Of a DNA stretch of 64,000 bases, positions 1-64,000 are shown piece by piece. The translations under genes and the position numbers were made by a program. The notes under the pieces were generated by a model that was not told the DNA's origin, did no database searches, and worked only from the letters and a program-made list of their open reading frames with translations. Location of the stretch: NCBI RefSeq assembly GCF_013315695.1, contig NZ_CP054353.1; one strand, 5' to 3'. Source of the DNA: Escherichia coli (lineage in GTDB: Bacteria > Pseudomonadota > Gammaproteobacteria > Enterobacterales > Enterobacteriaceae). Positions within the stretch are counted from its first letter, which is position 1. Each line of letters starts with the position of its first letter.

Positions 1-869
1 TAGTGGGTCAGCGGCGGCTCTTTTGCTGACTTGCGGCCTAAACGCTCCATGCTGCGGGCGATCATATCCAGCATCGGGTAAGGAACCGAACGAATACGAC
101 AGTCAATATTCAACTCGTCGATCAGCTTCTGCACGATGCTGCGCAGTGTGCGATGCTCGCCGTTGGTGATGTTGTACACACGCCCGGAAGGTAGCTTATC
201 GCAGGCTTCCTGGCTTGCCAGCCACATGGCGTGCACGGCATTTTCATAGTAGGTCATATCGACCAGCGCACTGCCGCCGTGCGGTAACAGAATGCTGCCG
301 TAGTGGTGCATCATATGCGCCAGACGGGGGATAAAGACTTTATCGTGCGGTCCGAACAGACTTTGTGGGCGCAGAATAGTAAAGCGCGTTTGTGGATTTG
401 CCTGCGAAAGCATATTGATCACTTCTTCGCTGGCTGCTTTGCTACGGGCAAACTCGTTAGCGAAGCGGTGAGGGCGAAAATCTTCTTTAATATCGCGATG
501 GTGGTGATAATCGAAGTACAGGGAGGGGGAAGAGATATGAATAAAGTTACGCACACCCCAGGCGACAGCCCATTCACCCAGGCGGCGAGTGGCGCGAACG
601 TTAGCCAGATCGAAAGCCTGTTGTGTCCCCCAGGGCGAGGTAAAGCTGGAGCAGTGCCACAGCGTATCAATGCCCGCGAGCATCACTTTAGCTTGTGATG
701 AGACCAGCTCGGTCAGATCCGCCGGAACAAACTCTGCGCCCATTTTTTCCAGCAATTTACCCATTGCCTCGTTGCGACCGGTCGCTCGCACGCTGATGCC
801 TTTCTGGCATAAAAACTCTACCGCGTTTCGACCTAAGCCGCTGGTGGCGCCGGTAACCAGTACCTTCAT
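1..869 (-). CDS. ybjS: NAD-dependent epimerase/dehydratase family protein YbjS (C-terminus beyond window edge)
   Basis: Minus-strand ORF from ATG at 869 ([19 protein letters not shown]..., Rossmann G-x-x-G motif) stays open to position 1; lies upstream of ybjT as in E. coli. Confidence 0.75.
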
Positions 870-967
870 ATCAATCCACTGTTGTTGAGAAAATAACGTG
901 CGCATTCTTCCGTGATTTCCTCCATGATGCAATGGGAAACATGAAAGAATAACGCAGGTTTTGTCGA

Positions 968-2398
968 TTAATCTGTGCTTTGTTCTGCCAGTCTGGCGAT
1001 TCGTTTTGCCATTCCGCGAAAAATAAACAGATGCGCGGGGATCATCAATAACCAGTAAAACAACCCTGGCATACCGTGCGGATGCCAGAATGCGCGAACA
1101 TCGATAGTACGATAGTCACCTTTATCTTCCAGGGTAAAACACAGTCGTCCCAGCCCCGGCGCTTTCATGCCAAATAACAGCGTAAGTTGTTTTTGCGGTT
1201 CAACGACAATCACTTTCCAGCTATCCACCGCATCTCCGGTCTGCAAATATTCACGCTCCGGGCGGCCTTTTGCCAGCTTATGACCGATCGCGCGGTCCAT
1301 CAGCGCCCGGGTCTGCCACAAAATATTACCAAAGAAATAACGCTCTCTACCGCCGATTTGATTCACCACCTGCCATAAAGCCGCAAGGCTGGCGGACGTT
1401 TTAACGGTAAACCCCGCCTGTTTGGCGAAATAACCGTACTCCGGTCGCCAGCGGGCAAAGGCCTGAGCGTCGTATCCCCAGTCGCTGGAGTTGACCAGCT
1501 TTTCTTCCTCTTTCAGGGTGCGACGTACCGCGTCATCGAAAGCAATCAGCCGTTGTGGGATGAGTGCACGTAACGCGGTGTCATCTGCCAGCAGATCGTG
1601 TTTCAGCCCCTGAATCAACGCTTTGGCGGTGGTGGGCGGTACGGAAGTAATCACATTGAGAAACCACACCGAAATCCAGCGGGTCGGAAAGGGGATGGGG
1701 ATCAACCAGCGGCGCTTACCGCTCACCGCCATAAAATGTTCAAACTGTTGCTGATAACTGAGTACTTCTGGCCCAGCGGCTTCGAAGATGCGATGTTCGC
1801 AGGCCGGATGATCTAACAGCGCCACCAGATAGTGCAGCAGGTTTTCCAGCGCAATGGGCGTGGTGCGTGAACGGACCCAGCGTGGCGGCGTTAACACGGG
1901 CAAGTTGTAAACCATATCGCGCATGACTTCGAACGCCGCTGAACCTGCACCAACGATTATTCCGGCACGCAATTCGGTCACCGGGACACCCGCTTCACGA
2001 AGAATATCCGCCGTAGCCTGACGGGCGCGCAGATGGTCCGACTGCTCATGTGGCGGGGCCTGCAACGAACTGAGAAAGATTAATTGCTTAACTGGGACTT
2101 CACGTAGCGCATCGCGGACGTTGAGGGCCACCTGGCGCTCCTGAGCGATAAAATCGCCGCCTTCGCCCATGCTGTGCACCAGAAAATAGACCGTATCGAT
2201 ATCCTGCAACAGGGCCGGAAGGTTATCCGGCCAGCTGAGATCGACTTTATGGCAACTGACATTTGCCAGTTGCAGCTTTGCAAGCCTGTCGACATGACGT
2301 GCCGCCGCCAGGATCTGATGCCCCTGCTGGCTGAGTGTTCGCACCAGATGCTGACCAATGTAGCCACTGGCACCGAGAACTAAAATGCGTTGCGGCAC
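968..2398 (-). CDS. ybjT: DUF2867/NAD(P)-binding domain protein YbjT
   Basis: ORF 968..2473; likely GTG start at 2398 giving ...[18 protein letters not shown] (Rossmann motif); recognised as E. coli YbjT from memory. Confidence 0.8.
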
Positions 2399-2408
2399 GT
2401 CTCCCTCC

Positions 2409-3410
2409 TTAACGCGCCAGGAATGCGCGCCAGTGGGCGGCGACTTCCGCCAGCTGAGCGCGCGAGACGTCAAGATGCGTCACCAGGCGGACAATCGGCG
2501 AGGCGTTAATCAGCACGTTTCTCGCTTTCATGTATTCGCCTAACGCGGCAGCATTTTCTTCCCCGACGCGAACAAACAGCATATTGGTGTCCTGACGCAT
2601 CACATCCGCGCCTGCTTCACGCAGCTGCTCCGCCATCCAGGCAGCGTTGTCGTGGTCTTCCTGCAAGCGCGCAACGTTATTTTTCAGGGCATATATTCCG
2701 GTGGCAGCCAGAATGCCGGACTGGCGCATCCCGCCACCTGTCATTTTCCGCCAGCGAATGGCACGTTTAATGTAATCACGATTACCGACGAGTAATGAAC
2801 CGACTGGCGTCCCAAGACCTTTCGACAGGCAAATGGTGAACGAATCACAATATTGTGTGATCTCTTTCAGTTCGCAGCCGTAAGCCACCACAGCATTAAA
2901 GATGCGCGCACCGTCCACATGCAGCGCCAGATTGCGCTCGCGGGTAAATTCCCATGCTTCTTTGAGGTATTCACGCGGCAGCACTTTGCCGTTGTGAGTG
3001 TTTTCCAGACTGAGTAATTTGGTGCGGGCGAAATGGATATCGTCGGGTTTGATTTTCATCGCCACTTTATCCAGCGGTAGCGTGCCGTCGGCAGCCGCGT
3101 CGATGGGTTGCGGTTGAATACTGCCCAGCACCGCCGCGCCACCGGCTTCAAACAGATAGTTATGCGCGGCCTGACCGACAATATACTCTTCGCCGCGTTC
3201 ACAGTGACTGAGCAGAGCGACCAGGTTGGCCTGAGTGCCGGTAGGCAGAAAAATGGCGGCTTCTTTACCGGAAAGCTCTGCTGCATAGTCCTGCAGAGCA
3301 TTAACGGTAGGGTCGTCTCCGTAAACGTCGTCCCCAACCGGGGCGGCCATCATCGCTTCGAGCATGGCGCGGCTCGGTCGGGTAACGGTATCACTGCGTA
3401 AATCAATCAT
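2409..3410 (-). CDS. ltaE: low-specificity L-threonine aldolase
   Basis: 333-aa [16 protein letters not shown]..., PLP-dependent aldolase signature; synteny ybjT-ltaE-poxB. Confidence 0.9.
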
Positions 3411-3446
3411 GGCATGTCCTTATTATGACGGGAAATGCCACCCTTT

Positions 3447-5165
3447 TTACCTTAGCCAGTTCGTTTTCGCCAGTTCGATCACTTCATCACCGCGTCCGCT
3501 GATGATTGCGCGCAACATATACAAGCTGAAACCTTTGGCCTGTTCGAGTTTGATCTGCGGTGGAATGGCTAATTCTTCTTTGGCTACTACCACATCCACC
3601 AACACCGGACCGTCGATGGAAAAGGCGCGTTGCAGGGCTTCATCGACTTCAGAGGCTTTTTCCACGCGAATACCCGTAATTCCGCACGCTTCGGCAATGC
3701 GGGCAAAGTTGGTGTCGTGCAGCTCAGTACCGTCTGTCAGGTAGCCTCCGGCTTTCATCTCCATCGCCACAAAGCCCAGCACGCTGTTATTAAAGACGAT
3801 AATTTTCACTGGCAATTTCATCTGCATTACTGAGAGGAAATCGCCCATCAACATACTGAAACCGCCATCGCCGCACATGGCGACCACCTGACGTTCCGGC
3901 TCGGTTGCCTGCGCACCCAGCGCCTGCGGCATGGCGTTAGCCATCGAACCGTGGTTAAACGAACCTAACAGACGACGCTTGCCGTTCATTTTCAGATAAC
4001 GTGCCGCCCACACCGTTGGCGTACCAACGTCACAGGTAAAGATGGCGTCATCGGCGGCAAAATGACTAATTTGCTGCGCCAGATATTGCGGGTGAATGGC
4101 TTTCTCGCTCGGTTTAGCTAAATCATCCAGCCCTTTGCGGGCGTCGCGGTAATCTTCCAGCGCTTTATCCAGAAACTTGCGATCGGTTTTTTCTTCCACC
4201 AGTGGCAGCAATGCCCGCAGGGTTGATTTGATATCGCCGACCAGTGCCATATCTACCTTGCTATGCGCGCCGATGCTGGCTGGGTTGATATCAATCTGAA
4301 TAATTTTGGCATCGGTCGGGTAGAACGCGCGGTAGGGAAATTGCGTGCCGAGCAGCACTAACGTATCGGCATTCATCATGGTATGGAAACCTGACGAGAA
4401 GCCGATTAATCCCGTCATTCCGACATCATACGGATTATCGTATTCGACATGCTCTTTACCGCGCAGGGCATGAACAATAGGCGCTTTAATTTTCCCGGCA
4501 AACTCAACTAACTCTTTATGCGCCCCCGCGCAGCCGCTGCCACACATCAGGGCGATATTGCTGGAATAACGCAGCAGTTGCGCCAGTTTGCGTAACTCTT
4601 CTTCTTCCGGCGTCACGACTGGTTGTGGCGCATTATACCAGTGGGTAGTTGCCCCTTCTGGTGCAGGTTTTAACGCCACGTCGCCCGGTAACACGACAAC
4701 GGAAACGCCACGGTTTAGCACTGCTTTGCGCATAGCAATTGCCAGCACTTGTGGGATCTGCTCTGGGCTGGAAACCAGCTCGCAATAGTGACTACATTCG
4801 CGGAATAGCTCTTGTGGGTGGGTTTCCTGGAAATAGCCGCTGCCAATTTCGCTGGAGGGAATATGAGCGGCAATCGCCAGTACCGGAACGTGATTGCGGT
4901 GGCAATCGAACAGGCCGTTGATTAAGTGCAGGTTGCCGGGGCCGCACGATCCGGCACAGACCGCCAGTTCTCCGCTAAGTTGTGCTTCAGCGCCAGCGGC
5001 AAACGCCGCCACTTCTTCATGCCGGGTGGACATCCACTCGATGGTGCCCATGCGATTAAGACTGTCACTAAGACCGTTCAGAGAGTCGCCCGTGACTCCC
5101 CAGATGCGTTTCACTCCTGCCGATTCGAGTGTTTTGGCGATATAAGCTGCAACCGTTTGTTTCAT
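3447..5165 (-). CDS. poxB: pyruvate oxidase (ubiquinone-dependent pyruvate dehydrogenase), TPP/FAD enzyme
   Basis: 572-aa [34 protein letters not shown]..., TPP-binding GDGG motif. Confidence 0.9.
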
Positions 5166-5297
5166 GGTTCTCCATCTCCTGAATGTGATAACGGTAACAA
5201 GTTTAGTTCATCTGACGGAGGGGGAAGGGATGGGAGAAAAAGGAGGCACTAACGGTTAAATAGCCCGATGAAAGGAATATCATCGGGCATAAGGCGA

Positions 5298-6266
5298 TTA
5301 TGCGAGAACCAAATCCCCCTGCGGATGGCAGGAGCAGGCCAGTACGTAACCTTCAGCGATTTCGGCGTCGGTCAGCGTCATTGTGCTGCTCACCGTATAT
5401 TCACCGGAAACCACTTTCGTCTTACAGCAGCCGCAAACACCTGCGCGGCAGGCGGCGACAACCGGAACGTTATTGCTTTCCAGCGCCTCCAGTAGCGTGG
5501 TGCCAACCGGGGCGTAAAATTCTCGTGCCGGTTGCAGTTTGGTGAATTTCAGACCGCTGATCGCCGCTTCCGCTACTGGGGTGAAGAATTTCTCTTTAAA
5601 GAAACGCGTCACGCCGAGCGCTTTCACTTCCTGCTCTACCCAATCCATATATGGAGCAGGGCCACAGGTCATCACGGTACGTGAGGCTAAATCAGGGACA
5701 CCTGCCAGCAGTTCGCGAGTGAGACGACCAGCGATAAAGCCTTCGGTAACGTTATTTTCCGCCACCAGCGTTACCGGATAGTTACGCCACTCATCGGCGA
5801 AAATCACATCCTGCGGCGTACGCACGTTGTAGATCACCTGCACATCGGCCTGTGGACGGTTCTTCGCCAGCCAGCGACGCATCGACATAATCGGCGTAAC
5901 GCCGCAGCCTGCCGCCAGCAACAGGAATTTATCTTCTGCTTTATCGTCGCAGGTAAATTCCCCCATCGCGTCCGAAAGCCAGAGATAATCACCGCGTTTT
6001 ACATCGCGCGTCAGCCACTGGGAGCCGACACCGTCATCAATCCGCCGCACAGTCAGGGTGATGTATTCACTCACGCCTGGCGTGGAGGAAATGGTGTAAG
6101 CACGCAGCGTTTCCGCTGAGTTACGCACGCTGACCAGTGCATATTGCCCGGCGCGATATGGGTAGTAATCGTGGCAAATCAGGGAAATCGTCCACACATC
6201 CGGCGTTTCTTGCGTAATGTGATGAACCTGCATCCGCCACGGGCATTGATTCGTTGGCATCGTCAT
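5298..6266 (-). CDS. hcr: NADH oxidoreductase for hybrid-cluster protein (FAD/NAD and 2Fe-2S ferredoxin domains)
   Basis: ORF 5298..6272; likely start MTMPTNQCPW at 6266; C-terminal CxxGxCGxC...C 2Fe-2S motif; immediately downstream of hcp. Confidence 0.9.
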   Translation of the reverse strand: MTMPTNQCPWRMQVHHITQETPDVWTISLICHDYYPYRAGQYALVSVRNSAETLRAYTISSTPGVSEYITLTVRRIDDGVGSQWLTRDVKRGDYLWLSDAMGEFTCDDKAEDKFLLLAAGCGVTPIMSMRRWLAKNRPQADVQVIYNVRTPQDVIFADEWRNYPVTLVAENNVTEGFIAGRLTRELLAGVPDLASRTVMTCGPAPYMDWVEQEVKALGVTRFFKEKFFTPVAEAAISGLKFTKLQPAREFYAPVGTTLLEALESNNVPVVAACRAGVCGCCKTKVVSGEYTVSSTMTLTDAEIAEGYVLACSCHPQGDLVLA

Positions 6267-6277
6267 CGACAAACTCC

Positions 6278-7930
6278 TTACGCGCTCAACAGTTGCTTCA
6301 TGTCTTCTTCAACAGTGGTGATAGAACGCAGGCCGAATTTCTCGTTCAGCACCGCCAGCAGGTCTGGTGTCAGGAAACCAGGTGCAGTCGGGCCGGTGAC
6401 GATATTTTTCACACCCAGAGAAAGCAGCGTCAGCAGAATGACAATCGCTTTCTGTTCAAACCAGGAGAGCACCAGCGACAGCGGCAGATCGTTGACTCCG
6501 CAGCCCAGTTTCTCTGCCAGCGTTACCGCCAGAATAATTGCTGAGTAAGCATCGTTACACTGACCAGCATCTACCAGACGCGGCAGACCTTCGATATCGC
6601 CAAACTCAAGTTTATTAAAGCGATATTTACCGCAAGCGAGGGTCAGGATCAGGCAGTCATCCGGCACGCTGGTGGCGAAATCGGTGAAGTAGTGACGCTC
6701 GCCGCGTGCGCCGTCACAGCCGCCAAGCAGGAAGATATGACGCAGTTTTTCACGGCTCACCAGATCAATCAGCGTATCGGCTGCGCCAAGCAGTGTCTGG
6801 CGACCAAAGCCCACGGTGATCAGGTGCGGAATTTCGCTGTACGGGAAGCCCGCCATCTGTTGCGCCTGGGCAATGACCGCAGAGAAATCTTCGCCATCCA
6901 GATGACGCACACCCGGCCAGCCAACGATGCTGCGGGTCCAGATACGATCGTCATAAGCGCCTACGGTTGGGTCGATGATGCAGTTTGAGGTCATCACGAT
7001 GGGGCCAGGGAAACGAGCGAACTCCACTTGCTGATTCTGCCAGCCGCTGCCGTAGTTACCGACCAGATGCTTGAATTTACGCAGCTCCGGGTAACCATGC
7101 GCAGGCAGCATTTCGCCGTGGGTGTAGACATTAACGCCCGTGCCTTCTGTCTGTTCCAGCAGGTTGTAGAGATCTTTGAGATCGTGACCGGAAATCAGAA
7201 TGCATTTACCCGCCGTCGCTTTGACGTTGACCTGGGTTGGCGTCGGGTGACCGTATTTACTGGTTTCGCCTGCATCCAGAATGCTCATCACTTTGAAGTT
7301 CATCTGGCCGATTTCCATTGAACACTCAAGAAGCGCGTTCATATCGGCAGGCCAGGTCCCCAGCCACGCCATGATTTTATGGTACTGGGCATAAATATCA
7401 TTGTCGTATTGACCGAGAACGTGTGCGTGTTCCATATAGGCCGCCGCACCTTTCAGGCCATACAGGCACAGCAGACGCAGGCCGAGAATGTTTTCGCCAA
7501 TCGCCGCTTTATCTTTGTTAGGGGTAAATTCTGCTGCCTGACGTTGCAGCTCGCCGAGATCGTCGCTCACCAGTTGCAGGTCAGCCATCGGGTTATCGAC
7601 GCGGGCGTTGGCATCTACAGCCAGGCAGTGTGCTTTCAGCGCCTCGCGCAGGGCAATCGCTTCACGAGCGTAGCCGACAATACGCGGAGAATCGAAGTTA
7701 ACGTTGGTCAGGGTTGAGAAAAAGGCACGTGGCGCAAAGCTGTCTACATCGTGGTTGATGATGCCGTATTCACGCGCTTTTACCGCCCAGGCCGAAAGCC
7801 CTTGCAGCGCCGCGATGAGTAAATCCTGAAGGTCAGAGGTTTCCGCCGTTTTACCACACATCCCCTGCGCGTATGAGCAGCCGTTTCCTGCCGGAGTACG
7901 GATAGTTTGTTCACATTGCACACAAAACAT
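6278..7930 (-). CDS. hcp: hybrid-cluster protein (hydroxylamine reductase)
   Basis: ORF 6278..7936; N-terminal MFCVQCEQT cysteine motif; ~550 aa. Confidence 0.9.
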
Positions 7931-8073
7931 GATCACACCTTTTAAAGTTATATTTAATATACATGTTTAAGGTTAAGACGCTTAACGCGGGGATAAAAGG
8001 GATTTTTCATGCAACTTTAAGGGAGATTGATTTAGCGCAATTTTGGCGGCAGGGATCTACCGCCAGAGAGGTA

Positions 8074-8973
8074 TTACGCGGAAAAAAAGGCGATGAGGAT
8101 CGGCACTAACAGGCTGAGAATAAAACCGTGAACAATCGCCGCCGGGACCATATCCAGCCCGCCAGTACGTTGAAGAACGGGCAGGGTGAAATCCATCGAC
8201 GTCGCACCGCATAAGCCCAGTGCAGTAGAGCGGCTACGGCGAATCAGCCCAGGGATTAACATAATAGCAATCAGCTCACGGGCCAGATCATTAAAAAACG
8301 CCGCGCTCCCGATTACTGGACCAAAAGATTCGGTCAATAAAATACCGGAAAGAGAATACCAGCCGAAACCGGAGGCCATTGCCAGCGCGGTATTGATGGG
8401 AAGATCAAGAATAAAGGCGTTAATTAAACCACCAATTAATGAACTGGCAACCACCACCACGGCGACAATCATTCCCCGGCGATTAAGGACAATCTGCTTT
8501 AAGGTCATGCCATTATTGCGCAACTGAATACCGACGAGGAAAAGTAGCAGAATTAAGGTGTATTCACTGGCTTTGGTCGCGTGTTGTAAGAAAGCCAGTC
8601 CACTCAGACCAATGGCAAAACCAATCACTACTACGCCGCACAGTTTTAGCGACTCCAGTGCCATCGCAATACGCGACGGGAGTTTTTCTTGATGATGGTG
8701 GTTGCGCCATGGCAGGCCGCGCTCCAGCCACAACAACGCAATAATATTGCAGAGTAAAATAATGGTAATGCTGACGGAGGAATAATGCAGAATCGCCAAC
8801 AGGTTACTGGCGAGGTTATCGAGAAACGCCAGACTGATACCCATAAAAAAGAGAATGAGGTAAACCATCCAACTTAATAGCTGATTAATAACTCTTAATG
8901 CAGCTTTTTGGCGAAGCGGAATGAGGTAACCCACAATCAGGGGAACCAGAATGATTAACAGCCCAGAAAACAT
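8074..8973 (-). CDS. ybjE: lysine exporter LysO (YbjE), inner-membrane protein
   Basis: ORF 8074..9021, highly hydrophobic; likely start MFSGLLIILVPL at 8973. Confidence 0.85.
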   Translation of the reverse strand: MFSGLLIILVPLIVGYLIPLRQKAALRVINQLLSWMVYLILFFMGISLAFLDNLASNLLAILHYSSVSITIILLCNIIALLWLERGLPWRNHHHQEKLPSRIAMALESLKLCGVVVIGFAIGLSGLAFLQHATKASEYTLILLLFLVGIQLRNNGMTLKQIVLNRRGMIVAVVVVASSLIGGLINAFILDLPINTALAMASGFGWYSLSGILLTESFGPVIGSAAFFNDLARELIAIMLIPGLIRRSRSTALGLCGATSMDFTLPVLQRTGGLDMVPAAIVHGFILSLLVPILIAFFSA

Positions 8974-9312
8974 GAAAACCCAGTCCTTGCAAAGATGAAG
9001 TCGAAATGCGCGATGACACACTACTGAAAGCGGAAGGACGAGTAAAGTTGCAATTAAAAGGAAATGTTATGCAAAAGGAGCAGTAGAGTATTCGTTTTCA
9101 TTTAAAGATGTTCTTGCGCTTTAATTACAAACCGCACCGGTGTTGGTGGCGTCAAAATCGCTGAAGCGTTCCCCGAAGGCCGGGGCAGCCCACATGGATG
9201 TGGGCTGAGGGCGCGTCTTACAAGGATAATGAGATGGACGCTCCAGATTTTACGGTATCAAAGTACCAGACTGGATCGTTGCAATACGTCCTGAAAAATT
9301 AGGGGCGTCCAC

Positions 9313-10338
9313 ATGAAAGTATCAACTCTTGGTATCGACCTGGCAAAGAACGTTTTTCAGCTTCATGGTGTCGATCATGAAGGCCATACTATTTTGCGTA
9401 AAAAGCTCACCCGGGCTAAGTTTGTTCAGTTTGTGATTCAACTGGAACCTTGTCTGATTGGCATGGAAGCCTGCTCATCCAGTCATTATTTTGCGCGATT
9501 ATTCACCCGCTATGGTCATGAGGTAAAACTCATACCTCCGCAGTATGTGAAGCCTTATGTGAAAACGAACAAGACGGATGCAGCAGATGCTGAAGCAATC
9601 TGCGAAGCGGTAACCCGTCCGAATATGCGTTTTGTTCAGATAAAAACCGAAGAGCAGCAGGCCGTTTTAGCGTTACACACTGAACGGGGAATACTTATCC
9701 GTGAGCGGATTGCCTGTGCCAATAGTTTAAGAGCCACACTTGCTGAGTTTGGTATTACGATTGCGGCCGGACAAAGCCATTTAACACGTGAGCTGCCAGC
9801 CATTCTGGAGGATGGCGAAAATGGTTTATCTCCCTTTGTCAGAACCAGCATCTACAGACAGTCTAAACATATCCGGGAACTTGAAGAACAAGTTAAACAG
9901 GTAGAAGAAGCTCTGGCCTCCTGGTATAGAACGCAGGAAGCCTGCCAGAGAATGGCCAAGATCCCGGGGGTTGGCATGCTAACGGCCACTTATGTGGTAG
10001 CAGCAGTGGGTAATGCCCGACAATTCAGTACCGCAAAGCAGTTCGCTTCATGGCTGGGGCTGACACCAAAGGAACATTCCAGCGGCGGGAAACAGCAACT
10101 GGGAGGGATCAGCAAACGTGGAGATGGATATTTCCGATACCTGCTGGTTCACGGCGCACGCGCACTTACCGCCTGGGTCAACCGAAACGGCGCGGTTGAG
10201 GAGAATTCCTGGCTTCAGGGACTCCTTGAGCGGAAGCACTACAATGTAGCTGTTGTCGCCATGGCGGCAAAAACAGCGAGGATCATGTGGTCAATGTTGT
10301 CACACAATACTGAATATCAACCTCGGCAGCTCGCCTGA
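9313..10338 (+). CDS. IS110-family (IS1111-subgroup-like) transposase
   Basis: 341-aa ORF MKVSTLGIDLAKNVFQLHG...EACSSSHYFAR...VKSNKTDAADAEAICEA; matches the N-terminal RuvC-like DEDD architecture of IS5075/IS1111-type transposases as I recall them. Confidence 0.85.
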   Translation: MKVSTLGIDLAKNVFQLHGVDHEGHTILRKKLTRAKFVQFVIQLEPCLIGMEACSSSHYFARLFTRYGHEVKLIPPQYVKPYVKTNKTDAADAEAICEAVTRPNMRFVQIKTEEQQAVLALHTERGILIRERIACANSLRATLAEFGITIAAGQSHLTRELPAILEDGENGLSPFVRTSIYRQSKHIRELEEQVKQVEEALASWYRTQEACQRMAKIPGVGMLTATYVVAAVGNARQFSTAKQFASWLGLTPKEHSSGGKQQLGGISKRGDGYFRYLLVHGARALTAWVNRNGAVEENSWLQGLLERKHYNVAVVAMAAKTARIMWSMLSHNTEYQPRQLA

Positions 10339-10800
10339 CACAAGGTCAGTCAATCTGACGAGGTGCTGAAAAAAAGTTAACGTCCTGGTAGGTGCAGGTG
10401 ACTTCAGAAGATGGCAAAACAGGTAAGACCGCAGGCAGGATACACCGAGAGGTAACAAGGGCAAGTTAGCCCGTAGAGGATGATTGGTACCTGCCTGGCG
10501 GATTTCATCATGGTTCGGGATAAAAATCCCATCAGAAACCGGATATATGGCTGCACCTACCCGTTTTATTACATAACTGAAGAAAGCATTGCATTCCGGG
10601 AGCGTCCATATATGTTACCTCGCGCCCGACCCGGTAGCCGTAAGGGATAAGCCGAGGGCACCGCGCAGCGGCGATTTTGTTCGCCAGAGCCCGGGGGTGC
10701 AGGGGGCGGCGGCGATTGGCCGCCCCCTGCGCGCTCCTTGCGCCAGTGATTATATGAAGCAATGCACATGACAGGAGCGCAACAGGATGAGAGACTGAAC
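10339..10800 (+). ncRNA. candidate IS-encoded guide (seekRNA/bridge-RNA-like) structured region at the 3' end of the transposase
   Basis: No credible ORF; GC-rich with strong hairpins, e.g. gcagggggcggc-ggcgattg-gccgccccctgc near 10700; IS1111-subgroup elements carry their guide RNA downstream of tnp. Confidence 0.3.
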
Positions 10801-10840
10801 TATTCTCGTTATTTTCGGACCTGATGACATTAATTAATTT

Positions 10841-10924
10841 TAAAATATCATCTTAAATACGCCAGTCACCACCAGTAGCCCAATCAGGAAAATAATCAAT
10901 ACAGCCCAGAGTATAATTTTCATT
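10841..10924 (-). CDS. yohP: small membrane protein YohP (27 aa)
   Basis: Minus-strand ORF translating to MKIILWAVLIIFLIGLLVVTGVFKMIF; too short for the ORF track. Confidence 0.85.
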
Positions 10925-11146
10925 GGCGTTCCTTTATTTGTGAGTGCTGAATAAGTATAGGAAAAAACGAAGCCCTTTGCCGCTATTCATAAACGATTAA
11001 GATAAATCGGAAGATATCATTCGCTTAGTGTATATTTTTCTGGATATGTCGTTTTATTGCCACTGATGTATTGCCACGCGAAACTAAAAAATATATCGCA
11101 ACACACGGTAATCTCCGCGCACCTTTTCTTACCTGATTATTCCCCC

Positions 11147-12583
11147 ATGAATCGTGATTCTTTTTATCCAGCCATCGCCTGTTTTCCGCTGTTACTGATG
11201 CTAGCCGGGTGTGCGCCTATGCATGAAACCCGCCAGGCGTTAAGCCAGCAAACACCCGCGGCACAAGTTGACACCGCATTACCCACGGCGCTGAAAAATG
11301 GTTGGCCAGACAGCCAATGGTGGCTGGAGTATCACGATAATCAACTCACCTCATTAATTAATAACGCACTACAGAACGCACCGGATATGCAGGTGGCTGA
11401 ACAGCGCATTCAGCTGGCTGAAGCCCAGGCGAAGGCAGTTGCCACTCAGGATGGTCCACAGCTCGACTTTTCTGCGGATATGGAGCGGCAAAAAATGTCG
11501 GCAGAAGGGTTAATGGGGCCGTTTGCTTTGAACGATCCTGCCGCAGGTACGACCGGTCCGTGGTACACCAACGATACTTTTGGCTTAACGGCGGGCTGGC
11601 ATCTCGATATCTGGGGAAAGACTCGGGCGGAGGTTACTGCTCGCCTCGGTACGGTTAAAGCACGGGCGGCGGAACGCGAGCAAACCCGCCAATTGCTGGC
11701 TGGCAGCGTAGCCCGCCTGTACTGGGAGTGGCAAACCCAGGCGGCGTTAAACACGGTCTTACAGCAAATCGAAAAAGAGCAGAACACCATTATCGCCACC
11801 GATCGCCAGCTATATCAGAACGGGATTACTTCTGCAGTTGAAGGTGTGGAAACCGATATTAATGCCAGCAAAACCCGGCAGCAGCTCAACGATGTCGCGG
11901 GGAAAATGAAAATTATTGAGGCACGGTTAAGTGCGCTCACCAACCACCAGACAAAGTCATTGAAGCTTAAACCGGTCGCGTTGCCGAAAGTGGCAAGTCA
12001 GCTTCCTGATGAACTCGGGTACTCCTTACTGGCCCGGCGGGCAGATTTGCAGGCGGCGCACTGGTACGTTGAGTCATCGTTAAGCACTATTGATGCGGCA
12101 AAAGCGGCATTTTATCCTGACATCAACCTGATGGCCTTTCTGCAACAGGATGCGTTGCACTTAAGCGATCTGTTCCGTCATTCCGCGCAGCAAATGGGCG
12201 TTACGGCAGGCCTGACGCTACCCATTTTCGATAGTGGTCGTCTTAACGCCAATCTCGATATCGCAAAAGCCGAAAGCAACTTGTCTATCGCCAGCTACAA
12301 CAAAGCGGTGGTTGAAGCGGTAAATGACGTGGCGCGGGCGGCCAGCCAGGTTCAGACACTGGCGGAGAAAAACCAGCATCAGGCGCAAATTGAGCACGAT
12401 GCCTTGCGTGTGGTAGGTCTTGCGCAGGCGCGCTTTAACGCGGGCATCATTGCTGGTTCCCGCGTCAGCGAAGCCAGAATCCCCGCGCTGCGTGAGCGGG
12501 CCAATGGCCTGTTATTGCAAGGGCAGTGGCTGGATGCCTCCATTCAACTCACCGGTGCGCTGGGCGGGGGTTACAAACGCTGA
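11147..12583 (+). CDS. mdtQ: multidrug efflux outer-membrane factor lipoprotein (OprM/NodT family), apparently intact
   Basis: ORF 11057..12583; likely start MNRDSFYPAIACFPLLLMLAGC (lipobox) at 11147; OMF family features. Confidence 0.8.
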   Translation: MNRDSFYPAIACFPLLLMLAGCAPMHETRQALSQQTPAAQVDTALPTALKNGWPDSQWWLEYHDNQLTSLINNALQNAPDMQVAEQRIQLAEAQAKAVATQDGPQLDFSADMERQKMSAEGLMGPFALNDPAAGTTGPWYTNDTFGLTAGWHLDIWGKTRAEVTARLGTVKARAAEREQTRQLLAGSVARLYWEWQTQAALNTVLQQIEKEQNTIIATDRQLYQNGITSAVEGVETDINASKTRQQLNDVAGKMKIIEARLSALTNHQTKSLKLKPVALPKVASQLPDELGYSLLARRADLQAAHWYVESSLSTIDAAKAAFYPDINLMAFLQQDALHLSDLFRHSAQQMGVTAGLTLPIFDSGRLNANLDIAKAESNLSIASYNKAVVEAVNDVARAASQVQTLAEKNQHQAQIEHDALRVVGLAQARFNAGIIAGSRVSEARIPALRERANGLLLQGQWLDASIQLTGALGGGYKR

Positions 12584-12635
12584 TGATATGCGCCTTCTAT
12601 ACTTAACATTTATTCAGCGTTAAGTGGAGAACTCG

Positions 12636-13397
12636 ATGGCACAGGTCGCGATAATTACCGCCTCCGATTCGGGGATCGGCAAAGAGTGCGCGTTATTACT
12701 GGCGCAGCAGGGGTTTGATATTGGCATTACCTGGCACTCAGATGAAGAAGGGGCAAAAGATACCGCGCGTGAGGTAGTTAGCCACGGCGTACGTGCGGAG
12801 ATCGTGCAACTGGATCTCGGCAATCTACCAGAAGGGGCACTGGCGCTGGAGAAACTTATTCATCGGCTGGGGCGTATTGATGTGCTGGTGAATAATGCGG
12901 GCGCAATGACCAAAGCGCCGTTTCTTGATATGGCTTTCGATGAGTGGCGCAAGATTTTTACCGTTGATGTCGATGGTGCATTTTTATGCTCGCAAATTGC
13001 TGCCCGCCAGATGGTGAAGCAAGGGCAGGGCGGTCGCATCATCAACATTACATCGGTACATGAACATACGCCGCTGCCGGATGCCAGCGCCTACACAGCC
13101 GCTAAACATGCGCTCGGCGGGTTAACCAAAGCAATGGCGTTGGAGTTGGTCAGGCATAAAATTTTGGTGAACGCAGTCGCACCTGGGGCGATCGCCACGC
13201 CAATGAACGGCATGGATGACGGCGATGTGAAGCCCGACGCGGAGCCTTCGATTCCCTTGCGACGTTTTGGCACAACGCATGAGATTGCCAGTCTGGTGGT
13301 ATGGCTTTGTTCGGAGGGCGCAAATTACACCACCGGGCGGTCGTTGATAGTGGATGGCGGCTTTATGTTGGCGAATCCGCAGTTCAACCCAGAATAG
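12636..13397 (+). CDS. yohF: short-chain dehydrogenase/reductase YohF
   Basis: ORF 12624..13397; start MAQVAIITASDSGIGKE (SDR TGxxxGxG motif), YxxxK catalytic motif. Confidence 0.85.
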   Translation: MAQVAIITASDSGIGKECALLLAQQGFDIGITWHSDEEGAKDTAREVVSHGVRAEIVQLDLGNLPEGALALEKLIHRLGRIDVLVNNAGAMTKAPFLDMAFDEWRKIFTVDVDGAFLCSQIAARQMVKQGQGGRIINITSVHEHTPLPDASAYTAAKHALGGLTKAMALELVRHKILVNAVAPGAIATPMNGMDDGDVKPDAEPSIPLRRFGTTHEIASLVVWLCSEGANYTTGRSLIVDGGFMLANPQFNPE

Positions 13398-13516
13398 CGC
13401 AGTGAGGTGCGTGGTTATTTCATTGGGTTAGGCCAGATAAGACACGCCAGCGTCGCATCAGGCATGGTGCACCGGATGTCGGATGCGGCGCGAACACCTT
13501 ATCCAGGGCAATAGTT
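13398..13516. repeat. REP/BIME-like palindromic units in the yohF-yohD intergenic region
   Basis: gccagataagacacgccagcgtcgcatcaggca and ccggatgtcggatgcggcgcgaacaccttatccagg resemble E. coli REP consensus. Confidence 0.55.
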
Positions 13517-14095
13517 TTACGCCTGATGATCCGGCTTTTTCTTCCCGCGCCGTTTCAGCCACCAGCGCACGCCTACCACCAGAACCACGACCAGAATCAA
13601 CCAGACCCAGTGCTTCAAATGCTGGTCGAGATTGTGCAACCACGGCGCAATCACCTGCCCACCAGCGTAACCGATAGTGGTAAAAATCAGCGACCAGGCA
13701 AATGCGCCGAGAATATTCAGCGGCAGAAAGATTTTCGGCGGCAGCTGGCTGGCACCAATCAGCGTCGGGCCAATGACCCGAAAGCCATACATAAAACGCG
13801 TACCAATGACAAACAGATACGGATGGCGTTGGATAAGTTTCTGCGCCCGCTCAATTTTATCCTGATGTTTCGAGAAACGGCGTAACAGCTTGCCGCCAAA
13901 CCGCCGCCCGCACAGATAAAGCACCTGGTCGCCAATCATGCCGCCAAGCGCCACAGAAAGTACCACCAGCGGGAACTTTAATAGCCCCTGATGTGCCGCA
14001 ACGCCTCCCAGCAAAGTCACGGTTTCACCTTCCGCCAGGCTACCGATCACCAGCGCGGCATAACCATATTGTGAGATGAGTGTATTGAGATCCAT
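13517..14095 (-). CDS. yohD: DedA-family inner-membrane protein YohD
   Basis: ORF 13517..14131; likely start MDLNTLISQYGYAALVIGSLAEGE at 14095. Confidence 0.85.
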   Translation of the reverse strand: MDLNTLISQYGYAALVIGSLAEGETVTLLGGVAAHQGLLKFPLVVLSVALGGMIGDQVLYLCGRRFGGKLLRRFSKHQDKIERAQKLIQRHPYLFVIGTRFMYGFRVIGPTLIGASQLPPKIFLPLNILGAFAWSLIFTTIGYAGGQVIAPWLHNLDQHLKHWVWLILVVVLVVGVRWWLKRRGKKKPDHQA

Positions 14096-14264
14096 AGGAC
14101 AGTCTGTCTCCCTTTGCTTGCCTGTAAGCATACACCCTGTGAATCATTCACGCTGAAAAAGGACGTACATCAGACGGTGCAAATTACATGAGCGAACAAA
14201 AAATAATCACAAGCTGACTTATACTTGAACTGTCAGGTTCATGAACTCACAACAAGGGGGCGGT

Positions 14265-14852
14265 ATGAGCCATGTCTGGGGACTGTTTTCCCATCCCGAT
14301 CGTGAAATGCAGGTGATTAATCGCGAAAACGAAACGATTTCTCACCATTACACCCACCACGTTTTGCTGATGGCGGCGATTCCGGTGATTTGCGCCTTCA
14401 TTGGCACTACACAGATTGGCTGGAATTTTGGCGATGGCACTATCCTGAAGTTATCCTGGTTTACCGGACTGGCGCTGGCTGTCTTGTTTTACGGCGTTAT
14501 GCTGGCTGGGGTTGCGGTGATGGGGCGGGTCATCTGGTGGATGGCGCGTAATTATCCGCAGCGTCCGTCACTTGCGCACTGCATGGTCTTCGCGGGCTAC
14601 GTTGCAACTCCGCTGTTTTTAAGCGGTCTGGTGGCGCTTTACCCGCTGGTCTGGTTGTGTGCGCTGGTCGGCACGGTGGCGCTGTTTTACACCGGCTACC
14701 TGCTGTATCTCGGTATTCCGAGCTTCCTGAATATCAACAAAGAGGAAGGACTTAGCTTCTCCAGTTCGACACTGGCGATAGGCGTGCTGGTGCTGGAAGT
14801 GCTGCTCGCCCTTACCGTTATACTATGGGGCTACGGTTATCGTTTGTTCTAG
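14265..14852 (+). CDS. yohC: Yip1-family inner-membrane protein YohC
   Basis: ORF 14241..14852; likely start MSHVWGLFSHPDRE at 14265; multi-pass membrane. Confidence 0.85.
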   Translation: MSHVWGLFSHPDREMQVINRENETISHHYTHHVLLMAAIPVICAFIGTTQIGWNFGDGTILKLSWFTGLALAVLFYGVMLAGVAVMGRVIWWMARNYPQRPSLAHCMVFAGYVATPLFLSGLVALYPLVWLCALVGTVALFYTGYLLYLGIPSFLNINKEEGLSFSSSTLAIGVLVLEVLLALTVILWGYGYRLF

Positions 14853-15025
14853 AAAGTTCTTTTGCGCTGCATTGCTGGCGTAAATGTCAGCAATGCAGCA
14901 TTTCCTCACGATTCTTCTTTGACGATCGCACTTTTTGCTCGTTATGATGGCGTCGCTAGCCTCAGTAAATCCTTACTCCGGCGGTGCGCAACCCGTGCGC
15001 GTGAACCACTATCTGAATGCTCATC

Positions 15026-15958
15026 ATGCCGAAATTTCGAGTTTCTTTATTTAGCCTGGCCCTGATGCTGGCTGTGCCTTTTGCACCGCAGGCCGTTGCG
15101 AAAACGGCAGCCGCTACCACCGCGTCACAACCGGAAATTGCCTCCGGTAGCGCGATGATTGTTGATCTGAATACCAACAAAGTGATCTATTCGAACCACC
15201 CGGATCTGGTGCGTCCGATTGCGTCTATCAGCAAATTAATGACCGCGATGGTTGTGCTGGATGCACGACTGCCGCTGGATGAAAAACTAAAAGTGGATAT
15301 CAGCCAGACGCCGGAGATGAAAGGGGTCTATTCGCGCGTACGACTGAACAGCGAAATCAGCCGTAAAGATATGCTGTTGCTGGCGCTGATGTCTTCAGAA
15401 AACCGCGCGGCGGCAAGCCTTGCGCACCATTATCCCGGTGGTTACAAAGCCTTTATTAAGGCGATGAACGCGAAAGCGAAATCGCTCGGAATGAACAACA
15501 CGCGCTTTGTTGAACCAACCGGATTGTCGGTGCATAACGTTTCAACCGCCCGTGACTTAACCAAACTGCTCATTGCCAGCAAACAATATCCGCTGATCGG
15601 GCAGTTAAGTACCACCCGGGAAGATATGGCAACCTTCTCTAACCCGACGTATACGCTGCCGTTCCGCAATACTAACCATCTGGTGTATCGCGATAACTGG
15701 AATATTCAGTTAACTAAAACCGGCTTTACCAATGCGGCGGGCCATTGTCTGGTGATGCGTACGGTTATCAATAATAAACCGGTGGCGCTGGTAGTGATGG
15801 ACGCGTTTGGCAAATATACCCATTTTGCCGATGCCAGCCGCCTGCGTACCTGGATTGAGACCGGTAAAGTGATGCCTGTTCCGGCAGCAGCGTTGAGCTA
15901 TAAAAAACAAAAAGCCGCCCAGATGGCGGCGGCGGGGCAGACGGCACAGAACGATTAA
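15026..15958 (+). CDS. pbpG: D-alanyl-D-alanine endopeptidase PBP7
   Basis: ORF 15017..15958; start [15 protein letters not shown] signal peptide; SxxK (ASISK), SxN and KTG motifs. Confidence 0.9.
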
Positions 15959-15996
15959 ATGAATGACGGATGGCGATACTCTGCCATCCGTAATTT

Positions 15997-17712
15997 TTAC
16001 TCCACTTCCTGCCAGTTTTTCCGCTTACTGGTTTTACCGATCCCCGGATTCATACTGTTGGTCGGATCGTTCTCGCGATAGAACTTCTGCAACGTCTCCG
16101 GTGCTTTATACAAATGACCGACGTTATGCTCGGCAGGGTATTGCGCGCCGCGCTGCTGCAGCAGTTCCAGCATCTGTTCTTTCAACGCATGCACATCCAC
16201 GCCTTTTTTCACGATGTAATCCTGATGGAAGACATAGCACATAAAATGGCCGTAATAGAGCTTGTGCACCAGCTGGCTGTCGATCTCCGGCGGTAAATGC
16301 TCATACCATTCGGTGTCGTTACGCCGCAGAGCGATATCCAGCGCCAGAATGTCTTCGACTTCATCGGAATGCACAGCCTGATAACGAATTGCTGCGCCCG
16401 CAGCGGCGAAACGGTGTAAAAACGCTTTGCTGCCTTCCTCCGGCGTACAGACAAAGAAATCGCCCTCGGCCTGTTTGAAATAATCCACCAGCCACGATTT
16501 GGCTTCACCGACGCCATCGCCCGCCATTTTTAACAGCAGATGATGCTCGTATTTATCGCGCCAGTTTTTCATGCGTGGCGGTAAATGGCTGGGGAACAGG
16601 TGACCGAATTTTTGCATTGCACGGTCGGTAAAATGCGGACGGAAGAATTTCACTTTCTCCAGCATCGCATCGGTGCGTCCCTTGAGATTAAAGAAGAACG
16701 GCATCTTGTCGGTGCCTAACTTATCAATCATCAGGAAGGTGTCTTTGCCGTATTTTTCCGCAATATCGTAGATATCCCGGTGCATATATTCCCCGGCAAC
16801 CGGCAAATTTTCGAAATTAGCCAGAATATGACGGCGGATTTCGGTCAGCACTTCCGGCTGGTTGGTGCCGATATAAAACACCTGCTGATTTTTTTCCGCT
16901 TCGAAGGTATCAAGACGTACCGCAAAGACGGCCAGCTTACCTGCGCAACCAGAAGATTCAAATAACCGATCCGGATCAGCGTTATAACGTGCGGGCGTGT
17001 CGGCTTCAATATCACGAACGCGGTGGACATAGTCATAATCGTGGGCGTGACGACCATCGTGGCGCACATCGTCATCTTTGATGCGATCGTCATCCAGCTT
17101 GCTAAGGATCTGCTCCGGCGTTTCGCCCAGATCAATCCCCAGATGGTTAACCAGCGTCAGCTTGCCATCTTCATTTATACGCGCGAATAACGACATTTCG
17201 GTATACGCCGGGCCACGTTGCACCAGCGAACCACCAGAGTTATTACAGATACCGCCGATGACCGATGCGCCTATACACGATGATCCAATCACCGAGTGCG
17301 GTTCGCGTCCCAGCGGTTTGAGGGCTTTTTCCAGTGAATAGAGCGTGGTGCCCGGATAGGCCAGCACCTGTTCGCCCTTGCCGAGAACGTGTAGCTTGTC
17401 GAGACGCAGGGTGCTGATGATCACGATATCGCGATCATAGTCGTTACCGTTTGGCGTAGATCCTTCGGTCAGACCTGTATTGGCGGCCTGCATGAGAATA
17501 ATTTTGTCGGCGGTGACGCAGGCTTTCAGCACCCGCCACAATTCCAGTAGTGAGCCAGGGAAAACGACAGCCAGCGCGTCGCCCTGACCAGAACGGAAGC
17601 CCTTGCGATAGCGGGCCGTTTTTGCGGGATCGGTGAGCAGGTGTGAATGACCGACCAGACGGGCAAGTTCATTCAAAAAGGCTTTATTATCAGTTGTTGT
17701 CATGGAAGACAT
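15997..17712 (-). CDS. dld: FAD-dependent D-lactate dehydrogenase
   Basis: ORF 15997..17745; likely start MSSMTTTDNKAFLNELARLVG at 17712. Confidence 0.9.
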   Translation of the reverse strand: MSSMTTTDNKAFLNELARLVGHSHLLTDPAKTARYRKGFRSGQGDALAVVFPGSLLELWRVLKACVTADKIILMQAANTGLTEGSTPNGNDYDRDIVIISTLRLDKLHVLGKGEQVLAYPGTTLYSLEKALKPLGREPHSVIGSSCIGASVIGGICNNSGGSLVQRGPAYTEMSLFARINEDGKLTLVNHLGIDLGETPEQILSKLDDDRIKDDDVRHDGRHAHDYDYVHRVRDIEADTPARYNADPDRLFESSGCAGKLAVFAVRLDTFEAEKNQQVFYIGTNQPEVLTEIRRHILANFENLPVAGEYMHRDIYDIAEKYGKDTFLMIDKLGTDKMPFFFNLKGRTDAMLEKVKFFRPHFTDRAMQKFGHLFPSHLPPRMKNWRDKYEHHLLLKMAGDGVGEAKSWLVDYFKQAEGDFFVCTPEEGSKAFLHRFAAAGAAIRYQAVHSDEVEDILALDIALRRNDTEWYEHLPPEIDSQLVHKLYYGHFMCYVFHQDYIVKKGVDVHALKEQMLELLQQRGAQYPAEHNVGHLYKAPETLQKFYRENDPTNSMNPGIGKTSKRKNWQEVE

Positions 17713-17907
17713 TTTCCACTCCTTGTGGTGGCGAAAAAATATCACAAACTAGAATAGCGCCTTGTATGACAATTCAGCGAGTGAATATTTTGAAAATTCA
17801 GACAATAAACTGAGCATTCTTTTTCTCTCTCTATCATGCTTATGGCAAACTACGGTTTTTGCACCATTTTCGCTGCCTCGTCGGGCAACAGAGGAAGAAA
17901 AATCCAT

Positions 17908-20205
17908 ATGAAATGGCTATGTTCAGTAGGAATCGCGGTGAGTCTGGCCCTGCAGCCAGCACTGGCGGATGATTTATTCGGCAACCATCCATTAACGCCC
18001 GAAGCGCGGGATGCGTTCGTCACCGAACTGCTTAAGAAAATGACAGTTGATGAGAAAATTGGTCAGCTGCGTTTAATCAGCGTCGGCCCGGATAATCCGA
18101 AAGAGGCGATCCGCGAGATGATCAAAGACGGGCAGGTTGGGGCGATTTTCAACACCGTAACCCGTCAGGATATCCGCGCCATGCAGGATCAGGTGATGGA
18201 ATTAAGCCGCCTGAAAATTCCTCTTTTCTTTGCTTACGACGTGCTGCACGGTCAGCGCACGGTGTTCCCGATTAGCCTCGGTCTGGCCTCGTCTTTTAAC
18301 CTCGATGCGGTGAAAACAGTCGGGCGTGTCTCTGCTTATGAAGCGGCAGATGATGGCCTGAATATGACCTGGGCACCGATGGTCGATGTTTCGCGCGATC
18401 CGCGCTGGGGACGTGCTTCCGAAGGTTTTGGCGAAGATACGTATCTCACCTCAATAATGGGTAAAACCATGGTGCAAGCGATGCAGGGTAAAAGTCCGGC
18501 AGATCGCTACTCGGTGATGACCAGCGTCAAACACTTTGCCGCTTACGGCGCGGTAGAAGGCGGTAAAGAGTACAACACCGTCGATATGAGTCCGCAGCGC
18601 CTGTTTAATGATTATATGCCGCCGTACAAAGCGGGGCTGGACGCAGGCAGCGGCGCGGTGATGGTGGCGCTGAACTCGCTGAACGGCACGCCAGCCACCT
18701 CCGACTCCTGGCTGCTGAAAGATGTTCTGCGCGACCAGTGGGGCTTTAAAGGCATCACCGTTTCCGATCACGGCGCAATCAAAGAGCTGATTAAACATGG
18801 CACAGCGGCAGACCCGGAAGATGCGGTGCGCGTGGCGCTGAAATCCGGCATCAACATGAGTATGAGCGACGAGTATTACTCGAAGTATCTGCCTGGGTTG
18901 ATCAAATCCGGCAAAGTGACGATGGAAGAGCTGGATGACGCTGCCCGTCATGTACTGAACGTTAAATATGATATGGGGTTGTTTAACGACCCGTACAGCC
19001 ATCTCGGTCCGAAAGAGTCTGACCCGGTGGATACCAATGCCGAAAGCCGCCTGCACCGCAAAGAAGCGCGTGAAGTGGCACGCGAAAGCCTGGTGTTGCT
19101 GAAAAACCGTCTCGAAACGTTACCGCTGAAAAAATCAGCCACCATTGCGGTGGTTGGGCCATTGGCGGACAGCAAACGTGACGTGATGGGCAGCTGGTCC
19201 GCAGCCGGTGTTGCCGATCAATCTGTTACTGTGCTAACAGGGATTAAAAACGCCGTCGGTGAAAACGGTAAAGTGCTGTACGCCAAAGGGGCGAACGTCA
19301 CCAGTGACAAAGGCATTATCGATTTCCTGAATCAGTATGAAGAGGCGGTCAAAGTCGACCCGCGCTCGCCGCAAGAGATGATTGATGAAGCGGTGCAAAC
19401 CGCGAAGCAATCTGATGTGGTGGTGGCTGTGGTCGGTGAAGCTCAGGGGATGGCGCACGAGGCCTCCAGCCGTACCGATATCACTATTCCGCAAAGCCAA
19501 CGTGACTTGATTGCGGCGCTGAAAGCCACCGGTAAACCACTGGTGCTGGTGCTGATGAACGGACGTCCGCTGGCGCTGGTGAAAGAAGATCAGCAGGCTG
19601 ATGCGATTCTGGAAACCTGGTTTGCGGGGACTGAAGGCGGTAATGCAATTGCCGATGTATTGTTTGGCGATTATAACCCGTCCGGCAAGCTGCCGATGTC
19701 CTTCCCGCGTTCTGTCGGGCAGATCCCGGTGTACTACAGCCATCTGAATACCGGTCGCCCGTATAATGCCGACAAGCCGAACAAATACACTTCGCGTTAT
19801 TTTGATGAAGCTAACGGGGCGCTTTATCCGTTCGGCTATGGTCTGAGCTATACCACTTTCACCGTCTCTGATGTGAAACTTTCTGCGCCGACCATGAAGC
19901 GTGACGGCAAAGTGACCGCCAGCGTGCAGGTGACGAACACCGGTAAGCGCGAAGGGGTGACGGTAGTTCAGATGTACCTGCAGGATGTGACGGCTTCCAT
20001 GAGTCGCCCGGTAAAACAGCTGAAAGGCTTTGAGAAAATCACCCTGAAACCGGGCGAAACCCAGACTGTCAGCTTCCCGATTGATATCGAGGCGCTGAAG
20101 TTCTGGAATCAACAGATGAAATATGACGCCGAGCCTGGCAAGTTCAATGTCTTTATCGGCACTGATTCCGCACGCGTTAAGAAAGGCGAGTTTGAGTTGC
20201 TGTAA
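17908..20205 (+). CDS. bglX: periplasmic beta-glucosidase (glycoside hydrolase family 3)
   Basis: ORF 17836..20205; likely start MKWLCSVGIAVSLALQPALA signal peptide at 17908; GH3 motifs. Confidence 0.9.
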   Translation: MKWLCSVGIAVSLALQPALADDLFGNHPLTPEARDAFVTELLKKMTVDEKIGQLRLISVGPDNPKEAIREMIKDGQVGAIFNTVTRQDIRAMQDQVMELSRLKIPLFFAYDVLHGQRTVFPISLGLASSFNLDAVKTVGRVSAYEAADDGLNMTWAPMVDVSRDPRWGRASEGFGEDTYLTSIMGKTMVQAMQGKSPADRYSVMTSVKHFAAYGAVEGGKEYNTVDMSPQRLFNDYMPPYKAGLDAGSGAVMVALNSLNGTPATSDSWLLKDVLRDQWGFKGITVSDHGAIKELIKHGTAADPEDAVRVALKSGINMSMSDEYYSKYLPGLIKSGKVTMEELDDAARHVLNVKYDMGLFNDPYSHLGPKESDPVDTNAESRLHRKEAREVARESLVLLKNRLETLPLKKSATIAVVGPLADSKRDVMGSWSAAGVADQSVTVLTGIKNAVGENGKVLYAKGANVTSDKGIIDFLNQYEEAVKVDPRSPQEMIDEAVQTAKQSDVVVAVVGEAQGMAHEASSRTDITIPQSQRDLIAALKATGKPLVLVLMNGRPLALVKEDQQADAILETWFAGTEGGNAIADVLFGDYNPSGKLPMSFPRSVGQIPVYYSHLNTGRPYNADKPNKYTSRYFDEANGALYPFGYGLSYTTFTVSDVKLSAPTMKRDGKVTASVQVTNTGKREGVTVVQMYLQDVTASMSRPVKQLKGFEKITLKPGETQTVSFPIDIEALKFWNQQMKYDAEPGKFNVFIGTDSARVKKGEFELL

Positions 20206-20212
20206 TGCTTTA

Positions 20213-20240
20213 GCAAGGGCGCGACGTTTGCGCCCTTTGC
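20213..20240 (+). terminator. stem-loop downstream of bglX (possible terminator)
   Basis: Inverted repeat caagggcgc-gacgtt-gcgccctttg directly after the bglX stop; no strong T-run. Confidence 0.45.
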
Positions 20241-20278
20241 CTGATGTTCATATCTTAACTTGCTGAATTTTCGCCCTT

Positions 20279-20315
20279 TGTAGGCCGGATAAGGCGCTCG
20301 CGCCGCATCCGGCAG
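20279..20315. repeat. REP element
   Basis: gtaggccggataaggcgctcgcgccgcatccggca matches the E. coli REP palindromic-unit consensus. Confidence 0.7.
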
Positions 20316-20456
20316 GAAACGCCGGACCGAATATGCCTCTTAAGTATTTATCTGATTCTGTAACTGAATCCGTCCGCTCAGGCTAACCCTGTCATTATCA
20401 ACTATGCTTTTCTCTTAATTCGCTGAAAACAACAGTAAAAGAATGAGGAAAGCATC

Positions 20457-21374
20457 ATGCCACTCTCAAAGGTCTGGGCAGGTTCACTGGTTTTGTTGGC
20501 AGCCGTGAGCCTGCCGCTGCACGCGGCTTCCCCAGTTAAAGTCGGTTCAAAAATCGATACCGAAGGCGCGCTGCTCGGCAATATCATTTTGCAGGTGCTG
20601 GAAAGCCACGGCGTACCAACGGTCAATAAAGTGCAACTTGGAACGACTCCTGTGGTGCGCGGGGCGATTACTTCCGGTGAACTGGATATCTATCCGGAAT
20701 ATACCGGCAATGGCGCGTTTTTCTTTAAAGATGAAAACGATGCGGCATGGAAAAATGCCGGGCAGGGCTACGAGAAAGTCAAAAAGCTCGATGCAGAGCA
20801 AAACAAGTTAATCTGGCTGACGCCCGCACCTGCGAATAACACCTGGACCATCGCCGTGCGTCAGGATGTGGCAGAGAAAAATAAACTCACTTCGCTTGCT
20901 GACCTGAGTCGTTACCTGAAAGAGGGCGGCACCTTCAAACTGGCTGCCTCAGCAGAGTTTATCGAACGCGCCGATGCGTTACCCGCGTTTGAAAAAGCCT
21001 ATGGCTTTAAGCTCGGTCAGGATCAGTTGCTGTCACTGGCTGGTGGCGATACGGCAGTGACGATCAAAGCCGCTGCTCAGCAAACCTCTGGCGTTAATGC
21101 CGCAATGGCTTACGGTACCGACGGTCCGGTCGCGGCGCTGGGGCTGCAAACCTTAAGCGATCCGCAAGGCGTGCAACCTATCTACGCACCTGCACCAGTG
21201 GTGCGTGAATCGGTGTTGAAGGAGTATCCGCAAATGGCACAGTGGCTACAGCCAGTCTTCGCCAGCCTCGATGCAAAAACATTGCAGCAACTGAATGCCA
21301 GCATTGCTGTGGAAGGACTGGATGCCAAAAAAGTGGCTGCCGACTACCTGAAACAAAAAGGGTGGACGAAGTAA
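20457..21374 (+). CDS. osmF: glycine-betaine-type ABC transporter periplasmic substrate-binding protein
   Basis: 305-aa ORF with signal peptide MPLSKVWAGSLVLLAAVSLPLHA; first gene of yehZYXW. Confidence 0.85.
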   Translation: MPLSKVWAGSLVLLAAVSLPLHAASPVKVGSKIDTEGALLGNIILQVLESHGVPTVNKVQLGTTPVVRGAITSGELDIYPEYTGNGAFFFKDENDAAWKNAGQGYEKVKKLDAEQNKLIWLTPAPANNTWTIAVRQDVAEKNKLTSLADLSRYLKEGGTFKLAASAEFIERADALPAFEKAYGFKLGQDQLLSLAGGDTAVTIKAAAQQTSGVNAAMAYGTDGPVAALGLQTLSDPQGVQPIYAPAPVVRESVLKEYPQMAQWLQPVFASLDAKTLQQLNASIAVEGLDAKKVAADYLKQKGWTK

Positions 21375-21380
21375 TTTCCC

Positions 21381-22538
21381 GTGACTTATCTACGTATTAA
21401 TCCTGTTCTGGCGCTGTTGCTGTTGCTGACGGCAATCGCAGCGGCGCTGCCGTTTATCAGTTACGCGCCTAATCGTTTAGTTTCGGGTGAGGGGCGTCAT
21501 CTCTGGCAGCTGTGGCCGCAAACGATCTGGATGCTGGTGGGCGTTGGTTGCGCCTGGATGACAGCCTGTTTTATTCCCGCTAAAAAAGGCAGCATTTTTG
21601 CACTCATTCTGGCGCAATTCGTCTTCGTATTGCTGGTGTGGGGAGCAGGAAAGGCGGCGACACAACTGGCACAAAATGGCAGTGCGCTGGCGCGTACCAG
21701 CCTCGGCAGTGGTTTCTGGCTGGCTGCGGCGCTGGCATTGCTGGCCTGTAGCGATGCCATCCGCCGAATCTCCACGCATCCGCTGTGGCGCTGGTTGTTG
21801 CATATGCAGATTGCCATTATTCCGCTGTGGTTGCTGTACTCCGGCACGCTTAACGATCTCTCGCTAATGAAAGAATACGCCAACCGTCAGGATGTGTTTG
21901 ACGACGCGCTGGCACAACATCTGACGTTGCTGTTTGGTGCGGTGCTGCCTGCGTTAGTGATTGGTGTGCCGTTGGGCGTCTGGTGCTACTTTTCCACTGC
22001 GCGGCAGGGGGCGATTTTTTCGCTACTCAATGTCATTCAGACCGTGCCTTCGGTGGCGCTCTTTGGCCTGTTGATTGCGCCGCTTGCCGCGCTGGTTACG
22101 GCCTTTCCGTGGCTGGGTAAGCTCGGCATAGCAGGAACCGGAATGACACCCGCACTGATTGCGCTGGTGCTCTATGCCTTGCTGCCGCTGGTGCGCGGCG
22201 TGGTAGTCGGCTTGAACCAGATCCCGCGCGATGTGCTGGAGAGCGCCAGAGCGATGGGCATGAGCGGGGCGCAGCGATTCCTGCATGTTCAGTTACCGCT
22301 GGCGTTACCGGTATTTCTGCGTAGCCTGCGGGTGGTGATGGTGCAAACCGTCGGCATGGCGGTGATTGCGGCGTTAATCGGCGCAGGCGGTTTTGGTGCG
22401 CTGGTTTTCCAGGGGCTGCTAAGCAGTGCCATTGATTTAGTGTTGCTGGGGGTGATCCCGGTAATTGTTCTGGCGGTGCTGATCGATGCGCTGTTCGATT
22501 TGCTTATCGCACTGCTGAAGGTGAAACGTAATGATTGA
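21381..22538 (+). CDS. yehY: ABC transporter permease YehY
   Basis: 385-aa hydrophobic ORF (GTG start), overlaps yehX start. Confidence 0.85.
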
Positions 22539-23457
22539 ATTTAGCCATGTCAGCAAACTGTTCGGCGCACAAAAAGCCGTTAACGATCTCAATCTCAATT
22601 TTCAGGAAGGGAGTTTTTCGGTGCTGATTGGCACTTCTGGCTCCGGCAAATCCACCACCCTGAAAATGATTAACCGCCTGGTGGAGCATGACAGCGGCGT
22701 GATCCGCTTTGCCGGAGAAGAAATTCGCTCGCTGCGAGTACTGGAGTTGCGCCGCCGGATGGGCTATGCCATTCAATCTATTGGCCTGTTTCCCCACTGG
22801 AGCGTGGCGCAAAATATTGCCACCGTGCCGCAATTACAAAAATGGTCACGGGCGCGGATCGACGATCGTATCGACGAATTAATGGCGCTACTGGGGCTGG
22901 AGCCAAATTTGCGTGAGCGTTATCCGCATCAGCTTTCCGGTGGTCAGCAGCAACGTGTGGGAGTGGCGCGCGCACTGGCTGCCGATCCGCAAGTCTTACT
23001 GATGGATGAACCTTTTGGCGCGCTGGACCCGGTAACGCGCGGCGCGTTGCAACAAGAGATGACGCGCATACACCGTTTGCTGGGGCGTACCATTGTGCTG
23101 GTCACTCATGATATTGATGAGGCGCTACGGCTGGCAGAACATCTGGTATTGATGGATCACGGTGAAGTGGTGCAGCAGGGCAATCCGCTGACGATGCTGA
23201 CTCGTCCGGCGAATGATTTTGTTCGCCAGTTTTTTGGACGTAGTGAACTGGGTGTGCGCCTGCTTTCGTTACGTAGTGTGGCGGATTACGTGCGTCGCGA
23301 AGAACGTGCAGAAGGTGAGGCACTGGCAGAAGAGATGACGCTACGCGATGCGCTCTCCCTGTTTGTCGCGCGGGGATGCGAGGTGCTGCCGGTGATGAAC
23401 ACGCAGGGCCAGCCTTGCGGCACGCTGCATTTTCAGGATCTGCTGGTGGAGGCGTAA
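22531..23457 (+). CDS. yehX: ABC transporter ATP-binding protein YehX
   Basis: Walker [13 protein letters not shown] signature LSGGQQQRV, Walker B LLMDEP. Confidence 0.9.
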
Positions 23458-23461
23458 ACGT

Positions 23462-24193
23462 ATGAAGATGTTGCGCGATCCGCTGTTCTGGCTCATTGCT
23501 CTGTTTGTGGCACTGATTTTCTGGCTGCCTTACAGCCAGCCGCTGTTTGCTGCCTTGTTCCCACAACTGCCACGCCCCGTTTATCAGCAAGAGAGTTTTG
23601 CAGCTCTGGCACTGGCTCATTTCTGGCTGGTGGGAATTTCGAGTTTGTTTGCGGTGATCATTGGTACTGGTGCCGGAATTGCTGTCACTCGCCCTTGGGG
23701 CGCGGAATTTCGTCCACTGGTGGAAACTATTGCCGCCGTTGGACAGACTTTTCCGCCCGTTGCAGTGCTGGCGATTGCCGTTCCGGTGATCGGCTTTGGC
23801 CTGCAACCGGCGATTATCGCCTTGATCCTTTACGGTGTGCTACCCGTCCTGCAGGCGACACTTGCCGGGCTGGGATCGATTGATGCCAGCGTGACCGAAG
23901 TTGCCAAAGGCATGGGAATGAGTCGTGGTCAGCGACTGCGTAAGGTCGAGCTACCGCTGGCGGCTCCGGTGATTCTGGCGGGCGTGCGAACTTCGGTGAT
24001 TATCAACATTGGTACGGCGACGATCGCCTCAACGGTAGGGGCCAGCACGCTGGGTACGCCCATCATCATCGGGCTTAGCGGATTTAATACCGCGTATGTG
24101 ATCCAGGGGGCGTTACTGGTGGCACTGGCGGCGATCATCGCAGACCGCCTGTTTGAAAGGCTGGTGCAGGCGTTCAGCCAGCACGCAAAATAA
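23462..24193 (+). CDS. yehW: ABC transporter permease YehW
   Basis: 243-aa hydrophobic ORF completing the yehZYXW operon. Confidence 0.85.
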
Positions 24194-24281
24194 AGGTATA
24201 ACCTGCGAGCATGACGCCACCAATTCCGCCTAACGCCATAAACAGGAACAGGGCGATGACTCCAATTTTAGCTATGCGCAT
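24174..24281 (-). CDS. yohO: small membrane protein YohO (35 aa)
   Basis: Minus-strand [38 protein letters not shown]; overlaps the yehW 3' end convergently. Confidence 0.7.
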
Positions 24282-24340
24282 AATGCACTCCTTATGTTAA
24301 CGAAAGGATTGTACAGTAAAGCGCATTTGTTAACGAATCA

Positions 24341-25027
24341 TTAAATGCCGAGTGGGAAAATATCATGGCCTTGTTCCTGCCAACTGGTGAGTTGCTGCTG
24401 TTGGGCGGAGGTTCGATTTTCACCGCACCACACCAGCAATGTACGGCCTTCGAACAGTTCAGGGCGTAGTTGATTGAGCGAGTGGGCGAGGACATCAATG
24501 CGCCATCCTTGTTGACTGGCAATCCAGCCCTCCAGCCACAGACGGGTGGTATCCTGAATATTCCAGCCAACCACCAGCGCATCTTTACCCTGTTTTTTAC
24601 GTGCCGAAGCCAGACAAATGGCAATGTAGTTGATCAGTACGCCGTCGAGGATCGCCAGCAGCGCCTGGAGAGTCGGTTGTTGGCACTGAAGCCGTCGGCG
24701 CAGTGGAATGAACAGATGTGTGGTGAGTGTCTGGGCGGGGTAATCCTGACCGCGCTCTTTGATCCACGTTCGCAGGCTATGCAGATTGCCGCTTTGCAGG
24801 TAAGTCAGTAATGTTTCTTGCTGATCGCGCCAGCCGTTCTGCACATCAACATTTTCATTACTGAGCAGCATTTTTACTTTGCTGACCTGCACGCCATTGT
24901 CGATCCAGCGTTTGATCTCGCGGATCCGGTCAATATCGGCATCGTTGAACAGCCGATGACCGCCGTCTGTCCGTTGCGGTTTCAGCAATCCGTAACGCCT
25001 CTGCCACGCGCGTAACGTGACAGGGAT
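24341..25027 (-). pseudogene. mlrA: MerR-family curli regulator MlrA (YehV), 5' end replaced by prophage DNA
   Basis: Reading frame matches MlrA from ...PVTLRAWQRRYGLLKPQRTDGGHRLF onward; upstream codons diverge and hit an in-frame stop, with no ATG for the native N-terminus (MALYTIGEVALLCDIN missing); first in-frame ATG gives the 215-aa ORF 24341..24988. Confidence 0.7.
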
Positions 25028-25062
25028 TAAGGGTAAACTAACTGATTTTACAAGTTTTTATT

Positions 25063-26349
25063 TTACCCCACTTTCTTATGGGGCATACATGGGACACTTT
25101 CAGATAGTCTTTTGTTAAGGAGTTCTATCTGTTCGTGATTGTTGTCTTTCATCCATGCTCCGTAAACATTGAATACCATTTGTGCGTTTGTGTGGCCCAT
25201 CTGGCTTGCGATAAAACTAGGATTAGCTCCAGCGGCAAGTGACCAGCATGCATAAGTATGCCTGGATTGGTACGATTTTCTGTGTCTCAGACCTGCGTGT
25301 TTTAAGATACTTGTCCATGACTCCCTGATGGAGTCAACCTTATAGTGCGGTCCGGAAAACTGCCGCTGTTTTATTACCTGAGGACTAAAAACAAAAGTGC
25401 ATTTATGCACAGTACTTCTCCCATATTCCCTCTGCTTTACCTCTACAGAATGTTGCTTTCCAAGCATGGTCATTTCCGCCTGACTTTTAAGAGCATCAAT
25501 AGCTGGTTGAACCAGATGAATTGTCCTTCCGGTGCCAGCATCGGTTTTTGGTGGAGTGAATTCGCCAAGTTTTGTATAATTCCTACGGATGGTTATAGTC
25601 CTTGCTTTAAGATCTATATCTTCCCATGCCAGCGATACCAGCTCCCCGTGACGAATACCCGTGTATACAGCGAGAATCCACAGGTTTTTTGTTTGTTGAT
25701 GACGGCAAGCCTCAATAAAACGAATAAATTCGTCACGGGTGAGAGGATCTGGTTTTACCTTGGACTTTTTTAAGGGAGCCAGACCGTTAAATGGGTTTCC
25801 TGAGGTATAACCATTATCTGTTGCAAATTGAAACATTCCAGCTATGGTTGTCATATAGTAGTTTACCGTGACCACTGAGCGCCCTTTTATGGAAGAAGTC
25901 TTTCCATTAGAAAGTTTTTGGTAACCGGTCAACAAATCTCTCCTTACGAAAAGTAAATCCTCTTTTGTTATGGATGAAACCAGTTTTTTTTCACCTAACA
26001 TTGGTAACATGTTTTTAATTACTGACTGGTAACGGTTAAGTGCATTCGCACAAATCTCAATTTTCTTAAGGTCCAACCATTTTTCCGAAAGTGCCTTAAC
26101 GGTTATCTCTCTTTTTCCCAGACCAAAGTGTTTCAGGTTAGGGGAATTAGGGAACTGCGCGGAGTAGTCGAAACTCCCCATTCTGATTGCAAAACAAACG
26201 GAAGTGCGAAGTTCACCAGCGATCTTCCGGTTTTTGGCTGTGTCAGGAACACCGAGGTTTTCTCTGACACGTTTGCCATTATAGTGAAACCATATACGGA
26301 GTGATCCTCCATGGTTTTCAACGCCTGTCGGGTATGATGCGTTACTCAT
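25063..26349 (-). CDS. int: tyrosine-type site-specific integrase
   Basis: 428-aa ORF with R (GIRHGEL), HxxR (SRHTYA) and catalytic Y (VFNVYGAW) motifs; adjacent to the attL junction. Confidence 0.9.
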   Translation of the reverse strand: MSNASYPTGVENHGGSLRIWFHYNGKRVRENLGVPDTAKNRKIAGELRTSVCFAIRMGSFDYSAQFPNSPNLKHFGLGKREITVKALSEKWLDLKKIEICANALNRYQSVIKNMLPMLGEKKLVSSITKEDLLFVRRDLLTGYQKLSNGKTSSIKGRSVVTVNYYMTTIAGMFQFATDNGYTSGNPFNGLAPLKKSKVKPDPLTRDEFIRFIEACRHQQTKNLWILAVYTGIRHGELVSLAWEDIDLKARTITIRRNYTKLGEFTPPKTDAGTGRTIHLVQPAIDALKSQAEMTMLGKQHSVEVKQREYGRSTVHKCTFVFSPQVIKQRQFSGPHYKVDSIRESWTSILKHAGLRHRKSYQSRHTYACWSLAAGANPSFIASQMGHTNAQMVFNVYGAWMKDNNHEQIELLNKRLSESVPCMPHKKVG

Positions 26350-26382
26350 TAAACCTCCCAGACGTCCAGGAGCATTAACAGG

Positions 26383-26637
26383 TTAACCGGAACTTGCATT
26401 TTTGGCACCTGGTTGTTTCTGGTTTTCGATCCATCGCATAATTTCTTCGATGTTGTACAGGCATTCACTGTAGTGCCTCGGATCACCTTCTACAGCGTAA
26501 TGGCGGTATTCTTTTCCCTGCATCCATGACTTTCTTCTTGCCCGCTCAATGGTGCCAGGCTTTAGCCCTGTTGATGCAATGAGGACTCTCTCCGTACACC
26601 ATTTGCTGGGGGTTATCTGATAGATGATTGTCTGCAT
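26383..26637 (-). CDS. xis: excisionase-like protein
   Basis: 84-aa basic ORF immediately upstream of int; typical xis position. Confidence 0.6.
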   Translation of the reverse strand: MQTIIYQITPSKWCTERVLIASTGLKPGTIERARRKSWMQGKEYRHYAVEGDPRHYSECLYNIEEIMRWIENQKQPGAKNASSG

Positions 26638-26654
26638 GCCAACCTCATAAAATT

Positions 26655-26790
26655 TTCATCCACGGCAGTGGCACCACACGTCAAACATTCGCTTCACAAC
26701 TTCACGACAGTAGAAGCCGTCAACATCTCGCGTCAGGTCATAGCGATTGCCGTAACGCTGGTGGACCCATCGTTCAAATGCTTTATTCAT
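26655..26790 (-). CDS. small phage protein (44 aa)
   Basis: ORF MNKAFERWVHQRYGNRYDLTRDVDGFY...; below the ORF-track size cutoff. Confidence 0.4.
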
Positions 26791-26793
26791 TCT

Positions 26794-27072
26794 TTACTTC
26801 CTTTTTATGGCTCGTAATTTTTTCAGGTGCTTTTCCTGCTCAGTGTCCGCGAGAATTTTGCGGTACTCCTGGTGGTCAATATGTTCGAACAGGCAGTTTA
26901 ACTCACCAATGCGTACCCGCCCGGATCGTCCGTCCATCCGTCGAAAGAACACTGAGTGCTCAGTGATGCGAGTAATCACCACGGGGTATCCGGCTCTGTC
27001 CGTGTATATCTGACCGCGTTGAATCAAAGCGAACATGTGGTTATCCCCATCGACAAATCGAGAACACAACAA
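26794..27072 (-). CDS. hypothetical early-left protein
   Basis: 92-aa ORF; true start may be the internal Met (MFALIQRGQIYTD...). Confidence 0.4.
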   Translation of the reverse strand: MLCSRFVDGDNHMFALIQRGQIYTDRAGYPVVITRITEHSVFFRRMDGRSGRVRIGELNCLFEHIDHQEYRKILADTEQEKHLKKLRAIKRK

Positions 27073-27120
27073 ACGCTGCTGCGAATACCACCCCCAGAGT
27101 TACGATTGCATCAGGCCAGC

Positions 27121-27639
27121 TCATTGATTCACCTCCTGCCTGTCGTCCGGCATTCGCTCACTACAGCTTATCCAACCATCCGGAGTTACCGGAGAGCTGG
27201 TTGACGCTTCCGGGATTTTCCGAAAATTATTGGTTGACGAATCTTTATTTTCCCGAAAGTTTCCGGACTGAAGCATGGCTTCGCGGCAATCGTTCCAGCC
27301 TGTAGCGTATGCAGCCGCTTTGCTGCTGCCTTCAACTGGCGCATCCTGCCAATACATTTCTTCCGGCACTACCGGCGCTGGAGGGGCGGCGTAAATGCCC
27401 TCTATCACTAAATGTTTGCGCTCAAAATCATCTGGCTCTCGATGATATACGTAACTCCAATCACCAAGGTTATCATTGCGCCTGCAACGGAAACCTATCG
27501 GCTCTGCTTCCAGCGATGCCAGAGCAATTCGTGCCAGTTCTTCCGCTTCTTCTGCTGGCAGTACAACGTTGCTACCCGGTCCGTATGTTTCGCGCCACTG
27601 CTTGATTGTCAGCAGTCGCTCTTTGGTAATAGTGATCAT
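27121..27639 (-). CDS. hypothetical early-left protein
   Basis: 172-aa ORF, 4-bp overlap (translational coupling) with the upstream gene. Confidence 0.5.
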   Translation of the reverse strand: MITITKERLLTIKQWRETYGPGSNVVLPAEEAEELARIALASLEAEPIGFRCRRNDNLGDWSYVYHREPDDFERKHLVIEGIYAAPPAPVVPEEMYWQDAPVEGSSKAAAYATGWNDCREAMLQSGNFRENKDSSTNNFRKIPEASTSSPVTPDGWISCSERMPDDRQEVNQ

Positions 27640-28151
27640 GCCGCGTTTCCTTCTTTCTTATTAACAATTACACCGTCATATATTTCATTAAGGTGCCCTC
27701 TCAACTCCATGCGCCTTAATGCAGATAACATGTAATCGCATTCAACCTGCTTATTCCCGGTAAATGGCTTATCGTCAGGATTACCCCAACAGCAATTACC
27801 CCTGGGCCATCCATGTACTTTCCGTACTCTTCCGTTAACAACGTGAAGTAATCCCCAGCCGGGAGGTAAATCCTCAACTGAAATAATTTCCGGCTCACTA
27901 ATAAAGAATCGCCAGTCGCCCATGCCAAGTGAGGGATTTTTACGGAAACGCTTTTTTCTATCTGCCAACAAGTCAGCACGAGAACACTTCGCCTCTATCA
28001 GGCATGATGCTGAATTTCTGAATCCCATAGCATCTGGCTGTTCTCCGGTACTGGTTACAGCAACAAAGCGGTCATGAAAGCAAACCTTGAACCCGTTGCG
28101 CTTAAGGAACTTGTACGCAATCTGACAGAGTTCGTGGTGTGTTAACGCCAT
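27636..28151 (-). CDS. PD-(D/E)xK-type nuclease-like protein
   Basis: 171-aa ORF with an E-x-PD...IEAK arrangement (GEQPDAMGF ... CLIEAKCS) typical of restriction-endonuclease-fold nucleases. Confidence 0.5.
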   Translation of the reverse strand: MALTHHELCQIAYKFLKRNGFKVCFHDRFVAVTSTGEQPDAMGFRNSASCLIEAKCSRADLLADRKKRFRKNPSLGMGDWRFFISEPEIISVEDLPPGWGLLHVVNGRVRKVHGWPRGNCCWGNPDDKPFTGNKQVECDYMLSALRRMELRGHLNEIYDGVIVNKKEGNAA

Positions 28152-28152
28152 A

Positions 28153-28752
28153 TCACTCTCCTTTGATGCGAATGTCAGCGACGCGTAATGCGTGTTCTAG
28201 GTCAATCAGGTAAAGCCAACTGCCATTTTCTTTAGGTATCATGACTTGTCGCTCATCTGCATTTATGGGGTGTCCATATCGAAGGTCGTAGCGAGTCGGT
28301 AATTGAACTTCCCGCGCTTCCAGTTCAGCAATACGCTTGCACCCATCAGAGATAACTCCCTCATAATACTCGCGCTGCTCGTTGAGTTTTGATTTTGTCT
28401 CCTCAAGCTCAACGCGCAGCTTCCCTACCGTTAGCGCAATATCCTCGTTCTCCTGGTCGCGGCGTTTGATGTATTGCTGGTTTCTTTCCTGTTCATCCAG
28501 CAGTGCCAGCACGGTAGCCGGGTTAGCCTCTGCTATGAATTCAGCGTTTGCATAAGCCTGAGCATCTGTTTCAACCAGGCAGTTAACGTGACATTCTGCA
28601 ATTACGCCACCGGGTTCTCCTTTCCATTTTTGACAAACAAAAACTCCTGTTAAATTGCCGTGTTGGTTAACAGATGTATGCCCTACGATGTAGCTTCCTT
28701 TAGTTGCTTTCTCTGCCTTTTCACGCAGTACCTGATAGTTAATGTTGCTCAC
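28153..28752 (-). CDS. Ead/Ea22-like protein
   Basis: 199-aa ORF with NPATVLALLDE motif and coiled-coil region, as in lambdoid ea22-like genes. Confidence 0.55.
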   Translation of the reverse strand: MSNINYQVLREKAEKATKGSYIVGHTSVNQHGNLTGVFVCQKWKGEPGGVIAECHVNCLVETDAQAYANAEFIAEANPATVLALLDEQERNQQYIKRRDQENEDIALTVGKLRVELEETKSKLNEQREYYEGVISDGCKRIAELEAREVQLPTRYDLRYGHPINADERQVMIPKENGSWLYLIDLEHALRVADIRIKGE

Positions 28753-28988
28753 TGGTTGCCTCCTTTACGGATCTGCGCTGCGATGCACGAAAAAAAAGAC
28801 TTTCGCGTATGACTGTTAAGAGCTGGCGCGAACGCCGCGTTAAGAACGGCGGCATCACAGCCGTCATCGATATAGAGCGCAATTTTTTTCTCCAGGCGTG
28901 CTTTGGCTTCCTGCAACTGCATATCCCGGCACGCACGCGGGATATACTCAGCAATTTGAGCGATAGATTTTTCGTTCTGTTTAAACAT
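28749..28988 (-). CDS. hypothetical small protein
   Basis: 79-aa ORF in a run of overlapping early-left genes. Confidence 0.4.
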   Translation of the reverse strand: MFKQNEKSIAQIAEYIPRACRDMQLQEAKARLEKKIALYIDDGCDAAVLNAAFAPALNSHTRKSFFSCIAAQIRKGGNQ

Positions 28989-29184
28989 GCTTCACCTCGA
29001 TAGGCTTGATGGTATCGATCAGCAGTCGGCGGCGAGTATTTTCTGCAAAGTGGCGGCGTCCGGTTTCTTTGTGGTAAAACTCGTTTTTTCCGACGACCCA
29101 CATCCGCTTTGTCTGGTGCAGTTTTTTTACCTGCGGACCGTCTCGGGTGATAACAATTCCTGTATGAGTTTTTATCACGCTCAT
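28981..29184 (-). CDS. hypothetical small basic protein
   Basis: 67-aa ORF overlapping its neighbours. Confidence 0.4.
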   Translation of the reverse strand: MSVIKTHTGIVITRDGPQVKKLHQTKRMWVVGKNEFYHKETGRRHFAENTRRRLLIDTIKPIEVKHV

Positions 29185-29543
29185 TTTTTATTCTTCGGTG
29201 CTTTCGGCATTACTGCCCAGTGAGTGATATTGACGTTTTCAAGGTCCCCGACCTGAAATGTCCACAGCCATTCTCCGGTTTCTTTTTGTCCCCAGGTGTA
29301 CCAGAGAGAACGCCAGCCAATTAGCCAGCCTTCTCCGTTAGCATCAAATAACAGAACACTTTCATTTGCTGGTGGCAGTTCAGCTGACACTGGTATTATT
29401 TTGTTTTCCAGTGCCGCACATTTAGCTTCAAGCGCGTCGAATTTACGTAACAGGTACTCAGCATTTGTTTCATTCACTTTCAGATCTCGCGGTACACATT
29501 TCCCGCGAAGAAACCCTTCCATTTCGAAAACATTCATGCGCAT
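29181..29543 (-). CDS. DUF551-like phage protein
   Basis: 120-aa ORF with GEGWLIGWRSLWYTWGQ tryptophan-rich motif. Confidence 0.45.
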   Translation of the reverse strand: MRMNVFEMEGFLRGKCVPRDLKVNETNAEYLLRKFDALEAKCAALENKIIPVSAELPPANESVLLFDANGEGWLIGWRSLWYTWGQKETGEWLWTFQVGDLENVNITHWAVMPKAPKNKK

Positions 29544-30139
29544 TTGCGTAACTCCGATAAATCGTTAAAACGTTCCATAAACATCCCGTAGGCATGACCC
29601 GGTGCCAGTGGAATCACGTTGAACATCTCTGTTGCCGGGATGCCTTCCAGTACTGGCCAGAAAGAGCCATCATCAAGCCCGAGATCGCGGCGTTCGGTTG
29701 CCAGCATGATGAGATCGGCATATTTCACAGGCGTGCGCATAACCGGGGGTAACCCGTATTTCTCACGGATTACGGCGTCTATTTTTTCTTCCATCCGTTT
29801 ATAGTCAGGAAGAAGGCGTTTCAGTGGAGCGGGAATATCCTGGCAATACGCTTCTGTTGCATCATGCATTAACGCTTCAAAAGCAAATTCCTGCGGCACC
29901 AGCTGGCTGCAAAGCACCGCATGCTGGGCGACACTGTAGAAGTGTGAAAGATGTCCTGCAAAGCGACAGATATTTGAAAGGGAAACCGCGATATCGTTAA
30001 TCACGATGTCGTCTTTATTTATCTTGTCATAATAAAAATGCTTCCCGGAAAAAGTTTTAATAAATGACATTTCGTTCTCCACTTTATATGCGCTGCACCG
30101 CTCTGAATTTTGATTGCAGCAATCCAGCCCATTTGACAT
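29534..30139 (-). CDS. HD-domain metal-dependent phosphohydrolase (5'-nucleotidase-like)
   Basis: 201-aa ORF with H...HD motif (SVAQHAVLCS ... ALMHDATEAY). Confidence 0.55.
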   Translation of the reverse strand: MSNGLDCCNQNSERCSAYKVENEMSFIKTFSGKHFYYDKINKDDIVINDIAVSLSNICRFAGHLSHFYSVAQHAVLCSQLVPQEFAFEALMHDATEAYCQDIPAPLKRLLPDYKRMEEKIDAVIREKYGLPPVMRTPVKYADLIMLATERRDLGLDDGSFWPVLEGIPATEMFNVIPLAPGHAYGMFMERFNDLSELRKCA

Positions 30140-30160
30140 GGGATGATTGCTGCAATTTTT

Positions 30161-31078
30161 TTAAGTTGTTGGATTTTGGCTTTTATCTTCTTTGTAAGAA
30201 AGAAGGTCACACATCAAATTAACTACCTTGCTGAATTGGAAAAGGTCAGCGCCAGTCTGATGACGCCACTGGAATGCTTTATCATCTTCATCATTAAATG
30301 TCTGAGATTGAGTATTGATGCGCGAAAAATGGAAATTTTCGGTAAGAATGAAGGTCACACCGCAACCGGATAACTCCATTTTATCAGCAGTGAAACTACT
30401 ACTAAGGCTATCGGCCAGTTCGCTTTGAATTGACTCATGCTCAGCTGAGTAGCGAATAATTTCCTTTTGATCTGCGTAGCGTGATAGCTGAATATAATTT
30501 CCGACAGTGAATCCTTCAAATGCATTGGCTGCACCATTGATGTAGTTATTCAGGCGTGTAGTCAGTCCATTCTTGATATCACTGATGTTGATTGTTTCTG
30601 TTTTCACTGAACCGACAACCTTAATCAGCATTGCGCATACCATACCGGCTATTATTTTATTGGTTGTGTTGATTACCAATAATTTCTCATCAGTGCTGTA
30701 CAATGCAAGAATCAGAGTAGACTTAACAAATGCCTGTTTGCATAGATCTACTCGTACGTTATCAATAATGGCCAGTCGTTCGGCACGCTTTAATTTATTC
30801 CCGGACATATTTTCGGTTGTTTGGATTCGAGAATTAGCTTCTTTCATGACGACATGTCGGGGAATTATTTTCTGATCATGACGGATTACCATTGCGTACC
30901 CACCAGATATCGGAGTTACCAGTTCACCAGTGACAGGATTCTCTACAAAAGAGGACCGTGAAAATTCTGTTTCCCCGATTTCAGAATAAGGGAGTTCGAG
31001 AAGATGACCTTCAATAGCCTGTATACTAGGTAATGTTGCTCGGTACACAATTGCGTTACGAAATTTTGGTAATTTCAT
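30161..31078 (-). CDS. RdgC-like recombination-associated protein
   Basis: Long ORF 30161..31279; likely start MKLPKFRNAIVYRATLP at 31078 with a GAGGAAAA RBS; RdgC-like N-terminus; AT-rich. Confidence 0.5.
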   Translation of the reverse strand: MKLPKFRNAIVYRATLPSIQAIEGHLLELPYSEIGETEFSRSSFVENPVTGELVTPISGGYAMVIRHDQKIIPRHVVMKEANSRIQTTENMSGNKLKRAERLAIIDNVRVDLCKQAFVKSTLILALYSTDEKLLVINTTNKIIAGMVCAMLIKVVGSVKTETINISDIKNGLTTRLNNYINGAANAFEGFTVGNYIQLSRYADQKEIIRYSAEHESIQSELADSLSSSFTADKMELSGCGVTFILTENFHFSRINTQSQTFNDEDDKAFQWRHQTGADLFQFSKVVNLMCDLLSYKEDKSQNPTT

Positions 31079-31692
31079 TCTATTTTCCTCTGCACAATGT
31101 ATTAGTTTCTCCACAAAACAGAGAAGAACACCTGCGGTGGCAGCCGCCCGGATGGATTGGGTTATGAGCCCGTCGTCCGGTGATGCTCTTCTCTGTTTTG
31201 TAAAAAGAGCGGTACCAGCCGGAAGCAAGTGTACAAACTGGTACCGCCAAAGCAGTGGCTGTTGTGGTGGGGTTGTCACTCAGGCGTATGGTCAACCTGA
31301 CAACCCGGTGTCCTCAACGGGGAAAGAGTAACCCCGCCATACTTACCGCCGCGCCATTTCGCGGATTACCACAACGCTGAGAGCACTTAGCCAGTTACGG
31401 CACCACACTTTGTCGCGGTTCCATAAATGCCCTCATCGTTGCACCCTGGTCTCTTCCCAGGCGTCAAACCGAATCGCCACGCTGGTTAGGCGTCTTATCA
31501 GCATCCTCATTGACTTGCACATTCCGGCTATCTGGTTTGTTTGCCCGAGCAAGGAGTGGATTGTCCCCTTTAACGTCCCCAGACCGCTAACGACGCATGT
31601 GCCATACGCCGTGTTACAACCAAATTTTGTTAGTACCTTGTTTGTAGGTCTGGAGAGAAAGATAAAATGAAGTTGCGCATTATGCAAGTGTT

Positions 31693-31710
31693 TTATTGCG
31701 AGATAAGCAA
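31693..31710. promoter_or_regulatory. candidate OL operator
   Basis: ttattgcgagataagcaa is a near-copy of ttattgcgcgttaagcaa in the cI-cro intergenic region. Confidence 0.5.
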
Positions 31711-31719
31711 TTTGGTGGG

Positions 31720-31745
31720 TAATGAAAAGCCACCTTCTGGTGGCT
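31720..31745 (-). terminator. intrinsic terminator downstream of cI
   Basis: agccacc-ttct-ggtggct hairpin followed (minus strand) by a U-rich tract, about 25 bp past the cI stop. Confidence 0.55.
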
Positions 31746-31766
31746 AATTGATGTTGAGGTAGGGGG

Positions 31767-32459
31767 TTAATTGTGTCGCTTAAGGGTCTGTGACTGACTG
31801 ATTAAGACCTTTCCAAAGACCATAAACCGGTGTTCGTTTTCGCTGGTAATTCCCCATTCGCGGTAAATCTGATTATCAGAAATTACCAGCAGTTTATCAG
31901 GTATCATTTGCAGTCGTTTGACGTAAATTTTATCATCAAAACCAAATACATATATACCATCCCCATCAAACTGATTGATACTGATATCAACGAAGATGAG
32001 ATCTCCTGGCTCAATGGTTGGACACATACTGTCCCCACGAACGTTGATAACTTTAATGTGATTTGCTGGTCGTCCACCAAACATCGATACAGCATTATCA
32101 GTTCTGTATTCAATGGCATGAATCACATCAATGACATCACCGCCCTGGATAAGGCCATTTCCCGCACTGGCACTGACATCCAGCATTTCAATACGGAATA
32201 CATCCTTCACCTGCGTAACATCCTCACTAATACTGTTTTTACATACAGTATTACTTTTGAGGTCTGAGGTAAAGAGATCAGCAATATCAACACCTAAGCT
32301 CCTGGCAATATTACTCAGGGCTTGTTCAGTGAATTGTTTCTGCTTACCTGTTTCGAGGCGCGAGATATTCGCCGCATCCACTCCTATTGCTTCAGCGAGA
32401 TCGGCGATTTTCATGTTCTTCGCCTGGCGAAGTTGTCTGACTCGATTTCCTATGTTCAT
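31767..32459 (-). CDS. cI: CI-like phage repressor (HTH plus S24 LexA-like peptidase domain)
   Basis: 230-aa ORF with N-terminal HTH (IADLAEAIGVDAANISRLETGK) and C-terminal S24 motifs (GDSMCPTI ... KRL); divergent from cro. Confidence 0.85.
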   Translation of the reverse strand: MNIGNRVRQLRQAKNMKIADLAEAIGVDAANISRLETGKQKQFTEQALSNIARSLGVDIADLFTSDLKSNTVCKNSISEDVTQVKDVFRIEMLDVSASAGNGLIQGGDVIDVIHAIEYRTDNAVSMFGGRPANHIKVINVRGDSMCPTIEPGDLIFVDISINQFDGDGIYVFGFDDKIYVKRLQMIPDKLLVISDNQIYREWGITSENEHRFMVFGKVLISQSQTLKRHN

Positions 32460-32556
32460 GCGTTTATTACATTTCTTTATTGCGCGTTAAGCAAATCAAC
32501 TTGCGCAAAATATTTGCGTGAAATAATATGCTCATCACGCAATATGTGGAGGTTAT
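32460..32556. promoter_or_regulatory. OR/PR/PRM-like switch region
   Basis: 97-bp AT-rich divergent intergenic region with repeated TTGCGC-containing operator-like half-sites. Confidence 0.6.
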
Positions 32557-32817
32557 ATGCAATCACCATTACGGAATGTGCGTAAGGCGCACGGATTTAC
32601 TTTGCAGCATGTTGCTGCGGGCGTTCAGGTCAATCCAGCGACGCTGAGTCGTATTGAAAGACTGGAACAAATTCCATCTATCGATCTTGCAGAACGTCTG
32701 GCCAATTTTTTTAAGGGTGAAATCAGCGAAATGCAGATTCTTTATCCGGCACGTTTTCAATCTAGCCAAAACCAGAATGGGTTTAAACCACAGGAACAGG
32801 AGGTAAGCCGTGGGTAA
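32557..32817 (+). CDS. cro: Cro-like HTH (XRE-family) regulator
   Basis: 86-aa ORF with HTH LQHVAAGVQVNPATLSRIE; first gene rightward of the switch. Confidence 0.75.
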   Translation: MQSPLRNVRKAHGFTLQHVAAGVQVNPATLSRIERLEQIPSIDLAERLANFFKGEISEMQILYPARFQSSQNQNGFKPQEQEVSRG

Positions 32818-33367
32818 GCATCATTGGAAAGTGGAAAAACAGCCTGAGTGGTACGTGAAAGCTGTCAGAAAAACTATCGCGGCGTTGCCGGGGGGTTACG
32901 CTGAAGCTGCTGAGTGGCTGGATGTAACAGAGAACGCATTATTCAACCGCCTTCGTGCAGATGGCGATCAGATTTTCCCGCTGGGATGGGCAATGGTTTT
33001 ACAGCGTGCGGCTGGCACTCACTACATTGCGGATGCTGTCGCACAGTCTGCTGGTGGGGTGTTCGTATCGCTTCCTGAAATTGAGGCAGTAGAGAACGCC
33101 GATATAAACCAGCGCCTGCTGGAAGTCATTGAACAGATCGGCAGTTATTCCAGACAGATTCGTTCAGCAATCGAAGACGGTGTAGTGGAACCGCATGAGA
33201 AGACAGCAATTAACGACGAACTGTATCTTTCAATTTCGAAGCTCCAGGAGCATGCAGCACTGGTCTACAAAATCTTCTGCGCTCCAGAAAAGAGTAACGC
33301 CCGCGAGTGTGCAGCTCCGGGCGTCGTGGCGTCGATTGCTTCTGGTTGTGGAGAAACTAACGCATGA
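32810..33367 (+). CDS. hypothetical regulator in the cII position (possibly YmfL-like)
   Basis: 185-aa ORF overlapping the cro stop and the next start. Confidence 0.4.
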   Translation: MGKHHWKVEKQPEWYVKAVRKTIAALPGGYAEAAEWLDVTENALFNRLRADGDQIFPLGWAMVLQRAAGTHYIADAVAQSAGGVFVSLPEIEAVENADINQRLLEVIEQIGSYSRQIRSAIEDGVVEPHEKTAINDELYLSISKLQEHAALVYKIFCAPEKSNARECAAPGVVASIASGCGETNA

Positions 33368-34509
33368 ATAGTTTAACGGCAAATAACCGTTTGTCGCAAC
33401 AGCTGGTGGTCAGCGTCGCTGAACACCTGTTGTTACGGCATGAATGCAGATTACCAAATCACCTGGCTGTAAGTAACCACAGAGAACTTTACCTGACTGT
33501 GGGGGGCGAGTTGTGCAGGAACTTAACCGCTGGTTTCGTGACGGAAGAGGGCTTTATGTCCATGTTATTCGTTGGGAGCCAGAAACACAGCGCGTTATCT
33601 ATCTTCGCAAAGACTACCCGCATGAGTGCTTTAGTCCTTTGTGGAAATTCAGGCGTGATTTTGTTGAGTGTGAAGGACCACCAGCATATTGATTCTGCAA
33701 TTCCGGGACGTTACACTGTTCAGGCACCTTATAAAGCGGGTGCCGGGATTGGCGTCCTGAAATTCGCACATGCGCATAACCGCGCTTCAGCGGTTTTTTT
33801 GCGCACGTTTCCTCACATCCAAATTATGGTGGGGCGTGCAGGGGCATCGAAAGATGCGCCGGGGTCATGTGCGACCGGTTACGCCAACCCTGTACGTCTC
33901 ACCACCTCTGTGATTGGCGTCCCATGTGGTGAGTTTTCAAAATTCGCACATGAGGATGTCACTATGGCAACCACCCCTACCCAAACTCACCCTAAAATTG
34001 ATGTTATCCATGGGAAGGCTGTTACCTCTTCTTTGGCCGTTGCCGAATATTTCTGCAAGCAGCACAAAAACGTTATTCAAAAAATCCAGACGCTTGAGTG
34101 CTCTGTTGAATTCACTGAGCTGAATTTTCAGCCCAGTGATTACACCGATTGCACAGGCCGCAAACTCCCTTGTTACCAAATCACCCGCGACGGTTTTGCG
34201 TTTCTTGCCATGGGCTTCACGGGGAAACGTGCTGCCCGGTTCAAAGAGGCATACATCAATGCCTTTAACCAGATGGAGAAACAGCTTTCAAATCCCTCTG
34301 TACTGAGCGACGTTGCACATAACGCCAGCGTTCTCTATTCCTACATTTCATCAATTCATCAGGTCTGGCTGCAGCAGCTTTATCCTATGTTGGCAAAAGC
34401 CGAATCTCCGCTGGCTGTTAGCTTGTATGACTATATTAATGATGCTTCGGCGCTGGCCTGCCTCATAAATTTGTCGCTGAATCCTTCAGAGGTAAGGGGG
34501 CGTAAATGA
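33364..34509 (+). CDS. Rha-family phage regulatory protein, copy 1 (variable N-terminal region plus Rha domain)
   Basis: C-terminal ITRDGFAFLAMGFTGKRAARFKEAYINAFNQME matches the Rha-domain signature as I recall it; possible internal start near 33965 (MATTPTQ...). Confidence 0.65.
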   Translation: MNSLTANNRLSQQLVVSVAEHLLLRHECRLPNHLAVSNHRELYLTVGGELCRNLTAGFVTEEGFMSMLFVGSQKHSALSIFAKTTRMSALVLCGNSGVILLSVKDHQHIDSAIPGRYTVQAPYKAGAGIGVLKFAHAHNRASAVFLRTFPHIQIMVGRAGASKDAPGSCATGYANPVRLTTSVIGVPCGEFSKFAHEDVTMATTPTQTHPKIDVIHGKAVTSSLAVAEYFCKQHKNVIQKIQTLECSVEFTELNFQPSDYTDCTGRKLPCYQITRDGFAFLAMGFTGKRAARFKEAYINAFNQMEKQLSNPSVLSDVAHNASVLYSYISSIHQVWLQQLYPMLAKAESPLAVSLYDYINDASALACLINLSLNPSEVRGRK

Positions 34510-35387
34510 TCCGGAATATTTTCAAACTGTTTACCAATCGCCACCAGCATATTGATTCTGCAATTCCGGGACGTTACACTGTTCAGGCACCTTATAAAGC
34601 GGGTGCCGGGATTGGCGTCCTGAAATTGTCAACGGCGATGTATGACGCGCCAGCGTCTTTTTTATCGTCCGCATTTGCTCACATCCAGATTATGGTGGGC
34701 TGGGCGGGGGCACCGAAAGGTGCGCCGGTCTCCGTTGACGCCGGTTACGCCAACCCCGTCCAGTTCACCACCAGTGAAATTGGCGTTTCCGGTGGTGGAA
34801 GTTTTTCACTGTCAACGGAGGCTGCCATCATGGCTACGATCCCAGCCCTCACTCAACCTGAAATCACCATTGACAACGGCCAGGCCGTTACCACTTCTTT
34901 GGCTGTTGCCAACTTCTTCTCCAAGCGTCACGACGATGTGCTGAAAAAGATCCGCACTCTGGATTGTTCCCCTGAGTTTTGTGCCCGCAATTTTGCGGAG
35001 ACATCGATTTCGGTAAATCAACCGAACGGTGGTACACGCAAGCTCCTTTGCTATCAAATCACACGAGACGGTTTTGCGTTTCTTGCTATGGGTTTCACGG
35101 GTAAACGTGCTGCCCGGTTCAAAGAGGCATACATCAATGCCTTTAACCAGATGGAAAAACTGCTTTCAAAGCCATCCACGCTGAGCGATGCCGCAGATAA
35201 CGCCAGCGTGCTTTACTCCCACCTGTCGGTAATCCACAAGGTCTGGCTGCAGCAGCTTTATCCCATGTTGGCAAAAGCCGAATCCCCGCTGGCTGTAAGT
35301 CTGTATGACCGCATCAACGACGCGGCGCTACTGGCCAGTCTCATAAATTTGTCGCTGAACCCTTCAGAGGTAAGGGGGCGTAAATGA
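34506..35387 (+). CDS. Rha-family phage regulatory protein, copy 2 (tandem paralogue)
   Basis: 293-aa ORF; same Rha C-terminal motif; N-terminus MIRNIFKLFTNRHQHIDSAIPGRY repeats a segment inside copy 1. Confidence 0.65.
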   Translation: MIRNIFKLFTNRHQHIDSAIPGRYTVQAPYKAGAGIGVLKLSTAMYDAPASFLSSAFAHIQIMVGWAGAPKGAPVSVDAGYANPVQFTTSEIGVSGGGSFSLSTEAAIMATIPALTQPEITIDNGQAVTTSLAVANFFSKRHDDVLKKIRTLDCSPEFCARNFAETSISVNQPNGGTRKLLCYQITRDGFAFLAMGFTGKRAARFKEAYINAFNQMEKLLSKPSTLSDAADNASVLYSHLSVIHKVWLQQLYPMLAKAESPLAVSLYDRINDAALLASLINLSLNPSEVRGRK

Positions 35388-35608
35388 TCCGGAATATTTT
35401 CAAACGGTTTACCAATCATACTTTCCGTTGTCCTCGTCCGGGTCAGTGGTACACCACGCCTGCAGGGCATGTTCTACGTGTTAGCCTGGTTGACCGTGAA
35501 TGTCAGAAGGTGATTTGTGAACCGCTGGGCCGTAATTACCGCGTCAGTATGCCGCTTATAGCCTTTCGCTCCGGAAAAAACATGAAGCATCTCGGAGGTG
35601 CTGCATGA
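35384..35608 (+). CDS. small protein sharing the repeat-derived N-terminus
   Basis: 74-aa ORF starting MIRNIFKRFTN, the same N-terminal motif as Rha copy 2. Confidence 0.35.
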   Translation: MIRNIFKRFTNHTFRCPRPGQWYTTPAGHVLRVSLVDRECQKVICEPLGRNYRVSMPLIAFRSGKNMKHLGGAA

Positions 35609-36423
35609 GTATGGAGTTGATGGTTAAAGCGATGAAAATTCGAGTGGGAAATCCATTGCGAAAACTGGTTCTGATTAAGCTGGCTGATAATGCCAGCGAT
35701 CAGGGTGAGTGCTGGCCCAGCTACCAGCATATTGCTGACCAGTGCGAGATTAGCAAACGTTCTGTGATGAATCATATTGCGGCCCTTTGTGAGTCCGGGC
35801 TGGTAAAAAAAGTCACCCGGAAAGGTGAAAAAGGTAACTCAAGTAATATCTATCTCCTTCATCTTGATGGTGCAGGAGATTCACTAGGGGGTAGTGCAAA
35901 TAATTCACTATCTGGTGCAGCAAATTCACCAGGTAGTGCAGGAGTTGCACCAGGGGGTAGTGCAGGAGATTCACCCAGAACCAGTCACTCTTTTGAACCA
36001 GTCAAAGAACCAGTCAATGAACCAATAGCTGTTGGTGCATCTGCTGATGAGTCTGTGCGAGTTCGTTCAAACCGACCGGAATACTCTCCGGAGTTTGAGC
36101 AGGCATGGCTGGCCTATCCAAAACGTGCTGGTGGCAATTCAAAATCTGCAGCCTTCAAAGCCTGGAAAGCCCGTTTGAATGAGGGGGTAAACCCCGAAAC
36201 CATGCTGGAAGGTGTGAAACGCTACGCGGGCTGGGTATCTGCGATGGGTAACAGCGGCACACAATTTGTGAAACAGGCTGTCACGTTCTTTGGCCCGGAT
36301 CGTCATTTCGAAGAATCCTGGGAAGTTCCTGCGGTATCTGCAGTCAGACGCGAGGACCCGTACTTCAAAGCCAGTTACGACAACGTGGACTACAGCCAGA
36401 TCCCGGAAGGATTCAGGGGGTGA
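35605..36423 (+). CDS. replication initiation protein (O-like, N-terminal HTH)
   Basis: 272-aa ORF in the O position; N-terminal HTH-like segment; internal DNA iterons at 35868-35976. Confidence 0.6.
   Translation: MSMELMVKAMKIRVGNPLRKLVLIKLADNASDQGECWPSYQHIADQCEISKRSVMNHIAALCESGLVKKVTRKGEKGNSSNIYLLHLDGAGDSLGGSANNSLSGAANSPGSAGVAPGGSAGDSPRTSHSFEPVKEPVNEPIAVGASADESVRVRSNRPEYSPEFEQAWLAYPKRAGGNSKSAAFKAWKARLNEGVNPETMLEGVKRYAGWVSAMGNSGTQFVKQAVTFFGPDRHFEESWEVPAVSAVRREDPYFKASYDNVDYSQIPEGFRG
35868..35976. repeat. iteron-like direct repeats (candidate replication origin) inside the O-like gene
   Basis: About five imperfect ~20-bp repeats of the form GGTAGTGCA(GGAG/AAAT)..TTCAC encoding a low-complexity G/S/A linker. 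Confidence 0.5.
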
Positions 36424-36914
36424 TCATGAGTCTTTTGAATGAAGTTCAGAAATTCATTGAAGCCCATCCGGGCTGTACTTCCGGAGACATTGCGGATGCT
36501 TTTGCTGGTTACTCACGGCAGCGCGTTCTGCAGTCAGCAAGCAAGTTACGTCAGAGTGGGCGTGTGGCTCACCGTTGTGAAGGAGATACACGCAGACATT
36601 TCCCACGCCTGACTGAGAGAGCGCAGGATCCGGAACCACAACCAGTTCGTGAAACCAGACCTGTGCGCAATTTCTATGTCGGCACTAACGATCCCCGTGT
36701 GATTTTGTGCCTGACCCGCCAGGCTGAAGAACTGGAGTCCAGGGGCTTATACCGTCGTGCTGCAACGGTGTGGATGGCGGCATTCCGTGAAAGCCACTCC
36801 CAGCCAGAACGAAACAATTTTCTGGCACGTCGTGAGCGGTGCTTACGGAAAAGCAGCAAGCGCGCTGCATCGGGTGAAGAGTGGTATCTGTCAGGGAATT
36901 TCGTGGGGGCTTAA
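36420..36914 (+). CDS. hypothetical protein (replication-module position)
   Basis: 164-aa basic ORF translationally coupled to both neighbours. Confidence 0.4.
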   Translation: MIMSLLNEVQKFIEAHPGCTSGDIADAFAGYSRQRVLQSASKLRQSGRVAHRCEGDTRRHFPRLTERAQDPEPQPVRETRPVRNFYVGTNDPRVILCLTRQAEELESRGLYRRAATVWMAAFRESHSQPERNNFLARRERCLRKSSKRAASGEEWYLSGNFVGA

Positions 36915-37567
36915 TGAGTAATAAATATTGCCAGGCGCTGGTGGAACTGCGGAACAAACCAGCCCATGAACTGAAGGAAGTGGGCGATCAGTGGCGCACG
37001 CCGGACAACATTTTCTGGGGAATTAACACCCTGTTTGGCCCGTTTGTTCTGGATCTGTTCACTGACGGTGATAACGCCAAATGTGCTGCGTATTACACTG
37101 CGGAAGACAACGCGCTGGCGCATGACTGGTCTGAACGTCTTGCGGAGCTTAAAGGTGCTGCCTTTGGTAATCCCCCGTACAGCCGCGCCAGTCAGCATGA
37201 GGGGCAATACATCACCGGCATGCGTTACATCATGAAACATGCCAGTGCCATGCGTGATAAAGGCGGGCGCTATGTTTTCCTGATCAAAGCTGCCACCAGC
37301 GAAGTGTGGTGGCCGGAAGATGCAGATCATATTGCTTTTATTCGCGGGCGTATTGGTTTTGAACTGCCTGCCTGGTTTATCCCGAAAGACGAAAAGCAGG
37401 TGCCAACAGGTGCTTTCTTCGCTGGTGCTATTGCTGTTTTCGACAAGACCTGGAAGGGACCGGCAATCAGCTACATAGGGCGCGATGAACTTGAGGCATG
37501 TGGTGAGGCGTTTCTGGCGCAGGTTCGCCAGCAGGCGGAAAAACTGGTCAGGGAGATGGCGGCATGA
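36914..37567 (+). CDS. phage DNA N6-adenine methyltransferase (Dam-like)
   Basis: ORF 36881..37567; likely start MSNKYCQ at 36914; NPPY catalytic motif (AFGNPPYS). Confidence 0.7.
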   Translation: MSNKYCQALVELRNKPAHELKEVGDQWRTPDNIFWGINTLFGPFVLDLFTDGDNAKCAAYYTAEDNALAHDWSERLAELKGAAFGNPPYSRASQHEGQYITGMRYIMKHASAMRDKGGRYVFLIKAATSEVWWPEDADHIAFIRGRIGFELPAWFIPKDEKQVPTGAFFAGAIAVFDKTWKGPAISYIGRDELEACGEAFLAQVRQQAEKLVREMAA

Positions 37568-37890
37568 CGACGTTAACTCAATGCCAGCAGCAGGTGCTGG
37601 ATATGCTGATTTCTTATCAGAAAGAACGTGGCTTCCCGCCAACCAATCAGGAGGTGGCAACCATGCTGGGATACCGTTCGGTGAATGCAGCGGTGGAGCA
37701 TCTTCGCGCACTGGAGAAAAAAGGCGTCATCACGATAAAGCGTGGCGTGGCCCGGGGGATAACGCTTCATACTGCGATGAAGGACGACGACAGCGAGGCG
37801 GTCGGGATTATCCGCGCACTGCTTGCCGGTGAGGAAAACGCAAGGCTGCGTGCAACCCACTGGTTACATGAGAGGGGCCTGAAAGTATGA
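37564..37890 (+). CDS. LexA N-terminal DNA-binding-domain-like protein
   Basis: 108-aa ORF, winged-HTH segment LTQCQQQVLDMLISYQKERGFPPTNQEVATMLGYRSVNAAVEHLRALEKKGVI resembling the LexA DNA-binding domain; no peptidase domain. Confidence 0.55.
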   Translation: MTTLTQCQQQVLDMLISYQKERGFPPTNQEVATMLGYRSVNAAVEHLRALEKKGVITIKRGVARGITLHTAMKDDDSEAVGIIRALLAGEENARLRATHWLHERGLKV

Positions 37891-38282
37891 AGCTAATACT
37901 GCCTTTTCCGCCCAGCGTGAACACGTACTGGCGACACCCCAACAAAGGGGCGTTTGCTGGTAAGAGCCTGATAAGCGCGGCGGGGCGAAAATTCCAGAGC
38001 GCGGCGTGTGCAGCAATAGTTGAGCAGTTACGTCGTCTGCCGAAACCAACGTCGGCACCTGCTTCAGTGGAGATCGTGTTGTTTCCTCCGGATAACCGGA
38101 TCCGCGATCTGGACAACTATAACAAGGCGCTGTTTGACGCCCTGACCCACGCGGGTGTGTGGGAAGACGACAGTCAGGTGAAAAGAATGCTGGTGGAGTG
38201 GGGACCGGTTATCCCGGAGGGGAAGGTCGAGATCACTATCAGTAAGTACGAAAAAGCGAGTTGCAAATTAGCAACTCGGTAA
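37887..38282 (+). CDS. rusA: RusA-family Holliday-junction resolvase
   Basis: 131-aa ORF MKLILPFPPSVNTYW...DLDNYNKALFDALTHAGVWEDDSQV, conserved RusA motifs. Confidence 0.8.
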   Translation: MKLILPFPPSVNTYWRHPNKGAFAGKSLISAAGRKFQSAACAAIVEQLRRLPKPTSAPASVEIVLFPPDNRIRDLDNYNKALFDALTHAGVWEDDSQVKRMLVEWGPVIPEGKVEITISKYEKASCKLATR

Positions 38283-38432
38283 CGGAATTGAGCAACACCC
38301 TAAATTTGGGTATTACCTCGTTAAAGATACTGTATTTATGAACAGTGTATCCTTGATAACTATTAAAAATCGCAGTAAGTTCATCCTGCATCAACGAAAA
38401 GGGAGTGCAGTCCCGCTCGTGGATAAAAATTT

Positions 38433-39260
38433 GTGGAGAAACCAATGAATCAGTTGCTTGTAATTGATGGCGTTTCTGTGCGCCAGTACTTCGAATCTAA
38501 CTACTGTCTTAACGACCTTCAGAAAGCTGCTCTTCTTGCCGCTGGTGAGAATCGCTCCTCCCGTTCGCTGGAAGTTCACGAGTTTATGCGTCGTCCTGAA
38601 ACGAAGGCTCTTGTGGAATTATTGGAAGAAGAAACTACGGGAGATTCCCGTAGTATTCCTGTCATCACCATTCAGGGGCGCAATGGTGGGACGTATGTCT
38701 GTAAAGAGCTGGTCTATGCATATGCAATGTGGATCAGCCCGGCATTCAGCTTAAAAGTGATACGTACTTTTGATGCGCTTCATAATTCATCACCAGAAGA
38801 AACCACATCCGACAAAATTAAATCCGGGGTCATTCTGCTTGAATCAGCAGCAAAGACTCTAAATCTGTCAAACTCCTCGAAACTTGGTGCATACCAGAAA
38901 TTATCAAAGGTAGCTGGTCTTCCTGAACTTATGCCGATCTATGCCATTGATGCACCTGCTGATGCGCCAGATGGTTCAAGCCGCCCTACGCTGTCGCTGA
39001 GTGCACTGCTGAAGCAGTATGGTATCCGCCTGACGGCTAATCAGGCATATCACCAGATGGCGAAGCTGGGGATCGTTGAACAACGCGAACGATACAGCCG
39101 TACCGCGATTAACAACATCAAAAAATTCTGGTCGCTGACCGCGAAAGGCTGCATGTTCGGCAAGAACATCACCAGTCCTGCAAATCCGCGCGAGACGCAG
39201 CCGCATTTCTTCGAATCCCGATTTCCTGAGCTGTTAAAGCTGCTCGATACCGTTCATTGA
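38433..39260 (+). CDS. KilA-N domain protein
   Basis: 275-aa ORF; N-terminal region resembles the KilA-N domain. Confidence 0.5.
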   Translation: MEKPMNQLLVIDGVSVRQYFESNYCLNDLQKAALLAAGENRSSRSLEVHEFMRRPETKALVELLEEETTGDSRSIPVITIQGRNGGTYVCKELVYAYAMWISPAFSLKVIRTFDALHNSSPEETTSDKIKSGVILLESAAKTLNLSNSSKLGAYQKLSKVAGLPELMPIYAIDAPADAPDGSSRPTLSLSALLKQYGIRLTANQAYHQMAKLGIVEQRERYSRTAINNIKKFWSLTAKGCMFGKNITSPANPRETQPHFFESRFPELLKLLDTVH

Positions 39261-39261
39261 G

Positions 39262-40257
39262 GTGACTGTGAGAGCACTACTGACCCCTGAAATTGCCCCG
39301 CGTATGGGGATCGTATTGTTCAGGCCAGGTTCAGAGCTGATGCCCCTGTTTATGCAGGGGCGTGTCCTGCTGGAGCCTGAGCCGGAGCGTTATTCATCTT
39401 TCGCCAGTGGTGCCGTTCCGGCGGCATCACAACCGCTGGCGGATGATCCTGCCGTTCGGGCCGTGTTCCGCCATGAGGCAGTGATCCGTCGTGCTGGTGG
39501 CGTGGAATGTCTTGAAAGCTGGTTACTTCGTGAAAAAGGCTGCCAGTGGCCTCATTCCGGATGGCACAGCGAGAACATGACCACAATGCGACACGCTCCG
39601 GGTGCAATCCGTCTGTGCTGGCACTGCGATAACCAGCTGCGCGATCAGTTCACGGAACGGCTGGAATCAATGGCAACGGATAACTGTGCCCGCTGGGTGT
39701 TGTCTGTTGTGCGTCGGGATCTCGGTTTTGATGACAGTCACGTTGTGACAATGCCGGAACTGTGCTGGTGGCTGATTCGTAATGACCTGGCGGATGCCTT
39801 ACCGGAAAGTGCAGCCCGTAAGGCACTGAGATTACCGAAGCCTGTTGTGCCGTCTGTCACCCGGGAAAGTGACCTTGTGCCTTCGGTTCCTGCCACCAGC
39901 ATCATCCAGGATAAAGCGAAAAAGGTGCTGGCGCTGAAAGTGGATCCGGAGTCGCCGGAGTCTTTTATGTTACGCCCCAAACGTCGCCGCTGGGTTAATG
40001 AAAAGTACACGCGCTGGGTTAAGACGCAGCCGTGTGCATGTTGTGGAAAGCCTGCTGATGATCCCCACCACCTGATAGGCCACGGTCAGGGGGGAATGGG
40101 TACAAAAGCGCATGACCTCTTCGTGCTGCCTTTGTGCAGAAAGCATCACGACGAGCTGCATGCGGATACCGTGGCATTTGAAGAGAAGTATGGCTCCCAG
40201 CTGGAGCTGATATTTCGTTTTATCGATCGTGCGCTGGCAATAGGCGTGCTGGCCTGA
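39262..40257 (+). CDS. DUF968-like protein (YdfU-like)
   Basis: 331-aa ORF (GTG start) with C-terminal cysteine/histidine cluster CACCGKPADDPHHLIGH...CRKHHDELH. Confidence 0.5.
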   Translation: MTVRALLTPEIAPRMGIVLFRPGSELMPLFMQGRVLLEPEPERYSSFASGAVPAASQPLADDPAVRAVFRHEAVIRRAGGVECLESWLLREKGCQWPHSGWHSENMTTMRHAPGAIRLCWHCDNQLRDQFTERLESMATDNCARWVLSVVRRDLGFDDSHVVTMPELCWWLIRNDLADALPESAARKALRLPKPVVPSVTRESDLVPSVPATSIIQDKAKKVLALKVDPESPESFMLRPKRRRWVNEKYTRWVKTQPCACCGKPADDPHHLIGHGQGGMGTKAHDLFVLPLCRKHHDELHADTVAFEEKYGSQLELIFRFIDRALAIGVLA

Positions 40258-40259
40258 TT

Positions 40260-40646
40260 TTGTGGAGAAAGTTGATGCGTGATATTCAAATGGTTCTTGA
40301 ACGTTGGGGGGCATGGGTGGCAAATAATCACGAGGATGTGGAATGGTCATCTGTTGCTGCAGGTTTTAAGGGATTAATTCCTTCGAAAGTAAAATCCCGC
40401 CCGCAATGTAGCGATGACGATGGCCTGATCATTAGCTCTGCGATGACAGTTCTTAAGAAAAAGGAACCGTATCAATACGAATTACTGGAAATGTATTATG
40501 TGTATGGGGTTACATTACGGGTGTTGGGGGTAAAACTGGGGATATCACTTAATCAGGTTGTTATCAGACTGCAGAAAGCTGAAGGGTTTATTGACGGTTG
40601 TCTGGCAATGTTGGGGGTATCTTTAGAAATTGATTGTTACATATAG
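40260..40646 (+). CDS. late-gene antiterminator Q
   Basis: 128-aa ORF resembling the short Q proteins of E. coli cryptic prophages (QuuD-like); true start may be MRDIQMVLERW at 40275; sits directly upstream of the late region. Confidence 0.7.
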   Translation: MWRKLMRDIQMVLERWGAWVANNHEDVEWSSVAAGFKGLIPSKVKSRPQCSDDDGLIISSAMTVLKKKEPYQYELLEMYYVYGVTLRVLGVKLGISLNQVVIRLQKAEGFIDGCLAMLGVSLEIDCYI

Positions 40647-40685
40647 TAATAAATTCAATCAAAGTAAATAATCATATTTTATTAT

Positions 40686-40718
40686 AACCTCCTGATGATA
40701 CCTGTTCATTGGGAGGTT
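40686..40718 (+). promoter_or_regulatory. RBS-sequestering hairpin upstream of the 214-aa cargo gene
   Basis: aacctcc(40686-40692) pairs with ggaggtt(40712-40718), which contains the GGAGG RBS for the ATG at 40722. Confidence 0.45.
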
Positions 40719-41339
40719 ATTATGGATAAAAATGTAGAGCATGTATTAGTTGATGCAATTGAAAATAAGCAATCTTTAACAGTCGTTTACTTAGGAGGGA
40801 GCCAGCCCGGAACATTAAGGAATATTTCTCCGATTAGTATAAATGGGGATAAATTGCGGGCAAGATGCCATAGTTCTGGAGCAGTAAAGGTTTTCAATCT
40901 TGGGAAAATACAGTTACCCAGTGACTCCTGCGCGGTATCTATGCACTATGGAGATTTAGAAGTTAAAGCTTATGAGACGATGCAGAGCGTAAATGACAAC
41001 TTTCATGCCCTTTATCCTGAAGGACGATGGGGTGTTGATTTTAATGAGCATCGCTTTGCTTTATTTGATTTTTTTAAAAACGGGAAACGAAAAAAAACGG
41101 CATTTATGGCAATTGAGTTCAGGGAAAGAGATGAAGAGAAAATAATAACAGGTGTAACAATTGATATTGGTATATCTGGAACAGTGATTTCTGAGAAGTC
41201 CCGAATCCCAAAAAGACGACCATGGGTAGTGGTTGGTCCCGAACACGGAGAATACAGTACTTATTCAACTTTGGACAAGGCTGCTACAGCGTTTTTTGAG
41301 AGGCTTTCGTTGATAGCATCCGGCCTGGAAGATAATTGA
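40695..41339 (+). CDS. hypothetical cargo protein downstream of Q, family not recognised
   Basis: 214-aa ORF, AT-rich; probable start MDKNVEH at 40722 preceded by a GGAGG RBS; segment YLGGSQPGTLRNISPISINGDKLRARC...FNLGKI could be a small beta-barrel ligand-binding domain. Confidence 0.5.
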   Translation: MIPVHWEVIMDKNVEHVLVDAIENKQSLTVVYLGGSQPGTLRNISPISINGDKLRARCHSSGAVKVFNLGKIQLPSDSCAVSMHYGDLEVKAYETMQSVNDNFHALYPEGRWGVDFNEHRFALFDFFKNGKRKKTAFMAIEFRERDEEKIITGVTIDIGISGTVISEKSRIPKRRPWVVVGPEHGEYSTYSTLDKAATAFFERLSLIASGLEDN

Positions 41340-41468
41340 TTTTATGTTTGGTATTCAGAGTTCGCCGTGCTTAAGAAAGTCAAGATTCTAAAAATACTGA
41401 ATGAGCTACTTGTGTTATAACAAAAATGCTATTAGTGTGTTAAGAGTGGTTACTTCGCCACACAACTT

Positions 41469-41494
41469 AAACCCGCCACTGAGCGGGTTTTTTG
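41469..41494 (+). terminator. rho-independent terminator
   Basis: acccgc-cactga-gcgggt stem-loop followed by TTTTTT. Confidence 0.75.
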
Positions 41495-41617
41495 TACCTG
41501 TAAACTTGGTGCAGTACAGTAAACACGCTGGTGGTCGTGAATACTGGCTTTTTATCTTGCTGGCTTTTTAGACAAGAGTTATTGGTATGTCACGTTAACC
41601 GGAAAGGGTAAAAAGAC

Positions 41618-41815
41618 ATGCTGAAACAGCAGGATATGACAGAAACCGCCAGAGTTGTGTTTGATGAATTAAGCGTTACCGAACCGGCGACAGTCGGGGA
41701 GATTGCGCAGAATACTTACCTTTCACGCGAACGCTGCCAGTTAATACTGACCCAGCTTGTTATGGCGGGTCTGGCAGACTATCAGTGCGGTTGTTACAGA
41801 CGCCTTCAGTCCTGA
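41618..41815 (+). CDS. small winged-HTH-like regulator
   Basis: 65-aa ORF; PATVGEIAQNTYLSRERCQLILTQLVMAGL resembles a PapI/FaeA-like winged helix. Confidence 0.4.
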   Translation: MLKQQDMTETARVVFDELSVTEPATVGEIAQNTYLSRERCQLILTQLVMAGLADYQCGCYRRLQS

Positions 41816-41949
41816 AGGCTTTTTATTTGTGGTGAATGGGCGGCTGGTGGGGGGGCGACACCTGTCAGTCCTTTGCTTATGTGTTGATGATAATTTACCT
41901 TTTGGGGCTATAATTGAGCTAACCAATTGCTAATGAAAGTAAAATTATA

Positions 41950-42663
41950 ATGGCTGTTGTCTGTTCAGTTATCATGGTTTGCTCCCCAATTAATATTTTT
42001 CTTGAAAAGGATACGTTGTCACTTAAGCCAGGCTCAGTTGTTCTGGCCACCAAATGCATCAGGGAGCTTTTCCTTATGCATTATGGCAAAGTTAAAATTG
42101 TCGATATAAGCGAATCCGTCGTAAGTCAATATCTGGAAAGTCAGCATAAGCTGACGAGGACTCGTCTGACTGACATTCCGCTTTACCTGTTGCTGGAACC
42201 CAACAATCCTGCGTTGGCTGCGGCTTTAATTACCAGCCAGGGATTTTCCGGAGAGGCCACGGATATGTTTCTTATGATGGCCTGCCTGTCTCTGTTTGAA
42301 ACAGATGAACGGATGTCATTGTTTTTAAGTGGATGTTTATCCAGCATAAGTGCCAAAGTCAGGGCGATAATTCAGACAGATATATCAGCAAGCTGGACGC
42401 TTGGTGCGATTGCTCTACAGTTGCATATGAGTGAGAGTTTGTTAAAGACAAAACTGAAAAATGAAGGGGGCATGTTCAGTCGCTTGTTGCTGGAAGAGCG
42501 GATGCGTGTTGCTGTAAATATGTTATGTTCCCGGCATGGATATGGACAGGCTATAGCAGAAAAATGCGGTTATTCAAGCAGGTCCTACTTTATTTCTGTA
42601 TTTCACCGCTATTATGGCTTCCCGCCAGACAGATATGTATCCAGGCAAGGGCTTGATTATTGA
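41950..42663 (+). CDS. AraC-family transcriptional regulator
   Basis: 237-aa ORF with C-terminal AraC-type dual HTH (WTLGAIALQLHMSESLLKTKLK ... IAEKCGYSSRSYFISVFHRYYGFPP); AT-rich. Confidence 0.7.
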   Translation: MAVVCSVIMVCSPINIFLEKDTLSLKPGSVVLATKCIRELFLMHYGKVKIVDISESVVSQYLESQHKLTRTRLTDIPLYLLLEPNNPALAAALITSQGFSGEATDMFLMMACLSLFETDERMSLFLSGCLSSISAKVRAIIQTDISASWTLGAIALQLHMSESLLKTKLKNEGGMFSRLLLEERMRVAVNMLCSRHGYGQAIAEKCGYSSRSYFISVFHRYYGFPPDRYVSRQGLDY

Positions 42664-42691
42664 TTTTCATCTGATTATTATTTTTTGGCTC

Positions 42692-42767
42692 GGCCCTTTA
42701 GCTCAGTGGTGAGAGCGAGCGATTCATAATCGCCAGGTCGCTGGTTCAAATCCAGCAAGGGCCACCA
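42692..42767 (+). tRNA. tRNA with CAU anticodon (Ile2/Met-type; ileZ-like)
   Basis: Cloverleaf GGCCCTT-TA-GCTCAGTGGTGAGAGC..anticodon loop TTCATAA..GGTTCAAATCC..AAGGGCC-A-CCA. Confidence 0.85.
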
Positions 42768-42774
42768 TCACATA

Positions 42775-42851
42775 CCGCCATTAGCTCATCAGGATAGAGC
42801 GCCAGCCTTCGAAGCTGGTTGCGCGGGGTTCGAGTCCTCGATGGCGGTCCA
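42775..42851 (+). tRNA. tRNA-Arg (anticodon UCG; argN-like)
   Basis: Acceptor CCGCCAT/ATGGCGG, anticodon loop CTTCGAA, T-loop GGTTCGAGTCC, encoded CCA. Confidence 0.8.
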
Positions 42852-42864
42852 TTATCTGTACCCT

Positions 42865-42941
42865 GCGTTATTAGCTCAGCCGGACAGAGCAATTGCCTTC
42901 TAAGCAATCGGTCACTGGTTCGAATCCAGTACAACGCGCCA
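42865..42941 (+). tRNA. tRNA-Arg (anticodon UCU; argO/argU-like)
   Basis: GCGTTATTAGCTCAGCCGGACAGAGC..anticodon loop CTTCTAA..GGTTCGAATCC..CGCCA, close to host argU. Confidence 0.8.
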
Positions 42942-42954
42942 GACTTATTTTTCC

Positions 42955-42980
42955 CGGCTCGCTTTTGCGGGCTTTTTTTT
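42955..42980 (+). terminator. rho-independent terminator after the tRNA cluster
   Basis: gctcgc-tttt-gcgggc hairpin followed by eight T. Confidence 0.7.
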
Positions 42981-43433
42981 AAATGTCTCACAATTCAGAC
43001 GGTTGACAGTTGTCTGTTTTGCGGGGAGTTTGTTAAAAGAAACTGGCATGGTGAATCCCCCTGTGCGGAGGGGCAATCAGCAACTGGTGTTTTGTCACCG
43101 ACCCTTATCCTTTCTGTGCGGGTTCAGGTGCTGATACTGAACTCACCGGGAGGCACCCGGCATCATGTGCATGATGATACAGATACGCGGCTTTAGCCCC
43201 TCTCCGGAGGGGCTTTCTTGTGGGCAAAAAAAAGCCCGAGTGGGTTCGGGCAACAGCATGAGATATACATTTTTATAATCGAATGGATTTTAACCAGAAT
43301 TCATAAGGCTGCGCAACTGCGCGGTCTTTTTCGAATTGCGGGCTGTCGTCTCTCTTCTGCCATTGTCCTGTAACTTCCGGACTTCAGCCCGCTCCTTATT
43401 TTACTCACAATATTATCCCGGCCGGGAGGATTC

Positions 43434-45395
43434 ATGGCATTTAAACACTATGACGTGGTCAGGGCGGCATCGCCGTCAGACCTTGCGAAACGACTGACAC
43501 AAAAACTGAAGGAGGGGTGGCAGCCATTTGGCAGTCCGGTGGCCATCACGCCTTATACCCTGATGCAGGCCATTGCGGCGGAAGGTGATGTCACCACACC
43601 TGTGGTGGTGAAGCCGTCGGATGGAGAAGGCGCAGTTATCAGCAACACCAGCAACCCGGAGTATTACTTTGTTGTTGCCCTGGCCGGGCAGTCAAACGGT
43701 ATGGCGTATGGTGAAGGGCTTCCGCTGCCGGAGACATATGACCGTCCGGACCCGCGTATTAAACAGCTGGCGCGTCGCAGCACTGTCACGCCGGGTGGTG
43801 CGTCCTGTAACTACAATGACATTATTCCTGCGGACCACTGCCTGCATGATGTTCAGGATTTGAGTAAGTTTTCACACCCGAAAGCCAGCGCAGCTCAGTA
43901 TGGATGCGTGGGGCAGGGATTACATATCGCGAAGAAATTGTTGCCGTTTATTCCGGCGAATGCCGGTATTCTTCTGGTTCCGTGCTGCCGTGGTGGTTCT
44001 GCATTTTTGGCGGGCGATGAAGGTACCTTCAGCGAATCCACCGGCGCAAGCGAGACCTCGGCACGCTGGGGTGTAGATAAGCCACTGTACAAGGACCTGC
44101 TTACCCGTACTCAGGCCGCACTGAAGGCCAACCCTAAAAATATTCTGCTTGCAGTGGTCTGGATGCAGGGCGAGTTTGATTTGAAACAGGGTGCATACGC
44201 CACTCAGCCGGGGCTGTTTGATTCCATGGTGGAAAAATATCGTTCTGACCTGTCGGAATTCGGAGGTCAGTGTCTCGGGGGCTCTCCGTCATCAGTTCCC
44301 TGGATTTGTGGCGACACGACCTACTACTGGAAGCAGACTTATTCTTCGCAATACGATGCGGTGTATGGTGCATATAAGACGAAATCCGCAAAAAAAATCT
44401 TCTTTGTGCCGTTTATGACGGATGAAAACGGGCGAAATGTGGGTACCAACGAGCCGTCAGAAGATCCGGATGTTGCGGATATTGGGTATTACGGAGCCGG
44501 TGGTCGAACGGACGCCAAAACCTGGACGACGGCTGACCGTAAAACGCATTTTGGATCATGGGCACGTCGTGGGATTATTTCCGACCGTCTGGCAACGGCG
44601 ATTCTTGTGCATGCCGGGAGAACCGCTGAATTCATTACCGGAAAACAGCCTGATACGGTGAAGCCCACCGGACCTTCCGGTGAAGGTACGGAGAGAGAGC
44701 CGGAAGGTCCGGTCAGTAACCGAACCCTGATGAGTCTGCTGGCGTCCGGCGAAGACCTGGCATCACAGGGCTGGCGCTATTATCACAAACCGGCGAGCGG
44801 AGACAATGTTAACAAAAACATTGCTGAAGCGGTGGTCAGTGATGCGGGGGCTACGGGAGGTAAGGCCCTGCAACTGAATAAACCGGAAAACCACATCTGG
44901 TTTCTGGAGCATGATGCAGCCGGGCAGGGGGCAGAGTTGCTGAAGAAAGGAGGACGTGTGAGCGTACGGTTTAAGTTGCCGGGTTCACTGGTGCCGAATC
45001 AGTTTGCCCTGGGCATTTACTGGCAGTTGTCGTCCCTGCCGGAGGGAGTGACGCTGGCAGAGGAAGGCAACGACATGCTGATGTCCTTCTTTCTGCAGAC
45101 GGATGCGACGAACCTGAACGCGATGCACCACAAGAAGCCGAATGCGAAGCTGGAAACGTTCGGGGTCTTTGATAACGGATGGCACACACTGGCTTTTGAG
45201 TTTGCCGGAAACAACAGCATTCAGGTGACGCCGGTACTGGATGAGAAACGGGGGACGCCGTTCACACTGGTGAAATCTCCGGCATCAGGGGCGGCGGACA
45301 AACTGCAACTGACAGGCATATCAAAGGCGGCGACATATACGCTGCTGATTGACAGTGTGAAGGTGGAAGTGAACAACGCGGATGCCGCGGCATGA
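43434..45395 (+). CDS. nanS-p: prophage sialate O-acetylesterase (NanS-p-like)
   Basis: 653-aa ORF; position and sequence recalled as the esterase found downstream of stx in Stx phages. Confidence 0.65.
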   Translation: MAFKHYDVVRAASPSDLAKRLTQKLKEGWQPFGSPVAITPYTLMQAIAAEGDVTTPVVVKPSDGEGAVISNTSNPEYYFVVALAGQSNGMAYGEGLPLPETYDRPDPRIKQLARRSTVTPGGASCNYNDIIPADHCLHDVQDLSKFSHPKASAAQYGCVGQGLHIAKKLLPFIPANAGILLVPCCRGGSAFLAGDEGTFSESTGASETSARWGVDKPLYKDLLTRTQAALKANPKNILLAVVWMQGEFDLKQGAYATQPGLFDSMVEKYRSDLSEFGGQCLGGSPSSVPWICGDTTYYWKQTYSSQYDAVYGAYKTKSAKKIFFVPFMTDENGRNVGTNEPSEDPDVADIGYYGAGGRTDAKTWTTADRKTHFGSWARRGIISDRLATAILVHAGRTAEFITGKQPDTVKPTGPSGEGTEREPEGPVSNRTLMSLLASGEDLASQGWRYYHKPASGDNVNKNIAEAVVSDAGATGGKALQLNKPENHIWFLEHDAAGQGAELLKKGGRVSVRFKLPGSLVPNQFALGIYWQLSSLPEGVTLAEEGNDMLMSFFLQTDATNLNAMHHKKPNAKLETFGVFDNGWHTLAFEFAGNNSIQVTPVLDEKRGTPFTLVKSPASGAADKLQLTGISKAATYTLLIDSVKVEVNNADAAA

Positions 45396-45546
45396 TAAAA
45401 AAAGGCCGCCAGCAATGAAGGAAAGGGATGAACTGTGTCCACTACATGAATGCTGGCGGCTGGTAAAACGACCACGATGACACCGAAGTTTGCGATATTT
45501 TTCTACAAAAATAAGTAAATCATGTCAACTATCACGGTGAGAAACC

Positions 45547-45729
45547 ATGACATTTCTGAACCAGTTAATGCTGTACTTCTGTACGGCAGTCTGTGTTATG
45601 TATCTTCTTTCGGGTGGGTACAGGGCAGTGCGCGATTTCTGGCGCAGGCAGATTGATAAAAGGGCCGCTGAGAGAATCAGCGCCAGTCAGTCAGCCGGAA
45701 GCAAACCCGAAGATCCGCTCATTCCGTAG
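45547..45729 (+). CDS. small hydrophobic protein
   Basis: 60-aa ORF with one predicted TM segment, upstream of the lysis cassette. Confidence 0.35.
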   Translation: MTFLNQLMLYFCTAVCVMYLLSGGYRAVRDFWRRQIDKRAAERISASQSAGSKPEDPLIP

Positions 45730-45766
45730 TCACTTTCTTGACAACACCTTTCAACGAGAAAATCCC

Positions 45767-46036
45767 ATGTCAGAAATCACATCCCTGGTCACTGCTGAGG
45801 CAGTGAAGGAAGTCCTGCGCTCTGAAGAAGTCCTGAGCGCACTGAAACAGAAACTCCGCCAGAACCTTGAGGCGCGTCTTGATGCAGAAGTGGATGCCAT
45901 TCTGGATGAGCTGCTGGGCGTACCAGCGGTTCCGGAGCCGGAAGGCATTGCGGATGACAGTACTGTTTCAGATGGCGTCGGGTCTCAGCCTGACGGTAGT
46001 GAAGAGCCTCAGCCTGACGGCGAAATGATGATGTAA
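45767..46036 (+). CDS. acidic hypothetical protein
   Basis: Internal start MSEITSLVTAE of ORF 45593..46036; highly acidic C-terminus. Confidence 0.4.
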   Translation: MSEITSLVTAEAVKEVLRSEEVLSALKQKLRQNLEARLDAEVDAILDELLGVPAVPEPEGIADDSTVSDGVGSQPDGSEEPQPDGEMMM

Positions 46037-46111
46037 CCATGCGCAGGGGGTGTCGGTGTGAGCTGATGCCCCACTTGTTGTTGTGAGCTTCCGGATTGCG
46101 GGAGACGGGGT

Positions 46112-46327
46112 ATGTACCAGATGGAAAAAATCACAACAGGTGTGTCATACACCACGTCAGCGGTGGGAACGGGCTACTGGTTCCTGCAGTTGCTGGACAG
46201 GGTTTCCCCGTCTCAGTGGGCGGCAATAGGCGTGCTGGGGAGTCTGCTGTTTGGGCTGCTGACATATCTGACTAACCTGTATTTCAAAATCAGAGAGGAC
46301 CGGCGTAAGGCGGCGCGGGGAGAGTAA
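46112..46327 (+). CDS. holin (phage-21 S-type pinholin)
   Basis: 71-aa [46 protein letters not shown]..., two TM segments, charged C-terminus; recalled as S21 family. Confidence 0.85.
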
Positions 46328-46328
46328 A

Positions 46329-46682
46329 GTGATGAATAAAAAATATGAACTGGTTGTTAAGGGGATAAATAATTACGGGGATAAGGTTACTGTTACTGTG
46401 AAGCCGGAAGGTGACGGGCAAGCGTCGCTGTTGTTGCCAGATGTGGCGATTAGTCTTGACCGTACTGAAGGTGCCACGCTGGAGTTTTACGAAGCTGAGG
46501 CGAAAAAGCAGGCGAAGCAGTTTTTCATGGATGTTGCTGCCGGGTTATGTGAAGGGGATGGTCCGTTGCCGGAAAAGCGCCCCGTAATTTTAGAGGCGCA
46601 GGATGTGTTGATAACCTACAAAGGAAAGCTACCGGGAAGAATTACTGGTTCTCTGAAGACTCCACCGGAATCACAACCTTAA
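46329..46682 (+). CDS. hypothetical protein inserted between holin and endolysin
   Basis: 117-aa hydrophilic ORF starting 1 bp after the holin stop. Confidence 0.5.
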   Translation: MMNKKYELVVKGINNYGDKVTVTVKPEGDGQASLLLPDVAISLDRTEGATLEFYEAEAKKQAKQFFMDVAAGLCEGDGPLPEKRPVILEAQDVLITYKGKLPGRITGSLKTPPESQP

Positions 46683-46745
46683 TTCACTGACCGGAACAGA
46701 TAAACCTGTCCGTGGGCAGAAACCGATAAATCCTGATAAATATCC

Positions 46746-47279
46746 ATGAACGCAAAAATCAGATACGGCCTGTCGGCTGCCGTTCTGGCGCTGATTGCCG
46801 CAGGTGCGCCTGCGCCTGACATTCTCGACCAGTTTCTGGATGAAAAGGAAGGTAACCACACCACGGCATACCGTGATGGTGCGGGTATCTGGACTATCTG
46901 CCGCGGTGCCATCCTGGTGGATGGCAAACCTGTCGTTCCGGGCATGAAGTTGTCGAAGGAAAAATGCGACCAGGTTAACGCCATTGAGCGTGATAAAGCG
47001 CTGGCGTGGGTGGAGAAAAACATCAGAGTGCCGCTGACCGAACCCCAGAAAGCGGGGATCGCGTCATTCTGTCCGTACAACATTGGTCCCGGTAAGTGTT
47101 TCCCGTCGACGTTTTATAAACGAATTAATGCAGGTGATCGCAGGGGAGCGTGTGAGGCGATTCGCTGGTGGATTAAGGACGGTGGCAGAGACTGCCGTAT
47201 CCGCTCAAACAACTGTTATGGTCAGGTATCCCGTCGTGACCAGGAGAGCGCGCTGGCGTGCTGGGGAATCGACAGATAA
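46746..47279 (+). CDS. SAR endolysin (lysozyme, GH24; phage-21 R-type)
   Basis: N-terminal signal-anchor-release segment (LSAAVLALIAAGAPA) and E-D-T catalytic triad spacing (EGNHTTAYRDGAGIWTICRG). Confidence 0.85.
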   Translation: MNAKIRYGLSAAVLALIAAGAPAPDILDQFLDEKEGNHTTAYRDGAGIWTICRGAILVDGKPVVPGMKLSKEKCDQVNAIERDKALAWVEKNIRVPLTEPQKAGIASFCPYNIGPGKCFPSTFYKRINAGDRRGACEAIRWWIKDGGRDCRIRSNNCYGQVSRRDQESALACWGIDR

Positions 47280-47370
47280 GCAGAATATTTTGCTGAAAAA
47301 TAAGGCATGGCCACGCGGGCGGATAACACGAAATCCTGCGAACTGGCGAAACGTAAGTGAATAAAAGTAA

Positions 47371-47410
47371 AAACCCCGTTTGTTGGCACCAAGCGGGGTT
47401 TTGTGTTTCC
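47371..47410 (+). terminator. strong stem-loop with U-tract inside the lysis cassette
   Basis: aaaccccgtttg-ttggcac-caagcggggttt followed by tgtgttt. Confidence 0.5.
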
Positions 47411-47438
47411 TGACTCCGGAAAAGTCAAAGGAGAAAGT

Positions 47439-47576
47439 GTGTTTGATTTTAGCAAACTGATTCGGGAGATTCGAGTGATGGCTGAAAAATTATCCACCTG
47501 GAAGTTCATTCTTATCTGGCTGGTGTTTGTGATTATGGCCTCCGGTTATTTCATCGGTCAGATACGCTGGTGGTGA
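47439..47576 (+). CDS. small membrane protein (45 aa from GTG, or 32 aa from ATG at 47478)
   Basis: AGGAG RBS 9 nt upstream of GTG; product ...MAEKLSTWKFILIWLVFVIMASGYFIGQIRWW; stop overlaps the Rz start. Confidence 0.4.
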   Translation: MFDFSKLIREIRVMAEKLSTWKFILIWLVFVIMASGYFIGQIRWW

Positions 47577-47577
47577 A

Positions 47578-48015
47578 ATGAACCGCGTACTGTGCGTGGT
47601 CATCATTGCCCTGCTGGTGGCCTGTGGTGCGCTTAGTCTGGGGCTGAATCATTACCGTGATAACGCCATGACCTACAAAGAGCAGCGCGATAAAGCCACA
47701 TCCATCATCGCTGATATGCAGAAGCGTCAACGTGATGTAGCAGAACTCGACGCCAGATACACAAAGGAGCTTGCTGATGCTAACGCGACTATCGAAAGTC
47801 TCCGTGCTGATGTTTCTGCTGGTCGTAAGCGCCTGCAAGTCGCCGCCACCTGTGCAAAGTCAACGACCGGAGCCAGCAGCATGGGCGATGGAGAAAGCCC
47901 AAGACTTACAGCAGATGCTGAACTCAATTATTACCGTCTCCGAAGTGGAATCGACAAGATAACCGCGCAGGTTAACTACCTGCAGGAATACATCAGGACG
48001 CAATGCCTGAAATAA
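47578..48015 (+). CDS. i-spanin Rz
   Basis: 145-aa ORF with N-terminal TM and coiled-coil periplasmic domain; Rz1 embedded. Confidence 0.8.
   Translation: MNRVLCVVIIALLVACGALSLGLNHYRDNAMTYKEQRDKATSIIADMQKRQRDVAELDARYTKELADANATIESLRADVSAGRKRLQVAATCAKSTTGASSMGDGESPRLTADAELNYYRLRSGIDKITAQVNYLQEYIRTQCLK
47771..47962 (+). CDS. o-spanin Rz1 (lipoprotein) embedded in Rz in the +1 frame
   Basis: Lipobox LVVSAC followed by a proline-rich segment; fully inside Rz. Confidence 0.7.
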   Translation: MLMLTRLSKVSVLMFLLVVSACKSPPPVQSQRPEPAAWAMEKAQDLQQMLNSIITVSEVESTR

Positions 48016-48216
48016 TTTTTTTGCAAATCACAAAGTCAATTTAATGAGCCTCGCGATGCGGGGCTTTTTGCAATAAATGCGTACCGCAACGCATGTTTTT
48101 TACACCGAACCTGCCCCTTTGGAATGGGCCTTTGAGGATACCAGTTAGTGCTGGCGAGCCTCGGTGGGCTGGTTTCCTATGCGGCAAAGGTTCATTTCAA
48201 ATGGTAGGTAAACGTT

Positions 48217-48738
48217 ATGAATATCGTGCCACTTAATTACAAAGGTGAAATTGTCAGTTTCAACACTGATGGTTGGATCAACGTCACAGGTGTTGCTGAG
48301 AGATTTGGAAAACGCATTGATAACTGGATGCGTTTGGCAGAAACGCTTGAATACGTTCGTGCTTTAGACGAAGCGTTGACCGGGAAAGAATCTCAAATTT
48401 TACATCCCTCACAATCGAGGTATGTAAAAACCAGCAAGGCACGAAAGGACAGGGGTGGTGGTACGTGGCTACATCCAAAACTTTCAGTTGCATTTGCCCG
48501 TTGGTGTGATGCTCGTTTTGCTGTGTGGTGCGACCTGCACATTGATAGTCTGCTTCGCGGTGAACTGACTGAGCAGCAGAAATATGAGCAAGCATGTCGC
48601 ATTCGCGATGACCGGAAATCAAAAGCCAGCAATGGGGCAAGAGAGATGGCTCGCTGGCGATGGGATAAGCCGGTTATTGAAGCAAATGTTGAGTACTGGC
48701 GCGAGCAACTGCAGTTGACTCTCGATATCGCGTGCTGA
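48217..48738 (+). CDS. KilA-N-like domain protein
   Basis: 173-aa ORF with WLHPKLSVAFARWCDARFAVW motif. Confidence 0.45.
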   Translation: MNIVPLNYKGEIVSFNTDGWINVTGVAERFGKRIDNWMRLAETLEYVRALDEALTGKESQILHPSQSRYVKTSKARKDRGGGTWLHPKLSVAFARWCDARFAVWCDLHIDSLLRGELTEQQKYEQACRIRDDRKSKASNGAREMARWRWDKPVIEANVEYWREQLQLTLDIAC

Positions 48739-49719
48739 TGGCAAACGCAAAACTGCGTTATCGGAAAAATCAAAGCATTACGAGAACTGAGCAACGGCTA
48801 TCCATTACAAAGCCCATCTACGGGTGGGCTTGATAATGAAACCGGAATTTATTCTTGGCAACCAGTTACGGCAGTACCACGAAACAACCCAAGCCAGTAA
48901 GTGGGGAAATAACACTGGCAGCCACTGAAAGATGAAGCTCCTGCCTTAAGGCAAAAAAGATTCTTTGTGGTGGCGGACTGATGGAAAGACATCGGTTATT
49001 GCAGAGGCCATTCAATGAGTGGTCTCGACAATGGCTTATACCCTACACGGGATAACTTAACTGATATCCCTTTTAAAGGATAAAGGTATTCAAGCCTGAC
49101 ACATCATGCGCTGTATCGTCGCCGTATTCCTGCATTAACAGAGACCGCAGCCCGACAGGGAGACTCCTCTGCGCGAGTGTGCGGGGATAATCAAAAACGA
49201 TACACACCGGGGTTTACCGCGTTAACGGAGCGCGGCGTTGTCCCCTCATAGTCGCCTGTCCGGTGCGATGGTGGAAGAAACCGGATGTTTATCACTATTA
49301 ATTGATGACACAGAAATGGATTCATTGAATTTCAGCACGTTTTTGTATTCGTGTTATTGAACATCTGTTTATTTTACTTTTAACATATTGATAATAAAAA
49401 GAGCTGTAAATCTTTAGATGAGTCGATTTTGTCCGGGGAAGTTCAAATGGATTTTATGCTGACGGTTTCTGGTGTGGTTATCCTGTCCATTGCTTATACT
49501 GCAGATAAATATGGCTGCCATTTGTTATCACGTATTGGCGCTTATTGTTCGTTGATGCTGATTTTCTCGTCGCTTTTTTTTGAGTAAGTTATATTAATTA
49601 TAACAAATAATTTTCTGTGTTATTTTTTCAGGCTATCCCGTCAGAGGGGAAGCCTGTACTGCCGGGGAGCGAATGGAAAACTGATGTGTCCGGTAACTGC
49701 GTGTTCTGTGAACACCATG

Positions 49720-49905
49720 TTACTTAATTATGTAATTCATACCCGAACTCTCTGTTGACAGCCTTCTTCTGCAGGCTTCAATAACCCACGCTGAAAAGTT
49801 TCCTGAACCTTTCAGATCAAGAGCGATGTTAATTTGTTCAATCATCTGGTTTGGAAATCGGATGTTGCGGGTTGTTGTTCTGCGGGTTCTGTTCTTTGAT
49901 GACAT
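49720..49905 (-). CDS. small ribbon-helix-helix-like DNA-binding protein (YlcI/DUF3950-like)
   Basis: 61-aa ORF MSSKNRTRRTTTRNIRFPNQMIEQINIALDLKGSGNFSAWVIEACRRRL. Confidence 0.45.
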   Translation of the reverse strand: MSSKNRTRRTTTRNIRFPNQMIEQINIALDLKGSGNFSAWVIEACRRRLSTESSGMNYIIK

Positions 49906-50112
49906 AATGTTTCCCCATATTCAGTGTTGCTGATTTGTATTATCTGAAGTTGCTTTTACGTTAATTTGATGCAGATCAATTAATACGATACCTGCGTCAT
50001 AATTGATTATTTCTCGTGGTTTGATGGCGTACACACATGTTGTGATAAACCTTATATAGATGATAATCATTATCATTTTCGTGGGTCCTTTCCGGCGATC
50101 CGACCGGTTACG

Positions 50113-50124
50113 GGGCGGCGACCT
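50113..50124 (+). other. cosN cohesive-end site
   Basis: gggcggcgacct followed by cgcggattttcactatttatgaaaattttccgg, matching the lambda left cohesive end GGGCGGCGACCT as recalled. Confidence 0.8.
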
Positions 50125-50308
50125 CGCGGATTTTCACTATTTATGAAAATTTTCCGGGATCCATGTCCGGTTTCTCTGCAAGTTAACCATATGAAAAATA
50201 TAAAAACATGCTTTCCATGAACCGGGCATGCGCAAAAAATAGACACTAAAACCGGACATGACCGGTTTTGTTGTGATTGTGAGGTGAGAGTTTTTTGCGA
50301 GGTGAGGA

Positions 50309-50818
50309 GTGGCTACGCAGACTGAAGTTGCCAGGCATTTAAGTCTGACCGATCGCCAGCTTCGCAGATTGCAGAAATTGCCGGGTGCCCCGATATCGAA
50401 TAAGCGAGGGCAACTGGATCTGGATGCCTGGCGCGATTTTTACATATCGTATCTGAGAAGAAGTAAAAACGATGTGCCTGATGGCGATAGCGAAGACGAC
50501 TATGAGGAGAAATTGCTTATTGCCAGATGGGAACTGACAGCAGAACAGGCTGTTACACAGCAGTTAAAAAATGAGGTGTCAAAAGGAAAACTTATTGACA
50601 CCGGGTTCTGTATTTTTGCCCTCAGCAAGCTGGCAATGGCGTTATCCAGTACGCTTGATTCCATCCCTTTATCCATGCAGCGACAGTTTCCTGATTTAAC
50701 ACCGCGCCATCTTGACCATCTGAAAACCCTTATTGCGAAGGGGGCAAATCAGTGTGCGCGGGCGGGGGATAAATTACCGGATTTACTCGATGAATATATC
50801 AGAGCAACAACTGAATAA
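50309..50818 (+). CDS. terminase small subunit (Nu1-like)
   Basis: 169-aa ORF (GTG start); C-terminal similarity to lambda Nu1. Confidence 0.8.
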   Translation: MATQTEVARHLSLTDRQLRRLQKLPGAPISNKRGQLDLDAWRDFYISYLRRSKNDVPDGDSEDDYEEKLLIARWELTAEQAVTQQLKNEVSKGKLIDTGFCIFALSKLAMALSSTLDSIPLSMQRQFPDLTPRHLDHLKTLIAKGANQCARAGDKLPDLLDEYIRATTE

Positions 50819-52707
50819 TATGATGAGTGCTGTCACAACAGCATTACAGCCCCTGATAAGGGCATTGCCGGTGACGCCAGTTGAATGGGCTGATCAAAAT
50901 TATTATCTGCCTAAAGAATCTTCATATGGTGAGGGAGAATGGAAAACGCTGCCGTTCCAGATCGCCATCATGAACAGCATGGGGAATGATCAGATCCGGA
51001 CTGTTAATCTGATTAAATCTGCCCGTGTTGGCTATACAAAGATGTTGCTGGGGGTGGTCGGGTATTTTATTGAGCATAAATCCCGAAACAGTCTGCTTTT
51101 TCAGCCCACGGATTCTGCCGCTGAAGATTTTATGAAGTCTCACGTGGAGGCGACGATTCGGGATGTGCCATGTCTGAAAGACCTTTCTCCATGGCTGGGG
51201 CGTAAACATCGTGACAATACTCTCACGCTGAAACGCTTTTCATCGGGTGTGGGCTTCTGGTGCCTGGGCGGCGCTGCCGCCAAAAACTACCGTGAAAAAT
51301 CCGTGGACGTGGTCTGCTATGACGAACTTTCCTCGTTCGAACCGGATGTCGAAAAAGAGGGTTCGCCAACCCTGCTTGGGGATAAACGTATTGAGGGCTC
51401 TGTATGGCCCAAATCCATTCGCGGCTCGACGCCTAAAATCAAAGGCACCTGCCAGATCGAAAAAGCGGCCAACGAGTCGGCGCATTTCATGCGTTTTTAT
51501 GTGCCCTGCCCGCACTGTGGGGAGGCGCAGTATCTGAAATTTGGCGATGAGTCCACGCCTTTTGGCCTTAAATGGGAGAAGGACAGCCCCGAAAGCGTTT
51601 TCTACCTCTGTGAACATCATGGCTGCGTGATCCATCAGTCTGAGCTTGACCAGAGCAACGGGCGGTGGATCTGTGAAAACACGGGGATGTGGACCCGCGA
51701 CGGTCTGACGTTTTTCAGCGCTGCGGATAATGAAATTCCGCCGCCGCGCTCCATCACATTCCATATCTGGACGGCGTACAGTCCGTTCACCACCTGGGTA
51801 CAGATTGTCTATGACTGGCTGGATGCACTGAAAGATCCCAACGGCCTGAAAACCTTTGTGAACACCACGCTGGGCGAGACCTGGGAAGAGGCCGTGGGCG
51901 AAAAACTCGATCACCAGGTGCTGATGGATAAGGTTGTGCGTTACACGGCTGCGGTGCCTTCCCGGGTGGTTTATCTGACGGCGGGCATTGACTCGCAGCG
52001 AAACCGTTTTGAGATGTATGTCTGGGGATGGGCTCCGGGAGAGGAAGCCTTTCTGGTGGATAAAATCATCATTATGGGGCGTCCCGATGAGGAAGAGACG
52101 CTGTTACGTGTGGATGTGGCGATCAACAAAAAATACCGCCATGCAGACGGAACCGAAATGACCATTTCCCGTGTCTGCTGGGACACCGGGGGGAATTGTC
52201 TATCAGAGGTCAAAAAAACACGGTGTTTTCCGGGTGCTGCCGGTAAAAGGTGCATCTGTTTATGGCAAGCCGGTGATCACCATGCCAAAAACCCGCAATC
52301 AGCGGGGCGTGTATCTGTGCGAAGTGGGGACGGACACCGCAAAAGAAATTCTCTATGCCCGTATGAAAGCCGATCCCACGCCTGCGGATGAAGCCACGTC
52401 GTATGCCATCCGTTTTCCTGATGATCCGGAGATTTTTTCGCAGACAGAGGCGCAGCAACTGGTGGCGGAAGAGCTTGTGGAGAAGTGGGAAAAAGGAAAG
52501 ATGCGTCTGCTGTGGGATAACAAAAAGCGGCGTAACGAAGCGCTGGACTGCCTGGTGTATGCCTACGCGGCATTACGTGTGTCCGTGCAACGCTGGCAGC
52601 TTGATCTGGCTGTACTGGCAAAATCCCGGGAAGAAGAGACGACCCGGCCAACCCTTAAAGAACTGGCAGCGAAGCTGTCCGGAGGAGTGAATGGTTACAG
52701 TCGCTGA
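50790..52707 (+). pseudogene. terminase large subunit (lambda A-like) with a frameshift at 52188-52193
   Basis: N-terminal frame (MNISEQQLNN...RVCWDTGG) and C-terminal frame (GIVYQRSKKHGVFRVLPVKGASVYGKPV...) both match lambda gpA as recalled, but are offset by one base at a run of six G. Confidence 0.8.
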
Positions 52708-52897
52708 ACTGCAGGCGCTGCGTCAGGCGCGCCTTGATTTATTAACCGGTAAACGGGTGGTGTCTGTCCAGAAAGATGGTCGCAGAATTGAATATACGGC
52801 AGCTTCTCTGGATGAGCTTAACCGGGCGATCAATGATGCGGAGTCGGTACTGGGGACAACCCGCCGTCGCCGTCGTCCGCTGGGAGTGAGGTTATGA
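52691..52897 (+). CDS. head-tail joining protein W
   Basis: 68-aa ORF ...LTGKRVVSVQKDGRRIEYTAASL... close to lambda gpW. Confidence 0.85.
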   Translation: MVTVAELQALRQARLDLLTGKRVVSVQKDGRRIEYTAASLDELNRAINDAESVLGTTRRRRRPLGVRL

Positions 52898-54486
52898 AAC
52901 GAACGCCTGTCCTGATTGATGTGAACGGCGTTCCGCTTCGGGAGAGCCTCAGCTACAACGGTGGCGGTGCAGGATTTGGCGGGCAAATGGCAGAGTGGTT
53001 GCCACCCTCGCAGAGTGCCGATGCGGCCCTGCTGCCCGCGTTGCGTCTGGGGAATGCCCGTGCAGATGATCTGGTGCGCAATAACGGAATAGCGGCCAAT
53101 GCGGTGGCCCTGCATAAGGATCACATTGTCGGGCATATGTTTCTGATCAGTTACCGTCCGAACTGGCGCTGGCTGGGGATGCGGGAGACCGCGGCAAAAA
53201 GTTTTGTCGATGAGGTGGAGGCGGCCTGGTCAGAATACGCAGAAGGGATGTTTGGTGAGATCGACATGGAAGGGAAACGCACGTTCACGGAATTTATCCG
53301 TGAAGGTGTGGGCGTTCATGCGTTTAACGGCGAAATCTTTGTGCAGCCGGTCTGGGATACGGAGAGCACGCAACTGTTTCGTACGCGTTTTAAAGCCGTG
53401 AGTCCGAAACGGGTGGACACGCCAGGACACGGTATGGGGAACCGTTTTCTGCGGGCCGGTGTGGAGGTCGATCGATATGGTCGTGCCGTTGCGTACCATA
53501 TCTGTGAGGATGATTTTCCTCGCTCCGGGAGTGGACGATGGGAACGGATCCCGCGTGAACTTCCCACCGGGCGTCCGGCCATGCTGCATATTTTCGAGCC
53601 GGTGGAGGACGGGCAGACCCGTGGGGCCAATCAGTTTTACAGCGTAATGGAACGGCTGAAGATGCTCGATTCCCTGCAGGCAACACAGCTTCAGTCGGCC
53701 ATAGTGAAGGCGATGTATGCAGCGACGATTGAAAGTGAACTTGATACCGAAAAGGCCTTTGAATATATCGCCGGTGCGCCGCAGGGGCAGAAGGATAATC
53801 CGCTTATTAATATTCTGGAGAAGTTCTCCACCTGGTATGACACGAATAGCGTGACGCTGGGCGGTGTCAAAATTCCGCACCTTTTCCCCGGTGATGATCT
53901 GAAACTTCAGACCGCGCAGGATTCAGACAATGGATTTTCGGCGCTTGAACAGGCGCTGCTGCGGTATATCGCCGCCGGTCTTGGCGTTTCCTACGAACAG
54001 TTGTCCCGTGATTACTCGAAGGTCAGTTATTCAAGTGCCCGCGCATCCGCCAATGAGTCGTGGCGCTATTTTATGGGGCGGCGAAAATTTATTGCGTCCC
54101 GGCTGGCCACGCAGATGTTTTCCTGCTGGCTGGAAGAGGCACTTCTTCGGGGGATTATTCGTCCGCCACGGGCGCGTTTTGATTTTTATCAGGCGCGATC
54201 AGCCTGGTCACGGGCTGAGTGGATTGGAGCCGGAAGAATGGCCATTGACGGGCTCAAGGAGGTTCAGGAATCAGTGATGCGCATTGAGGCCGGACTGAGC
54301 ACGTATGAGAAAGAGCTGGCGCTGATGGGCGAGGATTATCAGGACATTTTCCGCCAGCAGGTCAGGGAATCTGCAGAGCGGGAAAAAGCCGGACTCTCAC
54401 GTCCGGTGTGGATAGCGCAGGCGTATCAGCAGCAGATAGCGGAGAGTCGCAGGCCGGAAGAGGAGACAACACCACGTGAGACGTAA
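52894..54486 (+). CDS. portal protein (lambda B-like)
   Basis: 530-aa ORF with long near-identical stretches to lambda gpB (VEDGQTRGAN.FYSVME..KMLD.LQ.TQLQSAIVKAMYAATIESELDT). Confidence 0.9.
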   Translation: MKRTPVLIDVNGVPLRESLSYNGGGAGFGGQMAEWLPPSQSADAALLPALRLGNARADDLVRNNGIAANAVALHKDHIVGHMFLISYRPNWRWLGMRETAAKSFVDEVEAAWSEYAEGMFGEIDMEGKRTFTEFIREGVGVHAFNGEIFVQPVWDTESTQLFRTRFKAVSPKRVDTPGHGMGNRFLRAGVEVDRYGRAVAYHICEDDFPRSGSGRWERIPRELPTGRPAMLHIFEPVEDGQTRGANQFYSVMERLKMLDSLQATQLQSAIVKAMYAATIESELDTEKAFEYIAGAPQGQKDNPLINILEKFSTWYDTNSVTLGGVKIPHLFPGDDLKLQTAQDSDNGFSALEQALLRYIAAGLGVSYEQLSRDYSKVSYSSARASANESWRYFMGRRKFIASRLATQMFSCWLEEALLRGIIRPPRARFDFYQARSAWSRAEWIGAGRMAIDGLKEVQESVMRIEAGLSTYEKELALMGEDYQDIFRQQVRESAEREKAGLSRPVWIAQAYQQQIAESRRPEEETTPRET

Positions 54487-55981
54487 TCTTTCACACATTA
54501 TTGCCGCAGCATTCAATGAACCGCTGCTTCTGGAGCCCGCCTATGCGCGGGTTTTCTTTTGCGCGCTCGGGCGCGAGATGGGGGCAGCAAGTCTTTCGGT
54601 ACCGCAACAGCAGGTACAGCTTGATGCTCCCGGGATGCTGGCTGAAACGGACGAGTACATGGCCGGAGGTAAACGACCGGCCCGTGTTTACCGGGTGGTG
54701 AACGGTATTGCGGTACTGCCGGTGACCGGCACGCTGGTGCACCGGCTGGGGGGGATGCGGCCATTTTCCGGAATGACTGGCTATGACGGCATTGTCGCCT
54801 GTCTTCAGCAGGCAATGGCAGATAGCCAGGTGCGGGGCATACTGCTGGACATTGACAGTCCGGGCGGGCAGGCCGCCGGCGCGTTTGACTGCGCTGACAT
54901 GATTTACCGCCTCCGGCAGCAGAAGCCGGTCTGGGCACTGTGTAATGACACGGCCTGTTCTGCAGCCATGCTGCTGGCGTCGGCCTGCTCCCGACGGCTG
55001 GTTACCCAGACATCCCGTATCGGCTCCATTGGCGTGATGATGAGCCATGTCAGCTATGCCGGTCATCTGGCGCAGGCCGGTGTGGATATCACGCTGATTT
55101 ACTCAGGAGCGCACAAGGTGGATGGCAATCAGTTTGAAGCGTTGCCGGCAGAGGTTCGCCAGGACATGCAGCAGCGGATTGATGCGGCGCGCCGGATGTT
55201 TGCCGAAAAAGTGGCGATGTATACCGGTCTGTCTGTTGATGCGGTCACGGGAACAGAGGCTGCCGTTTTTGAAGGTCAGTCCGGCATTGAGGCCGGGCTG
55301 GCGGATGAATTAATCAATGCGTCGGATGCCATCAGTGTGATGGCCACGGCGCTGAACAGTAATGTCAGAGGAGGCACTATGCCGCAATTAACTGCAACGG
55401 AAGCCGCCGTGCAGGAGAACCAGCGAGTGATGGGGATCCTGACATGCCAGGAAGCGAAAGGACGTGAACAGCTTGCCACGATGCTGGCAGGGCAACAGGG
55501 CATGAGCGTTGAACAGGCCCGGGCGATTCTGGCCGCGGCGGCACCGCAGCAGCCGGTGGCATCCGCACAGAGTGAAGCCGATCGCATTATGGCGTGTGAA
55601 GAAGCGAACGGTCGTGAACAACTGGCGGCAACGCTGGCGGCGATGCCGGAGATGACGGTGGAAAAAGCCCGCCCGATCCTGGCTGCTTCACCGCAGGCGA
55701 ATGCCGGACCATCACTCCGTGATCAGATCATGGCACTGGATGAGGCAAAAGGGGCTGAGGCGCAGGCTGAACAGCTGGCTGCCTGCCCGGGAATGACTGT
55801 GGAGAGCGCCCGGGCTGTGCTGGCTGCGGGATCAGGTAAGGCAGAACCGGTCTCTGCATCCACAACCGCCCTGTTTGAACATTTCATGGCGAACCATTCA
55901 CCGGCTGCGGTCCAGGGGGGCGTGTCACAGGCGTCAGAAGACGGTGATGCGGACGTGAAAATGCTCATGGCCATGCCATGA
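54476..55981 (+). CDS. head protease/scaffold (lambda C/Nu3-like, S49 peptidase family)
   Basis: 501-aa ORF; C-terminal half carries three tandem ~35-aa repeats. Confidence 0.8.
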   Translation: MRRNLSHIIAAAFNEPLLLEPAYARVFFCALGREMGAASLSVPQQQVQLDAPGMLAETDEYMAGGKRPARVYRVVNGIAVLPVTGTLVHRLGGMRPFSGMTGYDGIVACLQQAMADSQVRGILLDIDSPGGQAAGAFDCADMIYRLRQQKPVWALCNDTACSAAMLLASACSRRLVTQTSRIGSIGVMMSHVSYAGHLAQAGVDITLIYSGAHKVDGNQFEALPAEVRQDMQQRIDAARRMFAEKVAMYTGLSVDAVTGTEAAVFEGQSGIEAGLADELINASDAISVMATALNSNVRGGTMPQLTATEAAVQENQRVMGILTCQEAKGREQLATMLAGQQGMSVEQARAILAAAAPQQPVASAQSEADRIMACEEANGREQLAATLAAMPEMTVEKARPILAASPQANAGPSLRDQIMALDEAKGAEAQAEQLAACPGMTVESARAVLAAGSGKAEPVSASTTALFEHFMANHSPAAVQGGVSQASEDGDADVKMLMAMP

Positions 55982-56017
55982 AGTCAGTGCTGAACATCAA
56001 TACGAGGTTTTTACAAT

Positions 56018-56368
56018 ATGGTGACGAAAACCATCACTGAACAGCGTGCGGAAGTACGTATTTTTGCCGGTAATGATCCGGCTCACACCGCCACAGGCAG
56101 CAGCGGGATTTCCTCGGCAACACCGGCACTGACACCCCTGATGCTGGATGGGGCCACCGGGAAACTGGTGGTCTGGGACGGACAGAAAGCCGGTAGTGCG
56201 GTTGGCATACTGGTACTGCCGCTTGAAGGCACAGAGGAGGTGCTGACCTATTACAAGTCGGGGACCTTTGCGACGGAGGCAATCCGCTGGCCTGAAAGTG
56301 TGGATGAACACAAAAAGGCCAACGCCTTTACCGGCAGTGCCCTGAGTCACGCGGCGCTGCCGTAACAC
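56018..56368 (+). CDS. head decoration protein D
   Basis: 115-aa ORF ...DPAHTAT...TPLMLD...YYKSGTF... lambda gpD-like. Confidence 0.85.
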
Positions 56369-56422
56369 GTTATCAGGCCACCGCGTTGGCCTGACTGATT
56401 TCTTAATGAAAGGAACTGATTT

Positions 56423-57451
56423 ATGGGATTGTTTACGACCCGCCAGTTACTCGGTTATACCGAACAAAAAGTTAAATTCCGTGCGCTGTTTCTGGAGCTG
56501 TTTTTCCGCCGTACGGTGAATTTCCACACCGAAGAGGTGATGCTGGACAAAATTACCGGAAAAACGCCGGTGGCGGCCTATGTCTCCCCGATCGTTGAAG
56601 GAAAAGTGCTTCGCCATCGCGGTGGTGAAACCCGCGTGTTACGTCCGGGCTACGTCAAGCCCAAACACGAATTTAATTACCAGCAGGCGGTTGAGCGCCT
56701 TCCTGGTGAAGATCCGGCTCAGCTGAACGACCCGGCCTACCGTCGTCTGCGTATCATTACCGATAACCTCAAACAGGAAGAGCACGCCATTGTCCAGGTG
56801 GAAGAAATGCAGGCGGTGAATGCCGTGCTGTATGGCAAATACACCATGGAAGGGGATCAGTTTGATACTGTCGAGGTGGATTTCGGGCGCTCTGAAGGAA
56901 ATAACATTGAGCAGGCTGACGGTAAAAAATGGTCTGAGCAGGACCGTGATACGTTTGATCCGACGCATGATATTGACCTCTACTGCGATCAGGCCAGCGG
57001 CCTTGTGAATATCGCCATTATGGACGGTACGGTCTGGCGTCTGCTGAATGGCTTTAAGCTGTTCCGCGAAAAACTGGATACCCGTCGCGGCTCAAATTCA
57101 CAACTCGAAACGGCAGTGAAAGATCTGGGGGCGGTGGTGTCCTTCAAGGGGTATTACGGCGATCTGGCCATTGTGGTGGCGAAAACGTCTTATGTGGCAG
57201 AGGACGGTACCGAAAAACGTTATCTGCCGGAGGGCATGCTGGTGCTGGGGAATACGGCAGCAGAGGGCATTCGTTGCTATGGTGCCATTCAGGATGCGCA
57301 GGCGTTGTCCGAAGGTGTGGTGGCCTCTTCCCGTTACCCGAAACACTGGCTGACCGTGGGCGATCCGGCCCGTGAATTCACCATGACGCAGTCCGCACCG
57401 CTGATGGTGCTGCCGGATCCGGATGAGTTTGTGGTGGTACAGGTGAAATAA
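56423..57451 (+). CDS. major capsid protein E
   Basis: 342-aa ORF with extended identity to lambda gpE (GYVKPKHE ... TRRGSNS.LETAVKDLG ... GDPAREFTM.QSAPLM). Confidence 0.9.
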   Translation: MGLFTTRQLLGYTEQKVKFRALFLELFFRRTVNFHTEEVMLDKITGKTPVAAYVSPIVEGKVLRHRGGETRVLRPGYVKPKHEFNYQQAVERLPGEDPAQLNDPAYRRLRIITDNLKQEEHAIVQVEEMQAVNAVLYGKYTMEGDQFDTVEVDFGRSEGNNIEQADGKKWSEQDRDTFDPTHDIDLYCDQASGLVNIAIMDGTVWRLLNGFKLFREKLDTRRGSNSQLETAVKDLGAVVSFKGYYGDLAIVVAKTSYVAEDGTEKRYLPEGMLVLGNTAAEGIRCYGAIQDAQALSEGVVASSRYPKHWLTVGDPAREFTMTQSAPLMVLPDPDEFVVVQVK

Positions 57452-57502
57452 TCCGTGAGCGGGGGCGAAATGCCCCCGTGTCTTTTTTCACAGGAGGCTG
57501 AG

Positions 57503-57886
57503 ATGGCAACAAAAGAAGAAAATCTGAATCGTCTTCGTCAACTGGCTGGCCTGCTGGGGCGCGAGGCGGATATGTCGGGGAGTGCTGCGGATATTGCTCA
57601 ACGTGTGTCTGAGTGGGAAGAGGAGCTTGCTGTTTCCCCGGAGGGCATTATGCACTCTGATGAGAGCGGGGCTGATCAAAATCACACAGACGATGGTGAG
57701 CAGTTGCACAACACTGATGCTCCGGATGATGTTAAAGCGGTCCGTGTGCGGAAATGCCTGCATGTGATGGGGTATTGCCCGGAGACAGGCCGTCCCGTTG
57801 AACTGACGTACCGGGGCATGCGTGTTATGGTGCCATCACCACTGGCGACAGCCATGATACAGCACGGAACGGCTGAGCATGCGTGA
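57503..57886 (+). CDS. DNA-packaging protein FI
   Basis: ORF 57455..57886; AGGAGG RBS before MATKEENLNRLRQLAG at 57503. Confidence 0.65.
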   Translation: MATKEENLNRLRQLAGLLGREADMSGSAADIAQRVSEWEEELAVSPEGIMHSDESGADQNHTDDGEQLHNTDAPDDVKAVRVRKCLHVMGYCPETGRPVELTYRGMRVMVPSPLATAMIQHGTAEHA

Positions 57887-58232
57887 TTTTCAGAATGCCT
57901 TTGATGCTGCCCTCGCCGGGGTGGACAGTACGATCGTTGAAGTGATGGGGATCCGTGCGCAGTTCACCTCCGGAGCACAACGTGGCGGCGAAGTTCAGGG
58001 GGTTTTTGACGATCCGGAGTCGCTGGGTTTTGCCGGTGGCGGGGTCCGTATTGAAGGAAGCAGCCCGTCATTATTTGTGCGGACGGATACGGTGCGTGCC
58101 GTGCGGCGTGGTGACACGCTGACCATTAACGGCGAGATGTTCTGGGTGGATCGTGTTTCTCCGGATGACGGGGGAAGCTGTTATCTCTGGCTCAACCGTG
58201 GGCAACCACCCGCTGTTAACCGGCGACGATAA
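57879..58232 (+). CDS. head-tail joining protein FII
   Basis: 117-aa ORF ending ...FWVDRVSPDDGGSCYLWLNRGQPPAVNRRR, near-identical to lambda gpFII. Confidence 0.85.
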   Translation: MRDFQNAFDAALAGVDSTIVEVMGIRAQFTSGAQRGGEVQGVFDDPESLGFAGGGVRIEGSSPSLFVRTDTVRAVRRGDTLTINGEMFWVDRVSPDDGGSCYLWLNRGQPPAVNRRR

Positions 58233-58247
58233 ACGCAGGGTGAAATT

Positions 58248-58823
58248 ATGGCGATAAAAGGGCTTGATCAGGCGATTGATAATCTGAGCCGGGTTCGTAA
58301 AAACGCCATTCCGGCGGCTTCAGCAATGACGATTAACCGCGTGGCCACAACGGCGATTAATCAGTCTTCATCACAGGTTGCCCGGGAGACAAAGGTACGC
58401 CGGAAACTGGTTAAGGAACGGTCCAGACTGAAACGGGCCACGGTCAGAAATCCGAATGCAAAAATTATCGTTAACCGCGGTGATCTCCCTGTGATTAAGC
58501 TGGGGATCAGAATGCTGGGGCGTCGTCCGGACAGCATACTCAAAGCCGGTCAGCATCGTTATCAGCGGGCATTTATCCAGCGATTAAATAATGGGCGCTG
58601 GCATGTTATGCAACGTCTTCCCCAGGCCAGATATGAGGAGGGCAATGACGACAAGGGAAGGAAAAAGCGTAATCGCCTTCCCATTCAGGTGGTGAAAATC
58701 CCGATGGCGGCCCCACTGAAACAGGCATTTGATGAGAATGTTGACCGTATCCGGCGTGAACGCCTGCCTAAAGAACTGGCATACGCGCTGAAACAACAAC
58801 TGAGGATTGCGATAAAACGATGA
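58248..58823 (+). CDS. minor tail protein Z
   Basis: 191-aa ORF MAIKGLDQAIDNLSR...ARETKVRRKLVKER.RLKRATV, lambda gpZ-like. Confidence 0.85.
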   Translation: MAIKGLDQAIDNLSRVRKNAIPAASAMTINRVATTAINQSSSQVARETKVRRKLVKERSRLKRATVRNPNAKIIVNRGDLPVIKLGIRMLGRRPDSILKAGQHRYQRAFIQRLNNGRWHVMQRLPQARYEEGNDDKGRKKRNRLPIQVVKIPMAAPLKQAFDENVDRIRRERLPKELAYALKQQLRIAIKR

Positions 58824-59215
58824 AACACACTGACATTCGTGCCGCAGTGCTGGATGCACTCGAGCAGCATGAACACGGGGCGACGCTGTTTGATGGTCGC
58901 CCCGTTGTTTTTGACGAAGAGGATTTTCCTGCGATCGCGGTTTATCTGACGGATGCAGAGTATACCGGTGAAGAGCTGGATGCAGATACCTGGCGGGCCA
59001 CGCTGCATATTGAGGTGTTTTTACCGGCACAGGTACCGGATTCAGAGCTTGATCAGTGGATGGAAAGCCGGATTTACCCGGCGATGACTGCGATCCCGGC
59101 ACTGGCAGGACTGATTACCACGATGGTTACGCAGGGCTATGAGTATCGTCGTGATGACGATATGGCGTTATGGAGCTCTGCGGATCTGACTTATTCCATT
59201 ACATACGAGATGTGA
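58820..59215 (+). CDS. tail terminator protein U
   Basis: 131-aa [36 protein letters not shown]..., lambda gpU-like. Confidence 0.85.
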
Positions 59216-59222
59216 GGACGAT

Positions 59223-59969
59223 ATGGCAACACCAAATCCCCTGGAGCCGGTAAAAGGTGCCGGTACCACTCTGTGGGTTTACAACGGCAAGGCTGATGCT
59301 TATGCAAACCCGTTGTCAGACGATGACTGGCAGCGACTGGCTAAGGTGAAGGATCTGACGCCGGGCGAGATGACGGCTGAATCCTACGATGATAACTACC
59401 TGGATGATGAAGACGCGGACTGGAGCGCGACCGGGCAGGGGCAGAAATCTGCAGGTGATACCAGTTTTACGCTGGCCTGGAAACCGGGAGAGGAAGGTCA
59501 GAAAGGGCTTATAGGCTGGTTTGAAAGCGGCGATGTCCGGGCCTATAAAATCCGTTTTCCGAATGGCACGGTGGATGTGTTTCGTGGCTGGGTCAGCAGT
59601 ATCGGTAAGGCCGTGACGGCGAAAGAAGTGATCACCCGCACGGTGAAAGTCACTAACGTGGGTAAACCTTCTGTAGCGGAAGAACGCAGCAAAATTACGC
59701 CGGTCACTGCGATTAAGGTAACGCCGACAGGTACGGTTGAAAAAGGGAAAACAACCACCCTGACCGTTACTGTGGAACCGGAAAATGCAACGGATAAGAC
59801 ATTCAGGGCGATTTCCGCCGATCCATCAAAAGCCACCATTAGCGTGAAAGATATGACGATTACTGTGACGGGGGTTAAGGATGGAAAAGTCAGCATCCCT
59901 GTGATTTCCGGTAATGGTCAGTTTGCTGCGGTGGCTGAAATTACCGTTAATAATGTGCCGGGTGGCTAA
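59223..59969 (+). CDS. major tail tube protein V (C-terminal Ig-like domain)
   Basis: 248-aa ORF ...[11 protein letters not shown]...[40 protein letters not shown], lambda gpV-like. Confidence 0.9.
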
Positions 59970-59987
59970 AGAGCTGAGAGATAAGCG

Positions 59988-60419
59988 ATGTTCCTGAAAA
60001 CAGAACAATTTGAATATAACGGTGTATCCGTCACGCTTTCTGAGCTGTCTGCGCTGCAGCGTATTGAGCATCTTGCCCTCCTGAAACGGCGGGCAGAAGA
60101 GGCTGAAGCCAGCGGCAACCTGCAGGTGAGTGTGGAAGATCTTGTCAGAACCGGCGCGTTTCTGGTGGCGATGTCCCTGTGGCATAACCATCCACAGAAA
60201 ACGCAGTCACCGTCAATGAATGAGGCCGTGATGAAGATAGAGCAGGAAGTGCTCACCACCTGGCCTGCCGATGCCATTGCCCGGGCGGAAGACGTGGTGT
60301 TGTGCCTGTCCGGGATGATCGAAGCTGTTCGTCCGGATACTGATATTACTGAAGTGGCGAAAAATAACACGCTGACTGATGATGATTTTTCTGCGGGAAA
60401 GTCTTCGACGGCGAGCTGA
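59988..60419 (+). CDS. tail assembly chaperone G
   Basis: 143-aa ORF followed by an overlapping -1 frame ORF (T). Confidence 0.8.
   Translation: MFLKTEQFEYNGVSVTLSELSALQRIEHLALLKRRAEEAEASGNLQVSVEDLVRTGAFLVAMSLWHNHPQKTQSPSMNEAVMKIEQEVLTTWPADAIARAEDVVLCLSGMIEAVRPDTDITEVAKNNTLTDDDFSAGKSSTAS
60395..60401 (+). promoter_or_regulatory. programmed -1 ribosomal frameshift slippery site (G to G-T fusion)
   Basis: Heptamer GGGAAAG at the 3' end of G, as in lambda G/GT; -1 frame continues as ORF 60446..60859. Confidence 0.75.
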
Positions 60420-60445
60420 ACTTTGCCCTCAGACTGGCGCGTGAG

Positions 60446-60859
60446 ATGGGGAGACCCGACTGGCGCGCCATGCTTGCCGGGATGACATCCACCGAATATG
60501 CCGACTGGCACCGTTTTTACCGCACGCATTATTTTCAGGATACCCAGCTGGATATGCATTTTTCCGGGCTGACGTACGCTGTACTCAGCCTGTTTTTTTG
60601 CGATCCGGATATGCATCCCTCTGATTTCAGTCTGCTTGTCCCCCGGCATGAGGAAGAGCAGGTGGAGAGGCCGGATGAGGACAAAATGCTGATGCAGAAA
60701 GCGGCAGGACTTGCCGGAGGCGTCCGGTTCGGTGGGGACGGAGGGCGCGATATTTTATCGTCTGCGGATGTGGCGGATGTCATGGTGGATGATGCCGCAT
60801 TAATGATGGCTTCAGCGGGGATTCCGGGAGGTGTGAGATATGTCCCAGCCGGTTGGTGA
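60446..60859 (+). CDS. T-frame portion of the G-T tail assembly protein
   Basis: 137-aa ORF in the -1 frame relative to G, ends overlapping the H start. Confidence 0.7.
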   Translation: MGRPDWRAMLAGMTSTEYADWHRFYRTHYFQDTQLDMHFSGLTYAVLSLFFCDPDMHPSDFSLLVPRHEEEQVERPDEDKMLMQKAAGLAGGVRFGGDGGRDILSSADVADVMVDDAALMMASAGIPGGVRYVPAGW

Positions 60860-63401
60860 TCTTGTTATTGACCTTAGTCTGGATGCTGTCCGTTTCGATG
60901 AGCAGATGAGCCGGGTAAGGCGTCATTTTTCAGGTCTGGATACCGACGCCAGAAAAACCGCCAGTGCTGTTGAACAGGGCCTGAGCCGCCAGGCGCTGGC
61001 TGCACAAAAAGCAGGGATTTCCGTCGGGCAGTATAAAGCGGCCATGCGAACCCTGCCCGCACAGTTTACGGATATCGCCACGCAGCTTGCCGGTGGTCAG
61101 AATCCCTGGCTGATCCTGCTGCAACAGGGCGGTCAGGTGAAGGACTCCTTCGGCGGGATGATCCCCATGTTCAGGGGGCTTGCCGGTGCGATCACCCTGC
61201 CGATGGTCGGGGTCACCTCGCTGGCGGTGGCGACAGGTGCGCTGGTGTACGCCTGGTACCAGGGAGATTCCACGCTTTCAGCGTTTAATAAAACCCTGGT
61301 TCTTTCCGGTAATCAGTCCGGACTGACTGCCGATCGCATGCTGACGCTCTCCAGAGCCGGACAGGCCGCAGGGCTGACGTTTAACCAGGCGAGTGAGTCA
61401 CTGGCAGCCATGGTGAATGCCGGTGTGCGTGGTGGTGAACAGTTTGATGCCATCAACCAGAGTGTCGCGCGTTTTGCGTCTGCATCCGGTGTGGAGGTGG
61501 ACAAGGTTGCAGAGGCTTTCGGAAAACTGACCACTGACCCGACGTCGGGGCTGATTGCGATGGCGAAGCAGTTCCATAACGTGACGGCGGAGCAGATTGC
61601 GTATGTTGCTCAGTTGCAGCGTTCCGGCGATGAAACCGGGGCATTGCAGGCGGCGAACGAGGCCGCAACGAAAGGGTTTGATGACCAGACCCGCCGCCTG
61701 AAAGAGAACATGGGCACGCTGGAGACCTGGGCAGACAGGACAGCGCGGGCATTCAAATCCATGTGGGATGCGGTGCTGGATATTGGTCGTCCTGATACCG
61801 CGCAGGAGATGCTGATTAAGGCAGAGGCTGCGTTTAAGAAAGCAGACGACATCTGGAATCTGCGCAAGGATGATTATTTTGTTAACGATGAAGCGCGGGC
61901 GCGTTACTGGGATGATCGTGAAAAGGCCCGTCTTGCGCTTGAAGCCGCCCGAAAGAAGGCTGAGCAGCAGACTCAACAGGACAAAAATGCGCAGCAGCAG
62001 AGCGATACCGAAGCGTCACGGCTGAAATATACCGAAGAGGCGCAGAAGGCTTACGAACGGCTGCAGACGCCGCTGGAGAAATATACCGCCCGTCAGGAAG
62101 AACTGAACAAGGCACTGAAAGACGGGAAAATCCTGCAGGCGGATTACAACACGCTGATGGCGGCGGCGAAAAAGGATTATGAAGCGACGCTGAAAAAGCC
62201 GAAACAGTCCGGCGTGAAGGTGTCTGCGGGCGATCGTCAGGAAGACAGTGCTCATGCTGCCCTGCTGACGCTTCAGGCAGAACTCCGGACGCTGGAGAAG
62301 CATGCCGGAGCAAATGAGAAAATCAGCCAGCAGCGCCGGGATTTGTGGAAGGCGGAGAGTCAGTTCGCGGTACTGGAGGAGGCGGCGCAACGTCGCCAGC
62401 TGTCTGCACAGGAGAAATCCCTGCTGGCGCATAAAGATGAGACGCTGGAGTACAAACGCCAGCTGGCTGCACTTGGCGACAAGGTTACGTATCAGGAGCG
62501 CCTGAACGCGCTGGCGCAGCAGGCGGATAAATTCGCACAGCAGCAACGGGCAAAACGGGCCGCCATTGATGCGAAAAGCCGGGGGCTGACTGACCGGCAG
62601 GCAGAACGGGAAGCCACGGAACAGCGCCTGAAGGAACAGTATGGCGATAATCCGCTGGCGCTGAATAACGTCATGTCAGAGCAGAAAAAGACCTGGGCGG
62701 CTGAAGACCTGCTTCGCGGGAACTGGATGGCAGGCCTCAGGTCCGGCTGGAGTGAGTGGGAAGAGAGTGCCACGGACAGTATGTCGCAGGTAAAAAGTGC
62801 TGCCACGCAGACCTTTGACGGTATTGCACAGAATATGGCAGCGATGCTGACCGGCAGCGAACAGAACTGGCGTGGTTTCACCCGTTCTGTGCTGTCCATG
62901 CTGACAGAGATTTTTCTGAAGCAGGCGATGGTGGGGATAGTCGGGAGTATCGGCAGCGCCATTGGCGGTGCTTTCGGTGGTGGTGCGTCTGCCTCCACGG
63001 GGACGGCCATTCAGGCTGCGGCGGCGAACTTCCATTTCGCGACCGGGGGATTTACGGGGACGGGGGGTAAATATGAACCTGCGGGGATTGTTCATCGCGG
63101 GGAGTTTGTCTTCACGAAGGAGGCGACCAGCCGGATTGGTGTCGGCAATCTGTACCGCCTGATGCGGGGCTATGCGGAAGGTGGTTATGTCGGCGGTGCC
63201 GGAAGTCCGGCGCAGATGCGGCGGGCGGAAGGCATTAATTTTAATCAGAACAATCACGTGGTGATTCAGAACGACGGCCCCAACGGGCGGGCAGGGCCGC
63301 AGCTGATGAAAGCGGTGTATGAGATGGCCCGCAAGGGGGCACAGGATGAACTCCGGCTGCAGTTGCGTGATGGCGGTATGTTATCAGGGAGCGGTGGATG
63401 A
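60840..63401 (+). CDS. tail tape-measure protein H
   Basis: 853-aa ORF, same length as lambda gpH, with coiled-coil-rich centre. Confidence 0.9.
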   Translation: MSQPVGDLVIDLSLDAVRFDEQMSRVRRHFSGLDTDARKTASAVEQGLSRQALAAQKAGISVGQYKAAMRTLPAQFTDIATQLAGGQNPWLILLQQGGQVKDSFGGMIPMFRGLAGAITLPMVGVTSLAVATGALVYAWYQGDSTLSAFNKTLVLSGNQSGLTADRMLTLSRAGQAAGLTFNQASESLAAMVNAGVRGGEQFDAINQSVARFASASGVEVDKVAEAFGKLTTDPTSGLIAMAKQFHNVTAEQIAYVAQLQRSGDETGALQAANEAATKGFDDQTRRLKENMGTLETWADRTARAFKSMWDAVLDIGRPDTAQEMLIKAEAAFKKADDIWNLRKDDYFVNDEARARYWDDREKARLALEAARKKAEQQTQQDKNAQQQSDTEASRLKYTEEAQKAYERLQTPLEKYTARQEELNKALKDGKILQADYNTLMAAAKKDYEATLKKPKQSGVKVSAGDRQEDSAHAALLTLQAELRTLEKHAGANEKISQQRRDLWKAESQFAVLEEAAQRRQLSAQEKSLLAHKDETLEYKRQLAALGDKVTYQERLNALAQQADKFAQQQRAKRAAIDAKSRGLTDRQAEREATEQRLKEQYGDNPLALNNVMSEQKKTWAAEDLLRGNWMAGLRSGWSEWEESATDSMSQVKSAATQTFDGIAQNMAAMLTGSEQNWRGFTRSVLSMLTEIFLKQAMVGIVGSIGSAIGGAFGGGASASTGTAIQAAAANFHFATGGFTGTGGKYEPAGIVHRGEFVFTKEATSRIGVGNLYRLMRGYAEGGYVGGAGSPAQMRRAEGINFNQNNHVVIQNDGPNGRAGPQLMKAVYEMARKGAQDELRLQLRDGGMLSGSGG

Positions 63402-63727
63402 AAACCTTTCGCTGGAAAGTGAAGCCGGATATGGAGGTGAACTCGCAGCCATCGGTGCGTGAAGTGCGTTTTGGTGACGGGTACTCACAGCGTATGGCGG
63501 CAGGGCTGAATGCTGACCTGAAAACATACAGGGTGACGCTTTCCGTGACCCGGGAGGAGGCCCGGCATCTGGAAGCGTTCCTGGCAGAGCACGGTGGCTG
63601 GAAGGCATTTTTGTGGAAGCCACCCTATGCATACCGGCAGATAAAGGTGACCTGTGCCGGGTGGTCTGCGCGGGTCGGGATGTTGCGCGTTGAGTTCAGC
63701 GCGGAGTTTAAGCAGGTGGTGAACTGA
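63398..63727 (+). CDS. minor tail protein M
   Basis: 109-aa ORF MKTFRWKVKP...VRFGDGYSQR...VTCAGWSARVGMLRVEFSAEFKQVVN, lambda gpM-like. Confidence 0.9.
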   Translation: MKTFRWKVKPDMEVNSQPSVREVRFGDGYSQRMAAGLNADLKTYRVTLSVTREEARHLEAFLAEHGGWKAFLWKPPYAYRQIKVTCAGWSARVGMLRVEFSAEFKQVVN

Positions 63728-64000
63728 TGCAGGATATTCGCGAAGAAAGTCTGAACGAGTCGGTTAAGTCAGAGCAGTCACCGCGGGTGGTACTCTGGGA
63801 AATCGACCTGACGGTACAGGGTGGTGAGCGGTATTTTTTCTGTAATGAGCTGAATGAAAAAGGGGAGCCGGTCACCTGGCAGGGGCGTAAGTATGAGGCA
63901 TACCCGATTGACGGCAGCGGCTTTGAGATGAACGGCCGGGGCAGCAGTGCCAGACCGTCGCTGACGGTGTCCAATCTGTTCGGTCTGGTCACCGGGATGG
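63727..64000 (+). CDS. minor tail protein L (N-terminal part; continues beyond window)
   Basis: ORF from ATG at 63727: MQDIREESLNESVKSEQSPRVVLWEIDLTVQGGERYFFCNE..., lambda gpL-like. Confidence 0.85.
   Translation, partial: MQDIREESLNESVKSEQSPRVVLWEIDLTVQGGERYFFCNELNEKGEPVTWQGRKYEAYPIDGSGFEMNGRGSSARPSLTVSNLFGLVTGM

What the first reader, a model, noticed from the sequence alone, without database searches (positions are those of the whole stretch)
33650..35410. Tandem, diverged duplication of an ~866-bp unit producing two Rha-family genes and a third truncated start
The motif caccagcatattgattctgcaattccgggacgttacactgttcaggcaccttataaagcgggtgccgggattggcgtcctgaaatt occurs at about 33675 and again at about 34541. 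The sequence ggcgtaaatgatccggaatattttcaaac marks unit ends at about 34499 and 35379. Each unit carries a Rha-domain C-terminus that is nearly identical at the end, but the 5' halves differ strongly (FAHAHNRASAVFLRTFPH versus LSTAMYDAPASFLSSAFAH). A third gene (35384-35608) re-uses the MIRNIFK.FTN start. This looks like diversification of a sensor or specificity region on a constant effector, and the array is prone to recombination.
Basis: seen in the sequence. Interest (0 to 1): 0.55.

Follow-up and report, generated by a model that had tools for sequence, protein, structure and literature searches.

The report
Tandem C4-RNA-controlled Rha gene cassettes

Summary
Two direct repeat units (33678-34540 and 34541-35418) lie between the cII-like and O-like genes of a lambdoid E. 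coli prophage. The identical array occurs in at least 7 independent complete genomes, so it is not an assembly artefact.

The strongly diverged "5' halves" are not protein. Each unit carries an IsrK-like terminated leader RNA (Rfam RF01394) and a C4 antisense RNA (RF01695). The true Rha genes start at 33964 and 34830.

Each C4 hairpin loop (b') is perfectly complementary to 10 nt at its own rha Shine-Dalgarno (b2) and to 8-9 nt in its own leader (b1). It has no match of 7 nt or more to the other cassette. A second contact (a'/a1/a2) is shared.

Across 107 unique related cassettes I found 37 b' classes that co-vary with b1 and b2. About 8% of C4-bearing viral contigs carry 2-3 cassettes in tandem.

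This is the P1/P7 immI and Gifsy-1 isrK-anrP kind of switch, stacked twice. Repression and non-cross-reaction are inferred from sequence. Pairing of different classes within arrays is no more frequent than random assortment predicts. The "third start" is the intact downstream gene; the copy at the junction is its 11-codon remnant.

The parts
33513..33692 (+). DUF4222-like small gene (59 aa). Its last 15 nt form the left edge of repeat unit 1.
   Evidence: phrog_1343 E=1.9e-36, full length. RefSeq annotates it as a DUF4222 domain protein in S88 and 23CRST038. Differences from relatives are synonymous in this frame (sequences).
33678..34540 (+). Repeat unit 1 = cassette 1 (863 nt).
33689..33717 (+). 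Candidate promoter of cassette 1: -35 TTGATT (33689-33694), 17-nt spacer, -10 TACACT (33712-33717), predicted start G33724.
   Evidence: Aligns position for position with the curated P1 promoter P1c4/P51b and with the region upstream of Gifsy-1 IsrK. The same hexamer pair is present in 54 of 96 unique leaders. It matches only 8 of 12 consensus positions and was not called by the scan tool.
33724..33800 (+). IsrK-like leader RNA 1. Contains a1 (TTGGCGT, 33749-33755), b1 (TCGCACATG, 33764-33772) and an intrinsic terminator (33778-33795 plus T-run).
   Evidence: Rfam RF01394, 62.3 bits (GA 50), model 1-77. Terminator. Sites.
33822..33909 (+). C4 antisense RNA 1. b' loop 33863-33874 (GGUCAUGUGCGA); a' 33880-33887 (UACGCCAA). 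Mature form predicted at 33828-33906 by analogy with P1.
   Evidence: Rfam RF01695, 75.1 bits (GA 45). My model R1 gives 93.7 bits. Structure has 100% pairing and 14 of 27 compensatory pairs across 25 sequences. The 5' context AAUUAUGGUGGGGCGUG is identical to P1.
33914..33956 (+). Target region of cassette 1: a2 (TTGGCGT, 33914-33920), b2 (TCGCACATGA, 33944-33953) overlapping the Shine-Dalgarno GAGGA (33952-33956).
   Evidence: 10-nt perfect complement to the C4-1 b' loop. No match of 7 nt or more to the C4-2 b' loop.
33964..34509 (+). rha1, 181 aa, starts MATTPTQ.
   Evidence: Pfam PF09669 residues 21-106, E=1.4e-32. TIGR02681 116 bits vs cut-off 45.95. phrog_821/995/518. Third-position bias. 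MAT(T/I/V)P start conserved.
34506..34540 (+). 11-codon remnant (MIRNIFKLFTN) of the downstream small gene, ending at the duplication junction TTTACCAATCG|CCACCAGCATATTGATT.
   Evidence: The identical junction is present in S88 and 23CRST038.
34541..35418 (+). Repeat unit 2 = cassette 2 (878 nt).
34552..34580 (+). Candidate promoter of cassette 2 (TTGATT, 17-nt spacer, TACACT), predicted start G34587.
   Evidence: 100% identical to the cassette 1 promoter segment.
34587..34663 (+). IsrK-like leader RNA 2. a1 at 34612-34618, b1 (GTCAACGG) at 34628-34635, terminator at 34644-34657 plus T-run.
   Evidence: Rfam RF01394, 62.2 bits. Terminator. Sites.
34688..34775 (+). C4 antisense RNA 2. b' loop 34729-34740 (UCUCCGUUGACG); a' 34746-34753. 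Mature form predicted at 34694-34772.
   Evidence: Rfam RF01695, 81.4 bits. R1 gives 102.1 bits..
34780..34821 (+). Target region of cassette 2: a2 (34780-34786), b2 (GTCAACGGAG, 34811-34820) overlapping the Shine-Dalgarno GGAGG (34817-34821).
   Evidence: 10-nt perfect complement to the C4-2 b' loop. No match of 7 nt or more to the C4-1 loop.
34830..35387 (+). rha2, 185 aa, starts MATIPALTQ. 54% identical to Rha1 over the first 90 aligned columns and 87% over the rest.
   Evidence: TIGR02681 85.5 bits. phrog_821 E=1.8e-111..
35384..35608 (+). Intact 74-aa small gene (MIRNIFKRFTN...). It is the source of the remnant at 34506. Its start overlaps the rha2 stop (ATGA) and its stop overlaps the O-like gene start.
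   Evidence: phrog_1153 E=4.1e-45, 1-74 of 74. ORF coordinates.

Best explanation
The window holds two complete cassettes of the C4/IsrK antisense-RNA switch, joined head to tail.

Each cassette consists of:
- its own promoter
- a short terminated leader RNA (IsrK-like) that carries decoy sites a1 and b1
- a structured C4 antisense RNA with single-stranded elements a' and b'
- target sites a2 and b2, with b2 lying on the ribosome-binding site
- a Rha-family regulator gene

By analogy with P1/P7 c4-icd-ant and Gifsy-1 isrK-orf45-anrP, C4 is cut out of the read-through transcript. It pairs with a2/b2 and blocks translation of rha. The short leader RNA competes for C4 and relieves the block.

The two cassettes share a' and a, but their b'/b1/b2 triads are completely different and internally matched. 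Each C4 should therefore silence only its own rha, as in P1/P7 heteroimmunity.

The array most likely arose once, by illegitimate recombination that joined the first 11 codons of the downstream small gene to a point 11 nt upstream of a cassette's -35 hexamer. Homologous exchange of cassette alleles followed.

Shown by sequence: the anatomy, the RNA family membership, the covariation and the complementarity. Inferred: transcription from the internal promoters, processing, repression, lack of cross-reaction, and the antirepressor or regulator role of Rha.
For: - Rfam hits above gathering score for isrK and C4 in both units.
- C4 structure: 100% of 675 cells paired and 14 of 27 pairs with compensatory changes. 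Slid controls give 31-50%.
- Intrinsic terminators lie at the ends of both leaders.
- Loop-restricted complementarity: own b2 10 nt, own b1 8-9 nt, cross 0; a sites shared.
- General rule across 107 unique cassettes and 37 b' classes: own b2 of 8 nt or more in 98/107 versus 17/3852 for foreign loops; own b1 in 72/107 versus 14/3852.
- Flat codon-position differences in the RNA part versus third-position excess in rha.
- Variable frame between the C4 AUG and the rha ATG in relatives.
- The promoter aligns with the curated P1 P1c4 promoter and with Gifsy-1.
- Gifsy-1 has isrK (79 bits), then C4 (69 bits), then anrP. In that system trans IsrK activates anrP translation 139-fold, and compensatory mutants G28A/C162U and G31A/C159U (an a1-a' type helix) were tested (PMC4825925).
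- IsrK and STnc1160 are highly transcribed in Gifsy-1 lysogens (PMC7067206).
- P1 and P7 differ by matched 2+2-nt changes in a and b.
- Each cassette type also exists as a single cassette elsewhere: O104:H4 for class 1 and L009/L084 for class 2.
- The identical junction occurs on at least 3 different immunity backbones and with 2 different partner cassettes.
Against: - There are no expression or processing data for this prophage.
- The internal promoter matches only 8 of 12 consensus positions, and the scan tool called none.
- The a'/a contact is identical in both cassettes, so some cross-talk cannot be excluded.
- In most close relatives the C4 AUG is in frame with rha with no stop (54 of 71). 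In Gifsy-1 an ORF starting at that AUG (orf45) matters for expression, so the region may be translated as well as structured.
- Gifsy-1 AnrP is not homologous to these Rha proteins (E=13), so the function of the cargo is not transferred from that system.
- Different-class pairing in arrays is no more frequent than random assortment predicts: 1 same-class pair observed, 1.3 expected. The tandem state need not be adaptive.
Confidence: 0.78

Rival explanations
1. Same anatomy, but the cassettes are not independent. The shared a'/a contact, transcriptional read-through from cassette 1 or from the early right operon, and translation re-initiating at the remnant ATG (34506) would couple cassette 2 to cassette 1. 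The frame from that ATG is open and in phase through the cassette-2 RNAs into rha2. The pair would then act as one hierarchical unit.
For: The a' and a sites are identical. ORF 34506-35387 is open for 293 codons and in frame with rha2. ATGA overlaps link ymfL, rha1, the remnant, rha2, orf74 and the O-like gene.
Against: In S88 the equivalent frame lacks a start, and RefSeq flags the second gene as N-terminally incomplete, so coupling through this frame is not conserved. Each cassette keeps its own promoter segment, terminator and matched b triad. In P1 and P7 a 2+2-nt difference accompanies heteroimmunity (heteroimmunity itself is from my knowledge of Citron and Schuster 1990).
Confidence: 0.12
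2. One cassette is a functionally redundant or decaying passenger. On this view the array is a neutral by-product of recombination between heteroallelic lambdoid phages, on its way to collapse.
For: This junction is rare: 12 of 5,426 genomes. All 50,697 phage records show a single cassette at this locus. Mixed-class pairing equals the random expectation. Truncated mini-cassettes exist in other arrays, with spacings of 360-387 nt.
Against: Both window cassettes are fully intact: ORFs of 181 and 185 aa above the family cut-off, C4 fully paired, matched b1/b2, and terminators. The same junction persists on at least 3 backbones and with 2 partner cassettes. Arrays of 2-3 cassettes recur with at least 2 independent junction types and 18 array types.
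Confidence: 0.08
3. One reading: two long Rha proteins (381 and 293 aa, as RefSeq annotates them) whose variable N-terminal regions are protein sensor or specificity domains on a constant effector.
For: The long frames are open. PGAP annotates them as Rha family proteins. PHROG profiles such as phrog_821 and phrog_3960 match the translated upstream part.
Against: The region is covered by two Rfam RNA families above threshold with full base-pair covariation. It shows no codon-position bias. The frame is shifted or stopped in relatives while the MAT(T/I/V)P start is conserved. The part overlapping 33513-33692 is coding in another frame. PGAP calls differ for near-identical DNA: 381 aa, 280 aa, or pseudogene. 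The PHROG matches reflect the same read-through gene calls in other phages.
Confidence: 0.02

Closest known systems
immI operon of phages P1 and P7 (c4 antisense RNA, icd, ant1/ant2)
   Same: - Same Rfam family (RF01695) and the same order: promoter, a1, b1, C4, a2, b2 (at the ribosome-binding site), cargo.
- The promoter and the 5' edge of C4 align almost base for base.
- Specificity differences are carried by matched changes in C4 and in both target copies.
   Different: - P1 has a single cassette, a C1 operator on the promoter, and an icd ORF between b2 and ant; its cargo is Ant1/Ant2.
- Here b2 directly precedes a Rha-family gene, no icd is present, and no repressor operator was identified.
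- The leader ends in an intrinsic terminator (IsrK type).
- P1 and P7 differ by 2 nt in a plus 2 nt in b. The window cassettes share a and differ throughout b.
- Two cassettes are stacked.
Gifsy-1 isrK-orf45(STnc1160)-anrP locus of Salmonella (Hershko-Shalev et al. 2016, PMC4825925)
   Same: isrK (RF01394), then C4 (RF01695), then a regulator gene, with a terminated short leader that also reads through. This is the only relative with direct experiments on the leader RNA acting in trans.
   Different: - Gifsy-1 has a single cassette, located downstream of Q rather than between the cII-like and O-like genes.
- Its cargo AnrP is not homologous to Rha.
- orf45 ends with a stop before anrP, whereas here the equivalent frame runs into rha.
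- The paper does not link STnc1160/orf45 to P1 C4.
Multi-copy C4-like sRNAs of Acinetobacter baumannii (PMC5320573)
   Same: Several C4-family RNAs in one genome, with variable single-stranded elements proposed to set target specificity, and RNase P-type processing at a GGW motif.
   Different: As that paper describes them, they are a family of similar sRNAs in many copies in the genome with variation in a'. They are not described as head-to-tail cassettes that each have their own leader, matched b1/b2 and cargo gene.
P4 CI RNA with seqA/seqC, and N15 CA RNA controlling antirepressor genes
   Same: A processed small RNA from the leader of an operon pairs with repeated target sequences upstream and downstream of itself to shut off downstream genes. 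For P4 this is cited in PMC4825925; for N15 it is from my own knowledge.
   Different: These are different RNA families. They act mainly through transcription termination. They were not tested here.

Membership tests
C4 antisense RNA (Rfam RF01695) | Covariance-model score at or above the gathering threshold (45 bits) | tested here: met
   75.1 and 81.4 bits, full-length model matches
C4 antisense RNA (Rfam RF01695) | Long closing helix enclosing two hairpins, supported by covariation | tested here: met
   27 pairs, 100% of 675 cells paired, 14 pairs with double changes; slid controls 31-50%
C4 antisense RNA (Rfam RF01695) | a' and b' complementary to a2/b2 downstream, with b2 at the ribosome-binding site, and to a1/b1 upstream | tested here: met
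   for the window; for 107 cassettes; P1 reference coordinates
C4 antisense RNA (Rfam RF01695) | Processed from a longer transcript by RNase P to about 77 nt and acts as a repressor in trans | not testable with these tools
   Only the sequence context is available: AUUAU|GGUGGGG at the 5' edge, identical to P1, and a 3' CACC
IsrK RNA (Rfam RF01394) | Score at or above gathering threshold (50 bits) and a terminal intrinsic terminator | tested here: met
   62.3 and 62.2 bits; terminators at 33778-33795 and 34644-34657 with T-runs
IsrK RNA (Rfam RF01394) | Dual role: short RNA acting in trans on its own read-through mRNA; Hfq binding | not testable with these tools
   Shown only for Gifsy-1 (PMC4825925)
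c4-a1b1 motif (Rfam RF03163) | Score at or above gathering threshold (46.7 bits) | tested here: not met
   21.6 bits at 33711-33763 and 34574-34626. The same stretch is better explained by the overlapping isrK model. Gifsy-1 scores 48.1.
P1-type immI operon | icd-like ORF between b2 and the antirepressor gene, and Ant1/Ant2 cargo | tested here: not met
   b2 is followed within about 10 nt by the rha start. The cargo is PF09669 Rha.
P1-type immI operon | Promoter under control of the primary repressor (C1 operator Oc4) | not tested
   No operator search was done. The prophage repressor here is an unrelated XRE/CI type.
Rha family (Pfam PF09669 / NCBIfam TIGR02681) | Domain match above the curated cut-off | tested here: met
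   Rha1: PF09669 E=1.4e-32. TIGR02681: 116.1 and 85.5 bits vs cut-off 45.95.
Rha family (Pfam PF09669 / NCBIfam TIGR02681) | Antirepressor or growth-inhibitory activity (phi80 Rha, P22 orf201) | not testable with these tools
   Literature statement only (PMC4936722). No solved structure by sequence.

The most novel reading that the evidence does not exclude
Enterobacterial lambdoid phages may carry a hypervariable, purely RNA-encoded immunity/anti-immunity barcode. It would consist of the b'/b1/b2 triad (at least 37 classes here) plus a' variants, and it is stacked in arrays of 2-3 cassettes.

A resident array would silence the Rha-type regulators of every incoming phage that shares any of its classes. 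Through translational coupling and polarity it might also silence the replication genes downstream. An incoming phage with an array would escape unless the resident matches all of its classes.

Arrays would then be units of selection in phage-phage conflict, and the constant leader segment would act as the recombination handle for swapping specificities.
Probability: 0.25. Interest if true: 0.7.

Novelty: new variant of a known kind. Interest (0 to 1): 0.42.

Why it matters
1. Annotation. RefSeq/PGAP and PHROG families read through the IsrK and C4 RNAs and report 280-381-aa "Rha" proteins or pseudogenes. Two regulatory RNAs per cassette therefore go unannotated in thousands of E. coli prophages.

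2. It links two literatures. Gifsy-1 orf45/STnc1160 is a C4 homologue, so the P1 immI model and the IsrK model describe the same switch.

3. It provides a natural set of dozens of apparently non-cross-reacting antisense/target/decoy triads on a constant scaffold. These occasionally occur stacked 2-3 deep, and their specificity is directly testable with reporters. They could explain cross-immunity patterns among co-resident lambdoid and Stx prophages.

Tried and rejected
- Whole-molecule RNAduplex between C4 and its flanks simply unfolded C4 and was uninformative. I replaced it with loop-restricted complementarity.
- My first structure string for C4 was one column out of register. The slide control exposed this and I corrected it.
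- A strict regex anchor (CCGGTTNNGCCAACCC) missed C4 copies with variant a' and made arrays look rarer than they are. The covariance model and nhmmer corrected this.
- The genome-contig scan with ATGATCCG-N(5-35)-ATTGATTCTGC returned almost only chance matches in unrelated phyla and was discarded.
- The second junction probe in E. coli genomes is inflated by two-piece joins about 520 nt apart. Only two contiguous hits were verified, so no frequency is claimed from it.
- I expected Gifsy-1 AnrP to be a Rha homologue. It is not.
- One literature query (immI / heteroimmune) was swamped by unrelated words.
- The P1 genome paper was not held.
- Assembly artefact is rejected.
- Active avoidance of same-class neighbours is rejected as unsupported.
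Full report
**1. Observation**

- The 86-nt motif occurs exactly at 33679-33764 and 34542-34627. The 29-nt motif occurs at 34499-34527 and 35377-35405.
- The repeat finder reports three collinear direct-repeat blocks with spacings of 863, 866 and 878 nt. The pairwise alignment gives 87% mean identity.
- I place the units at 33678-34540 and 34541-35418.
- Identity is strongly mosaic: 100% over the first 86 nt, 56-75% over the next ~200 nt, 68% over the first 85 Rha codons, 85% over the rest, and near identity at the end.
- The array is not an assembly artefact. The 2.4-kb region is 100% identical in six complete E. coli genomes. A 200-nt probe spanning the unit junction is contiguous in 12 of 5,426 complete genomes.
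- Single-cassette relatives are common, for example O104:H4. Every match among 50,697 phage records is single.

**2. What the units contain**

The context is the early right operon of a lambdoid prophage: cI-like repressor (31767-32459, minus strand), cro-like gene, cII/YmfL-like gene (32810-33367), then the array, then a 74-aa gene and an O-like replication gene.

A scan of the whole window against Rfam at gathering thresholds finds two RNAs in each unit:
- an isrK RNA at 33724-33800 and 34587-34663 (62 bits, GA 50)
- a C4 antisense RNA at 33822-33909 and 34688-34775 (75 and 81 bits, GA 45)

Each isrK match ends in an intrinsic terminator.

The real Rha genes begin at 33964 (MATTPTQ, 181 aa) and 34830 (MATIPALTQ, 185 aa). 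Pfam PF09669 covers residues 21-106 of Rha1. Both proteins exceed the curated NCBIfam TIGR02681 cut-off.

**3. RNA, not protein**

Three tests separate the two readings.
- *Codon position.* Between the two copies, differences in 33764-33963 fall 23/20/24 on codon positions 1/2/3. In the Rha CDS they fall 22/17/42 and 11/6/27.
- *Base-pair covariation.* On 25 distinct C4 sequences from related loci, the Rfam structure is 100% paired in 675 cells. 14 of 27 pairs show changes on both sides. Structures slid by 1-3 columns give 31-50% pairing (one search was my mis-registered first attempt).
- *Frame conservation.* Among relatives the distance from the invariant AUG at the C4 5' edge to the rha start is usually 138 nt (in frame). 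It is 137 nt in several cassettes, where the upstream frame is open for only 8-17 codons. More distant cassettes have a short ORF that stops after 33-40 codons. The MAT(T/I/V)P start is conserved throughout.

The part of the 381-aa frame that overlaps 33513-33692 is coding in a different frame (a DUF4222-like gene: phrog_1343; synonymous differences visible).

PGAP nevertheless annotates 381- and 293-aa "Rha" proteins. It annotates a 280-aa version plus a pseudogene "missing N-terminus" in S88 for near-identical DNA. PHROG profiles contain the same read-through.

**4. Specificity**

The C4 hairpin-2 loop (b') of cassette 1 (GGUCAUGUGCGA, 33863-33874) is perfectly complementary to two sites:
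- TCGCACATGA at 33944-33953, which overlaps the Shine-Dalgarno GAGGA
- TCGCACATG at 33764-33772 in its own leader

The cassette 2 loop (UCUCCGUUGACG) matches GTCAACGGAG at 34811-34820, overlapping GGAGG, and GTCAACGG at 34628-34635.

Neither loop has a complement of 7 nt or more in the other cassette. The junction element a' (UACGCCAA) and its sites (TTGGCGT at 33749, 33914, 34612 and 34780) are identical in both.

This is a general rule. I pooled C4 genes from IMG/VR contigs, E. coli loci and Gifsy-1, giving 145 genes, 107 unique cassettes and 37 b' classes. The own loop pairs 8 nt or more with b2 in 98 of 107 cassettes, against 17 of 3,852 foreign combinations. It pairs with b1 in 72 of 107, against 14 of 3,852. 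Nine a' variants exist, with matching a1/a2 in the one inspected example, the first cassette of L034.

**5. Relation to studied systems**

*P1 and P7.* The curated P1 record gives promoter P1c4, a1, b1, c4 (77 nt), a2, b2, icd and ant1/2 in the same order. The window's ATATTGATT-17-TACACT plus 6 nt aligns with P1's ATATTGACC-17-TATAGT. The C4 5' edge AAUUAUGGUGGGGCGUG is identical. P1 and P7 differ by 2 nt in each of a1/a2/a' and 2 nt in each of b1/b2/b'.

*Gifsy-1.* It carries isrK (79 bits), then C4 (69 bits), then STM2616/AnrP. The C4 hit lies in what Hershko-Shalev et al. called orf45/STnc1160. Their first orf45 AUG (A107) is the invariant AUG at the C4 edge. They showed the following (PMC4825925):
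- The isrK promoter drives anrP transcription, but the read-through mRNA is translationally silent.
- IsrK supplied in trans activates anrP translation 139-fold.
- Compensatory mutants confirm a helix between the middle of IsrK and the 3' part of orf45. By position, I read that helix as an a1-a' pairing.

IsrK and STnc1160 are highly transcribed in Gifsy-1 lysogens (PMC7067206).

*Earlier motif work.* Weinberg et al. described the C4 and a1b1 motifs as widespread, but not arrays or classes.

*Caveat on the cargo.* AnrP and the window's Rha proteins are not homologous. The RNA switch is conserved while the cargo is swapped. A regulator or antirepressor role for Rha rests only on family annotation and older phi80/P22 genetics.

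**6. Origin and spread of the array**

The window, S88 and 23CRST038 share the junction TTTACCAATCG|CCACCAGCATATTGATT. This is the first 11 codons of the downstream 74-aa gene fused 11 nt upstream of the -35 hexamer.

S88 pairs class UUUCCGUAUGCG with class GGUCAUGUGCGA. 23CRST038 and strain 582 have different immunity genes and flanks. That points to one founding event followed by homologous exchange.

The IMG/VR contig L110 has a different junction (ATGATCCGCTACC|TGAATATTGATT), so it arose independently.

With a covariance model built here, 7 of 83 C4-bearing contigs from an anchor-selected, array-blind sample carry 2-3 C4 genes. A junction-selected sample adds many more, including triples. 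In all there are 27 arrays of 18 types. Cargo is often a 120-aa short Rha (RefSeq "ash family") plus a 183-187-aa Rha. Some mini-cassettes are only 360-387 nt apart.

Only one array has the same class twice. Random assortment predicts 1.3 same-class neighbour pairs of 21, so different-class stacking is not evidence of selection.

**7. Mechanism, and what is inferred**

*Shown by sequence:* two intact cassettes, RNA family membership, structure, matched and mutually exclusive b triads, shared a sites, terminators, and 4-nt ATGA overlaps chaining ymfL, rha1, the remnant, rha2, orf74 and the O-like gene.

*Inferred:* each cassette is transcribed from its own promoter. Most transcripts stop at the leader terminator. 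Read-through yields C4, which blocks its own rha ribosome-binding site. The short leader titrates C4. The two switches do not cross-react.

Possible polarity on the replication genes, and any benefit of carrying two classes, are speculation.

**8. Verdict**

This is a real feature of a known kind in an arrangement I did not find described. Novelty is moderate. The practical value lies in correcting a widespread annotation error and in the catalogue of antisense triads that appear, by sequence, not to cross-react.

Noticed in passing
window 33364-34509 and 34506-35387; L123 3227-4932: RefSeq/PGAP gene calls read through the IsrK and C4 RNAs and are inconsistent for near-identical DNA: 381 aa, 280 aa, 293 aa, or pseudogene "missing N-terminus". 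PHROG profiles (phrog_821, 995, 3960, 6928) incorporate the translated RNA region.
   Followed up: yes
L125 (Gifsy-1, NC_010392) 34131-34214, minus strand: The orf45/STnc1160 region of the Gifsy-1 isrK locus is a C4 antisense RNA homologue (69 bits). The first orf45 AUG (A107) coincides with the invariant AUG at the C4 5' edge and RNase P site. The 2016 paper compares the locus to P4 CI RNA but not to P1 C4.
   Followed up: partly
L125 33513-34076 (minus strand) versus window 33964-34509: The RNA switch is conserved but its protein cargo is not. AnrP and Rha show no detectable similarity (BLASTP E=13). Within E. coli relatives one b' class is found with 64-, 77-, 120- and 181-aa cargo genes.
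   Followed up: partly
L160 5203-6602; L146 6795-7903; L090 1195-2052; L150 1625-2078: There are triple C4 arrays, and mini-cassettes only 360-387 nt apart whose cargo ORF is truncated or runs on into the next cassette.
   Followed up: partly
L034 7340-7600: A cassette with an altered a element: a' CUGCGAA with a1 TCGCAG and a2 TTCGCAG. So a-site classes exist too. Nine a' variants were seen among 107 cassettes.
   Followed up: partly
window 34506-35387: The remnant start codon at the junction overlaps the rha1 stop (ATGA). Its frame stays open, in phase, through IsrK-2 and C4-2 into rha2. Ribosomes re-initiating there could melt the cassette-2 RNAs. This is not conserved in S88.
   Followed up: no
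window 35870-35974: Three imperfect direct repeats of about 39 nt (start-to-start spacing 24 and 42 nt; 62-82% identity to the reference copy) lie inside the O-like replication gene. They look like origin iterons.
   Followed up: no
window 42692-43281: Three tRNA genes, then STnc100 sRNA (131.7 bits), then AsxR anti-stx2 sRNA on the minus strand (63 bits, exactly at threshold). This layout is typical of the Q-proximal region of Stx-like lambdoid phages.
   Followed up: no
window 14941-15021: Peptidase-S11 RNA motif (RF03039, 72.8 bits), far from the finding.
   Followed up: no
window 33513-33692 and 35384-35608: The small genes flanking the array are weakly related to each other: the 59-aa protein hits phrog_1153, the family of the 74-aa protein, at E=0.008. 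The cassette may sit between diverged paralogues.
   Followed up: no

What the first reader, a model, noticed from the sequence alone, without database searches (positions are those of the whole stretch)
35868..35976. Iteron-like direct repeats inside the O-like replication gene
About five imperfect ~20-bp repeats (GGTAGTGCAGGAG...TTCAC variants) encode a low-complexity G/S/A linker. This matches lambda, where ori sits inside O as iterons, and locates the likely origin.
Basis: partly seen in the sequence, partly recalled or inferred. Interest (0 to 1): 0.35.

Follow-up and report, generated by a model that had tools for sequence, protein, structure and literature searches.

The report
Prophage replication origin inside initiator gene
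The repeats are real and are most likely the binding sites of this E. coli prophage's replication origin, written into the coding sequence of its own initiator gene next to a short DNA element that related phages across the Gammaproteobacteria keep letter for letter; no experiment has tested this.

Summary
Observation confirmed. Five 21-24-bp units lie at 35868-35976. Each holds a 15-bp imperfect palindrome, GTGCA-N5-T(T/G)CAC. They sit in the linker of a 272-aa replication initiator (35605-36423) with an N-terminal HTH_36 winged helix (phrog_270); it is not a lambda-O (Phage_rep_O) homologue.

About 200 related loci share the layout: winged helix, then 3-8 palindromic repeats, then the CR, then one of at least 13 unrelated C-terminal modules.
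- Repeat sequence differs between groups and tracks the recognition helix.
- In 34 of 55 genes the repeats are read in two reading frames.
- CR codons are invariant (top-codon fraction 0.99, against 0.54 for invariant N-terminal residues).
- The 9-mer occurs in all three reading frames.

So selection acts on the DNA, not on the peptide.

In relatives the next gene encodes a lambda-P-like, DnaC-like, DnaB-like or primase-helicase protein. In the window none follows.

Best reading (0.75): a lambda-style origin, with initiator dimers on the repeats and opening or helicase entry at the CR. Binding and origin activity are inferred, not shown. New member of a known kind; the CR looks undescribed.

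The parts
35605..36423 (+). Replication initiator gene (272 aa plus stop): N-terminal winged helix, iteron-encoded linker, CR, C-terminal module
   Evidence: ORF. Pfam HTH_36 at aa 17-67, E=1.8e-11. phrog_270 'replication initiation protein', E=3e-88. About 98% identical to the replication genes of phages cdtI, mEp460, 1720a-02 and Stx2c phages.
35605..35868 (+). Coding region of the winged-helix DNA-binding domain (aa 1-88)
   Evidence: AlphaFold2 model, pLDDT 90.8: helices 3-11, 17-29, 40-47 and 51-64, wing strands 67-73 and 79-85. Foldseek matches generic winged-helix proteins (ArsR-, MarR- and PerR-type regulators, TFE/TFIIE, DnaD N-terminal domain), TM about 0.6. By sequence the nearest solved structure is the DnaD N-terminal domain 2vn2, E=0.011.
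35755..35796 (+). Codons of the predicted recognition helix (aa 51-64, KRSVMNHIAALCES)
   Evidence: Helix 51-64 in the model. Residues 53-57 track the iteron half-site type across relatives.
35868..35976 (.). Iteron array: five 21-24-bp units. Cores GTGCA-N5-T(T/G)CAC at 35870-84, 35894-908, 35915-29, 35936-50 and 35960-74. Half-sites alternate in orientation about every 11-12 bp.
   Evidence: Family-wide palindrome excess of 5.19 against 0.72 per linker. Spacing 21-24 bp, and a 4-nt gap to the CR in 53 of 55 genes.
35977..36027 (.). Conserved region (CR): AGAACCAGTCACTCTTTTGAACCAGTCAAAGAACCAGTCAATGAACCAATA. It has three exact AACCAGTCA 9-mers (35979-87, 35996-36004, 36008-16) and a degenerate fourth (36020-28). 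Proposed site of duplex opening or helicase entry.
   Evidence: It is 90-98% identical in Vibrio, Klebsiella, Stenotrophomonas, Pseudomonas, Pectobacterium and Aggregatibacter phages. Codons are invariant. The 9-mer is used in all three reading frames. It is the GC minimum of the surrounding +/-400 nt across 78 loci.
36028..36420 (+). C-terminal module (aa 142-272), one of at least 13 interchangeable modules; proposed to recruit the host replication machinery
   Evidence: PHROG families named 'replication protein', 'DnaD-like helicase loader' and 'primosomal protein'. Nothing in Pfam, NCBIfam or the PDB.

Best explanation
The 109-bp repeat array (35868-35976) together with the adjoining 51-bp AACCAGTCA array (35977-36027) is the replication origin of this lambdoid E. 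coli prophage. It is embedded in the linker-coding part of the initiator gene, as ori-lambda is embedded in O.

Proposed mechanism:
1. The gene is transcribed in the early rightward operon (inferred from gene order).
2. Dimers of the protein's winged-helix N-terminal domain bind the five dyad-symmetric units, which are phased two helical turns apart, and form an O-some-like complex (inferred).
3. Four base pairs beyond the last unit lies the family-invariant, lower-GC, strand-asymmetric 9-mer array. The duplex is opened there or the helicase is delivered there, perhaps with the initiator's invariant N-terminal surface holding one strand (inferred, least certain step).
4. The C-terminal module recruits the helicase system. 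In relatives each alternative module is paired with its own downstream partner gene. In the window no partner gene follows, so host DnaB and its loader would be used (inferred).

Shown here: the repeats, their dyad symmetry, their phasing, DNA-level selection on both arrays, association of repeat type with the recognition helix, and the modular gene neighbourhoods.

Not shown here: binding, unwinding, and origin activity.
For: Initiator identity:
- HTH_36 and phrog_270 matches.
- In relatives the next gene is lambda-P-like (E=1.7e-58 and 1.9e-48), DnaC/IstB-like, DnaB-like (E=4.5e-71) or, in phi24B, a primase-helicase.

Repeats act as DNA, not as peptide:
- In 34 of 55 genes with this core class the cores are read in two reading frames.
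- Spacings of 22 and 23 bp are common.

Repeats look like binding sites for a dimer:
- Perfect palindromes number 5.19 per linker against 0.72 in shuffles, and 139 of 144 linkers have at least one.
- Half-site position 5 covaries with its mirror position 11.
- Spacing is 21-24 bp.

Specificity pairing between helix residues 53-57 and the half-site:
- SVMNH with GTGCA/GTGAA
- TAMRH, SVMRH and SAMRH with GTGAC
- AVRxH with (A/G)TGCCA
- TVR(K/R)H with TGTAGGC
- xVKxH with GGGCAG
- TAIxH with GTGTAA
- L123 and L034 share a C-terminus but differ in both helix and iterons.

CR is under DNA-level selection:
- Top-codon fraction is 0.99 and codon entropy 0.05 bit. For 32 conserved N-terminal residues the values are 0.54 and 1.43 bit. 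Gene GC3 ranges from 0.34 to 0.73.
- The 9-mer is read as (R)TS(H), as (E)PV and as NQS.
- 111 of the 116 copies in 663 kb of sequence (both strands counted) lie at this position, against 2.5 expected anywhere.
- Its distance from the last iteron is fixed at 4 nt in 53 of 55 genes.
- It is the GC minimum, 0.37-0.39 against about 0.52 overall, and 0.39-0.45 against 0.55-0.67 in high-GC hosts.

Experimental precedents for 'variable iterons plus an adjacent family-conserved segment, both needed in cis': ori-lambda (PMC7466680, PMC5043065) and the pHW126/pIGRK plasmids (PMC6854812).
Against: - No experiment on any member of this family was found. A 2022 survey states there is no knowledge of the replication proteins of the 'Eru' Stx phages, several types of which carry HTH_36 proteins (PMC8951638).
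- In the window the CR is only mildly AT-rich (42% GC), unlike lambda's roughly 40-bp A+T tract.
- No DnaA-box or IHF consensus lies nearby.
- Helix and iterons are only about 100 bp apart, so their association could partly reflect co-inheritance.
- The covariation statistics are not corrected for phylogeny.
- 9-mer spacing varies (12, 15 and 17 nt), which fits a rigid double-stranded DNA-binding array poorly.
- The window has no helicase or loader gene, so the last step is a guess.
Confidence: 0.75

Rival explanations
1. The repeats bind the initiator but do not fire replication. They would act as an autoregulatory, titration or exclusion element, for example blocking transcription of the gene's own C-terminal half, copy control by handcuffing, or inhibition of competing phages. 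The true origin would lie elsewhere.
For: All the DNA-level and dyad-symmetry evidence shows a protein-binding array, not firing as such. Lambda ori fragments on plasmids are known to inhibit homologous phages (PMC3349717, abstract seen). In pIGRK the iterons also regulate the rep promoter (PMC6854812). The window has no strongly AT-rich tract next to the repeats.
Against: No other repeat cluster or candidate origin was seen in the replication module. The array keeps a fixed 4-nt distance to an invariant, low-GC element, which is typical origin anatomy. The arrangement matches experimentally proven origins (lambda, pHW126 family). The two roles are not exclusive.
Confidence: 0.12
2. The conserved AACCAGTCA segment is conserved mainly because it is a module boundary. 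It would be a shared stretch of homology at which phages recombine to swap C-terminal modules, or a recently spread piece of DNA, and not a working part of the origin.
For: The CR lies exactly at the junction between the conserved N-terminal half and at least 13 unrelated C-terminal modules. L123 and L034 share a C-terminus but not the helix or iterons. Unit number varies among close relatives.
Against: The 9-mers persist with different spacers (8, 6 and 3 nt) and in all three reading frames in lineages from Pasteurellaceae to Shewanella and Pseudomonas. Codons are frozen while flanking synonymous sites are saturated. That points to long-term purifying selection, not recent spread. Recombination at the CR may be a consequence of its conservation.
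Confidence: 0.1
3. The repeats are only a flexible low-complexity protein linker that grew by replication slippage, with no function as DNA.
For: They encode a G/S/A/P-rich stretch between two domains. Copy number varies among close relatives: 5 or 6 iterons and 2-5 twelve-mers.
Against: The same DNA cores are read in two frames within one gene in 34 of 55 genes. The 9-mer is read in three frames. Synonymous sites are frozen. Palindromes are about 7-fold in excess. Repeat type tracks the recognition helix.
Confidence: 0.03
4. The palindromes act as hairpins in the mRNA or in single-stranded DNA, for example for translational pausing or as a priming signal, and not as double-stranded binding sites.
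For: Many short inverted repeats are present. Rfam gives one weak chance-level hairpin match, mir-875 at 22 bits against a gathering score of 84.
Against: RNA folding of 35860-36030 is no better than shuffles: z = -0.87, and 35 of 200 shuffles fold at least as well. At core positions 4 and 12 the half-site variants C/A and G/T combine freely (A with G 22 and A with T 33; C with G 18 and C with T 23), so mismatched 'stems' are as common as matched ones and G-T combinations are rare.
Confidence: 0.03

Closest known systems
[quoted passage not shown]
   Same: The origin lies in the middle of the initiator gene, in the linker between a DNA-binding N-terminal domain and a C-terminal domain that recruits the helicase. 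There are several roughly 20-bp iterons with internal inverted symmetry that bind initiator dimers. An adjacent segment is where the duplex opens. The gene sits in the early rightward operon after cII (PMC7466680, PMC5043065). Some relatives of the window gene are even followed by a lambda-P homologue.
   Different: The initiator is not a Phage_rep_O protein. The window has five iterons of unrelated sequence. Instead of a roughly 40-bp strongly A+T-rich tract there is a mildly low-GC array of AACCAGTCA 9-mers that is invariant across the family. No P-like gene follows in the window. Nothing has been tested experimentally.
Origins of pHW126-family plasmids (pHW126, pIGRK, pIGMS31)
   Same: The minimal origin is a roughly 20-bp region conserved in all family members ('CR') plus four 20-bp iteron-like repeats separated by 2-nt spacers. 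Both are needed in cis, and both are bound by a winged-helix Rep that forms dimers (PMC6854812; bioRxiv 10.1101/2022.12.05.519187).
   Different: Those are small plasmids whose origin lies outside the rep gene. They are proposed to use rolling-circle or mixed replication, and RepM has nuclease activity. A blastn search of the plasmid collection with the window's CR found only 16 records, none a small pHW126-size plasmid; most were 33-54 kb or much larger records, and where a gene was annotated under the match it was 'helix-turn-helix domain-containing protein'.
Iteron plasmids (RK2, R6K, F, P1, pPS10) and oriC: iterons or DnaA boxes plus an unwinding element made of repeated 13-mers
   Same: An array of phased initiator sites sits next to an unwinding element built from short direct repeats whose exact sequence matters. 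Initiators can also bind one strand of that element (PMC5043065).
   Different: Plasmid iterons are direct repeats bound by Rep monomers, whereas here each unit is a palindrome, as in lambda. No Rep_3-type Rep was found and no DnaA boxes lie nearby. Here the origin is inside coding sequence.
DnaD / phage 'replisome organizer' proteins
   Same: The N-terminal winged helix is the nearest solved relative by sequence (2vn2, E=0.011; Pfam DnaD_N E=3.6e-5, below its cut-off). PHROG names for the C-terminal module include 'DnaD-like helicase loader'.
   Different: The similarity is marginal. DnaD is not a sequence-specific origin binder with its own iterons. The family here is gammaproteobacterial.

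Membership tests
Lambda-type origin (origin embedded in the initiator gene) | Three or more roughly 20-bp direct repeats, each with internal dyad symmetry, inside the linker-coding part of the initiator gene | tested here: met
   Five units at 35868-35976 with cores GTGCA-N5-T(T/G)CAC. The same layout is found in 139 of 144 related linkers.
Lambda-type origin (origin embedded in the initiator gene) | A+T-rich unwinding region directly beside the iterons | tested here: inconclusive
   The window's CR is 42.5% GC against about 50% around it, with no strongly AT-rich block. Across 78 loci the 40 bp after the iterons are the GC minimum, 0.37-0.39. Unwinding itself was not testable.
Lambda-type origin (origin embedded in the initiator gene) | Initiator belongs to the lambda O family (Pfam Phage_rep_O, PF04492) | tested here: not met
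   Pfam finds HTH_36 (E=1.8e-11) and weak DnaD_N. Phage_rep_O does not appear at E<=0.01.
Lambda-type origin (origin embedded in the initiator gene) | A helicase-loader gene (P) immediately downstream | tested here: not met
   In the window the next gene is PerC/yfdN-like, followed by Dam, a LexA-domain protein and RusA. Relatives with other C-terminal modules do have lambda-P-like, DnaC-like, DnaB-like or primase-helicase genes there.
Lambda-type origin (origin embedded in the initiator gene) | Initiator binds the iterons, and the segment supports initiator-dependent replication | not testable with these tools
   This needs EMSA or footprinting, a two-plasmid origin assay, or marker-frequency analysis.
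HTH_36 / phrog_270 phage replication initiators | N-terminal HTH_36 winged helix above Pfam's gathering score, and a full-length match to the PHROG profile | tested here: met
   HTH_36 scores 44.1 bits against a cut-off of 25. phrog_270 matches aa 3-271 at E=3.3e-88. The AlphaFold2 model is a winged helix with pLDDT 90.8.
Iteron-plasmid origins (Rep_3-type Rep, direct iterons, DnaA boxes) | Rep_3-type Rep protein and DnaA boxes at the origin | tested here: not met
   No Rep_3 hit. The nearest TTWTNCACA match is more than 10 kb away.
pHW126-like plasmid origins (CR plus four iterons) | Sequence similarity of the conserved region, and a small-plasmid context | tested here: not met
   A plasmid blastn search with the window's CR found 16 records: most were 33-54 kb and several were far larger. 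None was a small pHW126-size plasmid. The resemblance is in architecture only. The pHW126 CR sequence itself was not available in the text read.

The most novel reading that the evidence does not exclude
The AACCAGTCA array is a previously undescribed, initiator-family-specific core of the origin. It would be a fixed 'chassis' element, either the site of strand opening and helicase entry or a second site recognised by the invariant first 48 residues of the initiator. Gammaproteobacterial prophages keep it letter for letter, in any reading frame. Around it they swap a specificity cassette (recognition helix plus matching iterons) on one side and a helicase-recruitment cassette (C-terminal module plus partner gene) on the other. 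In that reading, part of this coding sequence is dictated by the DNA's job and the peptide merely tolerates it.
Probability: 0.55. Interest if true: 0.65.

Novelty: new member of a known kind. Interest (0 to 1): 0.5.

Why it matters
- **Likely origin for a large, unstudied group.** It gives a probable origin, at base-pair resolution, for prophages from Enterobacteriaceae, Pseudomonas, Vibrio, Shewanella, Aeromonas and Pasteurellaceae. The group includes Shiga-toxin phages: phi24B, Min27, and the records that Fagerlund et al. list as the Eru5 and Eru6 types. Toxin production is reported to depend on phage replication (PMC7466680), and nothing is known about replication in the Eru types (PMC8951638).
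- **A natural data set on DNA recognition.** The family offers many matched pairs of recognition helix and half-site for studying how a winged helix reads DNA.
- **An example of dual use of coding sequence.** A 'low-complexity linker' here is really a cis-acting DNA element. This matters for annotation, for codon-based selection tests and for recoding phage genomes.
- **A practical marker.** The invariant 9-mer array is a handy signature for finding this type of origin.

Tried and rejected
- **Rfam** scan of 35300-36600 at E<=1 gave only a chance-level mir-875 match, 22 bits against a gathering score of 84.
- **RNA folding** of 35860-36030 gave z = -0.87, so there is no evidence for structure.
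- **DnaA-box and IHF consensus scans** found nothing near the region.
- **Promoter and terminator scan** of 35200-36700 found no promoter-like site and one terminator-like site on the minus strand, at chance level.
- **Protein-based scan of viral contigs** returned only near-identical E. coli copies. It was useless for diversity, but was later used for population variation.
- **Plasmid search with the CR**, looking for a link to the pHW126 family, found none.
- **PDB and NCBIfam searches** of the C-terminal module found nothing usable.
- **Full-text searches** for the motif (GAACCAGTCA, AACCAGTCACTC and their reverse complements) found only unrelated primers.
- **Literature searches** for an origin study of SfV, ST64B or HTH_36 phages found none.
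- **Population diversity** among 60 distinct E. coli-type copies gave only a weak signal: mean pi was 0.006 in the CR, 0.011 in the iterons, 0.011 in the N-terminal domain and 0.024 in the C-terminal part. The recurrent iteron polymorphisms fall in spacers.
- **Reading frame labels:** the labels printed were swapped by my script. The correct assignment is i%3=1 for (E)PV (60 copies), i%3=2 for (R)TS(H) (48 copies) and i%3=0 for NQS (3 copies).
Full report
**1. The observation**

Reading 35500-36400 shows five units between 35868 and 35976. Their 15-bp cores are:
- GTGCAGGAGATTCAC (35870-35884)
- GTGCAAATAATTCAC (35894-35908)
- GTGCAGCAAATTCAC (35915-35929)
- GTGCAGGAGTTGCAC (35936-35950)
- GTGCAGGAGATTCAC (35960-35974)

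Start-to-start spacing is 24, 21, 21 and 24 bp. Tandem Repeats Finder and the repeat finder both report them. The consensus 15-mer with up to 3 mismatches occurs 9 times in the window against 1.79 expected, and 0 of 100 shuffles reach 9. Four of the nine matches fall in this 109-bp stretch.

Each core is an imperfect palindrome (GTGCA..TGCAC). Half-sites of the form TAGTGCA / TGCACTA alternate in orientation along the array.

AACCAGTCA occurs at 35979, 35996 and 36008, with a degenerate copy at 36020. These are the only exact copies in the 64 kb.

**2. The gene and its setting**

The repeats lie in ORF 35605-36423 (272 aa).
- Its N-terminus is an HTH_36 winged helix (Pfam E=1.8e-11).
- The whole protein matches phrog_270 'replication initiation protein' (E=3e-88).
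- Pfam does not find lambda's Phage_rep_O family.

An AlphaFold2 model of residues 1-88 is confident (pLDDT 90.8). It shows a winged helix with a recognition helix at residues 51-64 and a beta-hairpin wing. Foldseek matches only generic winged-helix proteins: ArsR-, MarR- and PerR-type regulators, TFE/TFIIE winged helices, and the DnaD N-terminal domain. The nearest solved sequence is the DnaD N-terminal domain 2vn2, at E=0.011.

The gene lies after a cII-like gene and two Ash/Rha regulator genes. It is followed by a PerC (yfdN-like) gene, a phage Dam methylase, a LexA-domain protein and RusA. No helicase or helicase-loader gene follows.

The window is an E. coli prophage. The 2-kb segment is 100% identical in two complete E. 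coli genomes, and 468 genomes carry at least 80% of it. The gene is about 98% identical to the replication genes of phages cdtI, mEp460, 1720a-02 and Stx2c phages, and 88% identical to that of ST64B.

**3. Relatives share one architecture**

blastn showed that a segment of about 40-50 nt (35971-36020) is 90-97% identical in Vibrio, Klebsiella and Stenotrophomonas phages whose replication genes are otherwise far diverged.

I collected loci in two ways:
- **By the DNA motif.** A scan of viral contigs for AGAACCAGTCACTCTTTNGAACC found at least 120 contigs, giving 87 distinct sequence contexts.
- **By protein only.** A scan of one genome per species used the N-terminal peptide patterns KLADNA[NS]D and MSMxLM[VA][KR]A. 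It gave 80 loci from Enterobacter, Pseudomonas, Marinomonas, Aeromonas, Shewanella, Xenorhabdus, Photorhabdus, Proteus, Providencia, Aliivibrio, Vibrio, Avibacterium, Haemophilus, Marinobacter, Microbulbifer and others.

Every complete gene has the same order of parts:
1. a conserved winged helix;
2. 3-8 palindromic repeats;
3. the AACCAGTCA segment (CR);
4. one of at least 13 unrelated C-terminal modules.

**4. The repeats behave as protein-binding DNA, not as a peptide repeat**

- Across 144 distinct linkers, perfect palindromes (arms of at least 5 nt, loop 1-7 nt) number 5.19 per linker against 0.72 in shuffles. 139 of 144 linkers have at least one.
- Cores of the window's class are spaced 21, 22, 23 or 24 bp apart, which is two helical turns. 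Because 22 and 23 are not multiples of three, 34 of 55 genes read their cores in two different reading frames. For example, GTGCAGCAGATTCAC encodes VQQIH in one unit and part of SAAGS in the next.
- Repeat sequence differs between groups, with matching changes in both half-sites. Examples: GTGCAGgagCTGCAC, GGGGCAGgagCTGCCCC, GTGTAAaaaTTACAC, GTGAAAataTTTCAC, GTGACAaaaTGTCAC, GTGCCAccagaTGGCAC and GGTGTAGGCccacaGCCTACACC.
- Repeat type tracks residues 53-57 of the recognition helix:
  - SVMNH with GTGCA/GTGAA
  - AVRxH with (A/G)TGCCA
  - TVR(K/R)H with TGTAGGC
  - xVKxH with GGGCAG
  - TAIxH with GTGTAA
- Arginine at position 56 goes with GTGAC in three different sequence backgrounds: L242 from Izhakiella, L267 from Microbulbifer, and Vibrio/Aliivibrio.
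- L123 and L034 share a C-terminal module but differ in both helix and iterons.
- At core positions 5 and 11 the two half-sites covary. At positions 4 and 12 the variants mix freely. That fits tolerance by a protein rather than base pairing in a hairpin.
- RNA folding of the region is no better than shuffles, z = -0.87. Rfam finds nothing.

Caveat: the helix and the iterons are about 100 bp apart and are co-inherited. None of these statistics is corrected for phylogeny.

**5. The conserved region (CR) is conserved as DNA**

All figures in this section come from the protein-selected set.
- 68 of 79 distinct genes carry at least one exact AACCAGTCA just after the iterons, and 42 carry two or more.
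- 111 of the 116 copies in 663 kb of sequence (both strands counted) lie at that position, against 2.5 expected anywhere.
- In the 40 genes that read the CR in the usual frame, codon choice is frozen: AGA 40/40, AGT 40/40, TCT 40/40, GAA 40/40, GTC 40/40, CCA 39/40. The mean top-codon fraction is 0.99 and codon entropy 0.05 bit.
- For 32 conserved residues of the N-terminal domain in the same genes, the mean top-codon fraction is 0.54 and entropy 1.43 bit. Gene GC3 ranges from 0.34 to 0.73.
- The 9-mer is read in all three reading frames (the frame labels printed are swapped, see 'tried and rejected'):
  - as (R)TS(H) and then (E)PV in most genes;
  - twice as (E)PV in Shewanella, where the spacer is 6 nt instead of 8;
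  - twice as (R)TS in Aliivibrio;
  - as NQS in Pasteurellaceae.
- The gap between the last iteron and the first 9-mer is 4 nt in 53 of 55 genes.
- The 40 bp starting at the first 9-mer are the GC minimum of the surrounding 800 bp: 0.37-0.39 against about 0.52 overall, and 0.39-0.45 against 0.55-0.67 in high-GC hosts.
- In the window itself the dip is mild (42.5% GC) and the top strand is A- and C-rich.
- In the phage collection the CR occurs in 139 records. Wherever a gene is annotated under the match, it is named as a replication, primosomal, helix-turn-helix or DNA-binding protein, or in two records as a hypothetical protein or transcriptional regulator.
- Every complete motif-selected gene has the MSMxLM-type N-terminus.

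This near-exclusive pairing suggests that the CR's partner is the initiator itself rather than a general host factor. That is an inference.

**6. Modular back end**

The C-terminal regions fall into 13 clusters. The gene that follows depends on the cluster:
- lambda-P-like in clusters 2 and 5 (E=1.7e-58 and 1.9e-48);
- DnaC/IstB-like in clusters 1 and 7;
- DnaB-like helicase in cluster 3 (E=4.5e-71);
- a primase-helicase in phi24B;
- none in the window's cluster 0, whose C-terminal module matches PHROG families named 'replication protein', 'DnaD-like helicase loader' and 'primosomal protein'.

These neighbourhoods are what is expected if the gene is the origin-binding initiator that hands over to different helicase-delivery systems.

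**7. Most likely mechanism**

Dimers of the winged-helix domain bind the five phased palindromic units and bend or wrap the DNA. The adjoining invariant, lower-GC 9-mer array is where strands separate or the helicase enters, possibly with the initiator holding one strand. This is analogous to the reported binding of lambda O to single-stranded AT-rich origin DNA (PMC7466680) and to initiator binding of the repeated 13-mers in oriC and RK2 (PMC5043065). The C-terminal module then brings in the host helicase system.

Only the anatomy and the selection patterns are shown here. Binding, opening and firing are inferred.

**8. Comparison with what is known**

- **ori-lambda.** The logic is the same: the origin is in the middle of the initiator gene, the iterons have inverted symmetry and bind dimers, and an opening region lies beside them. 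Membership in the lambda O family fails on the protein family test.
- **pHW126/pIGRK/pIGMS31 plasmids.** The closest architectural parallel for 'family-conserved region plus four roughly 20-bp iterons, both required in cis and both bound by a winged-helix Rep' (PMC6854812; bioRxiv 10.1101/2022.12.05.519187). No sequence link was found.
- **This family.** I found no study of it. A 2022 survey of Stx phages notes HTH_36 proteins in the types Eru5, Eru6, Eru8, Eru11 and Eru13, and states that nothing is known about replication in Eru phages (PMC8951638). The type records of Eru5 and Eru6, and phages phi24B and Min27, carry the CR in their 'O' genes. Text searches for the motif returned only unrelated primers. 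Subscription-journal papers were not searchable, so an older description cannot be excluded.

**9. Verdict**

This is a new member of a known kind of origin, one that sits inside the initiator gene, in an unstudied initiator family. The family-wide AACCAGTCA array, frozen in sequence and readable in any frame, is the part that appears new and worth an experiment.

Noticed in passing
window 33364-35608: There are two tandem paralogous Ash+Rha regulator genes (33364-34509 and 34506-35387). Each junction restarts with the peptide MIRNIFK.., and a third, short ORF (35384-35608, 74 aa) begins the same way. This looks like a tandem duplication. In some E. coli genomes the segment matched in two pieces spanning about 840 bp more than the query (H50-H53).
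   Followed up: no
window 36577-36591 (+): An iteron-like 15-mer, GTGAAGGAGATACAC (2 mismatches to the consensus), lies inside the PerC/yfdN-like gene about 600 bp downstream of the array. By my estimate about 0.12 such matches are expected in 64 kb, so it may be chance or an outlying binding site.
   Followed up: no
window 35894-36028 (+) and 35813-35974 (-): Alternative-frame ORFs across the repeats are by-products of the palindromic repeats. In Pseudomonas relatives, however, some iterons really are translated in that other frame (VVQQIHQ), because unit spacing is 22-23 bp.
   Followed up: yes
L222 (Pseudomonas bharatica CSV86), gene start 2001: This copy of the initiator gene ends at a stop codon inside the CR (133 aa...HPEPVTLLNQ*). 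It is probably a frameshifted, decaying prophage copy or an assembly error.
   Followed up: no
window 37564-37890: A 108-aa protein consists only of a LexA DNA-binding domain (Pfam E=2.9e-19) with no peptidase domain. It lies between a phage Dam methylase (36881-37567) and RusA (37887-38282).
   Followed up: no
L137, L138, L164, L165, L187 (E. coli viral contigs) compared with window 35868-36027: Close relatives differ in copy number: 5 or 6 iterons, and 2, 3 (the window), 4 or 5 GAACCAGTCAWW units. The polymorphisms seen in more than one copy of the iteron array fall in the spacers between cores.
   Followed up: partly
L284 (phage phi24B, HM208303.1) 1201-1977; hits H98, H111, H118: The 'O' genes of Shiga-toxin phages phi24B and Min27, and of the type records for the Eru5 (Stx2a_F403) and Eru6 (Stx2a_WGPS2) replication regions, belong to this family and carry the CR. 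In phi24B, the one read here, there are three GGGGCAGGAGCTGCCC iterons before the CR, and the next gene is a Toprim plus gp4-type helicase.
   Followed up: partly
L001-L003, L026, L059, L063, L072, L282 (relatives): The same N-terminal domain, iterons and CR are joined to at least 13 unrelated C-terminal modules, each with its own downstream partner gene (lambda-P-like, DnaC-like or DnaB-like). The break point is exactly at the CR, which suggests the CR also serves as a recombination joint.
   Followed up: partly

Follow-up and report, generated by a model that had tools for sequence, protein, structure and literature searches.

What does the gene directly downstream of the antiterminator gene Q encode in this Escherichia coli prophage, and is it expressed in the lysogen or at prophage induction? 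The window, which is the whole stretch of 64,000 nucleotides analysed here, represents an E. coli lambdoid prophage, and an earlier note on it had read the gene as late cargo in an stx-equivalent position, switched on by Q. WYL domains, of which the encoded protein carries one, are mainly understood as ligand switches wired to helix-turn-helix (HTH) domains, in regulators of bacterial DNA-damage and defence operons, and it is well established that phages carry hotspots of antiviral systems (PMC9122126). Here, the gene, its protein, the position of the late promoter and the cargo slot are considered in turn, and the possible functions are weighed against them.

The gene and its prophage setting

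The features referred to in this paper are as follows.

39262-40257, + strand: DUF968/HNH gene
40275..40646 (alternative start 40260), + strand: Q antiterminator gene of the Q21 family (phrog_79, E 2e-44)
40680..40685, + strand: possible own -10 hexamer TATTAT of the candidate gene, immediately upstream of the hairpin 5' arm
40684..40720, + strand: 5'-UTR hairpin with a 15-bp stem (40684-40698 pairs with 40706-40720)
40695/40722-41339, + strand: open reading frame (ORF) of the candidate gene, directly after the Q gene (40260/40275-40646)
40722..41339, + strand: coding sequence of the 205-aa protein (WYL domain 1-65, linker 66-84, alpha-beta(5)-alpha domain 85-205)
41090..41097, + strand: A8 homopolymer within the codons of the conserved KNGKRKK loop, a frameshift-prone site
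41410..41438, + strand: inferred late promoter pR' (-35-like TTGTGT 41410-41415, A-run, -10 hexamer TAGTGT 41433-41438)
41413-41422, + strand: proposed Q-binding element, the 10-bp palindrome TGTTATAACA, proposed from its co-variation with the Q helix
41439..41494, + strand: conserved initial transcribed region GTTAAGAGTGGTTACTTCGCCACACAACTTAAA and terminator tR' (hairpin 41469-41490, U-run to 41494)
41618-41815, + strand: 65-aa ORF (phrog_331)
41950-42663, + strand: AraC-family regulator of 237 aa, YdeO/GadX-like
42692-42941, + strand: three tRNAs, followed by sRNA matches
43434-45395, + strand: SASA/NanS-p esterase, followed by lysis and packaging genes

The ORF was confirmed as the first after Q on the + strand. 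Its start codon is ATG 40722, with GGGAGG 5 nt upstream. Since the PHROG profile and the PGAP annotation both start at this position, the protein has 205 aa, and the length of 214 aa given previously has to be corrected; upstream of 40722 just 9 codons are in frame, and they lie inside the 5'-UTR hairpin. The gene is indeed AT-rich compared with its flanks, as had been noticed, with a GC content of about 39% vs 54-58% for the DUF968 gene before it and 45-50% for the sequence after it. The GC content is equally low in the 3' half of Q, which travels with the candidate gene: homology of Q to other Q alleles stops inside the gene, near 40420-40436, and the AT-rich 3' half corresponds to an allele-specific recognition helix (...GISLNQVVIRLQKAEGFIDG...). 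The Q gene, named 'antiterminator Q family protein' by PGAP, matches the Q21 structures in the PDB (6p18/6jnx) with an E-value of 6e-10 over its N-terminal half. In the matching record the prophage repressor gene lies far upstream of the candidate gene; this distance from the prophage's own repressor is an observation that counts against the lysogen-associated function proposed below.

Comparison with a 71%-identical allele gave a dN/dS of 0.23 at a dS of 0.82, and by this measure the candidate gene is coding and under purifying selection. It was found in 69-71 of 5426 complete E. coli genomes and in 48 viral contigs, and the 2.5 kb around it are 100% identical to several complete genomes, mostly of human isolates. 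Alleles cut at or beside the A8 run occur in three viral contigs (L049, L051, L060), and many fragment clusters exist. Within E. coli the gene invariably follows the same Q allele; distant homologues are located elsewhere.

A WYL domain in an uncharacterised architecture

Scans of the single protein against Pfam, NCBIfam, PADLOC and PHROGs returned just a PHROG of unknown function (phrog_8498, E 3e-126) and WYL matches below threshold, with E-values of 0.067 for the Pfam model and 0.0012 for the PADLOC WYL model. The Pfam comparison that the earlier note had proposed as a check thus ended in a sub-threshold WYL match, and in no characterised structural or housekeeping phage family. At the family level the signal was clearer: the WYL profile scored E <= 0.001 in 11 of 90 members and E <= 0.1 in 46 of them, and the family profile searched against the PDB retrieved eight WYL proteins (E 1e-4 to 7e-3), including DriD and BrxR, and nothing else. 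The five-stranded Sm/SH3-like beta-barrel fold that marks PF13280 is present in the N-terminal segment. On the fold and the ligand residues the 205-aa protein belongs to the WYL domain superfamily, with borderline single-sequence significance. The by-eye impression of a small WYL-like beta-barrel in this segment was therefore borne out by profile and structural comparison. The domain call itself is not new, since UniProt B7ME76 and recent RefSeq records already bear the name 'WYL domain-containing protein'. The gene had been described as one that could be placed in no family, which stands insofar as none with a tested function matches, and is superseded by this database label. The family and its architecture are uncharacterised, and the sensor domain within them is a known one.

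The size of this family became apparent in an exhaustive search only, as a word-indexed homologue search recovered few relatives. About 490 clusters at 50% identity were obtained, and nearly all are stand-alone proteins of 185-210 aa; some members have an extra transmembrane helix, a second WYL domain or a 170-aa domain. In an alignment of 90 sequences Y23, G26, R33, A47 and K56 are invariant, and G25, P29, G30, P37 and F58 are nearly so. Further conserved positions in this alignment are the central K119-N120-G121 and the following K125 (consensus FKNGK), and, in the C-terminal part, P167 (consensus RPW), A187 and F191. Y23, G26 and R33 fall into the stretch that aligns with the ligand loop of DriD: Y168-E-G-G-S172-T-P-G-R176-T-R178 of DriD aligns with Y23-L-G-G-S27-Q-P-G-T-L-R33, so that the DriD ligand residues Y168, S172 and R178 equal Y23, S27 and R33 of the 205-aa protein. 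K56 and F58 plausibly correspond to R204 and W206 of DriD. It was reported that these loop residues of DriD hydrogen-bond the backbone of single-stranded DNA (ssDNA), of which 3-4 nt are held, and that the exchanges Y168A or R176A/R178A abolish activity (PMC9186387); CapW binds ssDNA in the same way (PMC11662680). As judged from the alignment, the N-terminal WYL barrel keeps the DriD-type residues for the phosphate backbone of ssDNA.

The domains that flank the WYL domain in canonical regulators were both looked for and were both absent. An N-terminal winged HTH (wHTH) is not present, as one 12-residue helix precedes the barrel and the WYL domain begins at about residue 5, and the Pfam, NCBIfam and PHROGs scans of the protein yielded no HTH family. 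Behind the WYL domain there is no WCX or dimer domain; a search with the C-terminal domain alone yielded no WYL protein, and WYL proteins align with the predicted model over 71-83 residues only. The protein is thus not a member of the wHTH-WYL-WCX regulator family. It is a cytoplasmic protein of two domains and, to go by the conserved residues, probably a single-stranded-DNA sensor that has no DNA-binding head.

The C-terminal domain (residues 85-205) is an alpha-beta sandwich with a low-confidence loop (134-167) and no close solved relative. Foldseek searches of AFDB50 located it behind BRCT domains in Salmonella and Citrobacter and behind SWIM domains in alpha-proteobacteria (E 1e-5 to 2e-4); the profile search with this domain missed these fusions, so Foldseek is their source. 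Based on them, the domain looks like a shared output or adaptor module placed behind different nucleic-acid sensors. Structural matches to frataxin/CyaY or a PsiB-like alpha-beta sandwich were at noise level, and Pfam gave no PsiB signal. The 90-sequence alignment showed no conserved Asp, Glu or His in the domain that would hint at catalysis, and an effector activity is accordingly not evident. Toxin, signal-peptide and enzyme signatures were also lacking in the profile scans and the alignment of the 205-aa protein.

Compared with DriD, CapW, BrxR and PafBC, the protein shares the Y-x-G-G-S-x-P-G-x-x-R ligand loop, in which the essential Tyr and Arg are invariant, and the same arena of DNA damage and phage defence. 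It differs from them in that it is phage-encoded, has about 200 aa vs about 300 aa or more, and carries an unrelated alpha-beta sandwich in place of the WCX/dimerisation domain; as it also has no wHTH, it cannot bind an operator by itself. Two other WYL proteins are different again: WYL1, the accessory protein of Cas13d, has a ribbon-helix-helix partner domain, and in bacterial PIF1 the WYL domain is joined to a helicase core, whereas the gene studied here has neither a CRISPR nor a helicase context. Literature searches with the accession, the UniProt id and the PHROG number of the protein found nothing. A Gifsy-1 paper that names WYL does so in its reference list only, a review on jumbo phages amounts to the same, and both were set aside.

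The late promoter and expression of the gene

The gene had been assigned to the Q-dependent late promoter, with a terminator of its own. The evidence on this point comes from a conserved element of 55-80 nt, including the terminator. About 3700 of 5426 E. coli genomes and 228 phage records carry it, compared with about 70 genomes for the candidate gene. The element follows nmpC in DLP12 of K-12, two minus-strand genes in strain TUM1880, a CPBP protease gene in O157:H7 and a lipoprotein gene in strain MY203L1. In phages without cargo, all the sequence between the Q stop and the terminator amounts to about 100 nt: a palindrome is followed by an A/T run, then by a TAnnnT hexamer, the conserved segment and finally the hairpin, which is the canonical Q-pR'-tR' cassette. 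The TAnnnT hexamer occupies a fixed position in nearly all element-bearing loci, and the 71%-identical allele fully keeps TTGTGTTATAACAAAAA, the preceding 70 nt being deleted or scrambled. Phages with an unrelated Q have only the sequence from the terminator onward in common, and there it is a second, downstream terminator; specificity for the Q family is hence confined to the sequence before the hairpin.

To examine the palindromes, 161 non-redundant element-bearing loci were each paired with the nearest upstream Q gene of the Q21 family. The palindromes measure 8-14 bp and precede the conserved GTTAAGAGTGG by about 18-30 nt. On inspection of the tabulated pairs, the class of the Q recognition helix equals the class of the palindrome in 73 of 73 unique pairs, which form 7 classes; a regular expression that missed the GCGGTCCGC class scored 59 pairs, with none of 5000 shuffles above 37, and the association may be inflated by physical linkage. 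The pairs are:

Q helix CSDGxIGKRLQKAEG: palindrome region TTTACGTACGTAAA
Q helix KCSDGTIRKELQ: palindrome region GCGTACGC
Q helix KKDEKLIRIEIQMAEG: palindrome region GCGGTCCGC
Q helix ISLNQVVIRLQKAEG (this window): palindrome region TGTTATAACA
Q helix GISHTQILKRLQKAEG (phiP27): palindrome region GGAATTCC
Q helix EKCSEGKIRQ: palindrome region TTCGTTACGAA
Q helix LSEGMIRIK: palindrome region GCGTTACGC

For each class, the Q stop is separated from the element by 33-56 nt where there is no cargo and by 624-2938 nt where cargo is present. The variable cargo length within each class indicates that cargo was repeatedly exchanged while the pairing of Q and palindrome remained unbroken.

The palindrome of this window's class occurs in the window as a single copy, at 41413. 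The pairing of palindrome and helix, together with the adjacency to Q in phages without cargo, places pR' downstream of the candidate gene: pR' and the Q-binding element very probably lie at about 41410-41445, with tR' at 41469-41494. The tR' hairpin 41469-41490 folds with -20.1 kcal/mol (z -3.3), and an RNA of about 50 nt is predicted from pR' to tR' when Q is absent. An alternative layout with pR' right after Q and tR' at the conserved terminator was rejected, because in phages without cargo the unit from palindrome to terminator directly adjoins the Q stop. In Rfam the conserved element is not represented by a family; the only match was a weak one on the minus strand, to STnc130 (E 0.28).

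Q21 is known to recognise a repeat element located in pR' between its -35 and -10 hexamers (PMC6606751). In phage 21 itself the Q-binding element (QBE) is formed by TGAGCA direct repeats in this position, according to the papers on the Q21 structure; these repeats are not present here, consistent with the different recognition helix. In the Stx phages of strain Sakai, pR' directly follows Q and gives a 258-nt RNA, StxS (PMC7547250). StxS was considered as the same element and was set aside as an analogue only, in view of the different Q clade and of its 258 nt vs the roughly 50 nt predicted here. The DLP12 lysis operon was assayed with a regulatory fragment from -121 to +650 (PMC7918800), and the DLP12 literature gives indirect support only for a downstream pR'.

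With pR' downstream, Q-modified transcription would start after the candidate gene, and the predicted Q-dependent transcript would begin with the 65-aa ORF, followed by the AraC-like regulator and the tRNAs. The assignment of the gene to the Q-dependent late promoter is thus not supported, as the Q palindrome, -10 hexamer, transcribed region and tR' were placed at about 41410-41494, after its stop codon. The terminator noticed behind the gene is real, as the hairpin 41469-41490, but it is tR', and being common to about 3700 of 5426 genomes it is not the gene's own. In Stx phages, stx lies downstream of pR' and tR' and is Q-dependent (PMC7547250); the candidate gene, unlike stx, lies upstream of the inferred pR'. 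The position is accordingly not equivalent to that of stx, whose literal slot, from the tRNAs to nanS-p, is found further downstream and contains sRNA matches only and no stx gene.

How, then, would the gene be expressed? It begins 75 nt after Q in the same orientation, with no terminator between them, so that transcripts of the early operon can read through into it, and expression on induction by this read-through via Q is possible. The read-through RNA contains the 5'-UTR hairpin, in which an anti-SD CCUCC is paired with the SD GGGAGG (40711-40716), 5 nt before the start codon. The hairpin folds with -23 kcal/mol (z -3.1), and none of 200 shuffles folds as well. The diverged 71% allele keeps it, with four one-sided changes that preserve pairing and one mismatch, in a spacer that otherwise has an 11-nt indel and many substitutions. 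This conservation suggests that the hairpin masks the ribosome-binding site of the candidate gene on the read-through RNA.

No convincing sigma-70 promoter was found for the candidate gene. The AT-rich 75-nt spacer holds 7 promoter-like hexamers, compared with 6.6 expected from shuffled sequence, and its + strand match would begin transcription inside the ORF. The hexamer TATTAT has a weak -35 match and was not listed by the consensus promoter scan; at the aligned position the 71% allele reads TACAGT, in which T1, A2 and T6 are kept and the three middle bases differ. A transcript starting near 40692, about 7 nt past TATTAT, would omit the anti-SD arm, and such an RNA, being free of this arm, would be translatable. 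This two-transcript idea derives from two alleles only.

The cargo slot and the possible functions of the protein

The interval from Q to pR' is, in the loci compared, a cargo hotspot of Q21-family prophages that often holds defence systems. Of ten sampled slot proteins four match PADLOC: PD-Lambda-1, PDC-S20 (a KAP NTPase), HEC-04/an OLD-like ATPase and PDC-M53A. The NmpC porin, a CPBP protease, lipoproteins and pairs of membrane proteins are encoded in the slot as well. PADLOC-DB 2.0 has no model for the present family, and just its generic WYL accessory model matches (E 0.0012); as the neighbouring cargo matches defence models and the 205-aa protein itself does not, its link to defence is one of location. 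The expectation that genes in this slot are toxins, defence or host-modulation factors held in part: the cargo is accessory and the neighbours are often defence genes, but there is no toxin signature here. Most defence genes of the slot are encoded on the minus strand and have promoters of their own, and the candidate gene is co-oriented with Q, an observation that goes against a defence function.

As a variable accessory gene placed, in a lambdoid prophage, between Q and the lysis genes, it resembles stx and lc/nmpC (PA-2, DLP12), and nmpC of DLP12 is found in exactly this slot, with the conserved element following it. It also resembles the rexAB-type genes of lambda, in that distant homologues lie directly downstream of a repressor, and the defence hotspots of P2/P4, in that the slot holds PADLOC-recognised systems in sister prophages. 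In contrast to the rexAB and P2/P4 hotspot genes, it encodes a single small protein with no recognisable effector, and in contrast to the P2/P4 hotspots, this one lies between an antiterminator and its cognate promoter. A description of cargo between Q and its cognate promoter was not found in the literature, nor was one of the Q-helix/palindrome code, and prior description of either elsewhere is possible.

In at least five lineages, distant homologues (26-40% identity) follow immediately on a short repressor of the CI/C type that is divergent from cro or cox, and these include a P2-like order of C, WYL and int. One homologue neighbours an S24 repressor, another is near a serine integrase, and a further one precedes a lysis cassette. 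By analogy, these positions are typical of accessory genes expressed in the lysogen. The aligned repressors next to distant homologues have only a generic CI-type HTH, with no shared partner domain.

The explanation that we tentatively prefer, and hold to be somewhat less than an even bet, is that the protein may be a lysogen-associated, ssDNA-sensing factor of defence or exclusion, or one that signals to a partner. A protein associated with lysogeny would bind ssDNA produced by DNA damage or by a phage that infects or replicates, and the ssDNA would sit in the cleft between the WYL and C-terminal domains. The C-terminal domain would then exclude the invader or pass the signal to a partner, which in several other phages could be the short CI-type repressor immediately upstream. 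The gene would stand outside the Q-dependent late transcript and be expressed either by read-through via Q or by its own weak promoter. A bolder form of this proposal, which we consider rather unlikely, is that these proteins constitute a new class of phage-borne ssDNA sensors, in which a WYL domain is combined with an undescribed output domain, shared with BRCT- and SWIM-headed proteins, and which bind no operator, acting as a single-protein exclusion system or as a detachable repressor subunit (RecA-independent induction); the interval between Q21 and its promoter would then be a dedicated defence hotspot whose cargo is locked in linkage with the Q/QBE pair and shielded from phage transcription by the masked RBS.

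Two further explanations share a smaller part of the probability. One is that of a split WYL switch, in which an ssDNA-sensing subunit would act through a distinct HTH protein to adjust induction, or the choice between lysis and lysogeny, without the help of RecA; its HTH partner would be the adjacent short repressor elsewhere and Q, the AraC-like protein or the 65-aa protein here. Canonical HTH-WYL-WCX fusions do switch their HTH allosterically on ssDNA binding (PMC11662680, PMC9186387), and in at least five unrelated phage lineages the WYL gene is directly preceded, on the same strand, by that of an HTH repressor of 135-160 aa without S24 peptidase. However, these repressors have no common partner domain beside their generic CI-type HTH, the gene is unlinked from the prophage repressor gene in this window, and other homologues occupy unrelated positions; we regard this explanation as improbable. 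The other, to which we give an equally low chance, is an early lytic counter-defence or SOS decoy, co-transcribed with Q, that would sequester ssDNA or bind a host factor, for example RecA, so that the replicating phage does not trigger host WYL-controlled CapW-CBASS, BrxR-BREX or SOS. The gene's orientation and its place 75 nt after Q, with no terminator between, would suit such a decoy, as would a protein that has the ssDNA residues of the sensors de-repressing CBASS and BREX without their DNA-binding output. Against it stand the SD-masking hairpin, which argues against strong translation of the read-through RNA, the structural matches at noise level and the missing PsiB signal in Pfam, the position of distant homologues by a repressor or integrase, which is typical of the lysogen and not of early lytic growth, and the other cargo of the slot, which is defence and not counter-defence.

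The initial reading of the gene as Q-dependent late cargo, toxin-like or host-modulating and switched on at induction with its own terminator, has hardly any probability left: the gene is indeed the first ORF after Q, AT-rich, followed by an intrinsic terminator and preceded by promoter-like hexamers in its spacer, but those hexamers are about as frequent as expected (7 vs 6.6) and the + strand one would start inside the ORF, the element that co-varies with the Q helix and adjoins Q in phages without cargo comes after the gene, with TGTTATAACA only at 41413 in the window, the terminator is common to thousands of prophages, and the protein has no toxin, signal-peptide or enzyme signature. The remaining probability goes to something unforeseen.

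A lysogen-associated ssDNA sensor, as tentatively preferred here, would concern more than this prophage. A large and mostly phage-borne family that keeps the ssDNA pocket and has both flanking domains swapped would represent the sensor in a different circuit, on the phage side, and the 205-aa protein is a compact candidate for defence, exclusion or induction control in prophages of ExPEC and other E. coli. As the late promoter can be up to 3 kb from Q in Q21-family prophages, being the first gene after Q is an unsafe proxy for Q-dependence. The position of the promoter matters for predicting whether virulence or defence cargo is expressed in lysogens or upon induction only, and the one-to-one pairing of Q helix and palindrome provides a ready set of candidate orthogonal Q/QBE pairs.

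Cargo between Q and the inferred late promoter

The interval between the Q21-family antiterminator gene Q and its inferred late promoter (pR'), which in the window is occupied by the WYL gene (40722-41339, + strand), contains diverse cargo in other prophages, mostly on the minus strand (loci L081, L086, L130, L155, L162, L163, L194, L197, and others). The following cargo was found in this slot:

KAP NTPase (defence model PDC-S20)
OLD/Gabija-like ATPase with a Dcm-type methyltransferase
PD-Lambda-1-like protein, in phiP27
PDC-M53A
SDH-type protease
membrane-protein pairs
NmpC porin

Among the ten slot proteins sampled, six had no match to a defence model, and these could represent new systems. 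Insertion sequences were also observed in the slot. In two viral contigs, L032 and L061, an IS element is present together with the WYL gene, namely an IS1-type InsB-like ORF in L032 and an IS5-type transposase in L061, and the Q-to-pR' distances of 1570 and 1991 nt, respectively, result from these insertions. IS5 is likewise present in the slot of the K-12 prophage DLP12.

Sequence features in and around the WYL gene

The conserved KNGKRKK loop is encoded by codons that include a run of eight adenines (A8, window 41090-41097), and alleles cut at or beside this run were detected in several viral contigs (L049, L051, and L060) and in many database fragments; such alleles may reflect slippage-driven on/off variation or sequencing error. 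Upstream of the gene, a promoter-like site on the minus strand (TGAACA-16-TATAAT, 40681-40708, 10 of 12 matches) is directed back into Q and recalls an anti-Q promoter. The site lies across a palindromic hairpin and may be a mere by-product of the hairpin's symmetry.

Genes downstream of the inferred late promoter

Two genes downstream of pR' and its terminator (tR') are described here:

41618-41815, 65-aa ORF (phrog_331)
41950-42663, AraC-family regulator of 237 aa, just upstream of the tRNAs

The 65-aa ORF, a frameshifted homolog of which was named "TrmB family transcriptional regulator" by PGAP, is conserved across many prophages that differ in cargo and Q class, where it immediately follows the pR'/tR' element, and is likely the first late-transcribed gene. 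The best matches of the AraC-family regulator, far below the equivalog cut-offs, were the acid-resistance regulators YdeO and GadX, and the protein resembles Psr/PatE, regulators that EHEC prophages encode. Its gene would be one of the first under the control of the inferred pR'.

The tRNAs and nanS-p delimit the true stx slot, in which the window has no toxin gene. The slot contains the following matches, on opposite strands:

43017-43225, + strand, STnc100 sRNA, full-length (131.7 bits)
43229-43281, - strand, AsxR/AgvB-type anti-sRNA (63 bits, at the gathering score)

Q classes and their palindromes

Comparison of window 41410-41494 with loci L079-L198 revealed at least seven recognition-helix classes among the Q21-family Q proteins, and the distance from Q to the late promoter reaches 2.9 kb in these loci. 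Every class has its own palindrome, located upstream of a transcribed region and terminator common to all classes. These classes and their palindromes would form a natural set of orthogonal pairs of Q and Q-binding element (QBE).

Follow-up and report, generated by a model that had tools for sequence, protein, structure and literature searches.

A stable hairpin over the start site of a prophage WYL-domain gene and its possible role as a fold-back lock on translation

We found that the ribosome-binding site and start codon of a 205-amino-acid WYL-domain gene in an Escherichia coli lambdoid prophage lie within a long RNA hairpin, and that this hairpin is a real, non-random and conserved structure. 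Tentatively, we read it as a cis-acting translational lock of the WYL-gene module, in which the module's own promoter would yield the translatable transcripts. The hairpin adds a new case to a familiar class of regulatory devices, and the mechanism itself is textbook. Below we describe the locus, the structure and its conservation, and then weigh the lock against the other roles that the hairpin could play.

The stretch of DNA that we analyzed (64 kb, hereafter 'the window') matches extraintestinal pathogenic (ExPEC) E. coli chromosome, being 100% identical to strains S88 and MS7163 over the region of interest. It contains a lambdoid prophage integrated by the tRNA-Arg gene beside intD, downstream of ybcJ-folD. 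The plus strand encodes, in order, RusA, a KilA-N protein, a DUF968 protein, the antiterminator Q, a 75-nt spacer and the 205-aa open reading frame (ORF), followed by a 65-aa ORF, an AraC-type regulator, three tRNAs, a nanS-p-like esterase and the lysis genes. The Q gene (40275–40646, plus strand) is annotated as such in RefSeq, belongs to the Q21/Q82/Q933 family (PF06530, Pfam E = 1.5e-47) and its product matches Q21 in the PDB (E = 5.6e-10). It is 85% identical to the Q protein of an O43 Stx2 prophage, including the putative DNA-recognition (helix-turn-helix-like) segment, and this segment differs in other Q alleles.

The 205-aa gene occupies 40722–41339 on the plus strand. The start at 40722 is the real one, and the PGAP call agrees with it. 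The protein has an N-terminal WYL domain, no helix-turn-helix (HTH), and a C-terminal alpha/beta domain of unassigned role. This architecture is not that of the WYL transcription regulators (DriD, CapW, BrxR, PafBC), in which an N-terminal HTH or winged HTH is followed by the WYL and WCX domains. Rather, the protein belongs to a WYL-only family with about 970 representatives at 50% clustering. We found no curated family name for it, and NCBIfam and PADLOC returned no informative family; among 50,697 GenBank phage records the gene was absent apart from two distant homologues. The intact 205-aa ORF is conserved in 48 of 57 related loci, and in about 8 of the 57 the gene has been independently disrupted (by IS5, by ISVsa5 or by premature stops).

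A preliminary description of this DNA had placed the ribosome-binding site of the gene in a 7-bp hairpin, naming aacctcc (40686–40692) and ggaggtt (40712–40718) as exact complements. The occlusion of the Shine-Dalgarno (SD) sequence was borne out, and the two heptamers are indeed exact complements, but the extent of the pairing had been understated. The heptamers form the core of a longer helix: folding with ViennaRNA gave an uninterrupted 15-bp stem (40684–40698 with 40706–40720) of 13 Watson-Crick and two G·U pairs, closed by the 7-nt loop UACCUGU (40699–40705), with an energy of −20.0 kcal/mol for the 37 nt alone. On the plus strand, the 5' arm carries the anti-SD CCUCC (40688–40692) and a conserved, non-initiating ATG (40695–40697), and the 3' arm carries the SD sequence GGAGG (40712–40716), which stands 5 nt from the ATG and not 4 nt as first given. 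The helix continues past a mismatch between U40683 and U40721, with 40678–40682 pairing with 40722–40726, so that the AUG start codon and the next 2 nt are buried too. The total is 20 bp with one mismatch in the window allele, and 21 uninterrupted base pairs (−27.3 kcal/mol) in the allele carrying T40683A.

This structure is not readily produced by base composition. The RNAfold check that the preliminary description had proposed gave −23.3 kcal/mol for an 81-nt segment (z = −4.2), and none of 200 shuffles folded as well. Two stems of at least 15 pairs exist on the plus strand of the 64-kb window, where about 0.35 per strand are expected from shuffles that preserve local composition, and the hairpin ties for the longest. 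That one of them coincides precisely with a translation start goes well beyond what chance would give. The local hairpin was also the dominant fold in every sequence context that we folded. We concluded that the SD sequence and the start codon are both base-paired in a stable local helix of the mRNA strand, as in SD-sequestering cis-regulatory hairpins. Upstream of the hairpin, from the Q stop codon onward, lies an AU-rich, unstructured leader of 37 nt (40647–40683, plus strand), in which GC content falls to 34% and which is set apart from the diverged lineage described below by an 11-nt indel. The leader is the left end of a 763-bp insert (see below) and may serve as a standby site for ribosomes or as a promoter region.

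Opening the start site is predicted to be costly. In a context of −70/+60 nt, exposing positions −15 to +13 costs 21.7 kcal/mol, which ranks first among 60 annotated genes (mean 9.3, sd 4.1). All genes of near-equal cost have their start within a preceding ORF, where translating ribosomes presumably open it. The cost depends on context, falling to 16.6 kcal/mol (rank 5 of 60) at ±100 nt and to a value outside the top six at ±150 nt. The drop with longer context arises because the anti-SD can instead pair with an internal UUAGGAGG (40793–40800, plus strand). This alternative partner, which encodes the Leu-Gly-Gly codons of the invariant YLGGS motif and is also present in the O43 lineage, pairs with the anti-SD in the predicted folds once the local stem is forced open. 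When the transcript is truncated at 40692–40695, the predicted cost of freeing the SD sequence drops from 13.6–15.8 to about 2–3 kcal/mol. We regard it as well supported that any RNA carrying the 5' arm would be translationally locked.

We next consider the conservation of the hairpin in E. coli prophages. The region is present at 99% identity or more in 51 of 5426 complete E. coli genomes, and a version 69–76% identical to it is present in 22 more of the 5426. A further 49 loci in IMG/VR belong to the same two lineages. Two candidates for extra lineages, P0003 and P0006, also fell into these two, one being an error-rich assembly and the other a truncation. Relatives between 72% and about 35% identity were found neither by a word-index protein search nor by an exhaustive HMMER search. 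In at least one of the 22 diverged genomes, O43 strain RM10042, the prophage carries stx2, and Q and stx2 flank the module in the O43 lineage.

The preliminary description had also asked for conservation of the pairing in homologous prophages, and the two lineages provide it. Their arms differ at five positions, four of which preserve pairing (A-U to G·U, C-G to U·G, U·G to U-A, and G·U to G-C), whereas the fifth turns an A-U pair into an A·G mismatch. The pair 40682/40722 is U-A in the window and C-G in the GTG-start O43 variant, and is broken in the ATG variant of the O43 lineage. Across seven distinct variants, paired cells amount to 93.9%, compared with 36–56% when the partner is slid. The covariation is statistically weak, coming from two E. 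coli lineages only; for the same reason a shuffle control on the pairing, in which 341 of 500 shuffles reached the observed value, was without power and is uninformative. The pairing is thus maintained in the diverged homologues, albeit at low statistical power, and the pattern of conservation speaks for pairing at the RNA level. Within the 99% lineage, three single-nucleotide polymorphisms lie in or beside the stem, and two of the three strengthen the helix: T40710C converts G·U to G-C, and T40683A, the common allele, converts the U·U mismatch to A-U and at the same time changes TATTAT to the consensus TATAAT. The third, G40716A, disrupts a C-G pair and makes the SD sequence weaker. In one related prophage an IS1 element has inserted in the loop with duplication of CCTGTTCATT, and the arms now lie 0.8 kb apart; we counted this splitting of the arms in favor of the lock.

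Phage PPyecE_EH1910 lacks both the WYL gene and the hairpin, and there Q is followed directly by the element that marks the late promoter pR', about 40 nt past the Q gene. From this comparison, the hairpin appears to travel with the WYL gene and to be part of that module, not of Q.

Homologues of the protein at 27–31% identity occur in Pseudoalteromonas-type phages, where the SD sequence and AUG are likewise buried, in hairpins of 9–12 bp; in PY3, an annotated member of the group, the homologue follows the integrase gene. The start-site opening costs of these marine genes (17.0, 13.1, 12.7 and 10.9 kcal/mol) are the highest of 36 ORFs there (mean 7.2, sd 3.4). The 5' arm of the marine hairpins varies in sequence and in register; two of the loci (L077 and L075) differ by one double change (U-A to G·U) and two wobble-compatible single changes. 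A conserved promoter-like sequence, TTGTTA-17-TAATCT, stops exactly at the start of the 5' arm in this group and scores in the top 0.07% of positions by position weight matrix (PWM). Most other distant homologues have no such upstream hairpin. An arrangement that could serve as an insulation design is seen in two unrelated sequence contexts, the E. coli lambdoid prophage and the marine Pseudoalteromonas-type phages.

The preliminary description had regarded the hairpin as a layer added to Q-dependent transcription, a view that does not fit the position of pR'. Sy et al. mapped the primary pR' start of the Sakai Stx phages (Sp5) to 258 nt upstream of the 3' end of tR' (PMC7547250). Counted back from tR' in Sakai, this start falls at AAGAGTGG, about 20 nt past the Q stop codon, with TATCAT before it. 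In the window, the pR' element (TTAAGAGTGGTTAC...CCCGCC...GCGGGTTTTTT) is present at 41440–41495, downstream of the 205-aa gene. It is preceded, at the same offset as in Sakai, by TTGTGT (41410–41415), 17 nt and TAGTGT (41433–41438), a plus-strand site in the top 0.2% by PWM; transcription would start near AAGAG (41442–41446). This arrangement is kept in the O43 lineage. Within the element, homology also identifies a conserved terminator-like hairpin on the plus strand (CCCGC...GCGGG followed by T6; 41472–41495), which lies 3' of pR' here and almost directly after Q in phages without the WYL gene. We infer that pR' is downstream of the WYL gene (stop at 41339), at about 41410–41446; this placement is by homology to Sakai and is putative for the Q allele here. 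A position for pR' between Q and the gene was considered and rejected, as that interval holds no conserved sigma-70 site and the 11-nt indel splits any −35 from any −10. Among Stx phages, some that carry stx2d are without a canonical pR' site (PMC6266700).

The interval 40647–41409 has 34–40% GC, versus 55–60% upstream, and we concluded from the position of pR' that it is probably a 763-bp AT-rich insert between Q and pR', with the hairpin included in it. The WYL gene would not be under Q antitermination from pR', because it lies upstream of the inferred pR' start. It shares the neighborhood of stx-type, Q-dependent late-operon cargo, which is located between pR'/tR' and the lysis genes, but it does not have the defining position of such cargo downstream of pR' and the terminator. 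Instead, the gene would be reached by early-operon transcription reading through Q, or by a promoter of its own.

The lock that we tentatively favor would treat these two routes differently. In all transcripts that include the 5' arm, which would comprise every early-operon and Q read-through transcript, the anti-SD CCUCC and its flanks would pair with the SD sequence, and the adjacent AU helix would pair with the AUG. The resulting helix of 20–21 bp should keep 30S subunits off the start site. In contrast, a weak promoter belonging to the module may have its −10 hexamer, TATTAT (40680–40685), directly abutting the anti-SD, and its transcripts would start at about 40692–40695, would lack the anti-SD, and would therefore be translatable. 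The gene would thereby be made independent of read-through in the lytic cycle, with expression limited to its own promoter and most likely to the lysogen.

Several observations bear on this scheme. The gene is 75 nt past Q on the same strand, no terminator is predicted between the two, and Q read-through transcripts carry the whole hairpin; that is, transcripts from outside contain both arms, as fold-back inhibition demands. Fold-back also calls for the gene's own transcripts to start within or 3' of the 5' arm, and for this the evidence is a predicted −10-like hexamer. Each of the two E. coli lineages has, in the same position, a TAnnnT sequence abutting the anti-SD (plus strand; TATTAT in the window, TATAAT with T40683A, TACAGT in O43), and a PWM scan of the window ranks it among the top 0.56% of positions for the allele found here, the top 0.14% for T40683A and the top 0.1% for O43. 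A start 7–9 nt past the hexamer, at about 40692–40695, would delete CCUCC from the transcript. The hexamer was not called by a consensus promoter scan, the candidate promoter has no recognizable −35, and TAnnnT hexamers are common in such AT-rich DNA. Two other ways of opening the start site were rejected. Coupling to translation of Q is implausible, as 38 nt (28 nt in O43) separate the Q stop from the 5' arm and a terminating ribosome would be too far away. The sole candidate for an upstream anti-anti-SD, GGGGGU (40613–40618) in Q, could form 6 bp across 70 nt, and the local stem would outcompete it.

The closest parallels are the insertion sequences IS10 and IS50, for which fold-back inhibition of transposase translation on read-through transcripts was reportedly described by Davis, Simons and Kleckner in 1985 and by Schulz and Reznikoff in 1991. 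In these elements the SD sequence and AUG are covered by the 3' arm, transcription from the element's own promoter begins within or beyond the 5' arm, and only transcripts initiated outside fold back and are silent. Our locus likewise has an inverted repeat over the SD sequence and AUG, with the −10-like hexamer abutting the anti-SD, and its WYL gene lies directly downstream of a strong operon on the same strand. It differs in that the cargo is a WYL-domain protein in a prophage and not a transposase, and in that the internal promoter is only predicted. Lambdoid phages themselves offer cIII and the N leader of lambda, in which the SD sequence or AUG is occluded by mRNA structure and translation depends on conformation or processing; cIII, however, has two near-isoenergetic conformers, whereas at our locus the locked form is predicted to be favored by more than 10 kcal/mol. 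In the mRNAs of type I toxins (hok, tisB, aapA1), a CCUCC anti-SD/SD helix keeps the primary transcript inert until it is processed. The strong anti-SD/SD helix is common to both, but the toxins are small membrane peptides with cognate antisense sRNAs, whereas the product here is a soluble 205-aa WYL protein, and no antitoxin RNA was identified. Finally, in the 5'UTR of IS200 tnpA a stable stem-loop sequesters the SD sequence and strongly represses 30S binding, as has been established experimentally (PMC4513863). As at our locus, a 5'UTR stem-loop covers the SD sequence, and in IS200 it holds a potentially harmful gene at a very low level (PMC4513863). IS200 differs in that its own transcript carries the structure, a second element, a terminator, stops impinging transcription, and the antisense sRNA art200 adds a further control (PMC4513863).

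The IS200 precedent (PMC4513863) raises the first alternative to the lock, which we consider unlikely: a constitutive attenuator without a switch, in which all transcripts have the full hairpin and a costly or toxic protein is held very low, with rare initiation perhaps aided by the AU-rich leader as a ribosome standby or S1 site. The predicted stability of the hairpin at all physiological temperatures is consistent with such an attenuator, as is the unstructured 37-nt leader before it, and the independent disruptions in about 8 of 57 loci suggest that the gene carries a cost. On the other hand, an opening cost of 13–21 kcal/mol predicts essentially no translation, and, with no route to expression, it would be difficult to account for the intact ORF in 48 of the 57 loci.

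We regard as improbable a role for the hairpin as an RNase III-responsive element, cleavage of which would activate translation or trigger 3'-to-5' decay of the upstream Q message. Lambdoid phages do use RNase III sites for both purposes; the lambda N leader and cIII exemplify translation activation, and sib exemplifies retroregulation. The helix is also long enough: RNase III sites measure about 20 bp or more, and at about two turns this one has 20 bp with one mismatch here and 21 uninterrupted base pairs with T40683A. Yet the marine stems, at 9–12 bp, are too short for RNase III, and the absence of the hairpin after Q where the WYL gene is missing argues against a part in retroregulation of Q.

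Very improbable, in our judgment, is an intrinsic terminator or attenuator placed where Q ends, in which the CCUCC/GGAGG stem base followed by UUAUUAU would stop transcription unless RNA polymerase were antiterminated. In the tail past the GC core, U does account for 5 of 7 nt in the window allele and for 6 of 8 nt in the diverged lineage, and 933W-type genomes have a terminator-like hairpin soon after Q. The latter is a different element, whose homologue here is the hairpin at 41472–41495. The classical hairpin/U-tract discriminant was negative in every register at our hairpin (−16 to −41), compared with +6, +18 and +24 for three real terminators nearby. A terminator scan made no call at the hairpin, and the marine homologues lack a U tract. 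The hairpin thus does not have the properties of an intrinsic (Rho-independent) terminator, and at most weak termination may occur at it.

Slighter still are the prospects of an element that acts at the DNA level, either as a palindromic operator for a dimeric regulator or as part of a minus-strand promoter making RNA antisense to Q. The hairpin DNA does form a minus-strand promoter-like site, TGAACA-16-TATAAT (40681–40708), which would read antisense into Q, has 10 of 12 matches and scores in the top 0.01% of the window by PWM; in the O43 lineage the site is TGAACG ... TACTGT, with the key positions kept. This site could be an accident of AT-rich palindromic sequence. Two of the differences between the lineages, at 40688 (C to T) and 40684 (A to G), degrade the DNA palindrome yet keep RNA wobble pairs, the marine homologues keep the pairing though the sequence and register of the 5' arm change, and the cargo protein lacks a DNA-binding HTH.

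Least probable are two of the switches suggested in the preliminary description, an RNA thermometer and coupling to an upstream ORF at ATG 40695. The SD sequence does sit in a stem as in thermometers, but in contrast to the weak helices of ROSE and fourU elements, which melt at about 30–42 °C, the melting prediction keeps it paired up to 60 °C, with pairing of at least 99% at 42 °C, where the opening cost is still 15.7 kcal/mol, and no Rfam family matches at the hairpin; a thermometer is excluded as far as prediction can go. The ATG at 40695 is invariant in all variants and in frame with the gene in the window lineage, but it has no SD sequence, lies inside the stem, and is not a conserved uORF, because a 1-nt indel in the diverged lineage puts it out of frame and opens ORFs of 11 codons (O43) or 23 codons (266917_2 type), so that frame and stop position vary among the three variants and the arrangement of a coupled leader peptide is not found.

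If our placement of pR' is correct, the map of this class of prophages, including some Stx2 phages, would be corrected: the gene adjacent to Q is not late-operon cargo, and one should look for pR' and the Q-binding site about 760 bp downstream of where they would be expected. The hairpin would in turn provide a concrete example of a phage accessory gene that is kept silent on read-through transcripts. Our reading would also draw attention to an uncharacterized and widespread WYL-only family whose expression appears to be under tight restraint and whose genes are often lost through truncation or the insertion of an IS. A broader generalization is conceivable, although we hold it as doubtful: HTH-less WYL accessory genes of prophages may be insulated from lytic transcription by an anti-SD embedded in the promoter, such that only transcripts from the private promoter are translated. 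If true, the protein would be harmful to lytic growth, for example as a sensor or defense effector confined to the lysogen, and fold-back inhibition would be a general strategy for insulating morons and not a peculiarity of insertion sequences.

Within the window, only one other uninterrupted stem reached the 15 bp of the hairpin (40684–40698/40706–40720) that covers the Shine-Dalgarno (SD) sequence of the WYL gene (40722–41339, + strand); it lies at 14866–14899, in the allD/fdrA intergenic region. Near glxK, a palindrome rich in GC (10693–10737) forms the window's most stable 45-nt fold (−40.7 kcal/mol). An internal SD-like sequence, UUAGGAGG, was found inside the WYL gene at 40793–40800; it arises from the Leu-Gly-Gly stretch of the family's invariant YLGGS motif, whose codons there include the rare GGA for glycine in both the window lineage and the diverged O43 lineage. 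This sequence is complementary to the hairpin's anti-SD, CCUCCUGA, and when long contexts were folded, their pairing reduced the computed cost of opening the start site.

Two sigma-70-like sites were found on the minus strand. The first, TGAACA-16-TATAAT (40681–40708), lies within the hairpin DNA and ranks in the top 0.01% of window positions; transcription from this candidate would run antisense into Q. The second, TTGCAT-16-TACATT (40731–40764), ranks in the top 0.09%, and its predicted RNA would be antisense to the ribosome-binding region of the WYL gene, recalling IS10 RNA-OUT or IS200 art200. The O43 lineage retains both sites as well, but the second falls within codons that are themselves conserved.

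The encoded protein comprises a WYL domain and an uncharacterised C-terminal alpha/beta domain, with no helix-turn-helix. Its family includes ~970 cluster representatives, most of ~195 aa, and marine phage members carry a C-terminal extension of ~180 aa (374 aa). Among 57 related loci homologous to window 40684–41339, about eight (L002, L004, L041, L059, L060, L069, L070 and L094/L095) bore independent disruptions of the hairpin or of the WYL gene itself. These comprise one insertion each of IS5/ISKpn26 and ISVsa5, an IS1 copy lying in the loop of the hairpin, and several premature stop codons (86–144 aa). These independent disruptions suggest that the gene is dispensable or costly.

Further downstream, an AraC-family regulator (41950–42663) is preceded by a good promoter-like site (41887–41914; ATGATA-16-TATAAT, 10/12); with terminator-like hairpins on either side, the gene has the look of a separate moron. 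Within it, the window and the matching ExPEC chromosome S88 differ by an indel of 6 nt. ARAGORN called the first tRNA of the cluster (42692–42767) as tRNA-Met (CAU), and RefSeq annotates its counterpart in related prophages as tRNA-Ile; it is probably of the lysidine-modified ileX type. Between the tRNA cluster and a nanS-p-like esterase gene, Rfam matched the sRNAs STnc100 (43017–43225, + strand, 131.7 bits) and AsxR (43229–43281, − strand, 63 bits, exactly the gathering score), the latter overlapped by a weaker AgvB match.

By sequence homology, window 41410–41495 corresponds to the region of Stx phage Sakai Sp5 in which the start of the late promoter pR' was mapped experimentally. There, TTGTGT-17-TAGTGT is followed first by AAGAGTGGTTAC and next by a CCCGC/GCGGG-T6 hairpin. 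This homologue is positioned 3' of the WYL gene; thus, judged by its placement, the late promoter in this prophage class is ~760 bp more distant from Q than in 933W-type phages, and the class concerned includes some Stx2 phages.
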